Shown: positions 1-64,000, counted from the stretch's first letter. The stretch is DNA of 64,000 nt from an uncultured Armatimonadetes bacterium (GCA_963716175.1 OY970296.1:3904001-3968000), one strand, 5' to 3'. Notes: a model not told the origin generated them from the letters alone. Made by a program: numbers and translations.

Positions 1-2387
1 TGGAAATACCAGAAGCCGACACTGGGGTCGGGGTCCGGAAGGTCGTCCGTCATCCAGGTCACCCAGGGACCCGAGATGTCGGGATACCACTGGTAGGAGA
101 AGTCTATGTACTGGTAGGGGGCGAGCGGGATGCCTGAGGGGTTCGTCGGGAGTGGGATGTTGTCTGGCAGCAACACGTACTGCCGCGAGGTCAGGTCGGT
201 GACGGAGATCGAGGGCAGGCGCAGCTGGCTGCTTCCGTTCTGACCCCGGTAGTCCTCACACGCCACCGCGTTGCCGTTGATCGCGGGGAAGTCTTGCCCA
301 TAGGTGACGTCATCTGCTACCAGCGTCTCCGTGGCCCCCGTTGCCACTTCACCGAACAGGTGCGCGCCTTGAGCCATCTGCCAGTGGCACGGATACCAGT
401 CTGGTTGTGTGGGAGCGGTGATGCTGAAGCTGAAGGTCACACTGTCGCCCGGGTTCACCGTGCTTCCCGCCGGCATCGGCACTTGCGTCACCCCCCAGCG
501 GGAGGTGCCCTGGGGCGAGATGGCTTCGAGGCTGAACCCATCGGCCGCGGTCCAGGGAACCGGACCGACATTCTCCATGGTTACGCTGACCTCGGCGGAC
601 TCGCCTTTGAGCAGGAAGGCCGGGATGGTGTTGGCCACTGCCTCAGCGCCCGAGCCCACGGCAAGGGAGGCTCCGGCGAGGCCGTTATTGGTCTCGTCCG
701 TCTCGGCCACGAGGTAGTCGCTATCCACATAAGCACCCAGGAAGTAGGTCCCCGACGGCATGGGTGGGACGGTGGCGGAGACGGAGGAGTTGGTGTAGAC
801 CTGGCCGGCAGCGAGGGCCGGGATCGAGACGGTGGCCGCCACATAGTCCTGGGGAGAGGCGAGGCTGTTGGCCGAGAGCACCACCAGGGCGGTGCAAGTA
901 CCGGCGGGCGCGCTGCCCTGGTTCTGGACGGAGAGCGAGACGCTGATAGCATCGCCCTGGTAGGGGTGAGTGGCGGCAGTTGAAATGCCACCGGCCGCGA
1001 TCACCAGATCGGGGAGACCGTTGGGCGGGTTCATCGCCCGGACCAGGTCCACCCGCGGAGTGGCAACATCGCTCTCTGGGTCAACAATCTGCACCCCGGT
1101 CTGACGCAGCCGGGCGCGGATGAGGCCGGGGTCAACGGGCGCGGTGGGGTCAGAGGTCAGCATATTCACGACGCAGGCCGCGGCCCCTGAGACATGGGGG
1201 GCGGCGGAGGAGGTTCCCGCCAGACTGATGAAACCAGACGGGTCGCCCAGCTGGGGCGTGAGTGTGCCTTGGCTGGCTCGGGCGCTGGTGATCCAGGCGC
1301 CAGGTGCGTAGAGGTCGAGCAGCTCGCCCCGATCGGAGAAGCACAGGATGGAGTCCGTCTGCGGGTCCACGTCCTGGCACGTCCCCCAGTTCTGAGTGGC
1401 GGTGAAGCTGCGATCGTAAGTGGCTCCGACAGAGACCACGGAGCTGAGGCAGGCCGGAAAGCCGATCCCATCCAGGTAGCCATCATTGCCGGAGGCCGCG
1501 ACCAGCAGCATGCCCTGGGTCACTACATCCTGATAGAACGCGGCCTCGGGTAGCGCGTCGCATTCCTCCCGGCTGGTGTAGAGCTGGCTGCTGGCATCGC
1601 TCAGGCTGAGATTGATGACTTTGATGTTGTAGGCGCTCTGATCCTGGATCGCCTGGTCGAGGGCTTTCAGGACATCGGAGCCCAAACCCGATCCGCTCTT
1701 GTCCAGAACCTTGTACGCGATCAGCGTGGCGGCGGGGGCGATGCCGCGGTAGGTGCTATTCATCCCGGCCGCGACGCCGGCGACATGGGTGCCGTGGCCG
1801 TTGTCATCCATGGGATTAGCGTCGTCGTTCACATAGTCATAGCCACTTACCACCTTGGCCGAGGGGAACTTGGTGGTAGCAGTGCCGCCGAAGTCGGCGT
1901 GAGTGTAGTCTATCCCGGTATCGAGGATGGCGATAGAGACCCCGTGCCCATCGAAGCCGGAGGCCTGAGCCTGGGGCTGGCCGATCAGCGGCCCGCTCTG
2001 GCTGAGCGCGGCCTGCATCACGCGGTCGGGATAGACCTCCTCCACCAATGGTGAGGCCGCCAACTGCTCGAGGGCGGCCTCGTCCACCGTGCCGGCGAGG
2101 AAGGGCTCGGTGACATAGCTGCGGCGGATCTTGAACTTGGGGGCGGCCGCCCTGACGCGCCCGGCCAGATCCTGGATGGCGGGAACACGCTGGCGCCAGT
2201 CCTGGGCGTGGATCTGGGGCAGCTTGCTGTCCCAGAGGGAAACAATGACCCTCGCCTCTCCCTGCTGCCGGAGCTGATCCCGAACGCGACCGTGCACATA
2301 CGCCTGGGGAGTGGCCCAGGCCGACTGCTGCGCGGCTGCGGCGAACAGCACCGCCAAGCCGCACAGCACAACCAGACTTCTTCTCAT
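1..2387 (-). CDS. Secreted S8 (subtilisin) serine peptidase with C-terminal CARDB, Ig-like and TolB-like/propeller segments; runs off the window start
   Basis: Manual translation (absent from the ORF track). ATG at 2387 with AGGGGAG SD, signal peptide MRRSLVVLCGLAVLFAAAA, triad motifs ILDTG, HGTHVAG and GTSSAAPHVSG, then CARDB-like PDLVI...AETDETNN. No stop before base 1. Confidence 0.92.
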   Translation of the reverse strand, partial: MRRSLVVLCGLAVLFAAAAQQSAWATPQAYVHGRVRDQLRQQGEARVIVSLWDSKLPQIHAQDWRQRVPAIQDLAGRVRAAAPKFKIRRSYVTEPFLAGTVDEAALEQLAASPLVEEVYPDRVMQAALSQSGPLIGQPQAQASGFDGHGVSIAILDTGIDYTHADFGGTATTKFPSAKVVSGYDYVNDDANPMDDNGHGTHVAGVAAGMNSTYRGIAPAATLIAYKVLDKSGSGLGSDVLKALDQAIQDQSAYNIKVINLSLSDASSQLYTSREECDALPEAAFYQDVVTQGMLLVAASGNDGYLDGIGFPACLSSVVSVGATYDRSFTATQNWGTCQDVDPQTDSILCFSDRGELLDLYAPGAWITSARASQGTLTPQLGDPSGFISLAGTSSAAPHVSGAAACVVNMLTSDPTAPVDPGLIRARLRQTGVQIVDPESDVATPRVDLVRAMNPPNGLPDLVIAAGGISTAATHPYQGDAISVSLSVQNQGSAPAGTCTALVVLSANSLASPQDYVAATVSIPALAAGQVYTNSSVSATVPPMPSGTYFLGAYVDSDYLVAETDETNNGLAGASLAVGSGAEAVANTIPAFLLKGESAEVSVTMENVGPVPWTAADGFSLEAISPQGTSRWGVTQVPMPAGSTVNPGDSVTFSFSITAPTQPDWYPCHWQMAQGAHLFGEVATGATETLVADDVTYGQDFPAINGNAVACEDYRGQNGSSQLRLPSISVTDLTSRQYVLLPDNIPLPTNPSGIPLAPYQYIDFSYQWYPDISGPWVTWMTDDLPDPDPSVGFWYF

Positions 2388-2509
2388 CTCGATCTCCCCT
2401 GGCGCAATGCCGCTGCGGCGGACTCAGCACGACACCAGAGGCATCTCCGGCCCAGCCAGAGAAAACGGTCGTACTTCTCCGCCCTGCGAGACCGATACCG
2501 AACAGTCAT

Positions 2510-2624
2510 GCCCATGCGGGCCGACTTGTCTGAGTATACCCCGACAACTAACATCTTTCCCTTTAGCGATCTGCTCCCGGTCTCCTGTTGCAGGTATGGT
2601 CTCAAGCAAGTCGAAGCATGGGGC
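2510..2624. repeat. Long imperfect inverted repeat in a divergent intergenic region
   Basis: CCCATGC/GCATGGG, CGACTTG/CAAGTCG, TGAG/CTCA, TATACC/GGTATG and CAAC/GTTG pair in nested order around a 38-nt loop. Confidence 0.6.
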
Positions 2625-2706
2625 GATTGTCGCGATCTGTGACGGAAGGACAATCCTCACAGCCGCCCAGGCAGACGCACGCAGCAACTGGCGGGGGGAG
2701 GGATAA

Positions 2707-3798
2707 GTGCGGATCTCTGAGCTGGATACGCCGACGCTGCTGGTTGATCTGGACCGACTGGAAGCCAATCTCGACCGGATGGCGCAGCGGGCGCGGACCT
2801 CCGATCTGCAACTGCGGCCCCACACCAAGACGCACAAGGTTCCAGCGATCGCCCGCATGCAATTGGAGCGGGGCGCCGTGGGCATCACCGTAGCGAAAAT
2901 CGGCGAGGCGGAGGTGATGGCCGATGCGGGGGTCGAGGATATCTTCATCGCCAACCAGATTGTAGGAGCGGGGAAGGTCGAGCGCCTGATCGCGCTGGCG
3001 CGGCGGGTGAAGCTGGCGGTGGGCGTGGACAGCGTAGAGGTGGCAGCGCCCCTTTCCATGGCCTTCGCCCAGGAGGGGCTGCGGCTGCCAGTGCTGCTCG
3101 AGGTCGACACCGGGCTGGGGCGGTGCGGTGTCCCTCCCCAGGCCGCGCTGGACCTGGCGCGACACGTCAACACGCTGCCGGGGCTCAGCCTGGCAGGGAT
3201 CTTCACCTACCCTGGGCACGTGTACGCCGCGCGCAACGATAACGAGGTGGCCGGCGTTACCGCCTATGAATGCCGCACCATGGCCGACCTGGCGCGGCGT
3301 ATCGCTCCTATCGCGGGGCTGACGCTCCGGGTCAGTGGGGGGTCAACTCCCACCAGCCGGCACTACACTGCGGAATGCGGCCTGAGCGAGATGCGGCCCG
3401 GCACCTATGTCTTCAACGACCGCATTCAGATTGATCGCTGGTCGGCCCAGCCCGACGAATGCGCGCTCACGGTGCTGGCCACGGTGATCAGCGTGCCGGA
3501 AGCAGGTCGCGCGGTGCTGGACGCCGGCAGCAAGTCGCTATCCCAGGATCGCGCGCACGAGTCGCCCGGATTCGGGATGCTGAAAGAGGATAACGCGGCG
3601 GTGCTGATGAGGCTCAACGAAGAGCACGGCTTCCTCGATCTCTCTCAGGCCGCCATCAAGCTCCGGGTGGGAGACAAGGTGCAGGTGATCCCCAATCACT
3701 GCTGCGTGGTGAGCAATCTCTTTGATGAGATGGCGGCAGTGCGGGCAGGAGACGTGGTGGAGACCTGGCCCATCGCGGGGCGAGGGAAGCTGCGGTGA
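2707..3798 (+). CDS. DSD1/D-threonine aldolase family PLP enzyme (alanine racemase-like fold III)
   Basis: LRPHTKTHK PLP lysine, GGSTPT, EMRPGTYVFND, NEEHG, PNHCC. Confidence 0.9.
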   Translation: MRISELDTPTLLVDLDRLEANLDRMAQRARTSDLQLRPHTKTHKVPAIARMQLERGAVGITVAKIGEAEVMADAGVEDIFIANQIVGAGKVERLIALARRVKLAVGVDSVEVAAPLSMAFAQEGLRLPVLLEVDTGLGRCGVPPQAALDLARHVNTLPGLSLAGIFTYPGHVYAARNDNEVAGVTAYECRTMADLARRIAPIAGLTLRVSGGSTPTSRHYTAECGLSEMRPGTYVFNDRIQIDRWSAQPDECALTVLATVISVPEAGRAVLDAGSKSLSQDRAHESPGFGMLKEDNAAVLMRLNEEHGFLDLSQAAIKLRVGDKVQVIPNHCCVVSNLFDEMAAVRAGDVVETWPIAGRGKLR

Positions 3799-3918
3799 CG
3801 CGGCGATCCACCGCGGGGACGCAGAGGGCGCGGAGGCTGGAGCACGACGAGGCGGCGACGCCTCCCGCTGCTGCGAAGCGCCCGGCATGGCCGCCTTAGA
3901 GGAACACAGGAGAGGGAG

Positions 3919-4305
3919 ATGGCGGGAAAAGAGATCATCATCTCGGATAGGCTGCCGGCGCCAAAGGGGCCCTATTCCCCGGCGGTGCGAGCGAACGGGT
4001 TCATCTTCGTCTCCGGCCAGGGGCCAGTTGACCCCGGCACTGGCGAAGTGCTGCGCGGCAGCATCGAGCAACAGGCCGAGCTGGTTCTGAACAACATCAG
4101 GACCATCCTCGAGGAGGCGGGGTCGTCGCTGGATCTGGTGGTCAAGACCAACGTCTACCTCGACAAGATCGAGGATTTCGCGGCGATGAACGGGGTCTAC
4201 GCCACCTTCTTCCCCCAGCGTCCTCCAGCTCGCACCACCATCGAGGCCGCCAACCTGCCTCTGGGAATCGGGGTGGAGATAGATGTGATCGCGCTGGCAC
4301 CGTGA
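3919..4305 (+). CDS. ridA: RidA/YjgF enamine-imine deaminase
   Basis: GPYSPA, FVSGQ, PPARTT, LPLG..VEIDVIA. Confidence 0.9.
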   Translation: MAGKEIIISDRLPAPKGPYSPAVRANGFIFVSGQGPVDPGTGEVLRGSIEQQAELVLNNIRTILEEAGSSLDLVVKTNVYLDKIEDFAAMNGVYATFFPQRPPARTTIEAANLPLGIGVEIDVIALAP

Positions 4306-4323
4306 GAGCAGGTAGCTGCGGGA

Positions 4324-5208
4324 TCACCGCGCGCCGTGAGCGCGCAGCAGCTCTGCCGTCGCACTCTCGTGCTTGGCGACGGCCAGGGTGAGAGGACTTT
4401 CCCCGCGCTGGTCGCGAGCATTTGGGTCAGCGCCCGCGGCCAGCAGCAACTCGGCCTGGTCTCGCTTCCCGACCGAGGCCGCCAGGTGCAGCGGTGTCCA
4501 TCCCCGCTTGTCTCTTGCGTTGACCTCCGCTCCGCCCGCGATCAGCAGCTCCACCGCCTGGGACCACCCCAGAAGCACCGCGCCATAGATGGGTGTCCAA
4601 TCGAGCCCTTGTCGAGTCCTGGCGTTCACGTCCGCGCCTCTTGCCAGCAGCAGCCGGACCATCTCCGGCTGATCGAGCAGTGCCGCCCAGTGCAGCGGAG
4701 TACGCCCCTTGCCATCAGGCGCATTGATCTCCGCGCCGCGAGCCAGCAGCAGCTCCGCCAGCCGCGCGCCTCCGGCAGCGGTGGCGCTGTGCAAAGGCGT
4801 CCTCCCCTGAGGATCTTGCGCGTTCACATCTGCTCCGTGCGACAGTAGGGCCTCCGCCACGCCGGTATGACCGGCGTAAGCAGCCTCGTGCAGGGGAGTC
4901 CATTCCAGCCCCGCGGCAGCCCGCACCCCCGCGTCGGCGCCGTGCGCGAGCAGCTCCTCGGTCACCTCCGCATGCCCGGCCAACGCGGCTGCGTGCAGCG
5001 GCGTCCAGCCAAAGCACCGCCCGTTTCTGGCGTTCACCGCCGCGCCCTGCCCCAGCAGGCGCTTGACCACGGCGGTGCGGCCGCGGAGGGCGGCCTGGTA
5101 GAGATCGGTGCTGCCACCCCCGGCCGACAGCGCCAGCAGCCACAGGGCAGCGGCAGCCGCAACCGGCGCCAGGCTCAAGAACGATATGCGCCCACGCCTG
5201 CCGTTCAC
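4324..5208 (-). CDS. Ankyrin-repeat protein with N-terminal signal/TM segment (in frame with the upstream ORF as sequenced)
   Basis: About 7 G(W/R)TPLH..A repeats. Candidate GTG at 5208 after GAGGCGG, followed by RRGRISFLSLAPVAAAAALWLLAL. Confidence 0.8.
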   Translation of the reverse strand: MNGRRGRISFLSLAPVAAAAALWLLALSAGGGSTDLYQAALRGRTAVVKRLLGQGAAVNARNGRCFGWTPLHAAALAGHAEVTEELLAHGADAGVRAAAGLEWTPLHEAAYAGHTGVAEALLSHGADVNAQDPQGRTPLHSATAAGGARLAELLLARGAEINAPDGKGRTPLHWAALLDQPEMVRLLLARGADVNARTRQGLDWTPIYGAVLLGWSQAVELLIAGGAEVNARDKRGWTPLHLAASVGKRDQAELLLAAGADPNARDQRGESPLTLAVAKHESATAELLRAHGAR

Positions 5209-7653
5209 GGCCCAGTCCGCCTCGGGAGGCGGCCTTCTCCGACGCGGCCCGGCAGAGCGCCCTTCAGGGGCCCCATCGCGCGGAAGGCGCGGCACGATGA
5301 GGACCAAGGAGCCGTACACCAGCGCCGCGGCGAGGAGGCAGCCATTGAAGCCGATGAGCTTCCCTCCCGCGGCGGCGAGCACGCTTCCCACCACAGACAT
5401 GAGGCCGTTGAAACCCCACACCCAGGGCACATCTCCCTGCCTGGCGCCGGACATGAGTCGGAGGCCGCTGGGAAACGGGACGCCCAGCGCGATTCCCAGG
5501 GGTACCAGCAGCACGCCGGTCGCCAGCAGTTTCCCGGGAGTGGACACGTGTAGAAGCGATGACAGCACCGGTGATAGGGCCAGCGTGTAGGCCGCGGCGA
5601 TGGCGCAGACCATGGCGGCCGCTGCCATGGTGCGGCGAGGCAGCATCTCCGCCGGCCAGCGCTGGCTCATCCCGCTCCCCAGGCTGGCGCCGATCAGCAG
5701 CCAGAACAGGATCCCGGCCAGGCTCAGCGTGGGATGCCCCAGGAACAAGATGAACTTCTGGATCAGCGGGATCTCCACCAACATGAAGCCAATGCCCAGA
5801 GCGCCGAAGTAGACCAGCCACGCCTGTGGCCCGCGTTCCCTCTGCGGCCGTCGCCAGAGCAGCGCACCGCTGAAGAGCGCGCCCAGGCCGAAGCTGCCCA
5901 GAAGGAACCAGAGCAGCACCCTCGGGGCGCCGAAGGAACGGTCGAGGAAGAAGGGCCGGTCATCGGTGGCCGGGCGCAGGTCCGAACGCGCGTCACCGTC
6001 TGGCAGGCCGGCCGCGAACACCTCCGGCAGCGTCGCCGCGCCGGAGGCGACCTCTGCCACCAGGCGATGACCGCCCAGGCCGGGGAGGAAGACCATTTCC
6101 GCCAGTCCGGCCTCGATCGCTCGCCGCAGCCGGCCGAGATCATCCGCAGTCAGTGGGGACCGCTTCCAGATCAGGAGGTAGCGGTAGGGTGTCTCGACCT
6201 CCTCGCCCCCGGGGAGAGCGAGAAGGGCGAGATGGCGACACGCCTGCTGAGCATCGGTGCCCTGCTCCTGCATCACCGCGATGGCGGTGAACGCAGCCCG
6301 CAGCAACAGCGGCCCGGACTCGGTCACCAGGGTATAGCGCCCTTGCGGGGCGAGGTGGCGGAAGTAGTCTGAGAACGCCTCCTGGGTGTGGATATACGAC
6401 TCGACCAGAGCCTGCCCGGCGCCGGGCGCGGTCGCAGTCTGAGTCAGCGTGGAGCTGATGAGGTCATATTGCTGGCGGGAGCGGCGCACGAAACTGCGCC
6501 CGTCCTCTATGCTCACCGTAACGCCCGGCCACTGGTAGAGATTCCCGTTGAGGCCCCGGTAGCGGTCCATCATCGCCGCTACGGAGGCGTTGACCTCGAC
6601 GCCCTCCATCTTGCTGAAGCCGGCCAGCAGGCCCCAGAGGAAGTCTCGCCCGGCGCCGGGCCCGATAGAGAGCACGGTGCTGTGAGGGGAGAGGTCGTAC
6701 CCGATGAACGGCAGCTCGCGGCGGAGCTGGGAGAGAGAGCTCGAGTCGCCGTGGAACGGCGTCATCTGGGATGGGGTCCCGCCGTCGGTGTAGAGCTGGA
6801 GACTATAGAGACCGGCCTCGGGCGAGTCGTAGCGGACGAGATCCGTCCTGGCGTAGGCCGACCAGTCCCGATCCAGAGTGGACCCGATCTGACCAGATCC
6901 GGCGGCCTCCTGCACCATCGCCTTCGTCACCGCCGACGGCGCCCCCGCCAAGGGGCGAATCCGGAGATAGTCGGCCCTCACACTCGCGGGCCAGGAGGCC
7001 GCCAGGAAGACCACCGTGGCCACGCTGGCGAAGAACAGACCGTGGTCTCGTCGGGAGAGCGCCCAACAGGCCGCCCCGATGCCAGCCAGTCCGCCCAGGG
7101 GAAAGGCCATGTGGAGCGCGCCGGTCAGCCCCATCAGAGGCACGACGAGAACCGCGGCGAGCGCGGCCCCGAAGAGATCGGCCTGGTAGAGACGGCCGCT
7201 TTCCGAGACCTGCTCGCGGAAAACCTCAGCCAGAAACGCGCCGGCGAAGATGAAGGGCAGAACCGGGATCAGGGCAGCCCAGAGGTGGGCCGCGATAATC
7301 GCTGAACTGCCGAAAAGCAGGGCGATGCTCCAGGGTATCAGCAGCGCGAAGCCCAGCCCCGCCCAACCCACCTCAGGGCCGGCGGGCAGGCCCACCTCGC
7401 GGCGGACCCGCGCGCTCCGCTGGAGCAGGTGCCAGCCCAAGCCACCCAGCCCCAACCCGCACATGGCGCCGGAAACGGCCACGAAAGCGTAGTGATAGTC
7501 GAACAGGACGGAGTAGACGCGGGTGAGGCTGACCTCAAAGGCCAGCACCACGAAGGACACGAGGAAGACACTTGCCAACACCGACCACCCGCCACACGGC
7601 CGGCGGGCAACCTGGCGCGGGTGGGACCCTTCGCTGCGCTCAGGACGAGCCAT
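5205..7653 (-). CDS. Polytopic membrane protein with central spermidine-synthase-like SAM-binding domain
   Basis: TM blocks flank SIGPGAGRD, VEVN, EDGRSFV and PATDDRPFF. The 3' end is uncertain: either fused to the ankyrin domain or ending at TGA 5205 if 2 bp are missing near 5280. Confidence 0.8.
7627..7650 (-). repeat. Short repeat (GTCCTGAGCGCAGCGAAGGG family)
   Basis: Similar to 9629-9652 and 21396-21420. Confidence 0.6.
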
Positions 7654-7920
7654 GGCAACGCCTTGCCCTGCCGGATTGGGCGGCGAGCCCAGTTTATGGG
7701 GCGAGTCGGCCGCTGTCAATGGCGTGCAGCAGGGCGCGTCATCTCAGTTTCGGAAGCAGCGGCCCCAATGCGAGAGCTGTGCCAGCCCCAAGACCCCCTG
7801 ATTGTGGAATAAGTGTCTTACGCGGGAGGCGTCGGTTTGGCCAAGCCGTCGTGCTTGGGCGTATCTGGGCTGGCCGGCAGACGCGCCCCGGGGAAAGCCA
7901 CCACGCGACAACTGCAGCCC

Positions 7921-9618
7921 ATGGCCAACGCCCGAGAGCTAGCTGCCCATCTTCCCATCGTCCGCGCGCTGGCAGCGCGGTCCGCGGCTCGCCGCGCTCT
8001 GATCGCCGCCGATCCCTTCCGGAAGAGCGAGATACAGGAGGAGCGGCTCTGGCTGCTCGCCCTGCTGATCATCTTCCTGCTCTCCGTGAGCCTTTTCCTG
8101 CTCACGGCCACCGAGGATGCCCGGGGGTCGATTCCGGCCTTGGCGATGCCTCTCATGGCCGTGCTGGGCAGCGACATCACCACCTGCTTCCTGCTGGTCA
8201 TGGTGCTGCTGATCACCGCGTACATTCGCGAACGCCTGGCCGAACGCTGGCGGGAGAACCGCCGCCTGGTCGAGCAGCTCACCGCGAAAGAGCGGGCGCT
8301 GAAGAAGAAGGATGCCCAGCTCACCACCTGGGGCGAGCTCAGCCATGCGCTGATCGCGAACTTCGATCTGCCCCGGCTGCTGGATCTGATCGTGACCACC
8401 GCCATCGAGGTGACGGGCGCGGACCGGGGCTCGGTGATGCTGCTCGATGAGAACGATGGGACGCTCTCTATCAAGGCCGCGAAGGGCCTCGGGGCGGAGG
8501 TGGCCAGCGCCACCAAGCTCCGACTGGGCGAGGGGATCGCGGGCCGAGTGGCGCTGACGGGGAAGCCACTGCTGCTGCGCCGCGGCGAGGGACAGCTCGC
8601 GCTGCGGCCGCTGCGTCGCCGAGAAATGCAGATCTCATCGGCGATTTCAGTGCCGCTCCGCATTGAGGACCGGATCGTGGGCACCCTCAATGTCAATGAG
8701 TCGGGGCGGGTCAGCGAGTTTGGAGACGAGCACCTGCGGGCCCTGACCCTCTTCGCCGACCAGGCCGCCCTGGCGCTGGAGAAGGCGCAGCTCTACCGCG
8801 ATTCCCAGCGGCAACTGGAGAAGCTGCTCTCGGTGCTGGACGAGCTGAGCCGGACCCAGGCGCAGCTCGTGCACTCCGAAAAGCTGGCCTCCCTGGGGGT
8901 GCTGGCCGGCGGCGTGGCGCACGAGATCAACAACCCGCTGATGGTGATCCTGGGCCGGACAGAGCTGATGCTGATGGATGAGGACCTGCCCGGCGATGTC
9001 AGAAGCAACCTGGAGACCATCCGGGTGGAGACCGAGCGCATCGCCGAAATCGTGCTGGGCCTGCTCACGTTCGCCCGCAAGAGCCGCCAGGAGAAGATGG
9101 AGACCCTGGATGTGAACGAGGTGCTGGACCGGACGCTGATGCTGAGCGAGCATCAGCTCACCCTGGGCAATGTGCGGGTGGTCAAGGAGCTGGACGCGCA
9201 TCTGCCGGCCATTCAGGCCAACCCAGGGCAGCTCCAGCAGGTCTTCATGAACCTGATGATCAACGCCCACCACGCCATGCCCAACGGGGGCCAGCTCACG
9301 GTACGCACGGGACCGGTGCCCCAGCACCGGGTGTTCATCGAGATCGAGGACACCGGCTGCGGCATTCCCGCCGAGGACCTGAACCGCATCTTCGACCCGT
9401 TCTTCACCACCAAGGAGGAAGGAAAGGGCACCGGCCTGGGCCTCTCGGTGAGCCGCAATATCATCGAGAACCACGGGGGCATCATCGGGGTGGAGAGCAC
9501 GGTCGGCCTGGGCACCCTGTTCCGCGTGGTGCTGCCTGAGGAGTCTCCGGTTCCGGCCAGTCCCCAGACTCCGGTCAGCATCAGCGATCTCACGCAGCGG
9601 GCCACCTTCTCCTTGTAG
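7921..9618 (+). CDS. Membrane sensor histidine kinase, 2TM-GAF-HisKA-HATPase (no adjacent response regulator)
   Basis: GVAHEINNPL H-box, NLMINA N-box, DTGCGI, FDPFFTTK, GTGLGL and a GAF segment. Start uncertain (7813 or 7921). Confidence 0.92.
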   Translation: MANARELAAHLPIVRALAARSAARRALIAADPFRKSEIQEERLWLLALLIIFLLSVSLFLLTATEDARGSIPALAMPLMAVLGSDITTCFLLVMVLLITAYIRERLAERWRENRRLVEQLTAKERALKKKDAQLTTWGELSHALIANFDLPRLLDLIVTTAIEVTGADRGSVMLLDENDGTLSIKAAKGLGAEVASATKLRLGEGIAGRVALTGKPLLLRRGEGQLALRPLRRREMQISSAISVPLRIEDRIVGTLNVNESGRVSEFGDEHLRALTLFADQAALALEKAQLYRDSQRQLEKLLSVLDELSRTQAQLVHSEKLASLGVLAGGVAHEINNPLMVILGRTELMLMDEDLPGDVRSNLETIRVETERIAEIVLGLLTFARKSRQEKMETLDVNEVLDRTLMLSEHQLTLGNVRVVKELDAHLPAIQANPGQLQQVFMNLMINAHHAMPNGGQLTVRTGPVPQHRVFIEIEDTGCGIPAEDLNRIFDPFFTTKEEGKGTGLGLSVSRNIIENHGGIIGVESTVGLGTLFRVVLPEESPVPASPQTPVSISDLTQRATFSL

Positions 9619-9693
9619 GTAGGGCAGGCCTGTCCCGAGCGCAGGCGAGGGATCCGCGACCTGCCCCGGCGGGCATGGGCATGCCCGCCCTAC
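9619..9693. repeat. GTAG-type REP doublet (REPIN-like) with a nested 24-bp insertion
   Basis: GTAGGGCAGG[24 bp]TCCGCGACCTGCCC...GGCGGGCATGGGCATGCCCGCCCTAC. Confidence 0.7.
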
Positions 9694-9767
9694 AACGCGA
9701 GCGATGCGGGCCCCACCAGGCGCCGATCCGCTTCGCCAGGAGTTCTCCCCCAACGCGTCTAACCCAG

Positions 9768-9811
9768 TGCGCGTCAGCGCGGGCTTCCATGCGCGTCAGC
9801 ACGGGTTTCCA
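9768..9811 (+). repeat. 22-bp tandem direct repeat upstream of the oxidoreductase/XDH operon
   Basis: TGCGCGTCAGCGCGGGCTTCCA / TGCGCGTCAGCACGGGTTTCCA (2 mismatches). Confidence 0.75.
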
Positions 9812-9829
9812 ATGGCGAGAGGAGGGAGC

Positions 9830-10858
9830 ATGGGCGGAGAGCGGCCCCTGGGGATTGGCGTGGTGGGGACAGGCGGCTGGGCGACGAGCTTCTGGCAAGA
9901 AGCCCAGTGCGCCCCGGAGGTGACTCTGGTCGCGGCCTGGGATCGCGACGCGGAACGCCTCAGCCAATTCGCCGACGGCTATGGCTGTGAGGTGGCGCCG
10001 ACCTTCGAGGGCTTGCTCGCGAACCCGAGAGTGGAGGCGGTCGCCATCTTCACGCCAAACAACTTCCATCGGGCGCCGGCGGAGGCGGCCGCGGCCGCCG
10101 GCAAACACGTCTTCACCGAGAAGCCCATCGCCAACACCATCCCCGATGCTGCGGCTATGATCCGGGCCTGCCAGCGCGCGGGGGTGACGTTGATGGTGGG
10201 CCACAGCACGCGTTACCGGGGGCCGGCGCGAGCGCTGAAGTCGCTGCTGGAGGAGGGCCGCCTGGGACAAGTGGTGATGGCAGAGGCCAACATCTCGCAC
10301 TCCGGCGGGAGAAGGCTAACAGAGGCGGAATGGAGGTGGCACCGGGAGGAGGCGCCGGGCGGACCACTGATGCAGCTTTCGGTGCATGCCTTCGACACCT
10401 TGCACTACCTGTTCGGCCCCACCAGGCAGGCCACGGCCCTCTCCACCAGCTCCCTGGCGCCCTCCCAGATCGAGGACGTATTCCTGGCGTTGCTGGAGTT
10501 CGAGTCCGGGCTGCTGGCCTATGTCGGGACCAACTATCTGTGCCCGCCAGTGAACTATGTGCGCATCTACGGGGTCGCCGGAAACGTCCACTCAGAGGGC
10601 CCGAAAGTGACCTTCTTGAAGGCGGCCGGCGACTGGGACAGCCACCCGGAGGGGGTGCCAGTCCGCGAGATCAGCGCCCCGGCCGCGGAAATGGCGGAAC
10701 TGGCGCGGGCGGCGCGAGCGCACGGCCACCCCGAGACCGGTGGGAAGGAGGGGCTGCTGGCCCTGGGGGTGGCGTGGGCCTGCCTGCTGTCGGCCGAGCA
10801 GGGCTGCGCGGTGGAGGTGCGGCAGGCGCTGGGAGAAGCGGCGGCGCTGGCGACCTGA
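9830..10858 (+). CDS. Gfo/Idh/MocA family oxidoreductase
   Basis: GVVGTGGW Rossmann motif, HVFTEKP; SD GGAGGGAG before ATG 9830. Confidence 0.9.
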   Translation: MGGERPLGIGVVGTGGWATSFWQEAQCAPEVTLVAAWDRDAERLSQFADGYGCEVAPTFEGLLANPRVEAVAIFTPNNFHRAPAEAAAAAGKHVFTEKPIANTIPDAAAMIRACQRAGVTLMVGHSTRYRGPARALKSLLEEGRLGQVVMAEANISHSGGRRLTEAEWRWHREEAPGGPLMQLSVHAFDTLHYLFGPTRQATALSTSSLAPSQIEDVFLALLEFESGLLAYVGTNYLCPPVNYVRIYGVAGNVHSEGPKVTFLKAAGDWDSHPEGVPVREISAPAAEMAELARAARAHGHPETGGKEGLLALGVAWACLLSAEQGCAVEVRQALGEAAALAT

Positions 10859-10872
10859 TCCGAGAAGCTGTG

Positions 10873-10895
10873 GTAGCCCAGGCTCCCGGCCTGGG
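10873..10895. repeat. GTAG-type REP (GTAGCCCAGGCTCCCGGCCTGGG)
   Basis: Palindrome CCCAGGC/GCCTGGG after GTAG; near-identical copy at 12824-12845. Confidence 0.65.
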
Positions 10896-10993
10896 AGACA
10901 CGCGTTCCCGACGGACGCAGGTTTCCCTGCGATTCCGACGAACCGCGGGGATGACTTCGGCCTGCGCCGAGTGCAGCCGAGCAGGAGGTGGCG

Positions 10994-11863
10994 ATGCTGC
11001 TGCGACCGCAGATGATCGAGCCAGGAACACTGAAGGAGGCGGTGGCCGCGCTCAGCCGGCAGCGGGGGGCAATGGCCTTGGCCGGCGCCACCGACTTGAT
11101 CCCGGCGATCCGGCGGGGGATGGCCAAGCCGCGGGTGCTGGTCAACCTGAAAGGCATCCCCGAGCTGGCGGGGGTGCGGCGGGTGAAGGGCGGCCTGAGC
11201 ATCGGCGCGCTCACCAAAGTGGCAGACTTGCTGCGCAGCCCGCTGGTGGCGCGCGATTGGCCTGTGCTGGCCGAGATCGCCCGCGATTTCGGTTCGCCGC
11301 AAATCCGGAACCTGGCCACAGTAGGCGGGAACCTGTGCAATGCCACGCCCTCCGCCGATCTACCGCTGCCCCTGCTGGTGCTGGAGGCGCGGCTCGAGGT
11401 CGCGGGGCCGCGGGGCAAGAGAGAGCTGGCCATCTCCGACTTTTTCCGGAATGTGAACAAGACGGCGTTGCGCGCTGGTGAGATCCTGACCGCGATCGTG
11501 GTGCCGCGGCCTCCCGTCCGCACCGGGGTGGCCTGGGAGAAGCTGGTGGGTCGGCGGGCGATGGATCTGGCCATCGCCGCAGCCGCGGTGGCGGTCACGC
11601 TGGCCCCAGATGGGAAGACGTGCCGAAAGGCGCGAGTGGCCTTGGGCGCGGTGGCGCCAATCCCCATGAGGGCCCGCGCCGCGGAATCGGTGCTCGAGGG
11701 GAAGAAGCTCACCCCGTCGCTGCTGGCTGAGGCGGCAGCGGCCGCCGCGGCCGAGGCGAAGCCAGTCTCCGACCTGCGCGCCAGCGCCCACTACCGGCGA
11801 GAGATGACGGAAGTGCTGGTGCGGCGAGCACTGCGGCAAGCGCAGCAACGGGCGGTCCGGTAG
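10994..11863 (+). CDS. Xanthine dehydrogenase/CoxM family FAD-binding subunit
   Basis: AGATDL, QIRNLATVGGNL, DLRASAHYR; SD AGGAGG. Confidence 0.92.
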   Translation: MLLRPQMIEPGTLKEAVAALSRQRGAMALAGATDLIPAIRRGMAKPRVLVNLKGIPELAGVRRVKGGLSIGALTKVADLLRSPLVARDWPVLAEIARDFGSPQIRNLATVGGNLCNATPSADLPLPLLVLEARLEVAGPRGKRELAISDFFRNVNKTALRAGEILTAIVVPRPPVRTGVAWEKLVGRRAMDLAIAAAAVAVTLAPDGKTCRKARVALGAVAPIPMRARAAESVLEGKKLTPSLLAEAAAAAAAEAKPVSDLRASAHYRREMTEVLVRRALRQAQQRAVR

Positions 11864-11883
11864 GGCAGGTCCGCGACCTGCCC
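11860..11883. repeat. GTAG-type REP overlapping the stop codon
   Basis: GTAGGGCAGGTCCGCGACCTGCCC; identical core at 24828. Confidence 0.75.
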
Positions 11884-11912
11884 CATGAGCAGAGCAGGAA
11901 GAGGAGCGACAC

Positions 11913-12428
11913 ATGAGTGATCAGATGCTCAGCTTCCGTGTCAATGGCGGAAGCTACCAGGCCGCAGCGCATCCCGCCGAGCGGCTGGTGGATGTGCTGC
12001 GCTATCAGCTCGGCTTCACGGGCGTGAAGGAGGGCTGCGGCACCGGCCAATGCGGCGCCTGCACGGTCCTGCTGGACGGCCGCCCCGTGAACTCGTGCCT
12101 GACCTTCGCGGGCGACGCTGTGGGGCACGAGATCACGACCATCGAAGGTCTGGCCGAAGGCGGGGAGCTGCACCCTCTGCAGCAGGCCTTCATCCAGCAC
12201 GGCGCGGTGCAGTGCGGCTTCTGCACCCCCGGCATGCTGCTGGCGGCGAAGGCGCTGCTGGACGAGAACCCGGGGCCGACGGAAGAGGAAATCCGCCGAG
12301 GATTGACCGGCAATCTCTGCCGATGCACGGGCTATCGCAAGATCATTGACGCCATCCAGGCGGTGGCCGGTTTGCCCGCCAGCCGTGCGGCGCGGCCGCC
12401 GCGCGCCACGCGGAGGAGCCGGCGTTGA
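11913..12428 (+). CDS. (2Fe-2S)-binding subunit, CoxS-like
   Basis: GCGTGQCGACT, QCGFCTPG, GNLCRCTGY. Confidence 0.95.
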   Translation: MSDQMLSFRVNGGSYQAAAHPAERLVDVLRYQLGFTGVKEGCGTGQCGACTVLLDGRPVNSCLTFAGDAVGHEITTIEGLAEGGELHPLQQAFIQHGAVQCGFCTPGMLLAAKALLDENPGPTEEEIRRGLTGNLCRCTGYRKIIDAIQAVAGLPASRAARPPRATRRSRR

Positions 12429-14706
12429 GGTACGTCGCGGTCGGCAAACGCGTGCCGCGCCTCGACGCCCCCGAGAAGGTGACGGGGAAGGAGCAATTTG
12501 GCGCCGACATCGCCCTGCCGGGAATGGTATGGGGGGCGGTCCGGCGGTCACGAGAGCCGCATGCCCGCATCCGCGGCATGGACACGAGCAAGGCCGTACG
12601 GATGCCGGGCGTGGTGGCGGTGATCACCGGGCGTGAGCTTCCCGCCCTGGCGCGAGACAAGGTGCGCTACCAGGGGGAAGCAGTAGCGGCAGTGGCGGCG
12701 CTGACCCGCGAACGAGCGTCGGCAGCGGCGCGGGCCATCGCGGTGGACTACGAGCGCTTGCCTGTGGTCACTGACGTGCGGGCCGCAATCCGGCCAGGGG
12801 CGCCGCTGCTACACGCCGATGTGGTAGCCCAGGCTCCCAGCCTGGCACGCCGTCGCCAAGAGGCCGAGCCGCGCACGCTGCCCAACGTGTGCGATGAGAC
12901 GGTGGTGAGGCGAGGAGACGTGAAGGCCGGGTTCGCCGCCAGCGACCTCATCTTCGAGGACACCTTCGAGACGCCGTGGGTGCACCAGGGGTACATCGAG
13001 CCCCATGTCTCGGTGGCCGACTACAACCCGGTCACCGGGAAACTATCAATCTGGACCAGCACACAGGGGCAGTTCGCGGTCCGCAGCAGGGTAGCTCAGA
13101 CGCTGGGCCTGCCGATGAACCGGGTGCGGGTGATCGGCGCTCCCGTGGGGGGAGGGTTCGGAGGCAAGGGAGGGGTGATACTGGAGCCGATCTGCGCCGC
13201 GTTGTCGCGGCAATGCGGACGGCCGGTGAAGATGGTGATGACACGGGAGGAAGAGTTCCTGGCGAACCGGCCCTGCGGAGGATCAGTGCTGGAGCTGAAG
13301 ACTGGAGTCAAGAAGAGCGGCGAACTGATGGCGCTGCAAGCGCGGCTGCTGTTCGACACCGGGGCCTATGGCGGGGCGCAAGCCGGCACCGGGGCCACCC
13401 TGGTGCAGGGACCCTATCGCATCCCCAACCTGCTGGTGAGGGCCTACTCGATCTACACCAATAAGCCGTCGGCCGGAGCGAGAAGGGCGCTGACCGCCCC
13501 GCATGTGCATTTCGCCATCGAAAGCCAGCTCGACATCATCGCCCATGCGCTGGAGATGGACCCGCTGGAGATCAGGCTGAAGAACGTGATCGGGGAGGGT
13601 GATCCGGTGGTCGGAAATGCCACCATGCCCTACTCGCTGCCGGAGAAGGTGATTCGGGCGGCGGCGGAGGGCGCGGGTGGTCGCGTAGGGGCGTGGTTCA
13701 CCACGCCCAGAAGGCGGGCGCAATGAAGTGCGCCCCTGCCGAGGGGAAGGCGAGGGGGATGGGCATCGCGGCCGGGCACTGGACGTGCTGGGCCGCGGGA
13801 TCGAGCGCCTATGTGCAGCTCAACGAGGATGGCACAGTCTCGGTGGTGACCGGCGCGATCAACTTGAGTGGCACCGACACCTCCTTCGCCCAGATCGCGG
13901 CGGAGTCGTTCGGCATCCCCGTGGCGCGAGTGACCGTGCAGGTGGGCGACACTGACACCGGCCCGCGGAACGACGGCTCTCACCACAGCCGGGTGCTGTT
14001 CGGCGTCGGGGAGGCAGTGCGGCGAGCCTGCGAGGACGCCAAGCGCCAGCTCGCGGAGACGCTGGCCGCTGATCTGGGCGCCAGCCCGGACAAGATCGAA
14101 GTCTCGCAGGGCCGGGTGAGGGTGGCGGGCATGGGTAGGCCCGCCCTGCAGTTGGCGGAGGCGGCAAGCCGGGCGGCCGACTACCGCGGCGCGATCGTGG
14201 GGCGGGCCGCGCTGACGGAGCTGCCGTTCTCGATCTCGTCTGCGGCGCAGGTGGCGGAGGTGGAGGTAGACTGCGAGACTGGGCAGGTGGAGCTGAAGCG
14301 GCTCACCTGCGCTCAGGATGTGGGGTTCGCAATCAACCCCATGAGTGTGGAGGGCCAGATCGAGGGAGGGGCCTCGCACGGGATTGGCTATGCGTTGAGC
14401 GAGGAGTACCGGTACCATCAGGGACGATTGCTGAATGGCAACTTCATGGACTTTCGCATGCCCACCGCGCTGGATCACCCCGAATACCGGATCGCGCTGA
14501 TCGAGGAGCAAGTGGATGGCGGACCCTTCGGGGCGAAGGGCGTAGGCGAGCCCCCGACCATCCCCACCGCGGCTGCTATCGCGAACGCGATCTTCGATGC
14601 CGTGGGGGCCAGGGTGAGAGAGATTCCGATCACGCCGGAGCGGCTGTATTGGGCGATGAAGAGCGCCAAACCGGCGGAGAGGGCGAAGGCAGGGAGACGG
14701 CGATGA
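12425..14706 (+). CDS. Xanthine dehydrogenase family molybdopterin-binding subunit, copy 1 (frameshift at 13675-13677, probably a sequencing error)
   Basis: ORFs 12425-13726 and 13693-14706 join into one protein. GGGFGGK, GQIEGG, KGVGEPP. The paralog has GGGG where this copy has GGG. Confidence 0.88.
13685..13739. repeat. 55-bp REPIN-like element inside Mo subunit 1
   Basis: GTAGGGGCGTGGTTCACCACGCCC...GGGCGCAATGAAGTGCGCCCCTGC. Confidence 0.75.
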
Positions 14707-16933
14707 GATACACGGCGGTCGGGAAGAGAGTCCCGCGGCTGGATGGACCCGAGAAGGTCACGGGCCAGGCGCGCTTCGGGGCGGACATCAGCCTGCCGGG
14801 GATGGCGTGGGGAGCGGTGGTGCGCTCGCGCCAGCCGCACACGTGGATCCGCGGCGTGCACACGGAGAAGGCCTCGCGCATGCCGGGCGTGCTGGCGATA
14901 ATCACCGGGAAAGACTTCCCGCGCCTGGGTGAGAGTGACGTGCCCGTGCTGGCGCGGGACAAGGTGCGGTACCAAGGCGAGGCCGTGGCTGCGCTAGCGG
15001 CGCTCACGCCCGAGCAGGCCGCCGCCGCGGCGCGCGCGATCCAGGTGGACTACGAGCCACTGCCGGTGCTCACGGATGTGCGAATGGCGATTGAGCCACG
15101 CGCGACCCTGGTGCACGAAGAGGCGAAGCCGGCGGCCCTTCCTAATGTCTGCGACCAGACCACGGTGAGGCGCGGCGACGTGCAGGCCGGGTTCGCGGCC
15201 TCCTACCGTGTGTTCGAGGATACCTTCGAGACGCCGTGGGTGCACCAGGGGTACATCGAACCCCATGTTGCACTCGCCGACGTCAACCCGGCGACAGGCA
15301 AGGTGACGGTGTGGACGAGCACCCAGGCCCAGTTCAACCTGCGGTCGGAGCTGGCCGGGATCTTCGACCTCCCAATGCATCGGGTGCGCGTGATCGGCAC
15401 CCCGGTGGGCGGCGGGTTCGGGGGAAAAGCGGCGGCCACCGTGGAGCCCCTGTGCCTCGAGCTGTCCAGGCGCATCCATCGGCCTGTGAAGATCATCATG
15501 AGCCGCGAAGACGAGTTCCTCGCCAACCACCCCTGCGGCGGGTCGGTGCTGGAGCTGAAGACCGGGGTCAAGAAGGACGGGGAACTGGTGGCGCTGCAGG
15601 CGCGGCTGCTGTTCGACACTGGCGCCTATGCGGGAGCGCAGTCCGGCACCGGCGCGGTGCTGGCGCAGGGTCCGTATCGCTTCCCCAACCTGCTGGTCCG
15701 GGCCTATGCCATCTACACCAACAAGCCATCGGCCGGGGCCCGCCGAGCCCTCACCGCGCCGCACGTGCACTTCGCCCTGGAAAGCCAGCTCGACATCATC
15801 GCGCATGAGCTCGCTCTCGATCCGCTGGCGATTCGGCTCAGAACGCGCTGCGTGAGGGCGACCCGGTGGTGGGCGACAGCACCCTTCCCTACTCCCTCCC
15901 GGAGAAGGTGATCCGGGCTGCGGCAGAGGGCGCGGGGTGGTCGCGTAGGGGCGTGGTTCACCACGCACGAAACCTGGGCGCGATAGACCGCGCCCCTACC
16001 ACGGGCAAGGCGCGGGGCGTCGGCATCGCGGGCGGACATTGGACCTGCTGGGCGGGGCCGTCGAGTGCGGTGGTTCACGTGAATGAGGATGGCACGGTCT
16101 CCGTGCTCACCGGTGCGATCAACCTGACTGGCACAGATACCTCTTTCGCGCAGATCGCGGCGGAGTCCTTTGGCATTCCCGTGGAGCGGGTGACGGTGCA
16201 GGTCGGAGATACGGACACGGGGCCGCGCAATGAGGGCTCCTGGGGGAGCCGGGTGCTGTTCGGCGTCGGGGAGGCGGTGCGGCGCGCCTGCGAGGATGCC
16301 AAGCGCGAGCTGGCGGAGGCGCTGGCAGCCGAGCTGGGCACGGCGCCGGATGAGATCGAGGTGGCGGGGGGCCGCGTGCGCGCGGGGGGCCGCCGGTTCC
16401 CGCTGGCCGAGGCCGCCGGCCGGGCCGTGGAATACCGGGGCGCGGTGGTGGGGCGGGCGGCGCTGACCGAACTCCCCTTCGGCATTGCGTTTTCTGCCCA
16501 AGTGGCGGAGGTGGAGGTGGACCGAGAGACGGGCCAGGTGGAGCTGAAACGGCTGATCTGCGCGCAGGATGTAGGGCTGGCCATCAACCCCATGAGCGTG
16601 GAGGGACAGATCGAGGGGGCGGCCTCGCAGGGCCTGGGCTATGCGCTGTGCGAGGAGTACATCTACGATCAGGGGCGGATGCTGAACGCGAACCTGATGG
16701 ACTTCCGCATGCCCACCGCGCTCGATCATCCCGAGTTCCAGGTGGCGCTGATTGAAGAGCAACTCGACGGAGGCCCCTTTGGGGCGAAGGGGGTGGGCGA
16801 GCCGCCGATGATCCCGACGGCGCCCGCCATCGCCAATGCCATCTTCGATGCCGTGGGAGCCCGCGTGCGGCGCCTGCCGATCACGCCGGAGCGGCTGCAC
16901 GCGGAGATGAAGCGTGGCCGATCGGGCCGGTGA
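14703..16933 (+). CDS. Molybdopterin-binding subunit, copy 2 (frameshift near 15840, probably a sequencing error)
   Basis: ATGA overlap with copy 1 and collinear with it. CTC A-G AAC here versus CTG AAG AAC in copy 1. Confidence 0.88.
15945..15999. repeat. 55-bp REPIN-like element inside Mo subunit 2
   Basis: GTAGGGGCG...CGCCCCTAC with two internal hairpins. Confidence 0.8.
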
Positions 16934-17525
16934 GCAGACGGCGGCAGTGGTGCTGGCAGCGGGAGAATCATCTCGCCTGGGGCGGCCCAAATCACTCCTG
17001 CCTTTCGGCGAAAGCACAGTGATTGGCTGTGTGGTGGGGGCGATGGAGGGCGCCGGAGTGCATCCCATACTGGTGGTGGCGGGAGCCGCTGCCCCAGAGA
17101 TACAGGCGGCCCTCGCTAGGACGCCAGCACAGGTGCTCCTCAACCCCGCACCCGAGCGGGGGATGGTATCGTCTCTGCGCATCGGCGTAGGCGCGCTGCC
17201 GGATAAGGTTGGGCGCTTCCTGATCGCGCTGGGAGACCAACCCAGGCTCAAGGCCTCTGATGTCACGCGCCTCCTGGACGAACAGGCGCGCCTGGGCAAG
17301 GACATCGCCATCGCCAGCTACCGGGGGAAGCGCGGTCATCCGGTCGTCTTCACCTCCCGCTATCGCGAGGAGATACTCACCTTGCGGGATGACCAGGTTC
17401 TCCGCGATCTGATCCACTCCCATGCCGATGATGTGACAGTGGTGGAATGCGAATCCGACGGCGTGATCCATGACATTGACACCCAGGAAGACTATGAGCG
17501 TGAACTCGGGCGGACCAATCCCTAG
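16914..17525 (+). CDS. mocA: Molybdenum cofactor cytidylyltransferase (MocA-like)
   Basis: VVLAAGESSRLGRPK, LGDQP, GHPV, DIDTQEDY; operon context. Confidence 0.8.
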   Translation: MADRAGEQTAAVVLAAGESSRLGRPKSLLPFGESTVIGCVVGAMEGAGVHPILVVAGAAAPEIQAALARTPAQVLLNPAPERGMVSSLRIGVGALPDKVGRFLIALGDQPRLKASDVTRLLDEQARLGKDIAIASYRGKRGHPVVFTSRYREEILTLRDDQVLRDLIHSHADDVTVVECESDGVIHDIDTQEDYERELGRTNP

Positions 17526-18612
17526 CAGCGCCACTGGCATTCTCGCGGAGGTGGTGCGCCTCCAGGCGGCGGGGCGGAAGGGTGTGCTGGCCAGCCCCTT
17601 CTGGTCGCTGGGCTCGGTGCCGGTGAGCGCGTGGGCGAAGCTGCTGATGCGGGACGACGGCTCCACCCTGGGGACGGTAGGGGGAGGAGCGCTGGAGGCC
17701 GAGGTGCTGCGAGCGGCCCCGGAGGTGCTGAGAGAGGGAAGGCCGCGCCTGCTCACCTTCGACCTCACCGCCTCTCAGGCGGCCGACGCCGGCATGATCT
17801 GCGGGGGCCGCTGCGCCATCTTGCTGGAGCCAATCGCACCCGGCAGCGGGGAAGAGGTGTTTGCGGCTGCAGCCAGGGCGGAGGCGGCAGGTGAGCCCAT
17901 CGTGATCGTCACTGTGCTCGACGCAGAGGCGGGCCTCACCAGAATGGCGGTAGGCGCGGGGGGTGCACAGCTCGGGACGACCGGCGAGGCCGCAGCCGAT
18001 GAGGCGCTGGTGAAGGAGGCCCTGGCGGCTTTGGCGGAGGGGCGGCCGCGCCATATCGAGCAGCCTGTGACCGCTCATATCGAACCCCTCCTGCCGCGGC
18101 CTTCTCTCTTCATCTTCGGCGGAGGACACATCGCGCTGCCCGTGGCTCACATGGCCGAGATCATCGGCTTTCGCGTGACGGTGATTGACGACCGGGAGGA
18201 GTTCGCAAACCGGCAGCGCTTCCCGAGCGCAGAGCAGGTGGTGGTGGCAGAGGTGGCCCAGGCCTTCCGCGATCTGCGTGTGGGCAGCGATGGCTACGTG
18301 GTGGCGGTGACGCGAGGGCACTTGATGGACGAGGAGGTAGTAGCCCAGGCTTTGAGGACGCCGGCCCGCTATATCGGCATGATCGGGAGCAAGCGGAAGG
18401 TGGCGGCAGTGTTCGACCGCCTGCGCCACCGCGGGTGCTCCCAGCACGACCTGGCGCGGGTGCACGCTCCCATCGGCCTCCGGATCGGCGCGGATAGCGT
18501 GGAGGAGATCGCGGTCAGCATCCTGGCTGAGCTGATCCAGGAGCGACGCCGGACGGCCGGCGCTACCGAGCCCGGGCCAGCTTCTCACCAGCCGGCACAG
18601 TCGGGTCCGTGA
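17494..18612 (+). CDS. xdhC: XdhC/CoxI family Moco-insertion chaperone
   Basis: GTVGGGALE, GMICGG, FGGGHIA, YIGMIGS, APIGL. Confidence 0.9.
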   Translation: MSVNSGGPIPSSATGILAEVVRLQAAGRKGVLASPFWSLGSVPVSAWAKLLMRDDGSTLGTVGGGALEAEVLRAAPEVLREGRPRLLTFDLTASQAADAGMICGGRCAILLEPIAPGSGEEVFAAAARAEAAGEPIVIVTVLDAEAGLTRMAVGAGGAQLGTTGEAAADEALVKEALAALAEGRPRHIEQPVTAHIEPLLPRPSLFIFGGGHIALPVAHMAEIIGFRVTVIDDREEFANRQRFPSAEQVVVAEVAQAFRDLRVGSDGYVVAVTRGHLMDEEVVAQALRTPARYIGMIGSKRKVAAVFDRLRHRGCSQHDLARVHAPIGLRIGADSVEEIAVSILAELIQERRRTAGATEPGPASHQPAQSGP

Positions 18613-19837
18613 GGTCGGGCGGAGGCAGCGGGCGACGGGCTCCGCGGCCATAGTCCTGGGCCAGCGCCACTCCCCGGTAGTAGTGGCCCAGTATCTGCTG
18701 ATAGCTGATGCCAGCGCGGGCCATCCCGATAGCGCCGTGCTGGGAGAGGCCCACACCTTCCCCCGCGCCATAGCCGGTGATGACGAACCCGTCCTTGCCG
18801 GTGTGGACGCTGACCAGCCGCGTGTCGTGGTCGTAGGACTCGCCGGTATCCTGTCCCGTCAGCCCGAGCACGACCCTGACGTCGTGCGGACGCCAGACCC
18901 TCGCTTCGCCTCTGGCGCCAATGATGTGTAGGTCCATGATGCGACCGGTCTCCCATGGAGAGACTCTCACCTCGCGCACCGCCCCCACCTCTTTTCCGGT
19001 GACGGAGCGGACCCGCTGGCGAATCTGCTCCGCGGTAGCAGTAACGGTCCATTGGTAGCAGTCCGGGTAATGGAGGTCCGCGGCCACCACGTCATAGGGG
19101 GAGGGGACTGGGGTGAGGTACTCGAGCCGATAGCTGCCCGGCCAGGCCTGATCGGTGGGAGCGGTATGCCCGCCGGCGTTGGCGTGGTAGGCGGCGAGGA
19201 TCACCCTCCCGTGGTGGGTGAGCACCTGCCCGCGGGTGCGGCGGACGGCCTGGCTGGCCTGGTTGGTCTCACTGCCCACCCCGCGGTAGACCTGACAGTG
19301 CCCACTGGCGCAGAGATCGAAGCCTTCCTCTTGGTGTCTGTGCTGGACATCCCGGATGTAGAGAGCGAGGGTGCGGGAGGCCACGGCCTGGGCCTCGAGC
19401 GCGCCCGGCTGGGCGAAGATTTCGTTGGGCACTACCCCCTGCAGATAGTCCTCCAGGTCGAGGATGTTGACGACCTGGAGGCGGCGCAACTGCCGCAGCT
19501 CGATCCTGAGCACACCTCGATAGCGCTCACCATCCAGGGAGAGTGGTTGCTCCGGCCAGGTGGGAGAGAGGGAGACCCAGCGTCCGGGCCGCACCGCATC
19601 GCCACCATCTCCGGCCCACGCCAGCTCATCACCACGGGCGGTGATCCTGAGTTCCCCATCAAAGGTACCTCTGTCTCGCTCCCCCTGCCAGTGGCCCTGA
19701 CCGCCGACCAGCAGAGAACCAGGCGCGCTCGGGCCGAAGTAAAGCCCTACCCGGACGGCCTGCGACTTCGCCCGGATGCCGCCAGCCCAAGGGCCGAGCG
19801 CCCATAGCGCGATGAAGAGAGCAAGCGCGGTGCGCAT
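18563..19837 (-). CDS. SpoIID/LytB domain protein (exported lytic transglycosylase)
   Basis: Signal peptide, LEDYLQGVVPNE, AQAVASRT, CQVYRG, GVGLSQHGA, ILGHYY. Confidence 0.9.
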   Translation of the reverse strand: MRTALALFIALWALGPWAGGIRAKSQAVRVGLYFGPSAPGSLLVGGQGHWQGERDRGTFDGELRITARGDELAWAGDGGDAVRPGRWVSLSPTWPEQPLSLDGERYRGVLRIELRQLRRLQVVNILDLEDYLQGVVPNEIFAQPGALEAQAVASRTLALYIRDVQHRHQEEGFDLCASGHCQVYRGVGSETNQASQAVRRTRGQVLTHHGRVILAAYHANAGGHTAPTDQAWPGSYRLEYLTPVPSPYDVVAADLHYPDCYQWTVTATAEQIRQRVRSVTGKEVGAVREVRVSPWETGRIMDLHIIGARGEARVWRPHDVRVVLGLTGQDTGESYDHDTRLVSVHTGKDGFVITGYGAGEGVGLSQHGAIGMARAGISYQQILGHYYRGVALAQDYGRGARRPLPPPDLTDPTVPAGEKLARAR

Positions 19838-19890
19838 CTTTGCTGGCCTACCTGTTGCGATCTGCGGAGAGCATGGGTTTGGGCAACCTC

Positions 19891-19919
19891 TTGCTGCCAG
19901 AGAGGAGTTATGTTAGAGT
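19891..19919 (+). promoter_or_regulatory. Putative sigma70 promoter
   Basis: TTGCTG-17-TAGAGT with TGn extension. Confidence 0.4.
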
Positions 19920-19960
19920 TGCGGCGTGGTCAGGTCCTGGCACTTCGGAGGGGTGGGCTG

Positions 19961-20314
19961 TTGATCTACCTGCTGGCTGGGATTGCGCTTCTGCTCGTGC
20001 TCTGGTACCTGATTGGCGCCGCCTGGGCCGCCTCTATCGCGCAGCATCGCCCGGAGCTGCACGAGGGCGTGCAGCGAGCGCGGTACGGGTGGCGCTGCCC
20101 GAAGTGCGGCGATCTGAAAACACCTGCGTGCAGAGCCGAGAACTGCGGCGGGCCGCTGGTCTGGGTGCAGCGAGATGCCAGGATCAAGTGTGCGCGCTGC
20201 CACCGTTACTTTATTCCACACCCCATGCTGTTTCGGCAGACGCCCAGGCCCCGGCGGGCGCGCTGCCGGCGGTGTGGCTGGATAGGCGTGGTCAGGGAGT
20301 GGAAGATCAGCTAG
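19961..20314 (+). CDS. Membrane-anchored Cys-rich (Zn-ribbon) hypothetical protein
   Basis: N-terminal TM, CPKC, C-x4-C, CARC, CRRC; GGAGGGG SD before TTG. Confidence 0.65.
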   Translation: MIYLLAGIALLLVLWYLIGAAWAASIAQHRPELHEGVQRARYGWRCPKCGDLKTPACRAENCGGPLVWVQRDARIKCARCHRYFIPHPMLFRQTPRPRRARCRRCGWIGVVREWKIS

Positions 20315-20378
20315 ACCCCGTCTCGCAAGCTGGCCCTGACCCGTTGGGCAGGAGCTTGCTCCTGCCACCGCGCAGGAC

Positions 20379-21344
20379 CTACGCGGTTCTGGCCAGAGTC
20401 ATCCAGGTATACTTGGGCTGGAACCCGAGGGCACGGTGATAGAGGTTCCAGGCCGCCTGATTGTCCCGGTAGACGTGGAGATGGGCCGCCTCCGCGCCGT
20501 CCGCCCGCGCAGCTTCCAGCGCCAGGATCATGATCAGCTTCCCCAGGCCCAGGCCCCGCCAGGTCTTAGCCACCTGCACCCCGGTGATGCCGTAGAGCCG
20601 CCGCCGGTAGGCGCGAGCGTATTCCGGCCATAGCCCGTACGCGGCAGTGGCGATAGTGTCGAGACCCCAGGCCAGATCCACCACTTGTCGCGGAGGAAAG
20701 AACGCAGAGGTGACCTCCCGCCAGCGGACCCGAAGGTCAATGCCGCGGTGGCGCTGCCGGAGCCGAGTCGCCTCCTGGCGGAGCAGCTCAAGGTGGCCGC
20801 GATCGGATAGGTCCAGCTCGGGAGTGGCGTAGTGAGCGATGGGCGCAAAGCCTCGCTCGGCCGCGACCTCTAGCAGGTCGCTCCGGGTGGCGGACAGGCC
20901 GGGCATCTCGTACCCGCCGGCGATGCCGTTGTAGAAGGGCTGGGTGGCCTGCACCCAGCTTGGGGAGAGCAGCACGCGGCGAGCGCCGGCCTGAGAGAGG
21001 CGCTCGATCGCGGTGTCGAGGAGCAAAGATAGCAGGGCACGATCAGAGGGCGGGGCCACCAAGGCCCAGATCTGCCCCTCGGAGCGGTTGGCCTGCCGCT
21101 CGCCCAGGGTGAACCAGAAGTTGGTCATGGGTCCGAAGTGGACGAAGCCGACAACACGCTCTCCCTCCACCGCTGCCACTAGGCACCCCGGGTCGAAGGA
21201 GGGCTGACGGATCACCCGGGCCTGGAGGTCCTCCCCTGTCAGCGGGATGAAGTTGGGCCCGCCGGCGAAGGTCTGGTTCCAGACCCCAACCAGGCCCTCC
21301 AGGTGGGTCGAGTGATAAGTGCGCAGGGCTATCACGCCGATCAT
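20379..21344 (-). CDS. Tandem GNAT N-acetyltransferase
   Basis: VAKTWRGLGLGK motif A, NQAAWNLY..LGF. Confidence 0.8.
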   Translation of the reverse strand: MIGVIALRTYHSTHLEGLVGVWNQTFAGGPNFIPLTGEDLQARVIRQPSFDPGCLVAAVEGERVVGFVHFGPMTNFWFTLGERQANRSEGQIWALVAPPSDRALLSLLLDTAIERLSQAGARRVLLSPSWVQATQPFYNGIAGGYEMPGLSATRSDLLEVAAERGFAPIAHYATPELDLSDRGHLELLRQEATRLRQRHRGIDLRVRWREVTSAFFPPRQVVDLAWGLDTIATAAYGLWPEYARAYRRRLYGITGVQVAKTWRGLGLGKLIMILALEAARADGAEAAHLHVYRDNQAAWNLYHRALGFQPKYTWMTLARTA

Positions 21345-21395
21345 CAACTCCGCGGGTGGAATGTGGGCGATGCCATTCGCTGAGGCGGGGCGCGG

Positions 21396-21420
21396 TCCCT
21401 TCGGCTCCGCTCAGGGCGGG
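21396..21420 (-). repeat. Short repeat (CCCTGAGCGGAGCCGAAGGGA family)
   Basis: Similar to 7627-7650 and 9629-9652. Confidence 0.55.
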
Positions 21421-21429
21421 TCGGCTGGC

Positions 21430-21458
21430 TTGACAGGGCCCAGAAGATGCCATAACCT
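21430..21458 (+). promoter_or_regulatory. Putative sigma70 promoter
   Basis: TTGACA-17-TAACCT. Confidence 0.5.
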
Positions 21459-21467
21459 AGAAATCTG

Positions 21468-22817
21468 ATGTCGTCGCATTCCCGGCGCATAAGGACCCAT
21501 AGCTTGAGACGCTGCCTCATGGTGGCGCTGTCCCTGGCCCTGCTCCTCCCCTTGCCCTCCGGCCTGGCAAGGGCCGCGGCCGGGCCCGATGAGGTGACAC
21601 TGGGGAAACAGGTGGTGGCCGAGGTGCGCCCCCTGGGTCTAACCACGGATGCCTCCCTCAGCGCGCTCGGCAAAAGGCTTACGGGAGTGGTCAAGCGGAG
21701 GGAACTGCCGTGGCGGTTCTGGGTGGTGGAGGACATGAAGGAGTATAACGCGTTTGCGGCCCCCGGGGGCTTCGTCTTCATCACCCGCTCCTACTACGAG
21801 AAGCTGAATGACGATGAGACCGCCTTCGTGCTGGGCCACGAGATGGCCCACATTGACCTGCGCCACTACGAGAAGCAGATGAGCCGGGAGAGGCGAGCCA
21901 ACCTGGGTAACCTGGCGCTCAAGATTCTGACCGGCGGCTCCCAGGGCTGGGGGACGGCGGCGGACCTGGGGGCGACGGCCTACGTCACTCACTACAGCCG
22001 GGTGCTCGAGCGAGAGGCGGACTTCACGGGGTACCGGTACGCGGAAGCGGCCGGATATGACGCCAACGCCGCGGTGAGCGCGTTGAGCAAGCTGGGGAAG
22101 GAGCCGGGCTTGCACCCGTGGATCACCAACATCTACGCCACCCACCCCATCCTGTCCAGCCGCGAGGATCAACTCGCAGCTCTGGGAGGCAAGGAGCCCG
22201 AGCAGATCGAGAAGCGGCCAGCCGCGGCCAGCCACAAGCGGGATCTCACCGCGGGGCTGGCGCCTTTCGACCCACCGCGGCCCATCGCGGTGCGGATTCT
22301 GGGAGCGGACGGCAAGCGCTGGGAGAATCGCTGGCGGAAGAGCTTCACGCATCAGCTCCACGTTCACCTGCTTCCTCTCGGTTTCAAGATCGCGGGAGAC
22401 GATCTCATGTACAGGCCCGACATCGGCAACCCGGTGGCAGCGGCGAGAAGCCGGCAGGCATCTTACCTCCTGCTGGTGACGGTGAACGAGATGAAGAGCG
22501 ACGCCAAGGGGACGGAGGGACCGGCCGGCACACCGGTGCAAGCAAGGGTGGAGGTGGGGGCGAAGCTGGTGGAGGTGGCCACCGGCGAACAGATTGGCGG
22601 CGAGCCGCGATTCGCGGATGGGAAGCAGGGGGTGGATGTGCTGCCGGCCGACCCGGATGCCCTGTACGCGGACACGGCGGTGGGAGAGCTGGCAGACGCG
22701 GCGGCCGGGCGGATCGCGGTGGCCTGTGCCAGATCCCTGGGCGCGAAGCCGGCGCCGCCCGAGGCGGCAAAGGCCCCAGCATCGGACGACAAGGCGGGCG
22801 CGAGCAATCCGAAGTGA
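21468..22817 (+). CDS. Exported M48 family zinc metalloprotease with an extra C-terminal domain
   Basis: NAFAAPGG, HEMAH, EREAD, THP; start may be 21504 or 21519. Confidence 0.88.
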   Translation: MSSHSRRIRTHSLRRCLMVALSLALLLPLPSGLARAAAGPDEVTLGKQVVAEVRPLGLTTDASLSALGKRLTGVVKRRELPWRFWVVEDMKEYNAFAAPGGFVFITRSYYEKLNDDETAFVLGHEMAHIDLRHYEKQMSRERRANLGNLALKILTGGSQGWGTAADLGATAYVTHYSRVLEREADFTGYRYAEAAGYDANAAVSALSKLGKEPGLHPWITNIYATHPILSSREDQLAALGGKEPEQIEKRPAAASHKRDLTAGLAPFDPPRPIAVRILGADGKRWENRWRKSFTHQLHVHLLPLGFKIAGDDLMYRPDIGNPVAAARSRQASYLLLVTVNEMKSDAKGTEGPAGTPVQARVEVGAKLVEVATGEQIGGEPRFADGKQGVDVLPADPDALYADTAVGELADAAAGRIAVACARSLGAKPAPPEAAKAPASDDKAGASNPK

Positions 22818-22933
22818 CGGGCCGAGAACGGGTCCGCTGCCCGACCCCCTGACGTTCCCTCTGGTCTCTGCCGCGTCTGCGTCGGCGAGGAGTTCATTCA
22901 GTCACGCAGAACCTGTCGCTTCACCACATCAAC

Positions 22934-22965
22934 GGGTTTCGCTGGATGAAGTAAGGGCGAAACCC
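22934..22965 (+). repeat. Hairpin of the TTCGC-GAAGTA-GCGAA family
   Basis: GGGTTTCGC-tggatgaagtaagg-GCGAAACCC. Confidence 0.6.
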
Positions 22966-23046
22966 CTCAGGGCGCCTCCGAGACTGCACCAGAGGCCCTG
23001 CGCACATCGCTCTGATATGCGCAGAGCGGTCGGAGAAAGGAACGGC

Positions 23047-24072
23047 ATGGCCAAGAAACGTTTCGCGCTGATCGGGGCCGGCGTGTTCGGGGAGATGCAC
23101 GCCAGGGCCTACAGCAGTTACCCCGGGGTCGAGTTCGCGGTCGTCTGCGACCTGAACCGGGACCGGGCGAAGGCAATCGCGTCGAAGTACGGGGCCGGGC
23201 GGTTCTGCACCGACTGGCGCGAGGTGGCGCTGGACGCCGGGATTGATGCCGCCTCCGTGGCCACGCCTGATTTCGCGCATACCGAAATCGCGGTGGCGTT
23301 GGCGCGAGCCGGCAAGCACCTCCTGGTGGAGAAGCCGATGGCCACCACCGTGCCCGAGTGCGAGCAGATCCTGGCGGCGGCGAAGGAAGGACGGGTCAAG
23401 CTGATGGTGGATTTCCACAACCGATGGAACCCACCATTGTACGAAGCCCACCGCATGCTGCGGGCCGGAGAGCTGGGGTCGCCGCGGTTCATCTCGTTTC
23501 GACTGAGCGATACTACCTACGTGCCGCGGGAGATGATCGGCTGGGCCGACCGGTCCTCGGTGCTGTGGTTTCTGGGCAGCCACGCCATTGACATGGTGTG
23601 CTGGCTGGTGGGCGAGTGGCCCCACCGGGTGTACAGCGTCTCGCGCCGCACCACGCTGAAGGAACAGGGAGTTGACACGCCTGACTTCTTCCAGAGCACC
23701 CTGGAGTTCCCGGGCGGAGCGGTGGCCTCGATCGAGAACTCCTGGCTGCTGCCCCCCACCGCCCCCACTGTGTTCGACATGAAGTGCCAGGTTCAGGGGT
23801 CGGAGGGAACTGTGTTCATTGACGCCTCCTCCAATCGCACCATGGCGGTGGAGGGGAAGCAGAGATACTCCTACCTGGAGGTGGCGGGAGCGCCCAACCT
23901 GTACGGGAAGCAGCGAGGCTTCCTGGTGGAGAGCATCCTGCACTTCGCGGACTGCGTGCTGCACGATCAAGAGCCGCTCGTGCCTGGAGAGGTGGGCCTG
24001 GAGGTGACCCGGGTGGCGTGCGCAATAGAGGAGTCCGCCCGGATCGGGCAGCCGGTGGAGGTAAAGCGGTGA
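23047..24072 (+). CDS. Gfo/Idh/MocA family oxidoreductase
   Basis: LIGAGVFG, LVEKP; SD GAAAGGA. Confidence 0.9.
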   Translation: MAKKRFALIGAGVFGEMHARAYSSYPGVEFAVVCDLNRDRAKAIASKYGAGRFCTDWREVALDAGIDAASVATPDFAHTEIAVALARAGKHLLVEKPMATTVPECEQILAAAKEGRVKLMVDFHNRWNPPLYEAHRMLRAGELGSPRFISFRLSDTTYVPREMIGWADRSSVLWFLGSHAIDMVCWLVGEWPHRVYSVSRRTTLKEQGVDTPDFFQSTLEFPGGAVASIENSWLLPPTAPTVFDMKCQVQGSEGTVFIDASSNRTMAVEGKQRYSYLEVAGAPNLYGKQRGFLVESILHFADCVLHDQEPLVPGEVGLEVTRVACAIEESARIGQPVEVKR

Positions 24073-24761
24073 GCAGGACCGCGCCAGAGCGGGCCAAGAT
24101 CAAGGTCTCCAGCCGGGGCCGCAACAAACGGGTCTATGCGGAGGTTGGCGGAAAGGATGTCAGCCATTTCCACATCCTCCCGAGGCGAGTCCGGGTGGGG
24201 CCAGCAGCGGAAGTGGTGATGGCCGGGATCGGAGGCGTGGGCACAGAACGCCAGTTTCGCAGGAGGGGATTGGCGCGCCAGGTCTGCCGCCGCGCGATGG
24301 AGGAGATCACCAGAGACGGTTACTCCTGCGCGGGCCTGTTCACGGGAACGGGCATCGTTGCCCATCGCCTCTATCGGCGGTTCGGATATGTGGACATCGC
24401 TGTCCATAGGCACGCGATGAAGCTGCTGAATCCCCAGGCGGTGGTGCGCAAGGCCTTCTCTCTCCTGGCTGAGAGCAAAGAGATCGCCGATTGGCGAGGG
24501 AGAGTGAGAGTTGATCTGCACGGCTACCCGCCGGTCTACCTGCACTTCGCGCGAGGAGAGGTGAGAGCCTCCCCGCGACGCTTGAGGCAAGTGGATCTGG
24601 CCCTCACTCTGTCCCACACCACCCTGCGTCTGCTGAGCTGGGGAGGCATGACGCTCGAGTATGCGGAGGCCGCGAACCTGCTGCACTGGAGCGGCGACGG
24701 CGAGGCCTGGCAGAGGTGGCTGCGGGCAGCGTCGAGCGCGCGCGGCAGGTTCCACGAGTGA
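24069..24761 (+). CDS. GNAT acetyltransferase with SCP2-like tail (Eis-like)
   Basis: GIGGVGT..FRRRGLAR, LYRRFGY; GTGA overlap. Confidence 0.78.
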   Translation: MSRTAPERAKIKVSSRGRNKRVYAEVGGKDVSHFHILPRRVRVGPAAEVVMAGIGGVGTERQFRRRGLARQVCRRAMEEITRDGYSCAGLFTGTGIVAHRLYRRFGYVDIAVHRHAMKLLNPQAVVRKAFSLLAESKEIADWRGRVRVDLHGYPPVYLHFARGEVRASPRRLRQVDLALTLSHTTLRLLSWGGMTLEYAEAANLLHWSGDGEAWQRWLRAASSARGRFHE

Positions 24762-25705
24762 TGCGGACCATGCCGGCCACCAGGAAACGGCCTCCGGGCG
24801 CAGGTGTTGCCTCGCAACTCACGCATCGTAGGGCAGGTCCGCGACCTGCCCTGCTCAACGTCCGCATCCGCAGCTTCCGACAGGGCGATGAGGAAGCGAT
24901 CGCGGCGCTGTTCAACCAGTATGTAGCCCAGTCTGTGGGGCCGTCACTGGTGACGCCGCGGTCCTGGCGGGACCAGTACCGGCATCACGGGTGGAGCGGC
25001 CCTTCGCTCGATGCGGATAGAGACTGCGTACGCGTGGCCTTGCGCGGGGGCGAGATCATCGGATACCTGGTGGTGGATTTCGAGTACATCTGGGATTCGG
25101 ATGTGGCAGTGGTACAGGAGCTGTGTATCGCCGAGGGGGAGCAGGCGGACGAACTCGCCCGGCAACTGCTGGAGGATGCGGAACGGCAGGCCGGCTCCCG
25201 GGGCAAGCACGTGTTGATGCTCGCGCTGTCCAACGAAGACGGCCACGCGCTGCGGGCAGCTGCGGCCCTCGGCTTCGACGGGTCGGAGGACGGCGGAGAC
25301 GTGTTCATGGCCGCGATCACCAATCTGGCCGCATTCCTGCGGCAAATCGCGCCGGAGCTGACGCGGCGGATGCAGGCGAGCCGCTTCCGCGCTTGGCGAG
25401 GGACCATCCACCTCCGCAGCGGCGAGATGGAGGCCGGCCTCCGGCTGCAGGAGGGAGCAGTGGAGGCGGTTCGGGTGAGAGGGACGGCGGACCTGTCGGC
25501 GAGCATCCACCCAGAGGCCCTGCCCTCGCTGCTGTTCGGGCAGCTGTCAGTGGCCCGGGCCTTCCTGCAAGATCGGCTTTCGGTGAGCCAGAGCGAGGGC
25601 AGCGAGCAAGCTGCCCAACACGCCAATCGCACCCAGGCCTTGCAGCTACTGGACGCGCTCTTCCCCAGAGTGCCGCTCTACATGCCGCGGGCGCAGTGGT
25701 GGTGA
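24761..25705 (+). CDS. GNAT + SCP2-like protein (Eis-like)
   Basis: TGATG overlap; IRSFRQGDEEAI, GYLVV and an Eis-like C-terminus. Confidence 0.7.
   Translation: MRTMPATRKRPPGAGVASQLTHRRAGPRPALLNVRIRSFRQGDEEAIAALFNQYVAQSVGPSLVTPRSWRDQYRHHGWSGPSLDADRDCVRVALRGGEIIGYLVVDFEYIWDSDVAVVQELCIAEGEQADELARQLLEDAERQAGSRGKHVLMLALSNEDGHALRAAAALGFDGSEDGGDVFMAAITNLAAFLRQIAPELTRRMQASRFRAWRGTIHLRSGEMEAGLRLQEGAVEAVRVRGTADLSASIHPEALPSLLFGQLSVARAFLQDRLSVSQSEGSEQAAQHANRTQALQLLDALFPRVPLYMPRAQWW
24828..24854. repeat. GTAG-type REP within the 5' coding region
   Basis: GTAGGGCAGGTCCGCGACCTGCCCTGC. Confidence 0.75.
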
Positions 25706-25819
25706 GGTCAGGCGGACCGGCCTGTAGGGCGGGTATCCGGCCGCCGACGATTGCGCGGAGGTTCCCCCGTACCGGAGTTGCTCCTTACCAAGCGTGAACT
25801 CATAGCACGGGCCTCCGGC

Positions 25820-25849
25820 TTGACTTCAGGCAGTCGCGAATCGTACAAT
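25820..25849 (+). promoter_or_regulatory. Putative sigma70 promoter for the efp operon
   Basis: TTGACT-18-TACAAT. Confidence 0.55.
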
Positions 25850-25867
25850 CGGGAGGCAACAGAGGCT

Positions 25868-25926
25868 GCAGGGCGGGCGTACCCACGCCCGCCAGTGGCG
25901 GGCATGTCTCCCCATGCCCGTCCTAC
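25868..25926. repeat. 59-bp REPIN-like element in the efp leader
   Basis: GGCGGGCGTACCCACGCCCGCC...CATGCCCGTCCTAC; paralog at 26527. Confidence 0.75.
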
Positions 25927-25940
25927 AATGAGGAGTGACG

Positions 25941-26501
25941 GTGGCGATCAGCACGGGCGACTTCCGCACCGGTCTCACCATCGAGACCGACGGCGGGATC
26001 TTCCAGATCATCGAGTTTCAGCACGTCAAGCCAGGCAAAGGCGGGGCGTTCGTGCGCACCAGGCTGCGCAACCTTCGCACTGGGGCCGTGGTAGATAAGA
26101 CCTTCCGGGCAGGCGAGCGCATGGAGCCGGCGGTGATCGAGCGGCGGCCCATGCAGTTTCTCTACCGGGCCGGAGATGACTACGTGTTCATGGACACTGA
26201 GTCCTTCGACCAGATCAGCCTGTCGTCGCAGGTGGTAGGGGAAGGGGTGAGGTATCTCAAGCCCGACACCCAAGTGCTGGTGATGAGGTTCGAGGATGAG
26301 GTGTTGGGGGTGGAGCTGCCCAACACCATGGATCTGGTGGTGGCCCAGACGGACCCGGGCCTCCGAGGCGATACCGCCACCGGCGGCAGCAAGCCGGCCA
26401 CCCTGGAGACCGGGGCGGTGGTGAACGTCCCACTCTTCGTCAACCAAGGCGACGCGGTGCGCATTGACACGCGGACGGGCAAGTACCTGGAGCGGGCCTA
26501 G
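25941..26501 (+). CDS. efp: Translation elongation factor P
   Basis: [29 protein letters not shown]; SD AGGAG. Confidence 0.97.
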
Positions 26502-26526
26502 GGGTTTGTCCGAAGGAGGCGCCACT

Positions 26527-26585
26527 GGAGGGCGGGCGTACCCACGCCCGCCAGCCGCGGGTATGCAGACGCATGCCCGCCCTGC
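26527..26585. repeat. 59-bp REPIN-like element between efp and accB
   Basis: Near-identical to 25868-25926. Confidence 0.75.
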
Positions 26586-26603
26586 AAGGCGAGGGAGGCA
26601 AGC

Positions 26604-27088
26604 ATGGACCTGGAGCAGATCGAGGAGCTGGTCGAACTCATGCGCCGGTCGGGCGTGACCGAACTCTCCCTGGAGCTGCCCGACTACAAGATCAGCATCA
26701 AGCGCGGCGCGGAGGGGGAGAGCATCACGGCGTCGCCGGCGGCCGATGTTGCAGCCAGGCCGGGCGAGCACGAGCAGGCGCGGGAGGAGGCAGAGCTGGC
26801 CGAGGCCTTGCCGGTGGTGTCGCCGGTGGTGGGAGTGTTTCATAACGGCGGCATGGCAGGGCCGCGAGAGCTGGTGAAGGAAGGGGACCGGGTGGAGAGG
26901 GGCCAACTGCTGGCGGCGATCGAGGCCATGAAGGTCCCCAATGAGCTGCGGGCCCCAGTCAGCGGGCTGGTCTGGCGACTGCTGGTGCAAGATGGGGCGG
27001 CGGTGGAGTATGGCCAGACCCTATTCCTGATCCATCCCGAAGAGGGGGGGAAGCCAATGAAGGCGAGTCCCTGCTGGGTCTGGCGTAG
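26604..27088 (+). CDS. accB: Biotin carboxyl carrier protein (true stop probably 27088; the G7 run appears one G short)
   Basis: IEAMKVPNE biotin lysine, VEYGQTLF; upstream of accC. Confidence 0.85.
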
Positions 27089-27452
27089 CTCGGAGCGGGG
27101 CTTCCTGACGCTCATCGCGCTGCTGGTGGTAATAGTCATCATCGGCATTCTCTTCGCCACCCAGATGGGAGGTCCAGGGGGCGGCCGCAGCTCCATTCCC
27201 GGCGAGCCGGCCAGCACGCTGGGTGGCGCGGTGAGCCGGGCCGACGCCACCGTATGCCGGAATAACCTATCGCAACTGCGCGCCGCGATTGCCCTCTACC
27301 AGGCGAACAACGGCAGCTTCCCGCCCTCCCTGGAAGCGCTGCAGTCGAACCTGTCCGTGGCCGTCACCTGCCCGGTGGGCGGCGAACCCTATGACTACGA
27401 CCCGACCACGGGCGCGGTGCACTGCGTGCACCCGGGCCATGAGGGCTTCTGA
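27057..27452 (+). CDS. Pilin/pseudopilin-like small protein
   Basis: ERG|FLTLIALLVVIVIIGIL, CRNNLSQL..A..LY, CPVGG.Y.YD; G-rich SD before ATG 27057. Confidence 0.7.
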   Translation: MKASPCWVWRSSERGFLTLIALLVVIVIIGILFATQMGGPGGGRSSIPGEPASTLGGAVSRADATVCRNNLSQLRAAIALYQANNGSFPPSLEALQSNLSVAVTCPVGGEPYDYDPTTGAVHCVHPGHEGF

Positions 27453-27467
27453 GCCGGTGAGGACGAT

Positions 27468-28817
27468 GTGTTCAAGAAGATCCTGATCGCGAATCGGGCA
27501 GAGATCGCGGTCCGTGTCATCCGCACCTGCCGGGAGCTGGGCATCGCGACGGTGGCGGTCTACTCCGAGGCCGACAGGACCTGCCTGCACGTGCGGCTGG
27601 CCGATGAGGCCGTCTGCATCGGGCCCCCGCCGAACAAAGACAGCTACCTCAGCATCCCGAATCTGATGCAGGCCGCGCTGAACACGGGGGCCGACGCCAT
27701 CCACCCGGGGTATGGCAATCTCTCCGAGGTGGCGGCCTTTGCCGAGAACTGCGAGATCTGCAATATCAGGTTCATCGGCCCCAAGGCCGAGACCATCCGG
27801 CGCATGCAGGACAAGGCCGCGGCCCGCCAGACCATGCGCGAGGCCGGGGTGCCTGTGATTCCGGGCAGCGAAGGCGCCATCCAGAATGAGCAGGAGGCCC
27901 TGCGGACCGCGGCGCGTTTGGGCTACCCGGTGGTGATCAAGGCGGCGATGGGCGGCGGTGGGCGAGGCATCAGGATCGCCCACAATGAGGATCAGCTCAC
28001 GCGGAACCTGAAGCTGGCGCAGTCCGAGGCGCAGGCCGCCTTCGGCCGGGGAGATGTCTACCTCGAGAAGTACCTGGAGGAGCCCCGCCACATCGAGTTC
28101 CAGGTGCTGGCCGACGGCCATGGCAACATCATCCACCTCGGCGAGCGGGACTGCTCGATCCAGACCAACAAGCATCAGAAGCTGCTGGAGGAATCGCCCT
28201 GCTTCGGACTGGGGCACCGCCTCCGCAATCACATGGGTGAGGCCGCCATCCGCGCCGCGAAGGCGGTGGGCTACGTCAATGCCGGCACGGTGGAGTTCAT
28301 GGTGGATCGCTCTGGCCGGTTCTACTTCCTGGAGATGAACACCCGGATTCAGGTCGAGCACCCGGTGACAGAGATGGTCACGGGTCTGGATCTGGTGCGG
28401 GAGCAGATCCGGATCGCCTACGGGCACAAGCTGGGCCGGAGCCAGCGGGACATCGTCTTCCGAGGCCATGCCGTGGAATGCCGGATCACGGCCGAAGATT
28501 ACACCAATCGCTTCCTGGCCTCCGGCGGCTCGGTGGATTCGCTCCATCTTCCCGGTGGGCCCGGGGTGCGAGTTGACACTCATCTCTACCCCGGCTATAT
28601 AGTGCCGCCGTTCTACGATGCCCTGCTCGCCAAGCTGATCGTGTGGGCGCCGACGCGCGCGGAGGCGATCGCCAGGGCCGCCCGGGCGCTGCAGGAACTC
28701 GAGATTGACGGTCTGAAGACGACTATCCCATTCCACCAGCAAGTGCTCGTCAATGCCTACTTCCGCCGGGGGGACATCGCCACCAACTTCGTGCAGCGGC
28801 GGATGGGCGTGACGTGA
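27468..28817 (+). CDS. accC: Acetyl-CoA carboxylase biotin carboxylase subunit
   Basis: KILIANRAEIA, GGGGRG, ERDCSIQ, EMNTRIQVEHP. Confidence 0.96.
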   Translation: MFKKILIANRAEIAVRVIRTCRELGIATVAVYSEADRTCLHVRLADEAVCIGPPPNKDSYLSIPNLMQAALNTGADAIHPGYGNLSEVAAFAENCEICNIRFIGPKAETIRRMQDKAAARQTMREAGVPVIPGSEGAIQNEQEALRTAARLGYPVVIKAAMGGGGRGIRIAHNEDQLTRNLKLAQSEAQAAFGRGDVYLEKYLEEPRHIEFQVLADGHGNIIHLGERDCSIQTNKHQKLLEESPCFGLGHRLRNHMGEAAIRAAKAVGYVNAGTVEFMVDRSGRFYFLEMNTRIQVEHPVTEMVTGLDLVREQIRIAYGHKLGRSQRDIVFRGHAVECRITAEDYTNRFLASGGSVDSLHLPGGPGVRVDTHLYPGYIVPPFYDALLAKLIVWAPTRAEAIARAARALQELEIDGLKTTIPFHQQVLVNAYFRRGDIATNFVQRRMGVT

Positions 28818-28865
28818 CGGCCCTGGGCTGCCGGATAGGCGAACCCGGTCGGGAGGGAGCGCGAG

Positions 28866-29303
28866 GTGGGCAGGCGTAGGAGTGGGCGGCAGCTAGCTCT
28901 GCGCACCCTGTTCCAGATTGATGTGGGGCGGATGCCCGCCGAGGAGGCGATGTCACTCTCGGCGGCCTCCAATCCGGTGGGGGCCGAGACCCAGGCCTTC
29001 GCCCGCCAGCTAGTGGAGGGCGCGGTGGCGCACCGACCTCACATTGATTACCTGATCGGGAAATATGCCCGGGGGTGGACGCTGGAGAGATTAGCCAACG
29101 TAGACCGCAATGTGCTTCGGCTAGCCATCTGCGAGCTGCTCTATCTGCCAGACATCCCGCCCAGCGTGACCGTAGACGAGGCGGTGGAGCTGGCGAAGAA
29201 GTACAGCACAGGCGAATCCGGGCGGTTCGTGAACGGCATCCTCGGCAACCTGGTGCGCCACCTGGAGGAGGAGAAGCAGGAGGCGAGGGAATGCCAGGCG
29301 TGA
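28866..29303 (+). CDS. nusB: Transcription antitermination factor NusB
   Basis: DRNVLRLA, EAVELAKKY, FVNGIL. Confidence 0.95.
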   Translation: MGRRRSGRQLALRTLFQIDVGRMPAEEAMSLSAASNPVGAETQAFARQLVEGAVAHRPHIDYLIGKYARGWTLERLANVDRNVLRLAICELLYLPDIPPSVTVDEAVELAKKYSTGESGRFVNGILGNLVRHLEEEKQEARECQA

Positions 29304-30526
29304 GCAGCGCCGAGGAGAGGCGAGGGCGCCGCTTCGTGTTCTCGGTGCGGCAGCTCACGCACTACCTGAAGAGCCTGTTCGCCCAGGACAAGACCCTTCA
29401 AGAGGTCTGGGTGCGAGGCGAGATCGGGGACCTGACCAGGCACGGCTCCGGCCACTGGTACTTCACCCTCAAAGAGCAGCTCAGCCAGCTCAGGTGCGTG
29501 ATGTTCCGGGAGGAGGCGGAGGCTGTGCGCTTCGCGCCGACCGAGGGCATGACCGTGGTGGCCAACGGCACGGTCACCATCTATGAGGCGCGGGGACAGT
29601 ATCAACTGGTGGTGCGGGAGCTGGAGCAGGAGGGGGTGGGTGACCTCTACCTCGCCTTCGAGCGGCTCCGGAACAAGCTGGCGGCGGAGGGGCTGTTCGA
29701 GGAGAGCCGGAAGCGGCCGCTGCCCTCCTTTCCGCGCAGGATCGCTCTGCTCACCTCCCCGGACGGCGCGGCGGTACACGATCTGCTGACCACACTGCGT
29801 CATCGCTGGCCGGTCGCCGACGTGGTGCTGATCCCGACGCCGGTGAGCGGGCCCGGGTCGGCAGCCGGCATCGTTCGCTCCCTCCGGCTGCTGCACCAGC
29901 TGACGGGCGTGGGGGTGGCGATTCTAGCGCGAGGCGGAGGCTCCATGGAGGAGCTTTCGGGCTTCAACGCGGAGGAAGTGGCGCGCGCGATTATCGCCTC
30001 GCCGGTGCCGGTGGTCACGGGCATCGGGCACGAGACGGATTTCACCATCGCCGAGTTCGTGGCCGACCGAAGGGCGGCGACGCCCACTGCCGCGGCGGCC
30101 GCAGTCACACCCGACCGGCACGAGCTGCTGCGCCGGGTTCAGGGTTGGCGTCGGGTGCTGGCCGGGCGGCTGCAGGCTACGGTAGGCCGATACCGCCGCG
30201 AGCTAACGCTGGTGCGGGCGCGGCCGGTGCTGCGGATGCCGCGCCTGCTGCTGGGGCCGCGACGACAACGGCTGGACGACCTCCTGATCGCCGTGCCCCA
30301 GCTCATCGCGCGCCGCCTGGCGGAGACACGCCTGCGTTTGGAGGCCCTGCGGGAAAAGCTGCGCGCGCTCAGCCCGCGGGCAGTGCTGGCGAGAGGCTTC
30401 TCGATCACCAGGTTGCCTGGGGGCGCCATCGTGCGTTCCTCCCGACAGCTAGCCGCGGGAGGACAGGCGCAGGTGGTTTTCCACGAGGGGTCGGCGAAAG
30501 TAAGAGTAACAGAGGTCGAAGCCTAG
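29291..30526 (+). CDS. xseA: Exodeoxyribonuclease VII large subunit
   Basis: VWVRGEI, SGHWYFTLK, RGGGSMEEL, GIGHETD, ATPTAAA. Confidence 0.95.
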   Translation: MPGVSSAEERRGRRFVFSVRQLTHYLKSLFAQDKTLQEVWVRGEIGDLTRHGSGHWYFTLKEQLSQLRCVMFREEAEAVRFAPTEGMTVVANGTVTIYEARGQYQLVVRELEQEGVGDLYLAFERLRNKLAAEGLFEESRKRPLPSFPRRIALLTSPDGAAVHDLLTTLRHRWPVADVVLIPTPVSGPGSAAGIVRSLRLLHQLTGVGVAILARGGGSMEELSGFNAEEVARAIIASPVPVVTGIGHETDFTIAEFVADRRAATPTAAAAAVTPDRHELLRRVQGWRRVLAGRLQATVGRYRRELTLVRARPVLRMPRLLLGPRRQRLDDLLIAVPQLIARRLAETRLRLEALREKLRALSPRAVLARGFSITRLPGGAIVRSSRQLAAGGQAQVVFHEGSAKVRVTEVEA

Positions 30527-30560
30527 CGGGAGGCGGCGGGGGTGAAGTGAGGAGAAGAGG

Positions 30561-31967
30561 ATGCGCAGGTATGTAGTTGGCGGAATCTTGGCCCTGCTGT
30601 TCGCGACCGGCCTGGCCGGGGCGGCGGCAGCGGCGGGGACGCCGGCGGCGAAAGCAGAAGGAGTCGCGGAATTCCGGGCCGCCTGGGTGGCCTTCGCGGC
30701 CCCTGCGGCCGATCCCAAGCAGTCGCAGTCGCTGGAAGCGCGGCAAGCAGCGCGCCTGGCCGCCATCCCTCACATGGAAGCGGCGGTGGCAGCCGCTCCC
30801 AGAAACCCGGAGTACCAGGGGGATCTCACCTATATCTGCCTCACCGCCGGGCAGTATGAGAAGGCTCGCGCGGCCGTGAACCAGGCGATTGCGGTAAGAC
30901 GGAATGAGCCCCTGCTGTATCTGCTGCGGGGCCAGGCCGAAGCCGCGCTGGCTGAGATGGACCCGCCCACGGCCGGAGACAACATCGGGCCAGCTCTCAC
31001 CGCCTTCGACCGGGCGGCGCACCTGGACCACGCCAACTCGCTGCCCCTGCTCCAGGGGGCGAGCGTGGCTTTCGACGTGAACCGCCCCAAGCTGGCCCTG
31101 GCGAGAGTGAAGCGCGCACTGGAGCGGCGGGGCGCCAGGCTCTACGCCTTGTGGCTGCCGACGAACCTGGACCCGGATCGGGGGGCCTCGCTGCGGACCT
31201 GGCAGTACGTGCAGCTGGGGCACTGGTTCGAGCTGCTGGCTCGCTGCCGCAATGTGCACCGGTCCCTGTTGAAGCTGGGCACAGACGCAGAGCAGACGGA
31301 CGACCTGAAGCAGGCGGAGGAGCGGTTCCGGCAGGCGCTGGAGGTGGCCCGGCAGGTGGCCGCGATGCAGCCGAACCTGTTCATCACCGTGGCGACGGGT
31401 CTCGACTTGATGGAGGACGCGTACAGCGCGCTCTCCGGGTCCGCCGCTGAGAGCTTGATCGGCGCCGAGTTCGCCAGGCTGAACCAGCCGGGCGGGCCGC
31501 CGCAGCAGGCCTTGCCGGCATGGCCGGATAGGGCCAAGGCGGTGATCGAGGCCCAGTTCACGAAACAGAAGCTGACCGAAGCACAGGGCAAGCAGCTCTT
31601 CGCAGAGTGGCGAGGCATGGAGCCGGCACCATCGGGGTTGGACGACCCGCGGTGGGACCTGATCCTGCTGGCGAGCTACTATAGCTGGCTGCTGGCTCGG
31701 GAGGGAGCGCCGCGGACAGAGGAGGCCCAGAACCTGGAGCGCTGGCAGGGGGAAGCCGGAGTGGTACGCTTTGCCCGCAGCCAACTCGCGCCCTCCCTCC
31801 AAGCATATGTGCAAGAGATCACCAAGGGCCCGCCTCCCAAGATCCAGGAGCTGCTGGCGAAAGAGGCCGCCTATGTGGCTCCGGTCATCAAGGGTGTCGG
31901 ACTGAAGGCGCAGGAGGAGCCACCGACAGCAGCGGAGACGAAGCCAGTTGCTGTCGGCGGCCGCTAG
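30561..31967 (+). CDS. Exported TPR-like helical protein
   Basis: Signal peptide; TPR-like helices (GQYEKARAAVNQAI, AEERFRQALE). Confidence 0.75.
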   Translation: MRRYVVGGILALLFATGLAGAAAAAGTPAAKAEGVAEFRAAWVAFAAPAADPKQSQSLEARQAARLAAIPHMEAAVAAAPRNPEYQGDLTYICLTAGQYEKARAAVNQAIAVRRNEPLLYLLRGQAEAALAEMDPPTAGDNIGPALTAFDRAAHLDHANSLPLLQGASVAFDVNRPKLALARVKRALERRGARLYALWLPTNLDPDRGASLRTWQYVQLGHWFELLARCRNVHRSLLKLGTDAEQTDDLKQAEERFRQALEVARQVAAMQPNLFITVATGLDLMEDAYSALSGSAAESLIGAEFARLNQPGGPPQQALPAWPDRAKAVIEAQFTKQKLTEAQGKQLFAEWRGMEPAPSGLDDPRWDLILLASYYSWLLAREGAPRTEEAQNLERWQGEAGVVRFARSQLAPSLQAYVQEITKGPPPKIQELLAKEAAYVAPVIKGVGLKAQEEPPTAAETKPVAVGGR

Positions 31968-32026
31968 TGGGCTGAGATGACCCCGCCGCGCGGGCCGGGG
32001 GCGCAGCCTGATGGAGAGCAGAGCTA

Positions 32027-32305
32027 GTGAGCGGCAAGTCGAAGCGAGCGGATAAGGCCGAGGCATCGGGGCCCAGCTTCGAGCAGGCGCTGGCCCGCCT
32101 GGAGGAGATCGCGCACCAGCTGGAGGGCGGCGATCTGCCCCTGGAGGAAGCGATCGCTCTGGCCGAGGAAGGCATCAAGCTGTCTCAGCTCTGCGAGCAG
32201 CAGCTGACCGCCGCGGAGGGCAAGATTCAGCAACTGGTGGAGCGCATGGGCCGAGTGGAACTGGCGCCCCTGGAGACAGAGGGGGCGGAGGAAGAAGAGG
32301 GATAG
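32027..32305 (+). CDS. xseB: Exodeoxyribonuclease VII small subunit
   Basis: SFEQALARLEEI..LEGGDLPLEE. Confidence 0.93.
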   Translation: MSGKSKRADKAEASGPSFEQALARLEEIAHQLEGGDLPLEEAIALAEEGIKLSQLCEQQLTAAEGKIQQLVERMGRVELAPLETEGAEEEEG

Positions 32306-32312
32306 GCCACCG

Positions 32313-34199
32313 GTGGGCGGACTGCTAGATCAGATTGGCGGGCCCTCTGACCTGCACCAGTTGGGGCGGGAGCAGCTTGCACCCCTGGCCCAGGAGATCC
32401 GGGAGCGCATGATCGCCACCGTCTCCCGGACTGGCGGGCACCTGGCGGCCAGCCTGGGCGCGGTGGAGCTGGCGATCGCGCTGCACTACGTGTTCGAGAG
32501 CCCCAGGGACAAGATCATCTGGGATGTGGGCCATCAGGCCTACGCCCACAAGCTGCTGACTGGGCGAAGGGATCGCTTCGACACCCTGCGGCAGGCCGGC
32601 GGCATCTCGGGCTTTCCCCGGCGGCGGGAGAGCGACCACGATGCTTTCGACACCGGGCATGGCAGCACCGCCATCGCCGCGGGTCTGGGGATGGCCAAAG
32701 CGCGCGATCTGGTGGGAGAGAGCCACGCGGTGGTAGCGGTGGTGGGCGATGGCGCCATGTCGGGTGGGATGTCGTTCGAGGGACTCAACTACGCCGGCCA
32801 CTTGGGGACGCCGCTGATCGTGATCCTCAACGACAACCAGATGTCCATCTCCCGCAATGTCGGCGCGCTGGCTGGCTACCTGAGCAAAGTGAGGCTGGAC
32901 CCCTACTACCTGCGGGCGAAGTCGGACTTCGAGGTGATGGTGTCCCGGCTGCCCCTGGGTGAGAGCCTGATTGACGCGGTGGAGCGGTTCAAGGGCGGGA
33001 TCAAGCAGCTGCTGCTGCCAGGCATGCTCTTCGAGGAGCTTGGCTTCACCTATCTGGGCCCCATTGACGGACACAACCTCTCCGCCCTGATCGAGACCAT
33101 CAAGCAAGCGCGCTCTCTCTCCTGCCCGGTGCTGATCCACATTCTCACTCAGAAGGGCCGGGGCTACGTGCATGCCGAGAATGATGCCACCAAGTGGCAC
33201 CGCACCGGGGCCTTCGACATAGACACTGGTGAGCCGCTGAGCGTGTCGAGCGGCCTGTCTTTCACTCGGGTGTTCGGCCGCACTATGGTGCAGCTCGCCG
33301 AGCGGGACCGCCGTATCGTCGCCATCACCGCGGCGATGAAAGAAGGCACCGGGCTGCAGGAGTTCGCCGAGCGCTTCCCGCAGCGGTTCTTCGATGTGGG
33401 CATGACGGAGCAGACGGCGGTGACCTTCGCCGCCGGGTTGGCGGCGCAAGGCCTGCGCCCGGTGGCCGCCATCTACTCCACTTTCCTGCAGCGCTCCTAT
33501 GACCAGATCGTGCACGATGTGGCTCTGCCTCACCTGCCGGTGGTGCTGGCGCTGGACCGGGCCGGGCTGGTGGGCGAAGACGGCCCCACTCACCACGGAG
33601 CCTTCGACCTGTCTTATCTGCGCCACATTCCGGGGATGGCGGTGATGGCGCCCAAGGACCTGCATGAGCTGGCGGCGATGCTCGCCACCGCCATCGCGCT
33701 CGACCAGCCGGCGGCGATCCGCTACCCCAGAGGGGAGGGTGCGAACCCACCGCACCAGATCCCGGATGCGCTCCCCCTGGGGAAGGGCGAGACGCTGCGA
33801 GCGGGAGACGCGGTGGCCGTGATCGCGATAGGTGCCATGGTGGGCGCGGCGGTGAGCGCGGCCGAACTGCTGGCCGAGGAAGGCATCGAGGCGGCGGTGG
33901 CCAACGCGCGCTTTGTGAAGCCGCTGGACCAGGAGCTGATCTGTGAGCTGGCGCGCGGGTGTGGGCTGGTGGTGACGGTGGAGGAGAACTGCGCGGCCGG
34001 GGGATTCGGGAGCGCGGTGGGCGAACTGCTCTACCAGCAGGATGTGCGCGTGCCCCTGCTCTGCCTGGGTCTTCCCGATGAGTTCGTCGAGCACGGGAGC
34101 CGGGAAGTGCTGCTCGCCAGCGTAGGCCTGGATCCGAGGAGCATCGCGGACAGAATCGCGGCCTTCGTGAAGCGCGGAGCGCGGACTCTCAGGTCGTAG
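32313..34199 (+). CDS. dxs: 1-deoxy-D-xylulose-5-phosphate synthase
   Basis: GGHL, WDVGHQ, GDGA...NDN, YSTFLQR, DRAG, DGPTH. Confidence 0.97.
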   Translation: MGGLLDQIGGPSDLHQLGREQLAPLAQEIRERMIATVSRTGGHLAASLGAVELAIALHYVFESPRDKIIWDVGHQAYAHKLLTGRRDRFDTLRQAGGISGFPRRRESDHDAFDTGHGSTAIAAGLGMAKARDLVGESHAVVAVVGDGAMSGGMSFEGLNYAGHLGTPLIVILNDNQMSISRNVGALAGYLSKVRLDPYYLRAKSDFEVMVSRLPLGESLIDAVERFKGGIKQLLLPGMLFEELGFTYLGPIDGHNLSALIETIKQARSLSCPVLIHILTQKGRGYVHAENDATKWHRTGAFDIDTGEPLSVSSGLSFTRVFGRTMVQLAERDRRIVAITAAMKEGTGLQEFAERFPQRFFDVGMTEQTAVTFAAGLAAQGLRPVAAIYSTFLQRSYDQIVHDVALPHLPVVLALDRAGLVGEDGPTHHGAFDLSYLRHIPGMAVMAPKDLHELAAMLATAIALDQPAAIRYPRGEGANPPHQIPDALPLGKGETLRAGDAVAVIAIGAMVGAAVSAAELLAEEGIEAAVANARFVKPLDQELICELARGCGLVVTVEENCAAGGFGSAVGELLYQQDVRVPLLCLGLPDEFVEHGSREVLLASVGLDPRSIADRIAAFVKRGARTLRS

Positions 34200-34282
34200 C
34201 GCGGCCCGAGGCGTAACAGGTAGGGCAGGTCCCCCTAGGCCGCTTGCAGCGGGCGCGAGCACGCCTGCCGACAGCAGACCCC

Positions 34283-35395
34283 ATGAGGCGGATCACTCGC
34301 ATCTGGATCGTGCTTCTGGCGCTGCTCTTGGTGGCCCTGGCGCGCCGCCCGGCCTCTCCGCCCCAGCGCGAGCCGGAGCCGCCGCGGGTGCTCCCCAGCA
34401 TTCTGCTAACAGGGGACCTCCTGCTGGCCGATCGGGTCGGTCGGATGATCGAGCGCGAGGGTCCCCGGGCGCCACTAGCCGCCGTCCGCGAGACGCTGGC
34501 CGGCGCCGCGCTGACCATCGGTAACCTGGAATGCCCGCTCGCCACCACTGGCGAGCCGGCAAGCAAAGAATACGCCTTCCGGGGGCGGCCGGAGGCGGCC
34601 GACGCACTCCGCGAGGCCGGCTACGATATGATCGCATTGGCGAACAACCACACCATGGACTACGGCCCTGGGGCGCTGCTGGAGACGCTCGCGGCCCTGC
34701 GGGAACGCGGCCTGCATCCCATCGGGGCGGGGCGAGACGCGGAGGAGGCGCGGCGCTTCGCCGTGGTCGAGCTCGGATCGCCACCCATGAAGGTCGCCGT
34801 GCTCGCGTTCTCGAACATGCTGCCGACCAGCTTCTACGCTGGCCCGGGCCGGCCGGGAACCAACCCGGCACGCGGGGAGGCTATCCGCGCGCAGGTGGCT
34901 GCCGCCCGCGGTCAGGCCGAGCTGGTGATCGTGCTCTTCCACTGGGGAGATGAGCTATCTCCCGAGCCCTCCGCTAGCCAGCGCTATCTGGCTGGGCTAG
35001 CGGTAGCAGCGGGAGCGGATCTGGTGGTGGGCCATCATCCTCATGTGCTGCAGGGGTTGGAGCGGCGGGGGCAGGCACTGATCGCCTACAGCCTGGGCAA
35101 CTTCCTCTTCCCCAGCCGCGGCTCGGCGCGCCACACCATCATGCTGCGCTACTCGCCAGGGCGGGACGGCTCGGCGCGCGCGGAAGTGATCCCCTGCGTG
35201 ATCGAGGGATTCCGGCCGCGCCTGGCATCAGGGGAGGAGCGGGAGCAGATACTGGCCGAGCTGGGGGCCCGGTCGGAGCCGATGGGAACCAAGATCGGGC
35301 GCGACGGCAGCATTGACCTTTCCTCGGGGCCGACGATAGGCGACAAGGGGGAGAGGCGCCCAGACTTGGTTGACAAGGCCGGCCGGCCCCCGTAG
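34283..35395 (+). CDS. CapA family metallophosphoesterase, membrane anchored
   Basis: TGD, GNLE, LANNHTMDYG, HWG, GHHPH, YSLGNF. Confidence 0.9.
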   Translation: MRRITRIWIVLLALLLVALARRPASPPQREPEPPRVLPSILLTGDLLLADRVGRMIEREGPRAPLAAVRETLAGAALTIGNLECPLATTGEPASKEYAFRGRPEAADALREAGYDMIALANNHTMDYGPGALLETLAALRERGLHPIGAGRDAEEARRFAVVELGSPPMKVAVLAFSNMLPTSFYAGPGRPGTNPARGEAIRAQVAAARGQAELVIVLFHWGDELSPEPSASQRYLAGLAVAAGADLVVGHHPHVLQGLERRGQALIAYSLGNFLFPSRGSARHTIMLRYSPGRDGSARAEVIPCVIEGFRPRLASGEEREQILAELGARSEPMGTKIGRDGSIDLSSGPTIGDKGERRPDLVDKAGRPP

Positions 35396-35398
35396 AAT
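35370..35398 (+). promoter_or_regulatory. Near-consensus sigma70 promoter for the FHA-mraY-like unit
   Basis: TTGACA-17-TAGAAT. Confidence 0.75.
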
Positions 35399-35416
35399 CT
35401 AGCCGGGGGATAGGGA

Positions 35417-35875
35417 ATGCCTCGCTGCCCGCGCTGCGACCAAGATACGGATGAAGAGAGCCGCTTCTGCAAGCACTGCGGCTACCCCACGCATGCTGCC
35501 ACCCAGGCCCTCGACGCGGATGACGACACCCTGATTTTGCGTCTCTTCGACGAGAGGCCAGAGGAAGCGCTAGCCAGGCGGGCGAGGATCTGGCTAATAG
35601 CTCAGGATGGCGAGCACGTGGCGCACACTTCCGAACTGCGGGATCAGGTCACGGTCATCGGCCGCCAGCCCGACTGCGCCATCTCGCTGCCGAGCAGCAC
35701 GGTGTCGCGGCGTCACGCCCAGATCCGCCAGGAGGGGAGCCGGTTCTTCCTGAGTGATCTGAGCAGCACCAATGGCACGCTGCTGAACCGAGAGCCGGTG
35801 ATCGGAGAAGAGCTGCTCCACGACCGGGACGAGATCGGGATCGGCATCTACCGGCTGATCTTCCGTTATTCTTAG
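35417..35875 (+). CDS. Zinc-ribbon + FHA domain protein
   Basis: CPRC..FCKHCG; FHA motifs IGR, VSRRHA, SSTNGT. Confidence 0.92.
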   Translation: MPRCPRCDQDTDEESRFCKHCGYPTHAATQALDADDDTLILRLFDERPEEALARRARIWLIAQDGEHVAHTSELRDQVTVIGRQPDCAISLPSSTVSRRHAQIRQEGSRFFLSDLSSTNGTLLNREPVIGEELLHDRDEIGIGIYRLIFRYS

Positions 35876-35893
35876 CCCACCAAAGAAGCCGCC

Positions 35894-38840
35894 ATGGGCC
35901 AGTTGCTGGTCGTATTCTGCGTCGCCCTCGCGCTCGGGATCGCACTCTCCCGGACCTTTCGCCGCAGCCTGTTCTGGCTGACCTCAAGGGAGCGAAAGGT
36001 CGGCAAGGAGAGAATCCATCGCCTTTTCCCAAAGCCCCACCGGCCGCTGGGCGGCGGCCTGGCGATCATGCTGTCCGCCAGTATCGCCCTGCTGGTCGTG
36101 CCCCGCTTCTGGCATAACGCCCCGGGAACAACCGCGCTCTGGACGCTGGCGCTGGCCTGGGCCTTCGCCCTGATCGGGCTGGCGGATGACCTGAAGAAGA
36201 CCGCGGGCCGCGGTATGCATGAGCGACCCAAGTTCGCGCTGCAGGCGGCTGCGGCCTTGGCCTTTGGTGTGGCGCTATGGCGGTGGGGCGGCCCGCCCCC
36301 GGTGAACGTGCCCTTCGCGGCGCGCCCGGTCGAGTTTGGCCTGCTCTATGGCCCGTTTGTGGCGGTGGTGATCCTGGCGACCGCGAACGCGGTCAACCTC
36401 TCCGACGGAGTTGACGGGCTGGCCGGGGGCGCGGCGATGATCGCCCTGCTGGGGTTGGCGGGGGTGGGGCTGCTCGATCCCCAGCATGCCGTGGGATGGG
36501 TGTGCTGGCCCTTGATCGGGGCCATCGCTGGGTTCCTGGTCTACAACCTTCCGCCTGCTCGCCTCTTGATGGGGGACACCGGGGCGCTGGGCATAGGCGC
36601 GGCACTGGCGGCGCTGGGCATCTTCGCCGGCGTCGAGTTCTGGCTCTTGCTGCTGGCGGCCCCCTTCGTGGTGAACGCGGCCTCCGTGCTGGTGCAGATG
36701 GGCACAGTGCGCGGGCTGTGGCGGCTGGTGCGGCCGCTTCGCCACCGGAGCACGGAGACCGGACGGCCTTTCCTCTGCACCCCCCTGCACCACCACTTCC
36801 AGTGGCTGGGCTGGAATGACTGGCGGGTGCTGGCGCTGTTCTGGGGCCTGGGTGCGGTGATGTCGGCGTGGGCACTGCTCTCCCTCTGGTCCGGTCTGCT
36901 CTGGCTGATCGGGCTGCTCGGGCTGGCCGCTTTCCTGGTGGCGGCTGGGTTGCAGAAGCAGGTGCGGGCGAACTACTTCCTGGGATTGCTGCCCAGGCCT
37001 GCCGAGTCGTCGCTGCTGGTGCTCTATCGCGGCCTGCCGGTATCGGTGCTGGGCTGGCCGCTGTACCGGGTGCACTACGAGACCTCTATCACCGAGCAGA
37101 TGCTGGGCGGCGCTACCGCGGAGAGCATGCTCTGGCGGCCCATCACCGAAGTGGAGGCGCATGTGGTGCTGGGCAAAATCTACGCCGACCAGAAACTGCT
37201 CGAGCAGGCCCTGGCGGAGTGGGAGCAAGTGCCTACTCGCAATCTCCTGATCCGACCCAGTGTGATGCTGCGGCTGGCGCGAATCTACTACGGGCGGGAC
37301 CGGCTGCTGGAGGCGATCAAGCTCTGGGAGCAACTGCCACCCTCTCGCCTGGAGGAGATGCCGAACGTGCGGGAGGTGGTGCGAAGCGCGAAGCTCAGGC
37401 TGGCGGACCTGGCGAGCAAGGCCCACCGCCAGAGCATGCGGGCGACGGCCGCGGCGGGGCGCACGGGGGAAGACCCGGGGCGAATGGAGGGCTATCTGCT
37501 GGCCGCCCGCCGGCTCAACCAGGACCTGCTCTCTCTGCTGCTGTACGAGCGGGATAAGCTGAGAGGGCAGGCCGCCGACCCGCAGGCGGCGCGGGCCCGG
37601 CGGGAGCTGCTGCGGCGGACCCGCAACGCGGTATTAGCGCGAATGCGCGAGCTGGACGAATCCCTGGGAGAGCTGGCGCGGACCGTGCCCATGCCGCGCG
37701 CCGGAGCAACTGGCGCCGCCGGCCGACCCGGCCGAGCGGGCGGCCCAGGAGCTTCATCTCCCCCTGGAGGAGCTGACGCGGCTGATTGCGCCGGCAGGCC
37801 GGGGAGAGCCCGAGATCACCGGCGCCGCGGTGCACCCCAAGGCCTCTCGCAACAGCATCTTCCGCCTCCAGGTGAACTGGTCGGGGGCCGGGCCCGCGAG
37901 CGTGATCGCGAAGCGCTATGCTGCGGACCGCATCGCCTTCTTCTCCGCCTGCTACGGGCGGGAGAGAGGGGTGCTGGAGCTGCTCCACAGCTACGGAGGC
38001 GCGGTGCCCCAGGTCTACAGCGGTGAGCTGATGGCGGACCAGGCGATCCTGGTGATGCAGGACCTGGGAGACGAGACCCTGGCGGAACGGCTGGAGGTCT
38101 CCGAGGCGCCGGCGAAAGAGCAGTGGCTATACTCGGCAGTGATGGCGCTGGTGAACCTTCACGCCACCGCTCGCGCCCACCTGCGAGAGATCACCGCAGA
38201 GATTCAGAAGATTGACAAAGAGATGCTCGGCGGTGACTACTACTTCAACGCCCTGCACATCGCGCTGGACCGCATCGCCGCGCTGGGCGATAACGCGATC
38301 TCCGACTCGGAGTGGGACCGGATCGCGGAACAGGCTCGGCCCCTGGTTGATTTTCTATGTGACCGCCCGGCGGGATTCGTCCACTTCGAGTTCACCCCTC
38401 ACCACCTGCTGGTTACCGATGCTGGCCTGCGCATCTTCGATTTCGAGCAGGCTACGATCGGCCCGGCCGAGTTCGATCTGGCGGCCCTCCTCGCCCAACC
38501 CGAGAGCGATGTAGGGGCCGAGGGCTGGGAGAGTCTGGTTCGGCACTACGGTGCGGCGGCAGCGGAGGCCGGGCTGCCCGGGAGTGGGCCCGACCAGGCG
38601 CCGCGCGCGGTGGCCTATGCCGCCGCGTTCAAGTGCCTGGTCTACGCCGGCGCCGCGGCCAACTTCCTGGACAAGTTCGGAGGAGAGCATCATCTCCAGC
38701 GGTTCCACTACTACCTCCAGCGATGCCAGGCGATCATGAGCCGCTGGCCGCCTCTGCGACCGCTCGGGCGGTTGCTGGCCCCGCGGCTGCGGGCGGCGCG
38801 AGGCGCCACGCCGCGGTTGCGCACGGGTCGGCCCGCGTGA
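35894..38840 (+). CDS. MraY-like PNPT + TPR/helical + APH/AmgK-like phosphotransferase fusion (about 980 aa; frameshift near 37695)
   Basis: MraY motifs LADD, NAVNLSDGVDGLA, MGDTG, PLHHHF. The frame of ORF 37830-38840 stays open with coding-like codons back to about 37695; adding CG to CCGCGCGCC joins the two. Confidence 0.75.
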
Positions 38841-38902
38841 CGTGGGCCTCGCCACTGGCATGTTCATCCGGCACGAACCAAAAGGCCCGCGCCGGGGCTG
38901 CG

Positions 38903-38932
38903 TTGACGTCAGCTTGGCCGGACGGCTATAAT
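38903..38932 (+). promoter_or_regulatory. Putative sigma70 promoter
   Basis: TTGACG-18-TATAAT. Confidence 0.65.
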
Positions 38933-38971
38933 GGCGGGAGTGGGGAGAACACGGGGAGGGAGGGTCGCTGA

Positions 38972-40288
38972 GTGCGCGGGTTCTACGGGATCCTGCTGAT
39001 CATCGCGCTGGTTGCAGTCAGCGGCCTGATCGCCTATGTGGGCGACATTCTGGGGCGGCGCATGGGCCGCAAACGCCTCAGCCTGTTCGGGATGCGGCCC
39101 CGCCACACCGCCATCGCCATCTCGGTGGTGGCCGGGATGCTGATCACCCTGTTCACACTCACGGTGGCGATGCTGCTCTCCCGGGACGTGAAAGACGGCT
39201 TCCTGCGGGTCGAGTACATGCGGCGGCGGCAGGTCGAGCTGTCGCTCCAGCTCGATGTCTTGAACCGCCGCATAGCTGATCTCGACCGCGCAGGAAAGGC
39301 CGCCGAGGGCCAGCTGGTCGCGCGCAAGGCCGAGCTGGAGAGCGCCAAGCGGCAGCGAGACCAGACCTGGGCAGAGCTTCAGCAGTGGAAGCGGGAGCTG
39401 GCGAAGACCAAGAGTGATCTGGCCAAGGCCAAGGCCGACCTGGCCGAGGCGCTGCGGACAGAGAAGACCATGCACGGTGTGATCACCCGGCTGTCGAAGA
39501 CCCAGTTCGGTCTGCAGAGCCAGATTGACCTGCTGAGGACCACGGCCGCACGCGCCGCGCGGGAGTATGCGCTGGAGCGCGCGGTGCCCATCCTGTTCGG
39601 CGCGGGGCAGCCGCTGGACGTGGAGTTGGTCTCGGGCGGACAGCCGGTGGCGGCCGCGCACCGGCAGCTCGATGGCTTCGTGGCTCGCCTCAATAGCAAA
39701 GTGGCCGCGGCCGGCGCGCGTCCCCTGGCTGGCAGCAAAGAGGCGGTGATCATCCACAAGGCAGTGCGGGACCCTAAGTCCGACCAGCTCACGGTGGCCC
39801 GATCCTACCAGGTGCTCGACGCGGTCGCCACCCTCATCCATGAGAGCAGCGGGGATGTGATCGTGCGCGCCTTCTCGGTGTTCAACACCCACGCCGGGGA
39901 GCCGGTGTACGTTGACTTCGAGCTGTTCCGCAATCTGCTGGTCTTTCGTCGCGGACAGACGCTGGCGGAGACGGTGATAGACGGCCGCCTCTCCGAGCCG
40001 GCGCTGATGGGCGCGCTGGTGAGCCTGCTGCGGGACCAGGTGGGCGCCAAGGCCAGGGCCCAGAACGTGATGCCGCACCTGGGCCCGGGCGCCTCCAATC
40101 TGTTCGGGTCCGCCGGCGGAGCGGTGGGAGAGATGACCTACGAGGACCTGTTCCGCGTGATCGAGAGGCTGCGCCGCGCGGATGGGCCGGCCCGGGTGAG
40201 CGCAATCGCAGCCCAGGACACCTGGACCATCGGGCCCCTGAAGGTAGACCTGCGAGTCGAGCCGGTCACGGCTGCGGCCACACCGTGA
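38972..40288 (+). CDS. DUF3084 domain membrane coiled-coil protein
   Basis: GLIAYVGD.LGR..G.KRLSLFGMRPRHTA. Confidence 0.88.
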   Translation: MRGFYGILLIIALVAVSGLIAYVGDILGRRMGRKRLSLFGMRPRHTAIAISVVAGMLITLFTLTVAMLLSRDVKDGFLRVEYMRRRQVELSLQLDVLNRRIADLDRAGKAAEGQLVARKAELESAKRQRDQTWAELQQWKRELAKTKSDLAKAKADLAEALRTEKTMHGVITRLSKTQFGLQSQIDLLRTTAARAAREYALERAVPILFGAGQPLDVELVSGGQPVAAAHRQLDGFVARLNSKVAAAGARPLAGSKEAVIIHKAVRDPKSDQLTVARSYQVLDAVATLIHESSGDVIVRAFSVFNTHAGEPVYVDFELFRNLLVFRRGQTLAETVIDGRLSEPALMGALVSLLRDQVGAKARAQNVMPHLGPGASNLFGSAGGAVGEMTYEDLFRVIERLRRADGPARVSAIAAQDTWTIGPLKVDLRVEPVTAAATP

Positions 40289-40737
40289 CCCCGATCCCGC
40301 CCGCCGTGCTCCCGGGAGATGAGGCCAGCGCGCCCGTGCTGGCAGTGGACCCGGGGCGGGACAAGTGCGGGATAGCCGTGGTGGGGCCGGAAGGCAAAGT
40401 GCGCTATCAGGGGATTGTCGCCAGCAGCGCGGTGGCGAAGGCGGCAGCGGGGCTGGCGAGAGAGCACGGGGTGGGCCGCCTGATCGTGGGGGATGGCACC
40501 GGAGCCAGGGAGGTATGCCGGGCGCTGGCCTCGGAGCTGGCGCTGACCCCGGTGCTGGTGGACGAGCACAGATCCAGCGAGCGGGCCAGGCGCAGGTTCT
40601 TCCGGGAGAACCCGCCGCGAGGCTGGCGCCGTTTGATTCCGGTCACGCTTCAGACCCCGAACCGGCCCTACGACGACTATGTGGCGGTGATGCTGGCCGA
40701 ACGCTACCTCGACGTACAGCGGCAGAGCCGCCCCTGA
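40285..40737 (+). CDS. YqgF/RuvX-like RNase H-fold nuclease
   Basis: VDPGRDKCG, GDGTG, VDEHRSS, DDYVA. Confidence 0.8.
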   Translation: MTPIPPAVLPGDEASAPVLAVDPGRDKCGIAVVGPEGKVRYQGIVASSAVAKAAAGLAREHGVGRLIVGDGTGAREVCRALASELALTPVLVDEHRSSERARRRFFRENPPRGWRRLIPVTLQTPNRPYDDYVAVMLAERYLDVQRQSRP

Positions 40738-40824
40738 GGGCCGGCAATCGGGCCTGGAACCCGAGGCCAGTAAGCTCCCGGACCCGGCCGACAGACTCCT
40801 CCCCTATTCCGGCGTAACCGGCGA

Positions 40825-41628
40825 TCAGGTGGTCGCCGGCGCCTGTCCCGCGGCCGCGCTCTTAGTAGCCGCCTTCAGAAACGGGGTGAACAGATCAATG
40901 GGGATCGGGAACAGGGTGGTGGAATTGTTCTCCGAGGCCACCTCAGCCAGAGTCTGAAGGAACCGGAGCTGGAGGGCGATGGGCTGAGTGGCGATGATGT
41001 TGCCTGCGTCCGCCAGCCGCTGGGCGGCTTGGAACTCACCCTCGGCGTTGATGATCTTGGCCCGGCGCTCGCGCTCGATCTCGGCCTGGCGGGCCATGGC
41101 TCGCTTCATGCTGTCGGGCAGGATGACATCCCGCACCTCCACCATCGAGACCTTGATCCCCCAGGGCTCGGTGTGCTCGTCAATGATCTCCTGCAGGCGC
41201 TGGTTGACGCGGTCCCGCGCGGCCAGCAGCTCGTCCAGCTCGGATTGGCCGATCACACTGCGCAGGGTGGTCTGGGCCAGCAGATAGGTGGCCTTGTTGA
41301 AGTTGCGCACCTTCACCACCGCGTCGGCGGGCTCGAGCACCCGGTAATAGACCACCGCGTCCACCGTGACCGGCACGTTGTCCCGGGTCATCATCTCTTG
41401 GCGCTGCACGTCAATGGTCTCGATGCGGGTGCTGATGCGCTCCATCCGGTCCACGATGGGGATGAGCAGAATCAGGCCGGGCCCTTTCACCGGGATCAGA
41501 CGGCCCAGGCGGAAGATCACCGCCCGCTCGTACTCCCGCAGAATCCTGATTGCGGCCGCCAGCACGATGATGAAGAACACCACCACCGCGATCACGACCG
41601 CTAGGCCATAGCTTGCTTGGGTTGCCAC
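40825..41628 (-). CDS. SPFH/stomatin (slipin) family protein
   Basis: [29 protein letters not shown]. Confidence 0.95.
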
Positions 41629-41655
41629 CGTTCGCCCCTTTCCGTTCCGACTCGT

Positions 41656-43047
41656 TCAAGTCTTCGCCGAGTCGCGAGCCGCCGCCTCCCGCTGCTGCAC
41701 CAGCAGGGTGAGGCCGTCCTGGCCCACCACCTCGACTTCTTCTCCCTCCCCGATTTCGCCTGCCACCGCGCGCGCCCGCCACCGCTCTCCCTCCACCAGC
41801 ACCTCTCCCCTGGGGCTCAGCCTCCCCAGGGCCCGCCCGCGCTGGCGCAGCAGCCCCTCCTCGCCGGTCCGCACTTTGCGCATGTGGGCGCGCACCGCGG
41901 CCCCGGTGACGAAGAGGAAGAAGAGCGTCACCAGCAGGGCCATCACCACGATCACCTGCCAGGAGACCCGCAGCCAGGGGGCCGAGGACCCGGTCAGCAT
42001 GAGCGCGCCCATCACAAAGGAGATCACACCCCCGACTGTCAAGATGCCGTGAGACACCACTTTCACCTCCGCCAGAAAGAGCAGCATGGAGAAAACGATC
42101 AGCCCCACTCCCGCGTAGTTCACCGGCAGCACCGCCATGGAGTAGAGCGCCAGCAGCAGACAGAGCCCTCCGATCACGCCCGGCAGGATGGCGCCAGGAT
42201 TCTGCAGCTCGAACATAATCCCCAGGCCGGCCAGCACCAGCAGCACGAGCAGCAGGTTCGGGTTCCCCAGCACATGGAAAAAGCTCTCCCTGGCGGTAGG
42301 CGAGATCTCGGTCACAGCCGCGCCTGCGGTCTCCAGCGTCACCTCTCGCTTGCCAGGGAGCGACACCTTCCAGCCGTTGATCTTGGCGAGCAGATCCTTG
42401 GGGTCTTCGGCCAGCAGGTCAATCACGTGCAGGCGGAGGGCATCCTTCGCGGTGAGCGTGGCACTCTGCCGCACCGCCCTCGTAGCCCAGTCCGCGTTCC
42501 GCCCCCGCTCCTCCGCGATCACCCGGATCTGCTCCGCGAAGGCGTTGACCACTTTCTGCGTCATGATATCCGGGGAAACCGGAGCTTGCTTTCCCTCCTT
42601 GCCTCCCTCCGGCTGCTCGGGCTTGGGCAGGGAGAGCATCTCCACGGGATGAGCGGCGCCGATGGTAGTGGCCGGATGCATGGCGGCGATGTTCGCAGCC
42701 AGGGTGACGAAGGTGCCGGCCGAGAAGGCGGAGGCCCCTGCGGGGTAGACGTAGACGATGGTGGGGAGGGGGGAGTTGAGCAGGCTCTTGGTCATGTCCA
42801 TCATGGACTCCCCCAGGCCACCGGGGGTGTTCAGTAGAATCAGCAGCGCCTGCGCGTGCTGCCTTCGCGCCTCCGAGAGGGCCCGCTCCAGGTACTCCGC
42901 AGAGGGAACATCAATGGCGCCATCCAGCCGGATCATGGCCACCGGCGGCGGGGCCGTCCACGCCGAGCCTGCCACGCCGCCGGCGGGCAGACCCACCAGC
43001 AGACCGGCGAGGAGCAGGCCCAGCGCCCATTTCGACCATAGCCCCAT
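41656..43047 (-). CDS. nfeD: NfeD family membrane serine protease (long form)
   Basis: NTPGG, ASAFSAG, IGAAHP, TM block, C-terminal OB domain GERWRA. Confidence 0.92.
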   Translation of the reverse strand: MGLWSKWALGLLLAGLLVGLPAGGVAGSAWTAPPPVAMIRLDGAIDVPSAEYLERALSEARRQHAQALLILLNTPGGLGESMMDMTKSLLNSPLPTIVYVYPAGASAFSAGTFVTLAANIAAMHPATTIGAAHPVEMLSLPKPEQPEGGKEGKQAPVSPDIMTQKVVNAFAEQIRVIAEERGRNADWATRAVRQSATLTAKDALRLHVIDLLAEDPKDLLAKINGWKVSLPGKREVTLETAGAAVTEISPTARESFFHVLGNPNLLLVLLVLAGLGIMFELQNPGAILPGVIGGLCLLLALYSMAVLPVNYAGVGLIVFSMLLFLAEVKVVSHGILTVGGVISFVMGALMLTGSSAPWLRVSWQVIVVMALLVTLFFLFVTGAAVRAHMRKVRTGEEGLLRQRGRALGRLSPRGEVLVEGERWRARAVAGEIGEGEEVEVVGQDGLTLLVQQREAAARDSAKT

Positions 43048-44361
43048 CAGAACTCCGATCGCTTTGGGCGCATCCAGGTGGTGGCCTGCCAGCAGGGCAG
43101 GCCCTGCTCGGCGTTGCCGAACTCGCCCGGCAGCTCGCCCCCTGACAGCCCGCGCAGGCCGCGAACCATCAGCAGCGCCACCAGGAAGAAAGGCAGCACA
43201 GCCCACGGCGCCTGCTCGCGGAAGAGATTCTCGGCCTTGGCATAGCCCAGCCAGATAACCCCGCCGGCGGCCGCGACGAGAGACTTGAGAATCTGCTTCG
43301 TCCGCCGCCGGGCGCGCAGAGGGCCCGCGCGCTTCTGCTCACCCCGCTCCACACAATCCAGGCACTGCAGCGCGACCCGGGGCCAGTCGCCAGTGGGGCT
43401 CTGCCGCAGGAAGCCCAGCTCGACGCGGGCATCGTCCCACTTCTCCTGCATGCGGAGGCTGCAGGCCAGCATGGAACGCACCGCGATGCGGGGGCCGCTG
43501 CTGCCGGCCTGGCGCTGGAAATGCTCCTCGGCGGCGGGGTAGTCCCGGAGATGATAGCGGGCCAGGCCCAGGGCCGTCTCCGCCCGGAAGTCGCCCGCCG
43601 CATGGTCGAGCGCCTGCTGCAAGGCCTCGGCCGCCTCCCGATTGGCGCGAGAACAAACAGGTCACCCCGAGATTCCACCAGGCATCGGTATCGTAAGGCT
43701 CGGCCTTTGCCGCGGCTCTGAAGACCTGTCGCGCGCCCTTGAACTTGCCGATCACCACATCGGCCCGGCCCAACTGCACCAGGGCGTGCGCCTCCCGGCC
43801 ATACTCGCGGGCGTCCCGTCGGTACCCTGTGATGGCCTCGGTATCGGCATCGGCGAAGCTGATCGCCAGCTCGGTGTAGGGATCAACGATAGCCTCCCGA
43901 GCCTGCTCCCGGGCCTGGCGCACCCGGCCCCAGTACTGCTCCACTCGGGCATCGTACACCACCAGAGGACGTTCCCGCAGCAGGCCCAGCTCGCGCAGTT
44001 CCTGGCGCGTCTCCCAGGCGCGCTGTCGGTCCGCGGCTTGCTCGCCGGCCGCCTGGAGGACCTGGCCGTCCCCTTCAGCCTTGGGCGGCTCGGGCCGGCC
44101 CCAGACATCGGTGACCAGCACCTCGCCCATGCCGGCAGGCACCGGTTCGGTCAGCAGAGAGCGGGCCTGCGACAGATCGGGTGCCGGTGGCGCACCCTCC
44201 TCGGCCTCGTCGCCCTCCGCCTCCGCGGTGGCGGGACCGACCGGCCTCGCTTCCTCCAGATCCCCGGTGGCTACGCCGCCAACGGCGACCGCGGCGCCGG
44301 CCGGGGGCCAGGCCACTTGCCCAGTCTCTCTCTCCTTTGGCTCCATCTCCACTTGGGTCAA
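43047..44361 (-). CDS. TPR protein with acidic N-terminus and C-terminal TM helices (frameshift near 43647)
   Basis: ORFs 43339-44361 and 43047-43622 join mid-TPR (AWWNLGVTC...NREAAEALQQAL). Stop overlaps the nfeD ATG. Confidence 0.72.
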
Positions 44362-44378
44362 GCTACTCCTCGCGTGGT

Positions 44379-44421
44379 GTTTCGGGACTTGCTTCGCGTT
44401 CCGGGACCTAAGTCCCGAAAC
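44379..44421. repeat. 12-bp perfect inverted repeat just upstream of the TPR gene SD
   Basis: GTTTCGGGACTT-19-AAGTCCCGAAAC. Confidence 0.7.
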
Positions 44422-44473
44422 GCCGGTGCTTCTCGTCCGCCACTCTGCCCGCCTTCGCCGACACCACCAGGGG

Positions 44474-46120
44474 CTAGGTAGCGCTGGCCAGCACGCGCTG
44501 GAAGGCGGCTACGGCCTCGGGGTCATATTTCGTCCCGGCATGTGCCGCCAGCTCGGCCAGCGCCTCCGCCTCCGACCGTGCCGGTCGGTAGGGTCGGTCG
44601 GCGGTCATGGCGGCGACGACGTCGGCCACCGCCAGCACCCGCGCGCCCAGCGGAATCTCGTCTCCCATCAGACCCTCGGGATACCCGCTGCCGTCCAGTC
44701 TCTCATGATGATACCGCACTGCGGGCTTGATTGACCAGGGAAATTCCAGCGCATCGAGGATCTGCACCCCCACCAGCGGGTGGGTGCGGACGATCTCGGC
44801 CTCCAGCGGGGTGAGTGGCCCTGGCTTGAGCAGGATCATATCACTGATGCTGACCCGGCCAATGTCGTGAACTCGCGCGGCCACGCGAATTCCTTCCGCG
44901 ATGTCGTCTGGGCAGCCCATCTCCCTGGCAATGGCGAGCGCCAGCCGCGCCACCCGGTCGGCGTGGCCCCGGGCGTAGCGATCCCGGGCCTCCACCGCCC
45001 GCGTCAGCGCGCGTACCACCGCGTACATCGCCTGCCGGTCGGGCTGAGCCGAGGGCGGCGCGGCGGCGGTCCGCTCTTCCCCCGAGAGGTAGTCCTCGAG
45101 CCGCGCCCCCCGATCTCGCTGCCGCTCCGCCAGGAAGGAGGCGACCAGAGCATTGACGGGCCGCACGCCCTCATCGGCAGTCTCCGTCAGCCCCTCCACC
45201 ACCGCCGCCTGAGCGTCGCCAGAAAGCGCAGCCAGCGCGGCCTCTCGCGCCGGCTCCTTGAGCCGCTCCCAGAGCAGAGTCAAAACGGGCTCGAGTTGCT
45301 CGCGGGCGCGGGAGCGGATGTACCAGCGCTGCTCCTCGGTCAGCGGAATCTGCCCCGACTTGCATTCGAACACTTCGTAAGCCACCACCTGCAGGTAATA
45401 GGGCCAGCCCCCGGCCAGCTCCAGCAGGAAATCGCGCTCAGCCGAGAGGTCCACGCCAGACTCCTCGGCGAGAGCGCAGACGTGGCGCCAGGCCAGCTCC
45501 GGGTCGAGGCCGCGCAGGTGGACGATGGAGAAGAGGTCAGCGAAAGGCGAGCCGACCTCCCGCCCGGCGATCTCGATCTCGTGCAGCCGGCACTCGGTGG
45601 CAGTGACGAAGCATACCCCCGGGTGGGCAGCAAGGTGGCGCAGGGCGGAGAAAAAGTTGAGATCGAAGGCCGGGTTCCTGGCGGCCAGCTCCACCTCGTC
45701 CAGGAGGAAAACCAGGCGCTCGCCGGCCACCTCGATCTGCTCCAGGATCTCCTCCAGCTCGAGGAAGCTGAGCGCATCGCGGGCCTTGATGTGGGGCCAG
45801 ACCACGGTGATCTTGCCGGTGGTCTGGCGCGCCAGCTCCTGCACCATGAGGTGGAAGAACTGCTCGGCGCTGATGGTGCCCAGCCCTTCGAAGCTGAGAT
45901 GAACCGCGGCGTGCTGAGCCGGCGATAGCCCGTGGCCGGCCAGGGCGCTGGGGCGGGCGAGGTGGAGCAGAAGCGACGTCTTTCCTGACTTCACCGGCCC
46001 CACCAGGGAGCAATTCTGACTGCCCGCCACCAGGCGCACGACCTCTCGCGTCTCTCTGGGGCGCCCAAAGTAGAACCTGGCCTCCGTGATCGGGCCCCGG
46101 TTGAAGAATGGATTCGTCAT
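44474..46120 (-). CDS. STAND-type P-loop ATPase fused to an HD-GYP phosphodiesterase
   Basis: NPFFNRGPI..FGR, Walker A GPVKSGKTS, Walker B LLDEVE, AGGWPY; HDIG, HHERLDGSGYP, DRPYR. Confidence 0.9.
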   Translation of the reverse strand: MTNPFFNRGPITEARFYFGRPRETREVVRLVAGSQNCSLVGPVKSGKTSLLLHLARPSALAGHGLSPAQHAAVHLSFEGLGTISAEQFFHLMVQELARQTTGKITVVWPHIKARDALSFLELEEILEQIEVAGERLVFLLDEVELAARNPAFDLNFFSALRHLAAHPGVCFVTATECRLHEIEIAGREVGSPFADLFSIVHLRGLDPELAWRHVCALAEESGVDLSAERDFLLELAGGWPYYLQVVAYEVFECKSGQIPLTEEQRWYIRSRAREQLEPVLTLLWERLKEPAREAALAALSGDAQAAVVEGLTETADEGVRPVNALVASFLAERQRDRGARLEDYLSGEERTAAAPPSAQPDRQAMYAVVRALTRAVEARDRYARGHADRVARLALAIAREMGCPDDIAEGIRVAARVHDIGRVSISDMILLKPGPLTPLEAEIVRTHPLVGVQILDALEFPWSIKPAVRYHHERLDGSGYPEGLMGDEIPLGARVLAVADVVAAMTADRPYRPARSEAEALAELAAHAGTKYDPEAVAAFQRVLASAT

Positions 46121-49100
46121 CGTGGTCCCCCCTGCCTCAACCAGAGTGAGAGCAGGCCCACTTGCAGAACGCACTGGCCGGCCTGCTCTGCTACCAGCTC
46201 CGAGGCTGCTAACGCTCTCACTGCTCTTCGCACGCCAGCGGAATCGAGACCCGTAACCCGCCTCAGTTCGTCAACGCTGAGCCCGCCTTTGCCGAGGCTA
46301 CGGTCGCCGGGCCTGGACTGGTGGCCGGCAAGCGCGCCGAGGATCGGCTGCCCCTGGGGGCCAGCGCTCTCCCAGAGGTATCGGAGATGGATGTCGCCCT
46401 GCTCTACCACGTCGGCCGCCGCCTCCTCGACCAGGCTCACGCGAACCGCCGCCTCCTGCAACTGGACACAGCGCTCAACCAGGCGGTAGCCCAGGAGCTG
46501 GAGGAGATAGGGGTTCCTCCCGGTGAGCGTGATGGCCCGGGCCAGCGCGGCCTCTTCGCAGACTACGCCCAATCTGCCCAAGGGAACGCGGATCACCTGC
46601 TCGGCCACCTCGGGCTTGAGGCATCCGATCCTGCGGTGGGTGGCGAGATTGAGAAGAAAGGACCAGTGCTCGCCTGCCAGCTCCTCCAGCCGATCACTGC
46701 CAGAGAGCACGAAGCTGATGTTGCGGCTGTGTTGGATCAGGTGGCGGAGCTGAGAGAATACCTCCGGGCCCAGCACCCCGGTTCGCACCTTCTGCTCCAG
46801 GTCGTCGAACTCGTCCAGCAGCAAGACCACCCGGCCTTCCAGGCGGTCGGCTGCCTCCTGCACCTGCTCGGGCCCGCTGCTATAGCTGTCATAGGGCGCC
46901 GCGCCAGCCTCCCTGACCATGGGCTCCGAGGCCTTGGGTAGCGCCCGCCGCGCCAACTCCTGGAAGAAGGCGCCTGTGTCGTCCACCAGCATCCCTTGCA
47001 CATCAATGAAGGTGGGACGACACCACTGCGCCAGCCTGGCCTCCAGCCGCTTCAGCAAGCTGGTCTTGCCGGTGCGCCTCTGGCCCACCAGCACCACCAC
47101 GTTGCCCTCGTCGCCGCTGGTCAGGGCCCGCTCGACAAAGGCGATCTCGGCCGCGCGGCCAAAGAACATGGCGCTGTCTGCCGCCAGGGGCTTGCCCACG
47201 ACGTAGGGGTTGGCAACGGCCATGAGCGGAGTAGGCCGCACCGCCTGTACGCGGTCGGCGATCGCCTGACTGTGCCAGCCTAAGGCATCGCGAAACCGGA
47301 CCAGTCCGCGAACAGTGCGGGTCCCGGGCCGGGTGTGCCTGACCTCTATGCCTACCTGCGCTTCCTCGCCGGGCCTGAGGCAGGCAATGTCCTGCACCGG
47401 CGCTCCCTCCATCCCCACTAGCAGGTCCCAGGCGCGGCCTTGGCCCGCGTTCTCGATGCTCATGAGCAGCAGGGAGCCAGGCCCGGCGACCAGATGCTGC
47501 GAGACAAGAGCCACGCGCAGGTCGGCCGGCGCGGCCTCCTGCGCCACCCGGTCTACCAGCAGCTCCCAGTTGTGCAGGATTGGAAGCACCAGGGGCCAGT
47601 AGGCCCGTTCCCGGTCGTGGGTTGGACCCGCCGCGAGCGCGGCGCGGGCACGCGCCAGGTAGCGGTCGCGGGAGAGGCGAGAGCGCGCTCGCACCGCCTG
47701 CTTCATCATCTTGGCTGCGGCCACCACAAAGGAGACTGCGTCGAAACTGGCAGCGGGACAGGTCGCGGCCTGGCGCACCACGTCCTCGGGAGTGGCGGCG
47801 TCAGCGCAGTCCCCCAGCCAGGACAGGACCTCGGCGAGATCATCGCGCTCGACGAAGCGTAATGCCAGGGACAGATCGCGCAGCGCCTCGCCCAGGTCCT
47901 CTCCTCCCTCTAGGGCCCGCGCGGCGCAGCGCGCGAGCTCAGCCACCTCTGGGGTGCGGGCGCACCGCGCCACCTGCCAGATCACGCTGGTGGTCGCCGC
48001 CCGCAGGGGCCACCAGTAGAAGACCACCGGCAGCCGCTTCGGGTCTTGGTCGAAGGCAGCGGCAATGCCTTCGGCCGCGGCCAATGCCGTGGCCTGGTTG
48101 CTGGCGAGCGAAACCAGCTGCTCCCACATGGGGCCGGGCAGGTCGAGCATGTGCCGACAGAGAGTGCGGGTGGCGGCGAGGGCAGCCGGCGCATGCCGGT
48201 CTCCCGTTAGGCGAAGCAGCAGGTCCACCTCGGGCACGCCTCGGGGCTCCAGAGAGGCGGCGGCCGCGGCCCGCACCATCGGCTCGCGGTCCACACTTGC
48301 CGCCAGAAGGGCGCCGTGGACACCCACCGCGCCCAGGGACCTGATCGCCGCCGCCCGGACCATGACTGCTCGATCGCCGGCCAACTGCTGCAGGAGATTG
48401 GCCACTCCCTCCCCTCTCGGCCCTTCGACTCCCCCCCGGCCAGGCCTGGCGAGGGCTTCTGCCACCGCGGCACGGACCTCCGGGGAGCGGTCCGCGGCCA
48501 GACGGGAGAGCAAGGCAGGTGGCGCAAGCTCTCGATGTGCCGCAAGCACCCCGGCCGCGGCCGCCCTCACCGCTGCGCTGCGGTCCCGGGTCAGCGGCGG
48601 GAGGCAAGCTGCTGCCCAGCGCCAACCCTCTGCGGCCCACCTACCAAGGGCAGGAACAACGAGGGCGCGAACCTGAGGATCGCGGTCGGCGAGGCAGAGC
48701 TGAGCGGCGCGGGACAGGCCGCGGCCAGAGAGGTGCGGCAAAGCTGGGGCCACCGCCTTCCTTCCGGCTGCCCCGGACTCGGCCAGGCGGAGCAGAAGGC
48801 GGGCCGCGATGGCAGGCCGAACGGGTGATAGGTCCACCGCGCCGAAGGCGACGCCGGAGAGAACGCGCTGGTCTGCGCTGGCTAGAGCAGTGTCGAGCCA
48901 GGAAAGCGCTCGCCGGATGGCCGCACCCCTCGCCTGGCCCAGTGCGGCGGCCGCCGCCCAGCGCATCTCGCCATTGGGGTCGGTGAGCCGCCGCCCCAGT
49001 TCATCCACCGCCCAGGCCGAGCCGTCCCCTGCCTCCTCCTCCATCCCGGACAGAGCGGCCAGGCGCACGGTGCGCTCCGGGTGGCGGCCCAGCGCCAGCA

Positions 49101-49434
49101 GCTCTTCTCGAAAGCGGCCCTGCTGCTTGCCCAAAGCCATTCCCGCAGGGAGCGAGGAGGTGGGATCGCCTGCTGTGACCAGATCAATCACTAGCTTCGG
49201 CTGTGAGCAGGCGAGCTGGCGCAGCCCGGGAACGGCTGCCTTGGGAGGAAGGGAGAGCCGGCCTTGAGCGACATCGAAGAGGAAACGGCGCGCCCACCCC
49301 CCGCGCGCCGCCAGTCCGCCCAGCTCCTGCCAGGCGGCAACCGCTCTGTTTGCGTCGCTACCCCAGACTGCCCGGCACACCGCCCTCAGGTCCAAGCCTT
49401 CCGGAGCCTGTCCTCTACCCCGTGGCCGGCGCAT
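46117..49434 (-). CDS. HEAT-repeat + Ig-like + STAND ATPase + wHTH protein
   Basis: Many D....VR..AA.AL repeats; NPYVVGKP..FFGR, GQRRTGKTS, LLDEFD, GRNPYLLQ; ATGA overlap with the next gene. Confidence 0.88.
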   Translation of the reverse strand: MRRPRGRGQAPEGLDLRAVCRAVWGSDANRAVAAWQELGGLAARGGWARRFLFDVAQGRLSLPPKAAVPGLRQLACSQPKLVIDLVTAGDPTSSLPAGMALGKQQGRFREELLALGRHPERTVRLAALSGMEEEAGDGSAWAVDELGRRLTDPNGEMRWAAAAALGQARGAAIRRALSWLDTALASADQRVLSGVAFGAVDLSPVRPAIAARLLLRLAESGAAGRKAVAPALPHLSGRGLSRAAQLCLADRDPQVRALVVPALGRWAAEGWRWAAACLPPLTRDRSAAVRAAAAGVLAAHRELAPPALLSRLAADRSPEVRAAVAEALARPGRGGVEGPRGEGVANLLQQLAGDRAVMVRAAAIRSLGAVGVHGALLAASVDREPMVRAAAAASLEPRGVPEVDLLLRLTGDRHAPAALAATRTLCRHMLDLPGPMWEQLVSLASNQATALAAAEGIAAAFDQDPKRLPVVFYWWPLRAATTSVIWQVARCARTPEVAELARCAARALEGGEDLGEALRDLSLALRFVERDDLAEVLSWLGDCADAATPEDVVRQAATCPAASFDAVSFVVAAAKMMKQAVRARSRLSRDRYLARARAALAAGPTHDRERAYWPLVLPILHNWELLVDRVAQEAAPADLRVALVSQHLVAGPGSLLLMSIENAGQGRAWDLLVGMEGAPVQDIACLRPGEEAQVGIEVRHTRPGTRTVRGLVRFRDALGWHSQAIADRVQAVRPTPLMAVANPYVVGKPLAADSAMFFGRAAEIAFVERALTSGDEGNVVVLVGQRRTGKTSLLKRLEARLAQWCRPTFIDVQGMLVDDTGAFFQELARRALPKASEPMVREAGAAPYDSYSSGPEQVQEAADRLEGRVVLLLDEFDDLEQKVRTGVLGPEVFSQLRHLIQHSRNISFVLSGSDRLEELAGEHWSFLLNLATHRRIGCLKPEVAEQVIRVPLGRLGVVCEEAALARAITLTGRNPYLLQLLGYRLVERCVQLQEAAVRVSLVEEAAADVVEQGDIHLRYLWESAGPQGQPILGALAGHQSRPGDRSLGKGGLSVDELRRVTGLDSAGVRRAVRALAASELVAEQAGQCVLQVGLLSLWLRQGGPR

Positions 49435-49657
49435 CTGCCCCTCTCGCCGAGGGCCAATGAGGACCCCAAATCGGCACGAGCGACTCAGCGTCTTAATACC
49501 ACATGACCAGGCCCTTATCCTTCTCGCGGACTCCGATTCGCCGCCAGGATGCCCAAATCCAGGGGAACGACCCGCGGCTGAAGGCTTCCCCCTTCGCCAA
49601 AGGCTTCGCCGGGCGTGTCGGCATGGCCGCGCAGCAGCAAGGTCGGGCACAAGGATA

Positions 49658-49686
49658 TTGCCTCGGGCGGCGGATTGTGGTAGAAT
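49658..49686 (+). promoter_or_regulatory. Putative sigma70 promoter
   Basis: TTGCCT-17-TAGAAT with TGn. Confidence 0.55.
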
Positions 49687-49742
49687 CACATGGGCTATTG
49701 TTTGGGGGAGCGCGCATATCAGTTAGACGAGGAGTGCGAGGG

Positions 49743-50699
49743 ATGCGCGGGAGCTGTCTAGCCATCGCCCTGCTGCTGATGCTGGGCGCGGCGCAGACGT
49801 TATGGGCAGGTCCTTTTACTGAAGTTCCCAGCGGACACTGGGCATACGGCGCCTGCGGGCGGCTGGCCGAGCTGGGGGTGCTGGGGTCCGAGCGGGCGAG
49901 CGCCTTCTCGGGCAATCCGCAGCTCACTCGCTTCGAGTTCGGGGTGGCCATCCTGGAGCCGCTGACCGAGGTGGACCGGGCGATGGCCGCGCTGCCGCCG
50001 GAGCCGGAGGTCAAGACGGCCCGGAACGCGGTGACGCGGGCCCTGCGAGTCAGCCCCTATTCCTCGGAGGACCAGATTGCCGCCGGTGCGGCCGATCTGC
50101 GCCGCCTCAGCGGCGAGTTCGGCGATGTGCTGCGCGGGCTGGGCTTCGAGCCGGGCCGGGCAGCGCGCGGCCTCCAGGCTCTGGACGCAGCCGGCCTGAG
50201 AGAGTGGAGGGCGGAGGCTCTCTCCGCGCCGGGCCGAGCCTTGATGGCTCTGACTCCGGCGAGAAGGGCGGATGACGCACTCCGCGTGCCAGTGGGACAC
50301 GGGACGGTGGCTCTGAGCTATGACCGCGATCTGAGGCCGCCGGAGGTGATGGATTACCTGGCTGCCTCTGCGGCCGAGCGTGGGACCAAGCCCGATGCCT
50401 CCGGGAACGCTGAGCCAGCGCTGCGCGATCCCCTGGTTTCTCGGCTGCGCACCGCGTACGAATATGGGCTGGGGTCGGCTCTCACGCTCAGCCTGGCCTA
50501 CGAGGAGATCGCCCGCCGGGGGCAGGGGCTGGCGCCCTTGGACAGCGCCTCGTTCGCCTCCCTGGGCATCGGATACCGGTTGACTCCATCGGCCTCGGTG
50601 AAGCTATCGTATTCGCTGCTGGAGTACTCCAACTACGTCGTGGACAGCCCGCCCCTGCGCGACCGAATGGCCGAAACCGCGGTCTCTATCGGGTTCTAG
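49743..50699 (+). CDS. SLH-domain exported protein with a beta-strand C-terminus (OM tether-like)
   Basis: Signal peptide, FTEVPSGHWAY, LTRFEF; amphipathic strands ending in Phe. Confidence 0.72.
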   Translation: MRGSCLAIALLLMLGAAQTLWAGPFTEVPSGHWAYGACGRLAELGVLGSERASAFSGNPQLTRFEFGVAILEPLTEVDRAMAALPPEPEVKTARNAVTRALRVSPYSSEDQIAAGAADLRRLSGEFGDVLRGLGFEPGRAARGLQALDAAGLREWRAEALSAPGRALMALTPARRADDALRVPVGHGTVALSYDRDLRPPEVMDYLAASAAERGTKPDASGNAEPALRDPLVSRLRTAYEYGLGSALTLSLAYEEIARRGQGLAPLDSASFASLGIGYRLTPSASVKLSYSLLEYSNYVVDSPPLRDRMAETAVSIGF

Positions 50700-50779
50700 T
50701 GCAACCGCGAGGAGCGTTCAGCCTTCGCAGCCGAGGCGGCTTCGGTGGAGGAGGCGCTCCCGCGGGCAGCACCATCTGG

Positions 50780-52303
50780 ATGCGCTCCCTGGCCTGTCTC
50801 TTGGCTGCGCTCGCGCTTGCCCTGGACGCCGCCGGTTCGTTCGCCGCTGCCCTCCCTCCCACCGTGATGGAAATCCGTGCCGACGTGGTAGAGCTCGATC
50901 TTAGCCGCCAGACCACGCGCGCTCATGGCCAGACGCGGCTCGACTACGGCAACCTGGAGCTGCATGCGGATCAGGTCACGGCCAATCGTGCGACCGGGGA
51001 GATAGAGGCGAGCGGACATCTCGCGCTAGTGCAGCAGGGCCGGCGGCTGGAGGGAGACAGCCTCAAGTACGACTATCGCCGGGAAGAAGGATCGCTGACT
51101 CAGGCGCGGGTGCGAGAGCAGGGCGTGGTGATCCGGGGAGAGAGCATCGAGTTCTCACCCACCCGCGTGGTGGCGCATCATGCCAGTTTCACCACCTGCG
51201 ACAAGCAGCCCCCGGACTACGCGCTGGGGGCGGATCTGATCTCGCTCACGGCACTTCAGCCGGGCCCACAGGGGCGCCCCGAGTCGGGGCGCCTCACCCT
51301 CGACCGCGCCCGGGTGATCTACCATGGCCATCGCCTGTTCACTCTGCCACGCTACACGGTCTCGGTGGGACAGATCGGCCAGGCCGGGACTTCCCCTTTC
51401 CCGGCCAGCGGCTTCGATCGGGACGATGGGCCCTATGGGCAGATCTCATACTCGCTGGGGCGCGCCGCGGCTGCGACGACGGCCGACCTCTCCTACCGCC
51501 TCACCAGCTTCCGGGGTGTGCGAGGCTACCTGAAGCTGCGGCGAAACGCCGGGCCCCTGGAGCTGAGCACGAGCTACGTGCGGCGAGAGGCCTCGAGCGA
51601 CCGGGAGGTGCAAGCGGACGAGTTCACCACTCATCTCGCCGACGTCATGGTGAACCGGGAGCCGGAGTTCCGAGCGGCCATTCCGGCCCTGCCTGTTGGC
51701 CGGTCCCTTCGCCTGCGGGCCGAGGTGCTCCAGGGATCGTACTCCGAGACCCGGCTGACCAAGTCGGAGATCCGCGCCCGCGCCGATCGCACTGCACTCA
51801 GCGCCCTACTGGTCTCCACGCCCTATCGGGTTTTTCGTGATCTAACTCTCAGCCAGGCCATGGGCTGGCGGCGATCCGACTACTCGTCGGGAGATCGCTT
51901 CGACATCCGGTTGGTGCGCCACAGCCTCGACTTCGCGCCCAGCGGGCCGGCGCGGCTCTCGCTCTCCTACGTGTCCCGGCGCGGAGACGGGAGAACGCCG
52001 TTCCTGTTCGACGCCATTGAGGTGGGCCGGGAGCTGCTGGCGGACGTGCGGCTGCGCCTGGGTCCGCGCTGGCAGGTCCGACTAGTTGATCTCTATGACC
52101 TCACGCGGCGGGATTCGCGTGATATCATGCTGGCGGTGACGCGCACCGTCCACTGCTTGGACTACACTGTCGGTTGGCGGAAATCGCGGGGGACGTTGTT
52201 CTTCGGGATCGGCCTCACTCCCCCCTCCGCACCAGAGCGGGAGCATGAGCGAGCGGGAGCGGCGACGGCGGATTATCGAATACCTGCGCTCGGGGAAGAC
52301 TGA
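50780..52303 (+). CDS. LptD/OstA-like outer-membrane assembly protein
   Basis: OstA-like N-terminus, ASFTTCD..PDY, beta-barrel-like C-terminus with TPFLFD, HCLD. Confidence 0.72.
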   Translation: MRSLACLLAALALALDAAGSFAAALPPTVMEIRADVVELDLSRQTTRAHGQTRLDYGNLELHADQVTANRATGEIEASGHLALVQQGRRLEGDSLKYDYRREEGSLTQARVREQGVVIRGESIEFSPTRVVAHHASFTTCDKQPPDYALGADLISLTALQPGPQGRPESGRLTLDRARVIYHGHRLFTLPRYTVSVGQIGQAGTSPFPASGFDRDDGPYGQISYSLGRAAAATTADLSYRLTSFRGVRGYLKLRRNAGPLELSTSYVRREASSDREVQADEFTTHLADVMVNREPEFRAAIPALPVGRSLRLRAEVLQGSYSETRLTKSEIRARADRTALSALLVSTPYRVFRDLTLSQAMGWRRSDYSSGDRFDIRLVRHSLDFAPSGPARLSLSYVSRRGDGRTPFLFDAIEVGRELLADVRLRLGPRWQVRLVDLYDLTRRDSRDIMLAVTRTVHCLDYTVGWRKSRGTLFFGIGLTPPSAPEREHERAGAATADYRIPALGED

Positions 52304-53462
52304 CGCAGCCGCCAGCGAACTGGCTGGCTCCCGAGAGGTCTACCCGGGGGACGGCGCGCTCCATCATGTGATCGGGATGGCCTTCGCTGCCACCGGCACG
52401 CTGGGGCCGGCGTTAGAGGAGCTGGAGACCGCGGCCAAGCTCGACCCTCGGTCGGCCCAGACTCTGGCCGATCTGGCCCAGGTGCAGCTGGCGCGAGGCG
52501 ATACCGAGAGCGCGATCGGCTCGGCCGAGCAAGCGATGGCACTGGCCCCGGACCTGGCGTTGGCCCGCTTCACCCTGGGGCGGGCCTGCCTCGCGGCCGA
52601 GCACGCCAGCCAAGCCCGGAGGCCGCCTTCTCCCCTGCCCGGCGAGCATTTCCCACTGGCAGACGGCCGCACCCCGGCCTACCTGCGCGCGCTCCGCGAA
52701 ATGGAGACCGCGCTGGATGCCAGGCCGCCTTTCCTGGACGCGGTGCGAGCGGCGCTGACCTTGGCCTATCAGCGGGCCGGACACTACCACGCCGCGTGGG
52801 AGCAACTGCGCAGCCGGCTGGCCGAGCAGCCGATGGACCGGGAAACCAACGAGATCCAAGCTCGGCTCCAGAATGTGAGCAATGAGATCATCCGGGAGCG
52901 ATACTGGGCGATGGAGGAGGCCGATCTGCCCGGGATCGAGCGAGCGGCGCGAGCGCCGGAGGCGCGGCCGGAGGCGAAGCTGCGTCTGGCGCACGCCTAC
53001 GCCGCGGTGGGCCAGGACGAGCGATTGGCGGCCGCTCTCGCACAGGCGCGACAGTCCGGCTATCACCCAGCAGATGCGGAGGTCACCCGCACCGGGGACA
53101 GACGGCGCTATGCCGGCACCTCGGACGCGCATGTGCTGATCGGCGGCGGCCTGGAATGCGTCATTGACGAACAGCTCCGCTTCCTGCCCTATGCTGGCAT
53201 TCGCAGCATCCGCTGCGGCGAGCCGCGGCTATGGCGGGAGGTGAGCATAGAGTTCGCCGATGGCGGTCGAGCGGAGGGGCTGGCGCCCGCACTCTACCGT
53301 CTCTCTCTGCGCAGCCCCAGCGAGTTCATCCAGAGCGGCCGGTTCACGCAGTTGAGCTACGGCCCCGGGGAGACCCGCTACGCCTATGCCATCGGCGCCC
53401 GGAACCTGATCAGCGATTCCGGTGTCATCCCCTTCGCCGAAGTGGAGTCAGTGGTATTCTGA
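52245..53462 (+). CDS. TPR protein with a C-terminal ImpE/TagJ-like domain
   Basis: N-terminal TPRs. C-terminus DAHVLIGGGLEC...LPY..I..I...LWREV.I...DG...PALY...GRFT...GAR resembles ImpE (recognised by eye). Confidence 0.65.
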   Translation: MSERERRRRIIEYLRSGKTDAAASELAGSREVYPGDGALHHVIGMAFAATGTLGPALEELETAAKLDPRSAQTLADLAQVQLARGDTESAIGSAEQAMALAPDLALARFTLGRACLAAEHASQARRPPSPLPGEHFPLADGRTPAYLRALREMETALDARPPFLDAVRAALTLAYQRAGHYHAAWEQLRSRLAEQPMDRETNEIQARLQNVSNEIIRERYWAMEEADLPGIERAARAPEARPEAKLRLAHAYAAVGQDERLAAALAQARQSGYHPADAEVTRTGDRRRYAGTSDAHVLIGGGLECVIDEQLRFLPYAGIRSIRCGEPRLWREVSIEFADGGRAEGLAPALYRLSLRSPSEFIQSGRFTQLSYGPGETRYAYAIGARNLISDSGVIPFAEVESVVF

Positions 53463-53463
53463 T

Positions 53464-53557
53464 GATGTTCGCACAACGAAGTAATGTGCGAACATCGCCC
53501 TGTGCCTGTCTGGGCCGCCGCTTGAGCTTCGCCGTGCTACTTCATTCGGCGAAGCTC
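53464..53557. repeat. Inverted pair of hairpins with complementary loops
   Basis: GATGTTCGCACA-acgaagtaa-TGTGCGAACATC and GAGCTTCGCCG-tgctacttcatt-CGGCGAAGCTC. Confidence 0.75.
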
Positions 53558-53666
53558 TTTAGGGGGCCGGCGGGGATGCAAAGCAAGGCCTGTCCTCGGC
53601 TGCGGTTCCCATCTCCCGTGCTCCGCGGTATAATCACGCCCGAAGACTGCTCTGAGAGGGAGCCAG

Positions 53667-54812
53667 ATGACGCGGAAAGAGCGGGTGAGAGAGGCCATCC
53701 GGCACCGTGAGCCCGACATGGTGCCAGTAGGAGAGTGGATCATAGATTACGAGCCCGCTTCCCTGGTGCTGGGCCGTCCCACCTTCCTGCGCGGCAAGGC
53801 CCAGCTCGCCCACGCGCTCTGGGCGGGGCGGCGAGACGAGATCGTCGCTTCGGTGAAGAGCGACATGGTCGAGTTGGTGGACCGCCTCGACCTCGATCTG
53901 GTGTGCGCCGATCTCACCTGGCCCCGCGGGCTCGAGTATCAGCCACCCGAACAGGTGGACGCGGAGACCTGGCGGGATCGCCACGGGAACGTGTTCCGGT
54001 ACTCGGAGCTGACGCGCGACCTGATGCTGTTGAAGGCGGGCGAGGAGGACTACGAGCCGGCGCGGCCGTCGAGCAGGCAGGAAGGGGAGTTTCGGCCCGA
54101 TCCCTCAGAGCTGGAGGTGATCGAGCACGTGATGGCCGCGCTCGGGAAGACGCACTTCACCTTCACCGGGATGGGCCGGGCCGGCCTGCCCATCTTCACC
54201 GCACTCTGGGTGGAGCGGGACCTGCTGCGCCTGGCGGACGAGGACCCGGAGGTGCTGGCCCAGGAAAGGCTGGAAGGGGCGGAGTGGGCGGCGAAGCGGA
54301 TGCCGTTCTTCGCGGGGCTGGGCTTCGATGCCATCCTGGGCGGCGAGGACTACGGCTTCAACTCCGGCCCGTTCATGTCGCCCGGGACTTTCCGCCGCGT
54401 CTTCTTTCCCGGGCTGCAGCGGATTTGCCAGGCCGCCCACGAGAACGGGCTGTACTACATCTGTCACTCCTGTGGCAACCTGCGGGCCATCCTCCCGCTC
54501 ATGATCGAGGCCGGGATTGATGTCTACCAGGCGATCCAGCCGATCGAGGACATCGCGGGCCTGAAGCGGGATTTCGGGCGCGATCTCTGTCTCTGGGGCG
54601 GGGTGAGCAACCACGATCTGGTGGTGAGCGGTCCCGATGAGATCCGGCGGCAGGTGCGCCATGCCATCGAGACCTGCGCACAGGGGGGTGGGTTCATCCT
54701 CGGCTCCAGCCACAGCATGACGGTGCGCACCCCGCTGGATAACATAGTGGCCATGCTGGAGGCCGCGGGCCGCCATCCCCGGCCGGCTGCGGCGGAAGCG
54801 AGAGCTACCTGA
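53667..54812 (+). CDS. Uroporphyrinogen decarboxylase-like family protein
   Basis: EDYG..SGPFMSP, HSCGN, LWGGV, GGFILGSSH. Confidence 0.85.
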   Translation: MTRKERVREAIRHREPDMVPVGEWIIDYEPASLVLGRPTFLRGKAQLAHALWAGRRDEIVASVKSDMVELVDRLDLDLVCADLTWPRGLEYQPPEQVDAETWRDRHGNVFRYSELTRDLMLLKAGEEDYEPARPSSRQEGEFRPDPSELEVIEHVMAALGKTHFTFTGMGRAGLPIFTALWVERDLLRLADEDPEVLAQERLEGAEWAAKRMPFFAGLGFDAILGGEDYGFNSGPFMSPGTFRRVFFPGLQRICQAAHENGLYYICHSCGNLRAILPLMIEAGIDVYQAIQPIEDIAGLKRDFGRDLCLWGGVSNHDLVVSGPDEIRRQVRHAIETCAQGGGFILGSSHSMTVRTPLDNIVAMLEAAGRHPRPAAAEARAT

Positions 54813-54844
54813 CCCCGCGCGACCACGAGGCAGAGCGCAAGCAG

Positions 54845-55462
54845 ATGGTGGAGTACCAAATCCGCCGCCGCGGCATCTCCGACCGGCGGGTGCTGGCGGC
54901 GATGGAGAAGGTGCCGCGCCACCTCTTTCTCCCCAACCCCGAGGACTTCGCCGCCTACGACGATATGCCGGTCCCCATCGGATGCGGCCAGACTGTCTCG
55001 CAGCCTTACATGGCGGCGGTGATGACGGAGCTACTGCGGCTCAGGGGCGAGGAACGGGTGCTCGAGATCGGCACCGGCTCGGGCTATCAGGCTGCGATTC
55101 TGGCGGAGCTCTGCTCCGAGGTGATCACGGTAGAGCGATTCGAACCGCTGGCGGAACGCGCCCGCTCCCTCCTCGCCGAGCTGGGGTACCAGAACGTGGC
55201 CGTGATCATCGGTGACGGAACCCTGGGCTACCCGGAGAAGGCGCCCTATGATCGCGTCATCGTCACCGCGGCCGCGCCCAAGATCGCCCAGCCCTGGCTC
55301 GACCAACTGGTTGATGAAGGGCGCCTGGTGGTGCCGCTGGGTCAGCGCTGGAGTCAGACCCTGACCCTGATCAAGAAGCGGGGCGGGAGAATCGAGCAGG
55401 AAGACCACGGGGGGTGCGTCTTCGTCCCCCTGGTGGGAGAGCACGGCTGGGGGCAAGGCTGA
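54845..55462 (+). CDS. pcm: Protein-L-isoaspartate O-methyltransferase
   Basis: VPRHLF, GQTVSQP, LEIGTGSGY, FVPLVG. Confidence 0.94.
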   Translation: MVEYQIRRRGISDRRVLAAMEKVPRHLFLPNPEDFAAYDDMPVPIGCGQTVSQPYMAAVMTELLRLRGEERVLEIGTGSGYQAAILAELCSEVITVERFEPLAERARSLLAELGYQNVAVIIGDGTLGYPEKAPYDRVIVTAAAPKIAQPWLDQLVDEGRLVVPLGQRWSQTLTLIKKRGGRIEQEDHGGCVFVPLVGEHGWGQG

Positions 55463-55526
55463 GGGAGGGGCGGGTTGGTGGTGGCAGGAGGCAAGCCCCT
55501 GCCCGACTGGCTTCGATTCCTCCTCC

Positions 55527-57196
55527 TCAATCCCCGACGTAGCCCAGCGCGCGCAGCCTTTCCTTCGCCTGCTCCGAGAGCTGGAAGGGCCGGGCTTCCT
55601 CGCCGCGGCTGGCCTGCCACCGGCGGGCCTCTGCCTGGGCCGACTGGGTGAGGGACTTCAGGCGGCTGCGCAGCTCGGAGCCGGCGCCGGTAGCGGCGAG
55701 GTCGTGCCGCTCCTGCCGGTCGGCCCGCCGATCGTAAACCTCGAAGCGGCCGCCGCGGGGACCGCCATAGGGGTGGTAGACCACCCTGTAGCCATCGGTG
55801 GTGAGAGCTGTCTGCTCCAACCCGTACAGCAGGGCCTCCGAGTATACTTCGCACCCGCGGGCGCCATCCCGCCTTGGCAGCGCCTGCACCTTGTGCCCGT
55901 TGAGGTCGGGAGCGTGGGCGAACTCGAGGAGGGTGCCCGCGAGCTCGGCAGAGGCCACGGTCTGGGTCACCCGCTTGTCCGCGGCCACGCCCCGGGGCCA
56001 CTTCACCAACAGGGGAACCGAGAGCACCTCTTCATGCATGCTGTGCCCATGGTCGAACCCGCCGTGGTCGAACAACTCCTCGCCATGGTCGGCCGCCATC
56101 ACCACCAGCGAGTTCTCGTACACTCCGGCCCCTCTCAGGCCCTTCAGCAGTTCACCTGCCCAGCGGTCAACGTAGCGCACCTCTTCCGCGTACATGACCC
56201 GACAGAACTCCTGGTAGCGCCGTCTCGTGCCGGCCGGCGCTTGCCGAATGCCCTGGTACCAGCGCTCTCGCCTCGCCACCCAATGGGAGGGATAGCGGGC
56301 GCGAAGCTGGGGCGGGGTATCAGGCGCGTCGTAGGGGCAGTGGGGGTCGAGGTAATGGACCCAGAGGAAGAACGGCTGGCGGCGGTTCAGCTTGACCCAA
56401 TCGAGCGTATGCTCGGTGAGCGTCTGGGCGTGCGCAAGCTCCGAGTTGGTGCCGTCCGCGCCACCCTCGTTGCGGAAGTGGTCGAACCCGCGGCTCCAGC
56501 CCCGATCCGCCTCCAGGAAGACATTGGTCAACTCCGCGGTGGTGGTGTATCCCGCGCGCTGAAGCTGCTCCGGCAAGAGGTTGATCTCCTCTGGCAAGCG
56601 CGCCCGGCCCCGGTACCAGTCGCTGCCCACCGGCTCCGGGCTCTTGAGACCGCACTGGGAAGGCGGCAGTGAGGTGAAGACGGTCCCGAACGAAGTGAGC
56701 GTCCAGGGCGATCCGACATAGGCGGCGTCGTACTGAGTGGCCTCCCGGGCGAAGGCGTCCAGGTTCGGGGTCAGACCGCGGCCGCTGCCGTAAGCCCCCA
56801 GATGGTCGGTGCGCAGCGCATCGATGGTGATCAAGATCAGGTTCGGCCGCGCGTCGCCGGGCCGACGCGCCAGGGGCGCCGCTTCCCGCAGCCAGCCGCT
56901 AGGCAGGACTGGAGCTAGCCACAACACGGCCGGCGCCAGGGCCAATGCTGCGAGCAGAGCGGTCACCACTCTCCGGCCTGACGGATTCCAGAAATGGCCG
57001 CGCGCGCCCCCGGCCAGAGCCGACCCAGGAGTGGAGAGCATACGACTCCCACCAGCCATCCGACCGCACCACTTCGCAGCAGAGCGAAGAGGCTCAGCCG
57101 CGGCCAGGCTGTGGACCAGTCGCGCAAAGCAAAGACCAGGCCGACGATGAAGCCGAAGAGGCCAGCCGTAGCGAGCGCGGTGACGTATCTGCGCAT
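55527..57196 (-). CDS. Membrane-anchored sulfatase-like (alkaline phosphatase superfamily) protein; frameshift at 57007-57011
   Basis: ITIDALR, SPWTLTS, HYLDPH, ADHGEE, HGH. Adding one G joins the TM ORF 56963-57196 in frame. Confidence 0.82.
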
Positions 57197-57297
57197 GGCG
57201 TAATCTCTGACTGCCCTCCTACTGGATTCGACGCCGAGCGGGCGCGCCCTGCCCCCAACAGCAGGCGAAGGCAGGCCGCTGGCGAAGGCCGGGCCTC

Positions 57298-58884
57298 ATG
57301 TCGCCGCGTTCTCACTGGTCTCTGGGTATGGGCCTCGCGGTGCTGCTGCTCGCCGCAGCCGCCTTGCTGCTGGCGCCGATGTTGGCTTACCTGTTCGGCC
57401 GCGATCAGGGCGTGTTCGCTTGCGGGGCCGAGGTCCTGGCGCGGGGCGGCGTCCTCTACCGCGATCTATGGGATGTGAAGCCCCCCGGGATCCACTACCT
57501 CTATTGGCTGAGCTTCATCGCCTTCGGACGTTCCATGCTGGCCCCGCGCCTGCTCGACCTGCTGTGGACTCTGGCCACCGCCGGCGGCCTGCTCGTGCTG
57601 AGCAGGCGATTGGCTGCGCCGCTGTGGGCCGCGGTGGCCGGCGCTTTCCTGTTTCTGATTCGATACGCGCTGGGTTTCGACTACTGGCACACCGCCCAGG
57701 GTGATGGCTTCGCCTCCTTACCTCTGACACTGGCGGCGCTCTCTCTGCTGGGCGCGGAGCGCAGGCGCAGTTGGTGGTTGGCGGCAGGGTGCGGTGCGCT
57801 GGTGGGGGCGGCCATCATCATCAAGTTCACATTGGCGGTGTTCCTGGCGCTTCCTCTGATCGCAGTGTTAGTAGCAAGAGAAGAGCGATGGCCGGCGCGG
57901 TTGCTACGGGCGGCGGGCTACGCCTTCGGCTGCCTCGTGGTGATCGCCTTGGTGGCGGCCAGTTTCTGGAAGGCCGGGGCGTTGAAGGACATGGTCGAGA
58001 TCCTGTTCATGTGGAACGCGCGCTATGCCACGATCCGGTCGCCGTACCCGGTGGCCTATGTGATCATCCGGCAGACCCTTCGCTTCCTCTTCGGGGGCCA
58101 GTATCTGGTCCTGAAGCTGATCGGGCTGCTCGGCGTCATCGGGCTGGCCGACCTGGTGGTGAGGCGGCGCGCCGCTCCCTACTGGTGGCTAGCCCCGGCC
58201 TGGTTCGGGGCCATGCTGGTACAGGTTTGGGCGCAGGGGAAATACTACGAGTACCACTGGCTTCCGGTGCTGCCCCCGTTGGGCCTGCTGGCCGGGCAAG
58301 GGATGGCGGCGGCATGGCGCCTGCTGCGGGCGCGAGCGCCCACGCCCACACTGGCGCGGGCCGCGGCCGGGATAGGCCTCGCTCTGCTCCTGGTATGCTG
58401 TGGCTTCGGCTACTGGGCGCAGTTCGCCCCGGAGATCCGCTATGCCACCGGCGCGCTGCCGGCGGCCGATTTCGCAGGCCTGTTCTATGACCGGACGGAT
58501 TTCTCGCTCTCCGCCGACCTGCAAGTGGCATCGTTTCTGAAGAGTCACACCTCACCGCACACGCCCATCTTCATCTGGGGCTTCGAGCCCGTCATCTACT
58601 TCCTGGCCGACAGGCCGCCAGCCAGCCGCTTCATCTCTCAGCATCCACTGGTGACCCCGTGGTCCCCGCCCGCCTGGAGACAGGAGTTGATCAGAGACCT
58701 GACCGCGCGCCCGCCGGCGTATGTGCTCGTGGTACACGATGATGTCATGCCCTGGATGACCATGCGGCCCTACGATTCTGCGACCGAGCTGGCCTACTAC
58801 CCGGAGCTGGCCGGTCTGCTCAACAGCAGCTATCGTCCGGTGGGGAGGATCGAGGACTTCGATATCTGGGGGAGAGCGGGGTGA
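57298..58884 (+). CDS. GT-C fold glycosyltransferase (ArnT/GT39-like)
   Basis: RDQG, YRDLWDVKPPG, many TM helices, IFIWG.EP..Y. Confidence 0.85.
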   Translation: MSPRSHWSLGMGLAVLLLAAAALLLAPMLAYLFGRDQGVFACGAEVLARGGVLYRDLWDVKPPGIHYLYWLSFIAFGRSMLAPRLLDLLWTLATAGGLLVLSRRLAAPLWAAVAGAFLFLIRYALGFDYWHTAQGDGFASLPLTLAALSLLGAERRRSWWLAAGCGALVGAAIIIKFTLAVFLALPLIAVLVAREERWPARLLRAAGYAFGCLVVIALVAASFWKAGALKDMVEILFMWNARYATIRSPYPVAYVIIRQTLRFLFGGQYLVLKLIGLLGVIGLADLVVRRRAAPYWWLAPAWFGAMLVQVWAQGKYYEYHWLPVLPPLGLLAGQGMAAAWRLLRARAPTPTLARAAAGIGLALLLVCCGFGYWAQFAPEIRYATGALPAADFAGLFYDRTDFSLSADLQVASFLKSHTSPHTPIFIWGFEPVIYFLADRPPASRFISQHPLVTPWSPPAWRQELIRDLTARPPAYVLVVHDDVMPWMTMRPYDSATELAYYPELAGLLNSSYRPVGRIEDFDIWGRAG

Positions 58885-58930
58885 GCGGCGGCGATGCCTG
58901 CGGCATGGCCGCCCTACAAGCGACGGCGAT

Positions 58931-58959
58931 GTGACGGGCGCGAGGGGATGTGCTAGAAT
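58931..58959 (+). promoter_or_regulatory. Putative sigma70 promoter for pcrA
   Basis: GTGACG-17-TAGAAT with TGn. Confidence 0.5.
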
Positions 58960-59009
58960 GGCAGCGCCAATCTGCTTGTTCTCCATCTCTGGGGTCATGG
59001 TGATCCATC

Positions 59010-61214
59010 GTGTCTGACTCTGCCCAGTCCGCGATCCTCAATGCCTTGAATGAGCAGCAGCGGGAGGCGGTCGAGTATGGCGACGGCCCCTTGCTCATCT
59101 TCGCCGGCGCGGGCAGCGGCAAGACGCGGGTGCTGACCTATCGCGCCGCCTATCTGATCCGGGCCCGCGAGGTGGAGCCCTCCCGCATTCTGGCCGTGAC
59201 CTTCACCAACAAGGCGGCGGATGAGATGCGCGGGCGACTGCGGCGGCTGCTGGGCGGGCAGCACCGGGAGATGTGGATCGGAACTTTCCACGCGGTGTGC
59301 GCCCGCATCCTGCGCGCCGATGGAGAGCGGGTGGGGGTGCCCTCCGGGTTCGTGGTGTTCGATGAATCCGACCAGAACACACTGATGAAAGATTGCCTGC
59401 GCGACCTCGACCTGAACCCGGAGCAGTTCCAGCCCTCGCGCATCCTGGGCGAGATCGGCAATGCCAAGAACGAGCTCATCGGCCCGCGTGACTACTACAA
59501 CTGGCGCGGCGGACGGCCCTACGACGAGATCGTGTCGCGCGCCTACACGCTCTATCAGCAGCGGCTGCACGATAACCAGGCGCTCGATTTCGACGACCTG
59601 ATTGACTATGCGGTGTGGCTGTTCGAGCGCGATCCGGAGGTGCTGGCGCGCTACCAGGACCGCTTCCAGCACCTCTTGGTGGACGAGTACCAGGACATCA
59701 ACTTCGCCCAGTATCGGCTGATCGCACTGCTGGCGGCCAAGCGCCGCAATCTCACCGTGGTGGGCGATGACGACCAGGCGATCTACGGCTGGCGCGGCGC
59801 GGACATGCGGATCATCATGCGCTTCGACCAGGACTATCCCGAGGCCAGGGTGATCAAGCTGGAGCAGAACTACCGCTCCACCCAGAACGTGCTGCGGGCG
59901 GCCTGGGAGGTGGTTCGCCACAACCGCACCCGGCGGGAGAAGCGACTCTGGACCGACGCGCCGCCGGGCGAGAGGATCGCCTGCCACCGGGCCGCGGATG
60001 AGCACGCGGAGGCCTTCTTCGTCGCCGATACCATCGAGCATCTGCGACTCCACGAGAACCGTTCCCATCAGGACTTCGCCATTCTCTACCGCGTCAACGC
60101 CCAGTCCCGCGTGTTCGAGAAGGTCTTCGTCAGTCGCGGCATTCCCTATCGCATCGTCGGCGGGCTCCGCTTCTACGACCGGGAAGAGATCAAGGACATC
60201 CTCGCCTATCTTCGGGTGGTGCACAACCCGACAGACTCCGTGAGCCTGAAGCGCATTATCAACAAGCCCACCCGTGGCGTCGGCAAGACCACGCTCCAGC
60301 ATCTCGAACAGGCGGCGCGGGAGCGCAACATGTCACTACTCGAGGTTTGCCGACATGCGGAGGCGATCCCGGAGCTGGGTGCGCGGGCTCAGCAAGCGGT
60401 GGGGCAGTTCGTGAACCTGGTGGATCATCTGCGCGCCAGAGCGGAAACGGCCAGCGTAACCGAGCTGACCGAGGCCGTGATCGAGCAATCGAGCTATCGC
60501 CTGGCGCTGGAGGAAGAGCGCACGGTCAAAGCGCGGGGGAAGCTGGACAATATCCGCGAGCTTACCACCGCCACGCGAGAATACGAGGAAAGCGCCGAGC
60601 CGCCCACGCTGCCGGGGTTCCTGGAGAACGTGGCCCTGCTCACCAGTGCGGACATGCTGAAAGAGGGCGTGGAGGCGGTTCTGCTGATGACCTTGCACAG
60701 CGCCAAGGGCCTGGAGTTCCCGGTCGTGTTCCTCGTCGGCCTGGAGGAGGGGCTCTTTCCCCTCGCGCGGGCGATCATCTCCGACAATCCGCTGGAGCTG
60801 GAGGAGGAGCGCCGACTGGCCTATGTCGGCATCACCCGGGCGAAGGAACGGCTTTTCCTCACCTCGGCCGAATCGCGCACCATCTTCGGCGGTACCTCCT
60901 ACACCAAGGTCTCGCGCTTCCTGGAGGACGTCCCGGAGGAGCTGTGCGAGCCCATCGGCCCTACCTCGCCCCGCAATATCACCTGGGAGACGGCCGACGT
61001 CGCCCGCTCACCCGCCGCCCAACAGATCCTGGTCGAAGCCGGCGTGGGAGAGGCGCCCTTCAAAGTCGGCGACAGGGTGCGCCATGGCCAGTTCGGCAGC
61101 GGCATGGTGGTCTCAGTGACCGGCAGCGGCCCGGACCTGCTGGTATCCGTCGCGTTTCCGAAGCAGGGAATCAAGAAGCTGGACCCGCAGTACGCGAAGC
61201 TGGAGAAGCTGTAG
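59010..61214 (+). CDS. pcrA: ATP-dependent DNA helicase PcrA/UvrD
   Basis: AGAGSGKT, DEYQD, GDDDQAIY.WRGA, TLHSAKGLEF, YVGITRA, C-terminal Tudor-like domain. Confidence 0.96.
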   Translation: MSDSAQSAILNALNEQQREAVEYGDGPLLIFAGAGSGKTRVLTYRAAYLIRAREVEPSRILAVTFTNKAADEMRGRLRRLLGGQHREMWIGTFHAVCARILRADGERVGVPSGFVVFDESDQNTLMKDCLRDLDLNPEQFQPSRILGEIGNAKNELIGPRDYYNWRGGRPYDEIVSRAYTLYQQRLHDNQALDFDDLIDYAVWLFERDPEVLARYQDRFQHLLVDEYQDINFAQYRLIALLAAKRRNLTVVGDDDQAIYGWRGADMRIIMRFDQDYPEARVIKLEQNYRSTQNVLRAAWEVVRHNRTRREKRLWTDAPPGERIACHRAADEHAEAFFVADTIEHLRLHENRSHQDFAILYRVNAQSRVFEKVFVSRGIPYRIVGGLRFYDREEIKDILAYLRVVHNPTDSVSLKRIINKPTRGVGKTTLQHLEQAARERNMSLLEVCRHAEAIPELGARAQQAVGQFVNLVDHLRARAETASVTELTEAVIEQSSYRLALEEERTVKARGKLDNIRELTTATREYEESAEPPTLPGFLENVALLTSADMLKEGVEAVLLMTLHSAKGLEFPVVFLVGLEEGLFPLARAIISDNPLELEEERRLAYVGITRAKERLFLTSAESRTIFGGTSYTKVSRFLEDVPEELCEPIGPTSPRNITWETADVARSPAAQQILVEAGVGEAPFKVGDRVRHGQFGSGMVVSVTGSGPDLLVSVAFPKQGIKKLDPQYAKLEKL

Positions 61215-61275
61215 GGCGGGGCGAGGTCCGTAGGGAAGCCCCTCTGCGGGCTCCCCTGACAGACCCCTCAGGCAC

Positions 61276-64000
<2,725 letters not shown>

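Follow-up and report, generated by a model that had tools for sequence, protein, structure and literature searches.

How might a bacterium use a pair of ATPase switches of the STAND (NLR-like) class, and does such a pair serve signalling or defence? The question is raised by two adjacent genes in an Armatimonadota chromosome, found in the 64,000-nucleotide stretch of DNA that was analysed here (the window, to which all coordinates refer). ORF calling and translation confirmed two minus-strand reading frames at 44474..49434. Gene A (46117..49434) starts with an ATG at 49434 and encodes 1105 residues that comprise a HEAT solenoid, a beta-sandwich, a STAND ATPase of the nSTAND1 type and a winged helix. 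Gene B (44474..46120) encodes 548 residues, with an nSTAND2 ATPase, a winged helix and an HD-GYP phosphodiesterase domain. All features given coordinates below lie on this same minus strand. The stop of A and the start of B share an ATGA at 46117..46120, read in the sequence; the original prediction had named both the gene pair and the overlap, and both are borne out. Across 37 related metagenome loci, the B start falls -4 or -1 nt from the A stop in 14 cases; 23 loci have a spacing of 8 nt or less, and none exceeds 102 nt. A promoter/terminator consensus scan gave weak matches alone, with no site that marks the operon ends (three promoter-like sites vs 0.5 in shuffles; five terminator-like sites vs 3.3).

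Gene A begins with a long repeat arm. Residues 16-633 (47536..49389) form an all-helical, HEAT/ARM-like solenoid in an AlphaFold2 model of the whole protein (pLDDT 83.7), with most of the model's helices in this arm above 85. Pfam matches to gene A include HEAT_2 (1.1e-17, four stretches), HEAT (8.5e-12) and AAA_22 (9.4e-13), and Foldseek relates the solenoid to PP2A PR65, Integrator subunits and karyopherins (E 1e-9 to 1e-5). The long HEAT repeats that had been proposed are thus seen by both profile and model. Directly N-terminal to the ATPase is a predicted Ig-like beta-sandwich (residues 639-732; 47239..47520) of eight model strands with a block pLDDT of 82-91; a Pfam scan of this domain gives no match. 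The STAND nucleotide-binding module (residues 742-1040; 46315..47211) is supported by motifs, Pfam, alignment and a Foldseek match to an archaeal Walker ATPase (2qen). Gene A passes Pfam nSTAND1 (PF20703) with 36.2 bits against a gathering cut-off of 27.1, and in the model the ATPase plus its helical domain spans 760-1040. A predicted winged helix (residues 1054-1100; 46135..46275), modelled as helix-helix-strand-strand-helix, closes the STAND module. Because the model contains both a beta-sandwich and a winged helix, the earlier 'Ig-like' and 'wHTH' calls hold as predicted folds. The winged-helix region also gives a weak Pfam MarR_2 match (residues 1050-1083, E 0.0072); a role for A as a MarR-type regulator was rejected, since the match is weak and the domain sits at the usual STAND winged-helix position. 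Residues 640-1105 align en bloc, at 81-99% coverage, with Chloroflexi proteins that have GAF, Cache or propeller domains at the N-terminus.

Gene B joins a second ATPase to an enzyme. Its STAND module and winged helix (residues 1-338; 45107..46120) are identified by motifs, Pfam, alignment and model, and Pfam nSTAND2 (PF20702) is passed with 30.0 bits against a cut-off of 24, over profile positions 111-231 only. The predicted winged helix (289-338) follows the helical domain as in STAND proteins. Foldseek matches of this ATPase include archaeal ATPases (2qen and 2fna), the ZAR1 and NRC resistosomes, ORC/Cdc6, Avs3 and Apaf-1. All 78 library relatives of the B ATPase scanned with Pfam carry nSTAND2. 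To the question, raised with the original prediction, of whether this second ATPase swaps effectors, the family lends support: relatives bear many other output domains, among them TIR, CHAT, kinase, EAD7 and TCAD9. Proteins that combine nSTAND2 with OmpR-type DNA binding are among the closest relatives that are not HD-GYP proteins (33-36% identity). All four such non-HD-GYP relatives from a word-indexed search have an OmpR-type output; more came from the wider relative set.

The C-terminal HD-GYP domain of B (residues 362-547; 44480..45037) is supported by Pfam, Foldseek and phmmer and carries the HD, HHE and GYP motifs. Pfam matches are HD_5 (8.6e-37, 126.9 bits, residues 372-535) and HD (2.2e-17). 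Among 21 homologues, H386, D419, H447, H471 H472 E473 and G477 G479 Y480 P481 are invariant and H418 is at least 90% conserved, in line with the intact motifs originally claimed. Foldseek matches include DvhD (9rbz), PmGH (4mcw) and PA4781 (4r8z). With phmmer against the PDB, the top match is the cGAMP-specific enzyme V-cGAP3 (5z7c, 2.5e-39), followed by the c-di-GMP enzymes 9rbz (1.7e-28) and 4mcw (2.2e-28), and the E values span 2.5e-39 to 4.3e-24. As the best solved-structure match is cGAMP-specific, c-di-GMP is not an assured substrate of B, and sequence by itself cannot tell the two specificities apart.

The ATPases of A and B are paralogous to each other, with 29% identity across 320 columns (E 7e-11). 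STAND proteins were reportedly defined by Leipe, Koonin and Aravind in 2004 through a Walker A motif (GxxxxGK[ST]), a Walker B motif (hhhhD[DE]), a GxP motif and a winged helix; the same list is said to hold an arginine finger or sensor arginine for inter-subunit catalysis. Gene A has NPYVVGKP...FFGR, Walker A GQRRTGKT, Walker B LLLDEFDD and, in a TGRNPY context, the GxP motif GRNPY. Across 22 homologues, the invariant residues of A are N742 P743, G747 K748 P749 and F757 G759 R760 in the N-terminal region, G784 and G789 K790 T791 in Walker A, D874 E875 in Walker B, and G972...P975 in the GxP motif after the P-loop core. Gene B has NPFFNRGP...FGR, Walker A GPVKSGKT, Walker B FLLDEVE, GSPFADLF and the GxP motif GGWPY. 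In the 21-homologue alignment of B, N3 P4 and G9 P10 are conserved, G46 K47 T48 and D141 are invariant, E142 reaches at least 90%, and in the GxP region P240 is at least 90% conserved and Q244 invariant. R161 of B is an invariant arginine; of the arginines of A at aligned places, R897 is invariant and R915 at least 90% conserved. Judged by the Walker A/B and GxP residues, both ATPases appear active, and the proposal that each gene carries an intact STAND-like ATPase is upheld.

Do A and B belong together? Among 301 genomes sampled from the phylum, HD-GYP genes of the B type occur only in families f1 and f5. The f1 survey covered 14 genomes, and 11 of them have matches to the A as well as the B query; the two genes sit side by side in nine of the 11, and in the other two contig breaks at the locus leave adjacency not assessable. 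This adjacency is weak evidence by itself, because the whole f1 region is syntenic. Metagenomes extend the survey. When contigs were searched with the full-length B alignment, the HD-GYP pattern dominated the result (one of 78 kept loci was a full-length relative), and the loci reported here come from a scan with the B N-terminal alignment. Where B is 58-76% identical, A lies directly upstream in 37 of 38 loci (gap -4 to 102 nt) and the 38th has no upstream DNA; the 38 are not independent, because many are near-duplicates. Eight loci have a B of 37-42% identity. Two are too short upstream, and among the six that can be assessed a HEAT+AAA_22 protein precedes B in four (1154-1170 residues where complete; one is cut by the contig end) and is missing in two. 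The pairing is still seen at 40-42% B identity. The linkage across genera and divergent relatives that the original prediction called for is thus found.

A looser relationship has its own support. A and B may act independently, with B a phosphodiesterase that oligomerises by itself under STAND regulation and is tied to the downstream NfeD/SPFH membrane operon, and A a separate HEAT-STAND scaffold that became its neighbour in one lineage. B, usually with the TPR gene, precedes NfeD and Band7 in all 34 metagenome loci with enough DNA as well as in the f1 and f5 genomes. In both genomes of the sister family f5, B stands before TPR-NfeD-Band7 with no adjacent A: in G032 an A-like gene is on a separate contig next to a GH38 gene, and in G178 (97% complete) a search at E 1e-10 yields nothing A-like. 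Two metagenome loci, L193 and L194, have DUF4838 glycosidases and no A upstream of B, and the short contig L198 likewise shows no A ahead of B. Since B is found without an adjacent A in these cases, it could work alone. Genus g3 (three genomes, 92-96% complete) matches neither the A nor the B query, and two g3 loci keep the series unk-TPR-NfeD-Band7 with both genes cleanly gone. This survival of the downstream genes favours independence; the joint loss of the pair speaks against it, as do the overlaps or short gaps in 23 of 37 loci and the pairing at 40-42% B identity.

Fusions and gene order add to the case against independence. The protein P0270 (751 aa) combines in one chain a module of the B type (E 4e-36 to B) and one of the A type that includes a winged helix and matches A 735-1105 at E 3e-31; P0255 is a similar fusion. 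An A-type ATPase followed by a B-type one recurs in unrelated genomes. In G033, an ATPase with TPR repeats overlaps an nSTAND2 gene by 4 nt, and in a Chloroflexota genome an ATPase+WD40+binding protein combination comes before an nSTAND2 gene. No credible Pfam match covers the C-terminal ~130 residues of the B-type proteins from G033 and G303. Taken together, these observations make independent action of A and B unlikely. The idea of the pair as a unit gains from the joint loss in g3 and the fusion in P0270; the occurrence of B without an adjacent A speaks against strict interdependence.

The neighbourhood of the pair bears on what it is for. Downstream of B, here and in most loci, is a gene for a TPR protein with a C-terminal membrane helix (43050..44361; Pfam TPR_14). 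In this genome it appears to be frameshifted near 43650-43670 and is split over two frames, an observation that counts against our preferred reading given below; in two related loci it is a single ORF, 420-466 codons long from stop to stop. It is followed by a gene for an NfeD-type membrane protease (41656..43206; Pfam NfeD_membrane, NfeD1b_N and NfeD), whose true start is probably near 42951, since homologues align from about residue 85. An SPFH/Band 7 (stomatin-like) gene (40825..41628; Pfam Band_7, 7.4e-38), co-linear with NfeD in related loci, ends the same-strand cluster. The wider block GT4-DUF3084-RuvX-Band7-NfeD-TPR-B-A-unk-LptD_N-ImpE-UROD-PCMT is conserved across at least 10 genera, and B at down to 37% identity holds the same place. 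The locus is a conserved chromosomal block passed on by vertical inheritance.

The family to which these ATPases belong suggests a different purpose. nSTAND families were defined as conflict systems. A and B could accordingly form an anti-phage or conflict system of the two-gene nSTAND type, in which the HEAT arm of A senses an invader protein and the A/B oligomer activates the HD-GYP domain, collapsing c-di-GMP or another cyclic dinucleotide to cause dormancy or an abortive response. The TIR, CHAT, kinase, EAD7 and TCAD9 outputs of B ATPase relatives fit such a role, as does the resemblance of the fold to the ZAR1/NRC resistosomes and Avs3. The layout also follows the counter-invader two-gene operon predicted by Kaur et al. 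2021 (PMC8195603). Against defence stands the setting itself, a housekeeping block inherited vertically. The 14 flanking ORFs scanned contain no integrase, transposase or known defence gene. PADLOC-DB 2.0 gives no credible match: nothing falls under E 1e-3 for the ATPases of A or B, the best score for A (E 0.0045) is Csx3-AAA over the P-loop region only, and for B only Cas3 HD-domain models match, on the HD region (8e-7). A and nSTAND2 are each single-copy in the genome, and the pair is neither patchy nor expanded. HD-GYP is a signalling output and no obvious toxin, and the genome (90.85% complete) has eight GGDEF matches, nine further HD-GYP matches and no SMODS match. A conflict system is thus quite improbable, and the setting seems to fit inherited signalling better than a mobile defence against phage; of the earlier reading as signalling or defence, the defence half is the one that loses ground. 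A narrower candidate, B as an antagonist of a CBASS-type signal made by its own genome, was rejected for want of a SMODS cyclase in this 90.85% complete assembly.

Some HD-GYP proteins signal through protein-protein contacts. The HD-GYP domain might on this model be mainly a cyclic-dinucleotide sensor or interaction module, with the STAND assembly as the output, for example a membrane scaffold, and a review-type preprint states that HD-GYPs act via protein-protein interactions too (10.1101/2021.11.05.467447), yet the checked HD, HHE and GYP residues and further histidines are invariant in 21 homologues and align with those of active enzymes, which makes this very improbable.

The reading that we prefer is that A and B form an ATP-dependent hetero-oligomeric switch gating the hydrolysis of c-di-GMP, or possibly cGAMP, for signalling; we hold it to be about evenly poised between right and wrong. 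The two paralogues, presumably co-expressed, would assemble via their nucleotide-binding modules into an ATP-dependent hetero-oligomer. A would contribute the roughly 620-residue HEAT solenoid and the beta-sandwich as a protein- or ligand-binding input or scaffold, and B the HD-GYP phosphodiesterase as output. A ligand would trigger nucleotide exchange and oligomerisation, bringing the HD-GYP domains together or releasing them, and this regrouping would start or stop the hydrolysis of c-di-GMP (possibly 3'3'-cGAMP). On this view one Armatimonadota lineage has stably kept the module in its chromosome as an inherited signalling device, not a mobile immune island, and the module would probably act with the genes downstream of B, which encode the membrane TPR protein, the NfeD protease and the SPFH scaffold. 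What we infer is the A-B binding, the regulatory direction, the identity of substrate and ligand, and the tie to NfeD/SPFH. A bolder version, which we regard as doubtful, is that A-B is a hitherto unrecognised NLR-like STAND input device for cyclic-dinucleotide signalling, in which a HEAT-arm subunit and an HD-GYP subunit would come together, driven by ATP, at SPFH/NfeD membrane microdomains and gate the local breakdown of c-di-GMP (or cGAMP).

If this bolder version is true, NLR-type switches also serve housekeeping second-messenger control, beyond immunity. HD-GYP and EAL enzymes have so far been found under the control of receiver, PAS, GAF and similar small sensor domains. A STAND switch before an HD-GYP domain would represent another logic of c-di-GMP control, one that depends on assembly, responds in a threshold-like way and may have a protein ligand as its trigger. 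The locus offers a tractable two-chain STAND case in which both ATPases are seemingly active, and its fixed place in the chromosome makes it relevant to whether NLR-like proteins of bacteria act in regulation as well as defence. The presence of NfeD and SPFH after B also provides a concrete hypothesis for these poorly understood membrane scaffolds.

How does the pair compare with known systems? A search of a library of open-access papers found no paper linking HD-GYP with a STAND NTPase, and none linking NfeD, SPFH and c-di-GMP. The closest precedent is computational: Kaur, Iyer, Burroughs & Aravind (eLife 2021; PMC8195603, Fig. 6C and source data) predicted a STAND/nSTAND2 operon of two genes. 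In it, gene 1 has a variable N-terminus, STAND and wHTH, and gene 2 has nSTAND2, wHTH and an effector, and a toroidal hetero-multimer was proposed (PMC8195603). A-B is alike in being adjacent and co-directional, each gene with STAND and wHTH and the second with an effector. There the effector-bearing ATPase has eroded NTP-binding motifs and is inactive, and the effectors are mostly HEPN or GT4 (PMC8195603); here B keeps Walker A/B, so that both ATPases look active, the effector is HD-GYP and the host belongs to Armatimonadota. The operon of Kaur et al. is called mobile, is sporadic, and is proteobacterial in the 15 source-data rows compared (PMC8195603), whereas the A-B locus is syntenic and vertically inherited. 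The string 'HD-GYP' was not found in 12 of the paper's 13 supplementary files (PMC8195603). The original prediction recognised no named system; the two-gene grammar had in fact been described, and the claim is right only in part.

With RpfG-type HD-GYPs (PmGH 4mcw, PA4781 4r8z, DvhD 9rbz, V-cGAP3 5z7c), B shares the catalytic domain and conserved motifs; their inputs are REC, PAS or GAF, whereas that of B is a STAND ATPase. The main text of a survey of HD-GYP architectures lacks the words 'ATPase', 'AAA', 'NTPase' and 'P-loop' (10.1101/2021.11.05.467447). Like the anti-phage STANDs of the Avs/AVAST and bNACHT types, A and B pair repeat arms with a switch built of P-loop, helical and winged-helix parts. 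Unlike Avs and bNACHT, the pair has no PADLOC family match to its ATPases, places the repeat arm before the ATPase, uses a signalling enzyme as output and sits in a non-mobile context. Paired sensor/helper NLRs are known in plants and animals, and the idea of two different NLR-like chains per oligomer is common to them and to A-B. STAND transcription regulators include MalT and AfsR. In nSTAND2 proteins with an OmpR-type (Trans_reg_C) domain, the same ATP-switch logic drives a regulatory output, which there is DNA binding. Finally, the archaeal proteins PABY2304 (2qen) and SSO1545 (2fna) are the best structural matches to the ATPase modules of both A and B and share the N-terminal ...F.GR region by Pfam ATPase_2; at ~15% sequence identity, they are single-module proteins without HEAT or HD-GYP.

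Gene A (46117..49434, minus strand; 1105 aa) and gene B (44474..46120, minus strand; 548 aa) overlap by ATGA in a GC-rich window (~0.68) of a 4.56 Mb, single-contig genome, placed in the phylum Armatimonadota by the organisms named for its close homologues. Pfam assigns HEAT_2/HEAT, AAA_22 and nSTAND1 to A and nSTAND2 with HD_5/HD to B, to which NCBIfam adds only HD-GYP-type similarity. AlphaFold2 models A (pLDDT 83.7) in four sections: a solenoid of helices (residues 16-633), for which Foldseek finds PP2A PR65, Integrator subunits and karyopherins; a beta-sandwich (639-732); an ATPase with a helical domain (760-1040); and a winged helix (1054-1100). B (predicted model, pLDDT 82.5) starts with an ATPase, continues with a helical domain and a winged helix up to residue ~338, and reaches its HD-GYP domain after a disordered linker (338-358). 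Structural matches from Foldseek are DvhD, PmGH and PA4781 for the HD-GYP domain; for the ATPase region, 2qen and 2fna, both archaeal ATPases, come first, and ZAR1/NRC resistosomes, ORC/Cdc6 and Avs3 come next. The overlapping pair described in the original prediction was confirmed by ORFs, Pfam, models and homologue alignments, and every motif it had named was found and is conserved across 22 A and 21 B homologues.

The two ATPases are related to one another as paralogues, A 735-1101 aligning with B 1-345 at 29% identity (E 7e-11). A 50%-clustered library holds 2326 relatives of the B ATPase at E <=1e-3, and all 78 of those scanned with Pfam carry nSTAND2. Their fused outputs include protein kinase, TIR, CHAT, OmpR-type DNA-binding, BTAD, nucleotide cyclase, PP2C, calcineurin-like, HD-CE, EAD7, TCAD9, DUF835 and HD-GYP domains; thus, the effector swapping that the original prediction asked about is real at the family level. 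Some relatives combine two ATPase modules in a single chain. The N-terminal half of the library protein P0270 (751 aa) resembles B (E 4e-36) and its C-terminal half matches the ATPase and winged helix of A end to end (E 3e-31); P0255 (882 aa) is a similar two-module chain. Both place the B-type module before the A-type module, with neither HEAT arm nor HD-GYP. The C-terminal unit of A (beta-sandwich, ATPase and winged helix) also occurs in other phyla, behind GAF, Cache+HAMP+GAF, FG-GAP propeller or TPR N-termini.

Among 301 genomes sampled from the phylum, a full-length A-like gene is present in 11 of the 14 that belong to the window's family and in one from its sister family; the remaining A matches cover the ATPase region only. 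B-type HD-GYP genes were found in these two families only, including both sister-family genomes. A adjoins B in nine genomes of the window's family, and contig ends break the locus in two more. Neither query matched in three genomes of one genus in this family, g3 (92-96% complete); at two g3 loci inspected, the unk, TPR, NfeD and Band7 genes are contiguous and A and B are both cleanly missing. A metagenome scan seeded with the N-terminal domain of B gave 50 loci. In the 38 loci where B is 58-76% identical, A is the gene immediately upstream in all but one, which has no upstream DNA. Among the 37 pairs, the distance between A stop and B start is -4 or -1 in 14, does not exceed 8 nt in 23 and never exceeds 102 nt; many are near-duplicates, so these loci are not independent. 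At 37-42% identity, four of eight loci encode an upstream HEAT+AAA_22 protein, which measures 1154-1170 aa in the complete cases and in one case runs off the contig edge, two have DUF4838 glycosidases without an A-type protein, and two have an upstream stretch too short to judge. No A-like match was found in the 1.8 kb upstream of B on a further short contig (L198). In the sister family, one genome (G032) carries its A-like gene on a separate contig beside a GH38 gene, and the other (G178, 97% complete) has no A-like match at E 1e-10. These loci therefore show an old pairing that most lineages retain, although B can do without an adjacent A.

An A-type gene followed by a B-type gene, with other accessory domains, was seen in three further places. 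In an unrelated Armatimonadota genome (G033; L149 7186-10991), an 829-aa ATPase+TPR gene overlaps a 439-aa nSTAND2 gene by 4 nt. A Chloroflexota genome (G303; L201 8248-14564) places a 1598-aa gene with ATPase, WD40 and phosphonate-binding domains 213 nt ahead of a 435-aa nSTAND2 gene. The ~130-aa C-terminal domain of both nSTAND2 partners has no Pfam match. Two metagenome loci (L196 and L197; L197 2817-7005) run from ATPase+PEGA through TPR/DUF5683 to an nSTAND2-only gene. The G033, G303 and L197 sets, of two or three genes, are independent A-type/B-type arrangements.

The surrounding block is co-linear across genera (GT4-DUF3084-RuvX-Band7-NfeD-TPR-B-A-unk-LptD_N-ImpE-UROD-PCMT). Unexpectedly, an NfeD-type membrane protease and an SPFH/Band 7 gene follow B in all 34 metagenome loci that reach far enough; the other 14 of 48 B-family loci end before them, L187 only after an insertion of ~1.5 kb (7009-8562) between its HD-GYP and TPR genes. 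The same order recurs in genomes of both families, usually with a TPR membrane protein between. The arrangement (window 40825-46120; L131-L141, L150-L195) holds down to 37% B identity, whether or not the TPR gene or an upstream A is present, and g3 retains TPR-NfeD-Band7 without A and B. In the window's genome, a frameshift near 43650-43670 interrupts the TPR gene (43050-44361, minus strand), either through an indel in the assembly or, possibly, because the gene is a genuine pseudogene. In the related L133 and L141 the gene stays open over 420-466 codons, counted from stop to stop, and its protein closes with a membrane helix followed by a conserved tail (...GELPGEFGNAEQGLPCWQ.TTW). On the other side of the pair, a divergent 398-aa ORF (49503-50699, plus strand) has no Pfam match; its relatives (51-63% identity) adjoin A, or the TPR gene in g3, and an LptD_N-domain gene follows.

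For a genome of 4.56 Mb, c-di-GMP turnover genes are plentiful, with eight GGDEF matches and nine HD-GYP matches besides B; there is one nSTAND2 and no SMODS cyclase match. At least two ORFs carry both GGDEF and HD-GYP (C1:3700921-3702669, open frame 850 aa; C1:4501482-4502588, open frame 528 aa). In the reading we prefer, to which we give about an even chance, A and B would form an ATP-dependent hetero-oligomer that acts as a switch and gates the breakdown of cyclic dinucleotides by B; it would serve signalling in this lineage with its many c-di-GMP enzymes. Binding of A to B, a ligand for the HEAT arm and the direction of control are all presumptive. That A and B instead act independently, with B tied to the NfeD/SPFH genes that follow it, is unlikely. 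An immune or conflict role is also unlikely: in its favour, the ATPase of B has Avs3 and resistosomes among its structural matches; against it, the 14 flanking ORFs scanned include no mobile-element or recognised defence gene and PADLOC returned no credible match. The original interpretation is supported in part: the pair and its modular outputs hold, sensing, gating and defence stay putative, and the genomic context favours signalling. Very improbably, the HD-GYP domain is non-catalytic. Its substrate may be c-di-GMP or cGAMP: the best sequence match of solved structure to the domain (window 44480-45037) is V-cGAP3 (5z7c), a 3'3'-cGAMP-specific phosphodiesterase (E 2.5e-39), ahead of c-di-GMP-specific HD-GYPs (E 1e-28 to 1e-24).

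No paper joining 'HD-GYP' with 'STAND NTPase' was found in the open-access literature searched. 'HD-GYP' is missing from the 12 supplementary files searched, out of 13, of Kaur et al. 2021 (PMC8195603) and from the main text of Kaur et al. 2020 (PMC7159879), and the main text of an HD-GYP architecture survey (10.1101/2021.11.05.467447) contains no 'ATPase', 'AAA', 'NTPase' or 'P-loop'. The A-B pair is a variant of a kind of system that has been described computationally and is experimentally untouched. The system in Kaur et al. 2021 (PMC8195603) is an operon of two genes that its authors call 'mobile' and for which they propose a toroidal hetero-multimer; according to them, its effector-bearing module has lost its NTP-binding motifs to erosion and carries mostly GT4 or HEPN effectors. 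The A-B pair shares the grammar of that operon as described there, whereas its locus is not mobile, the ATPase of the effector-bearing B is intact by sequence, and the output is HD-GYP.
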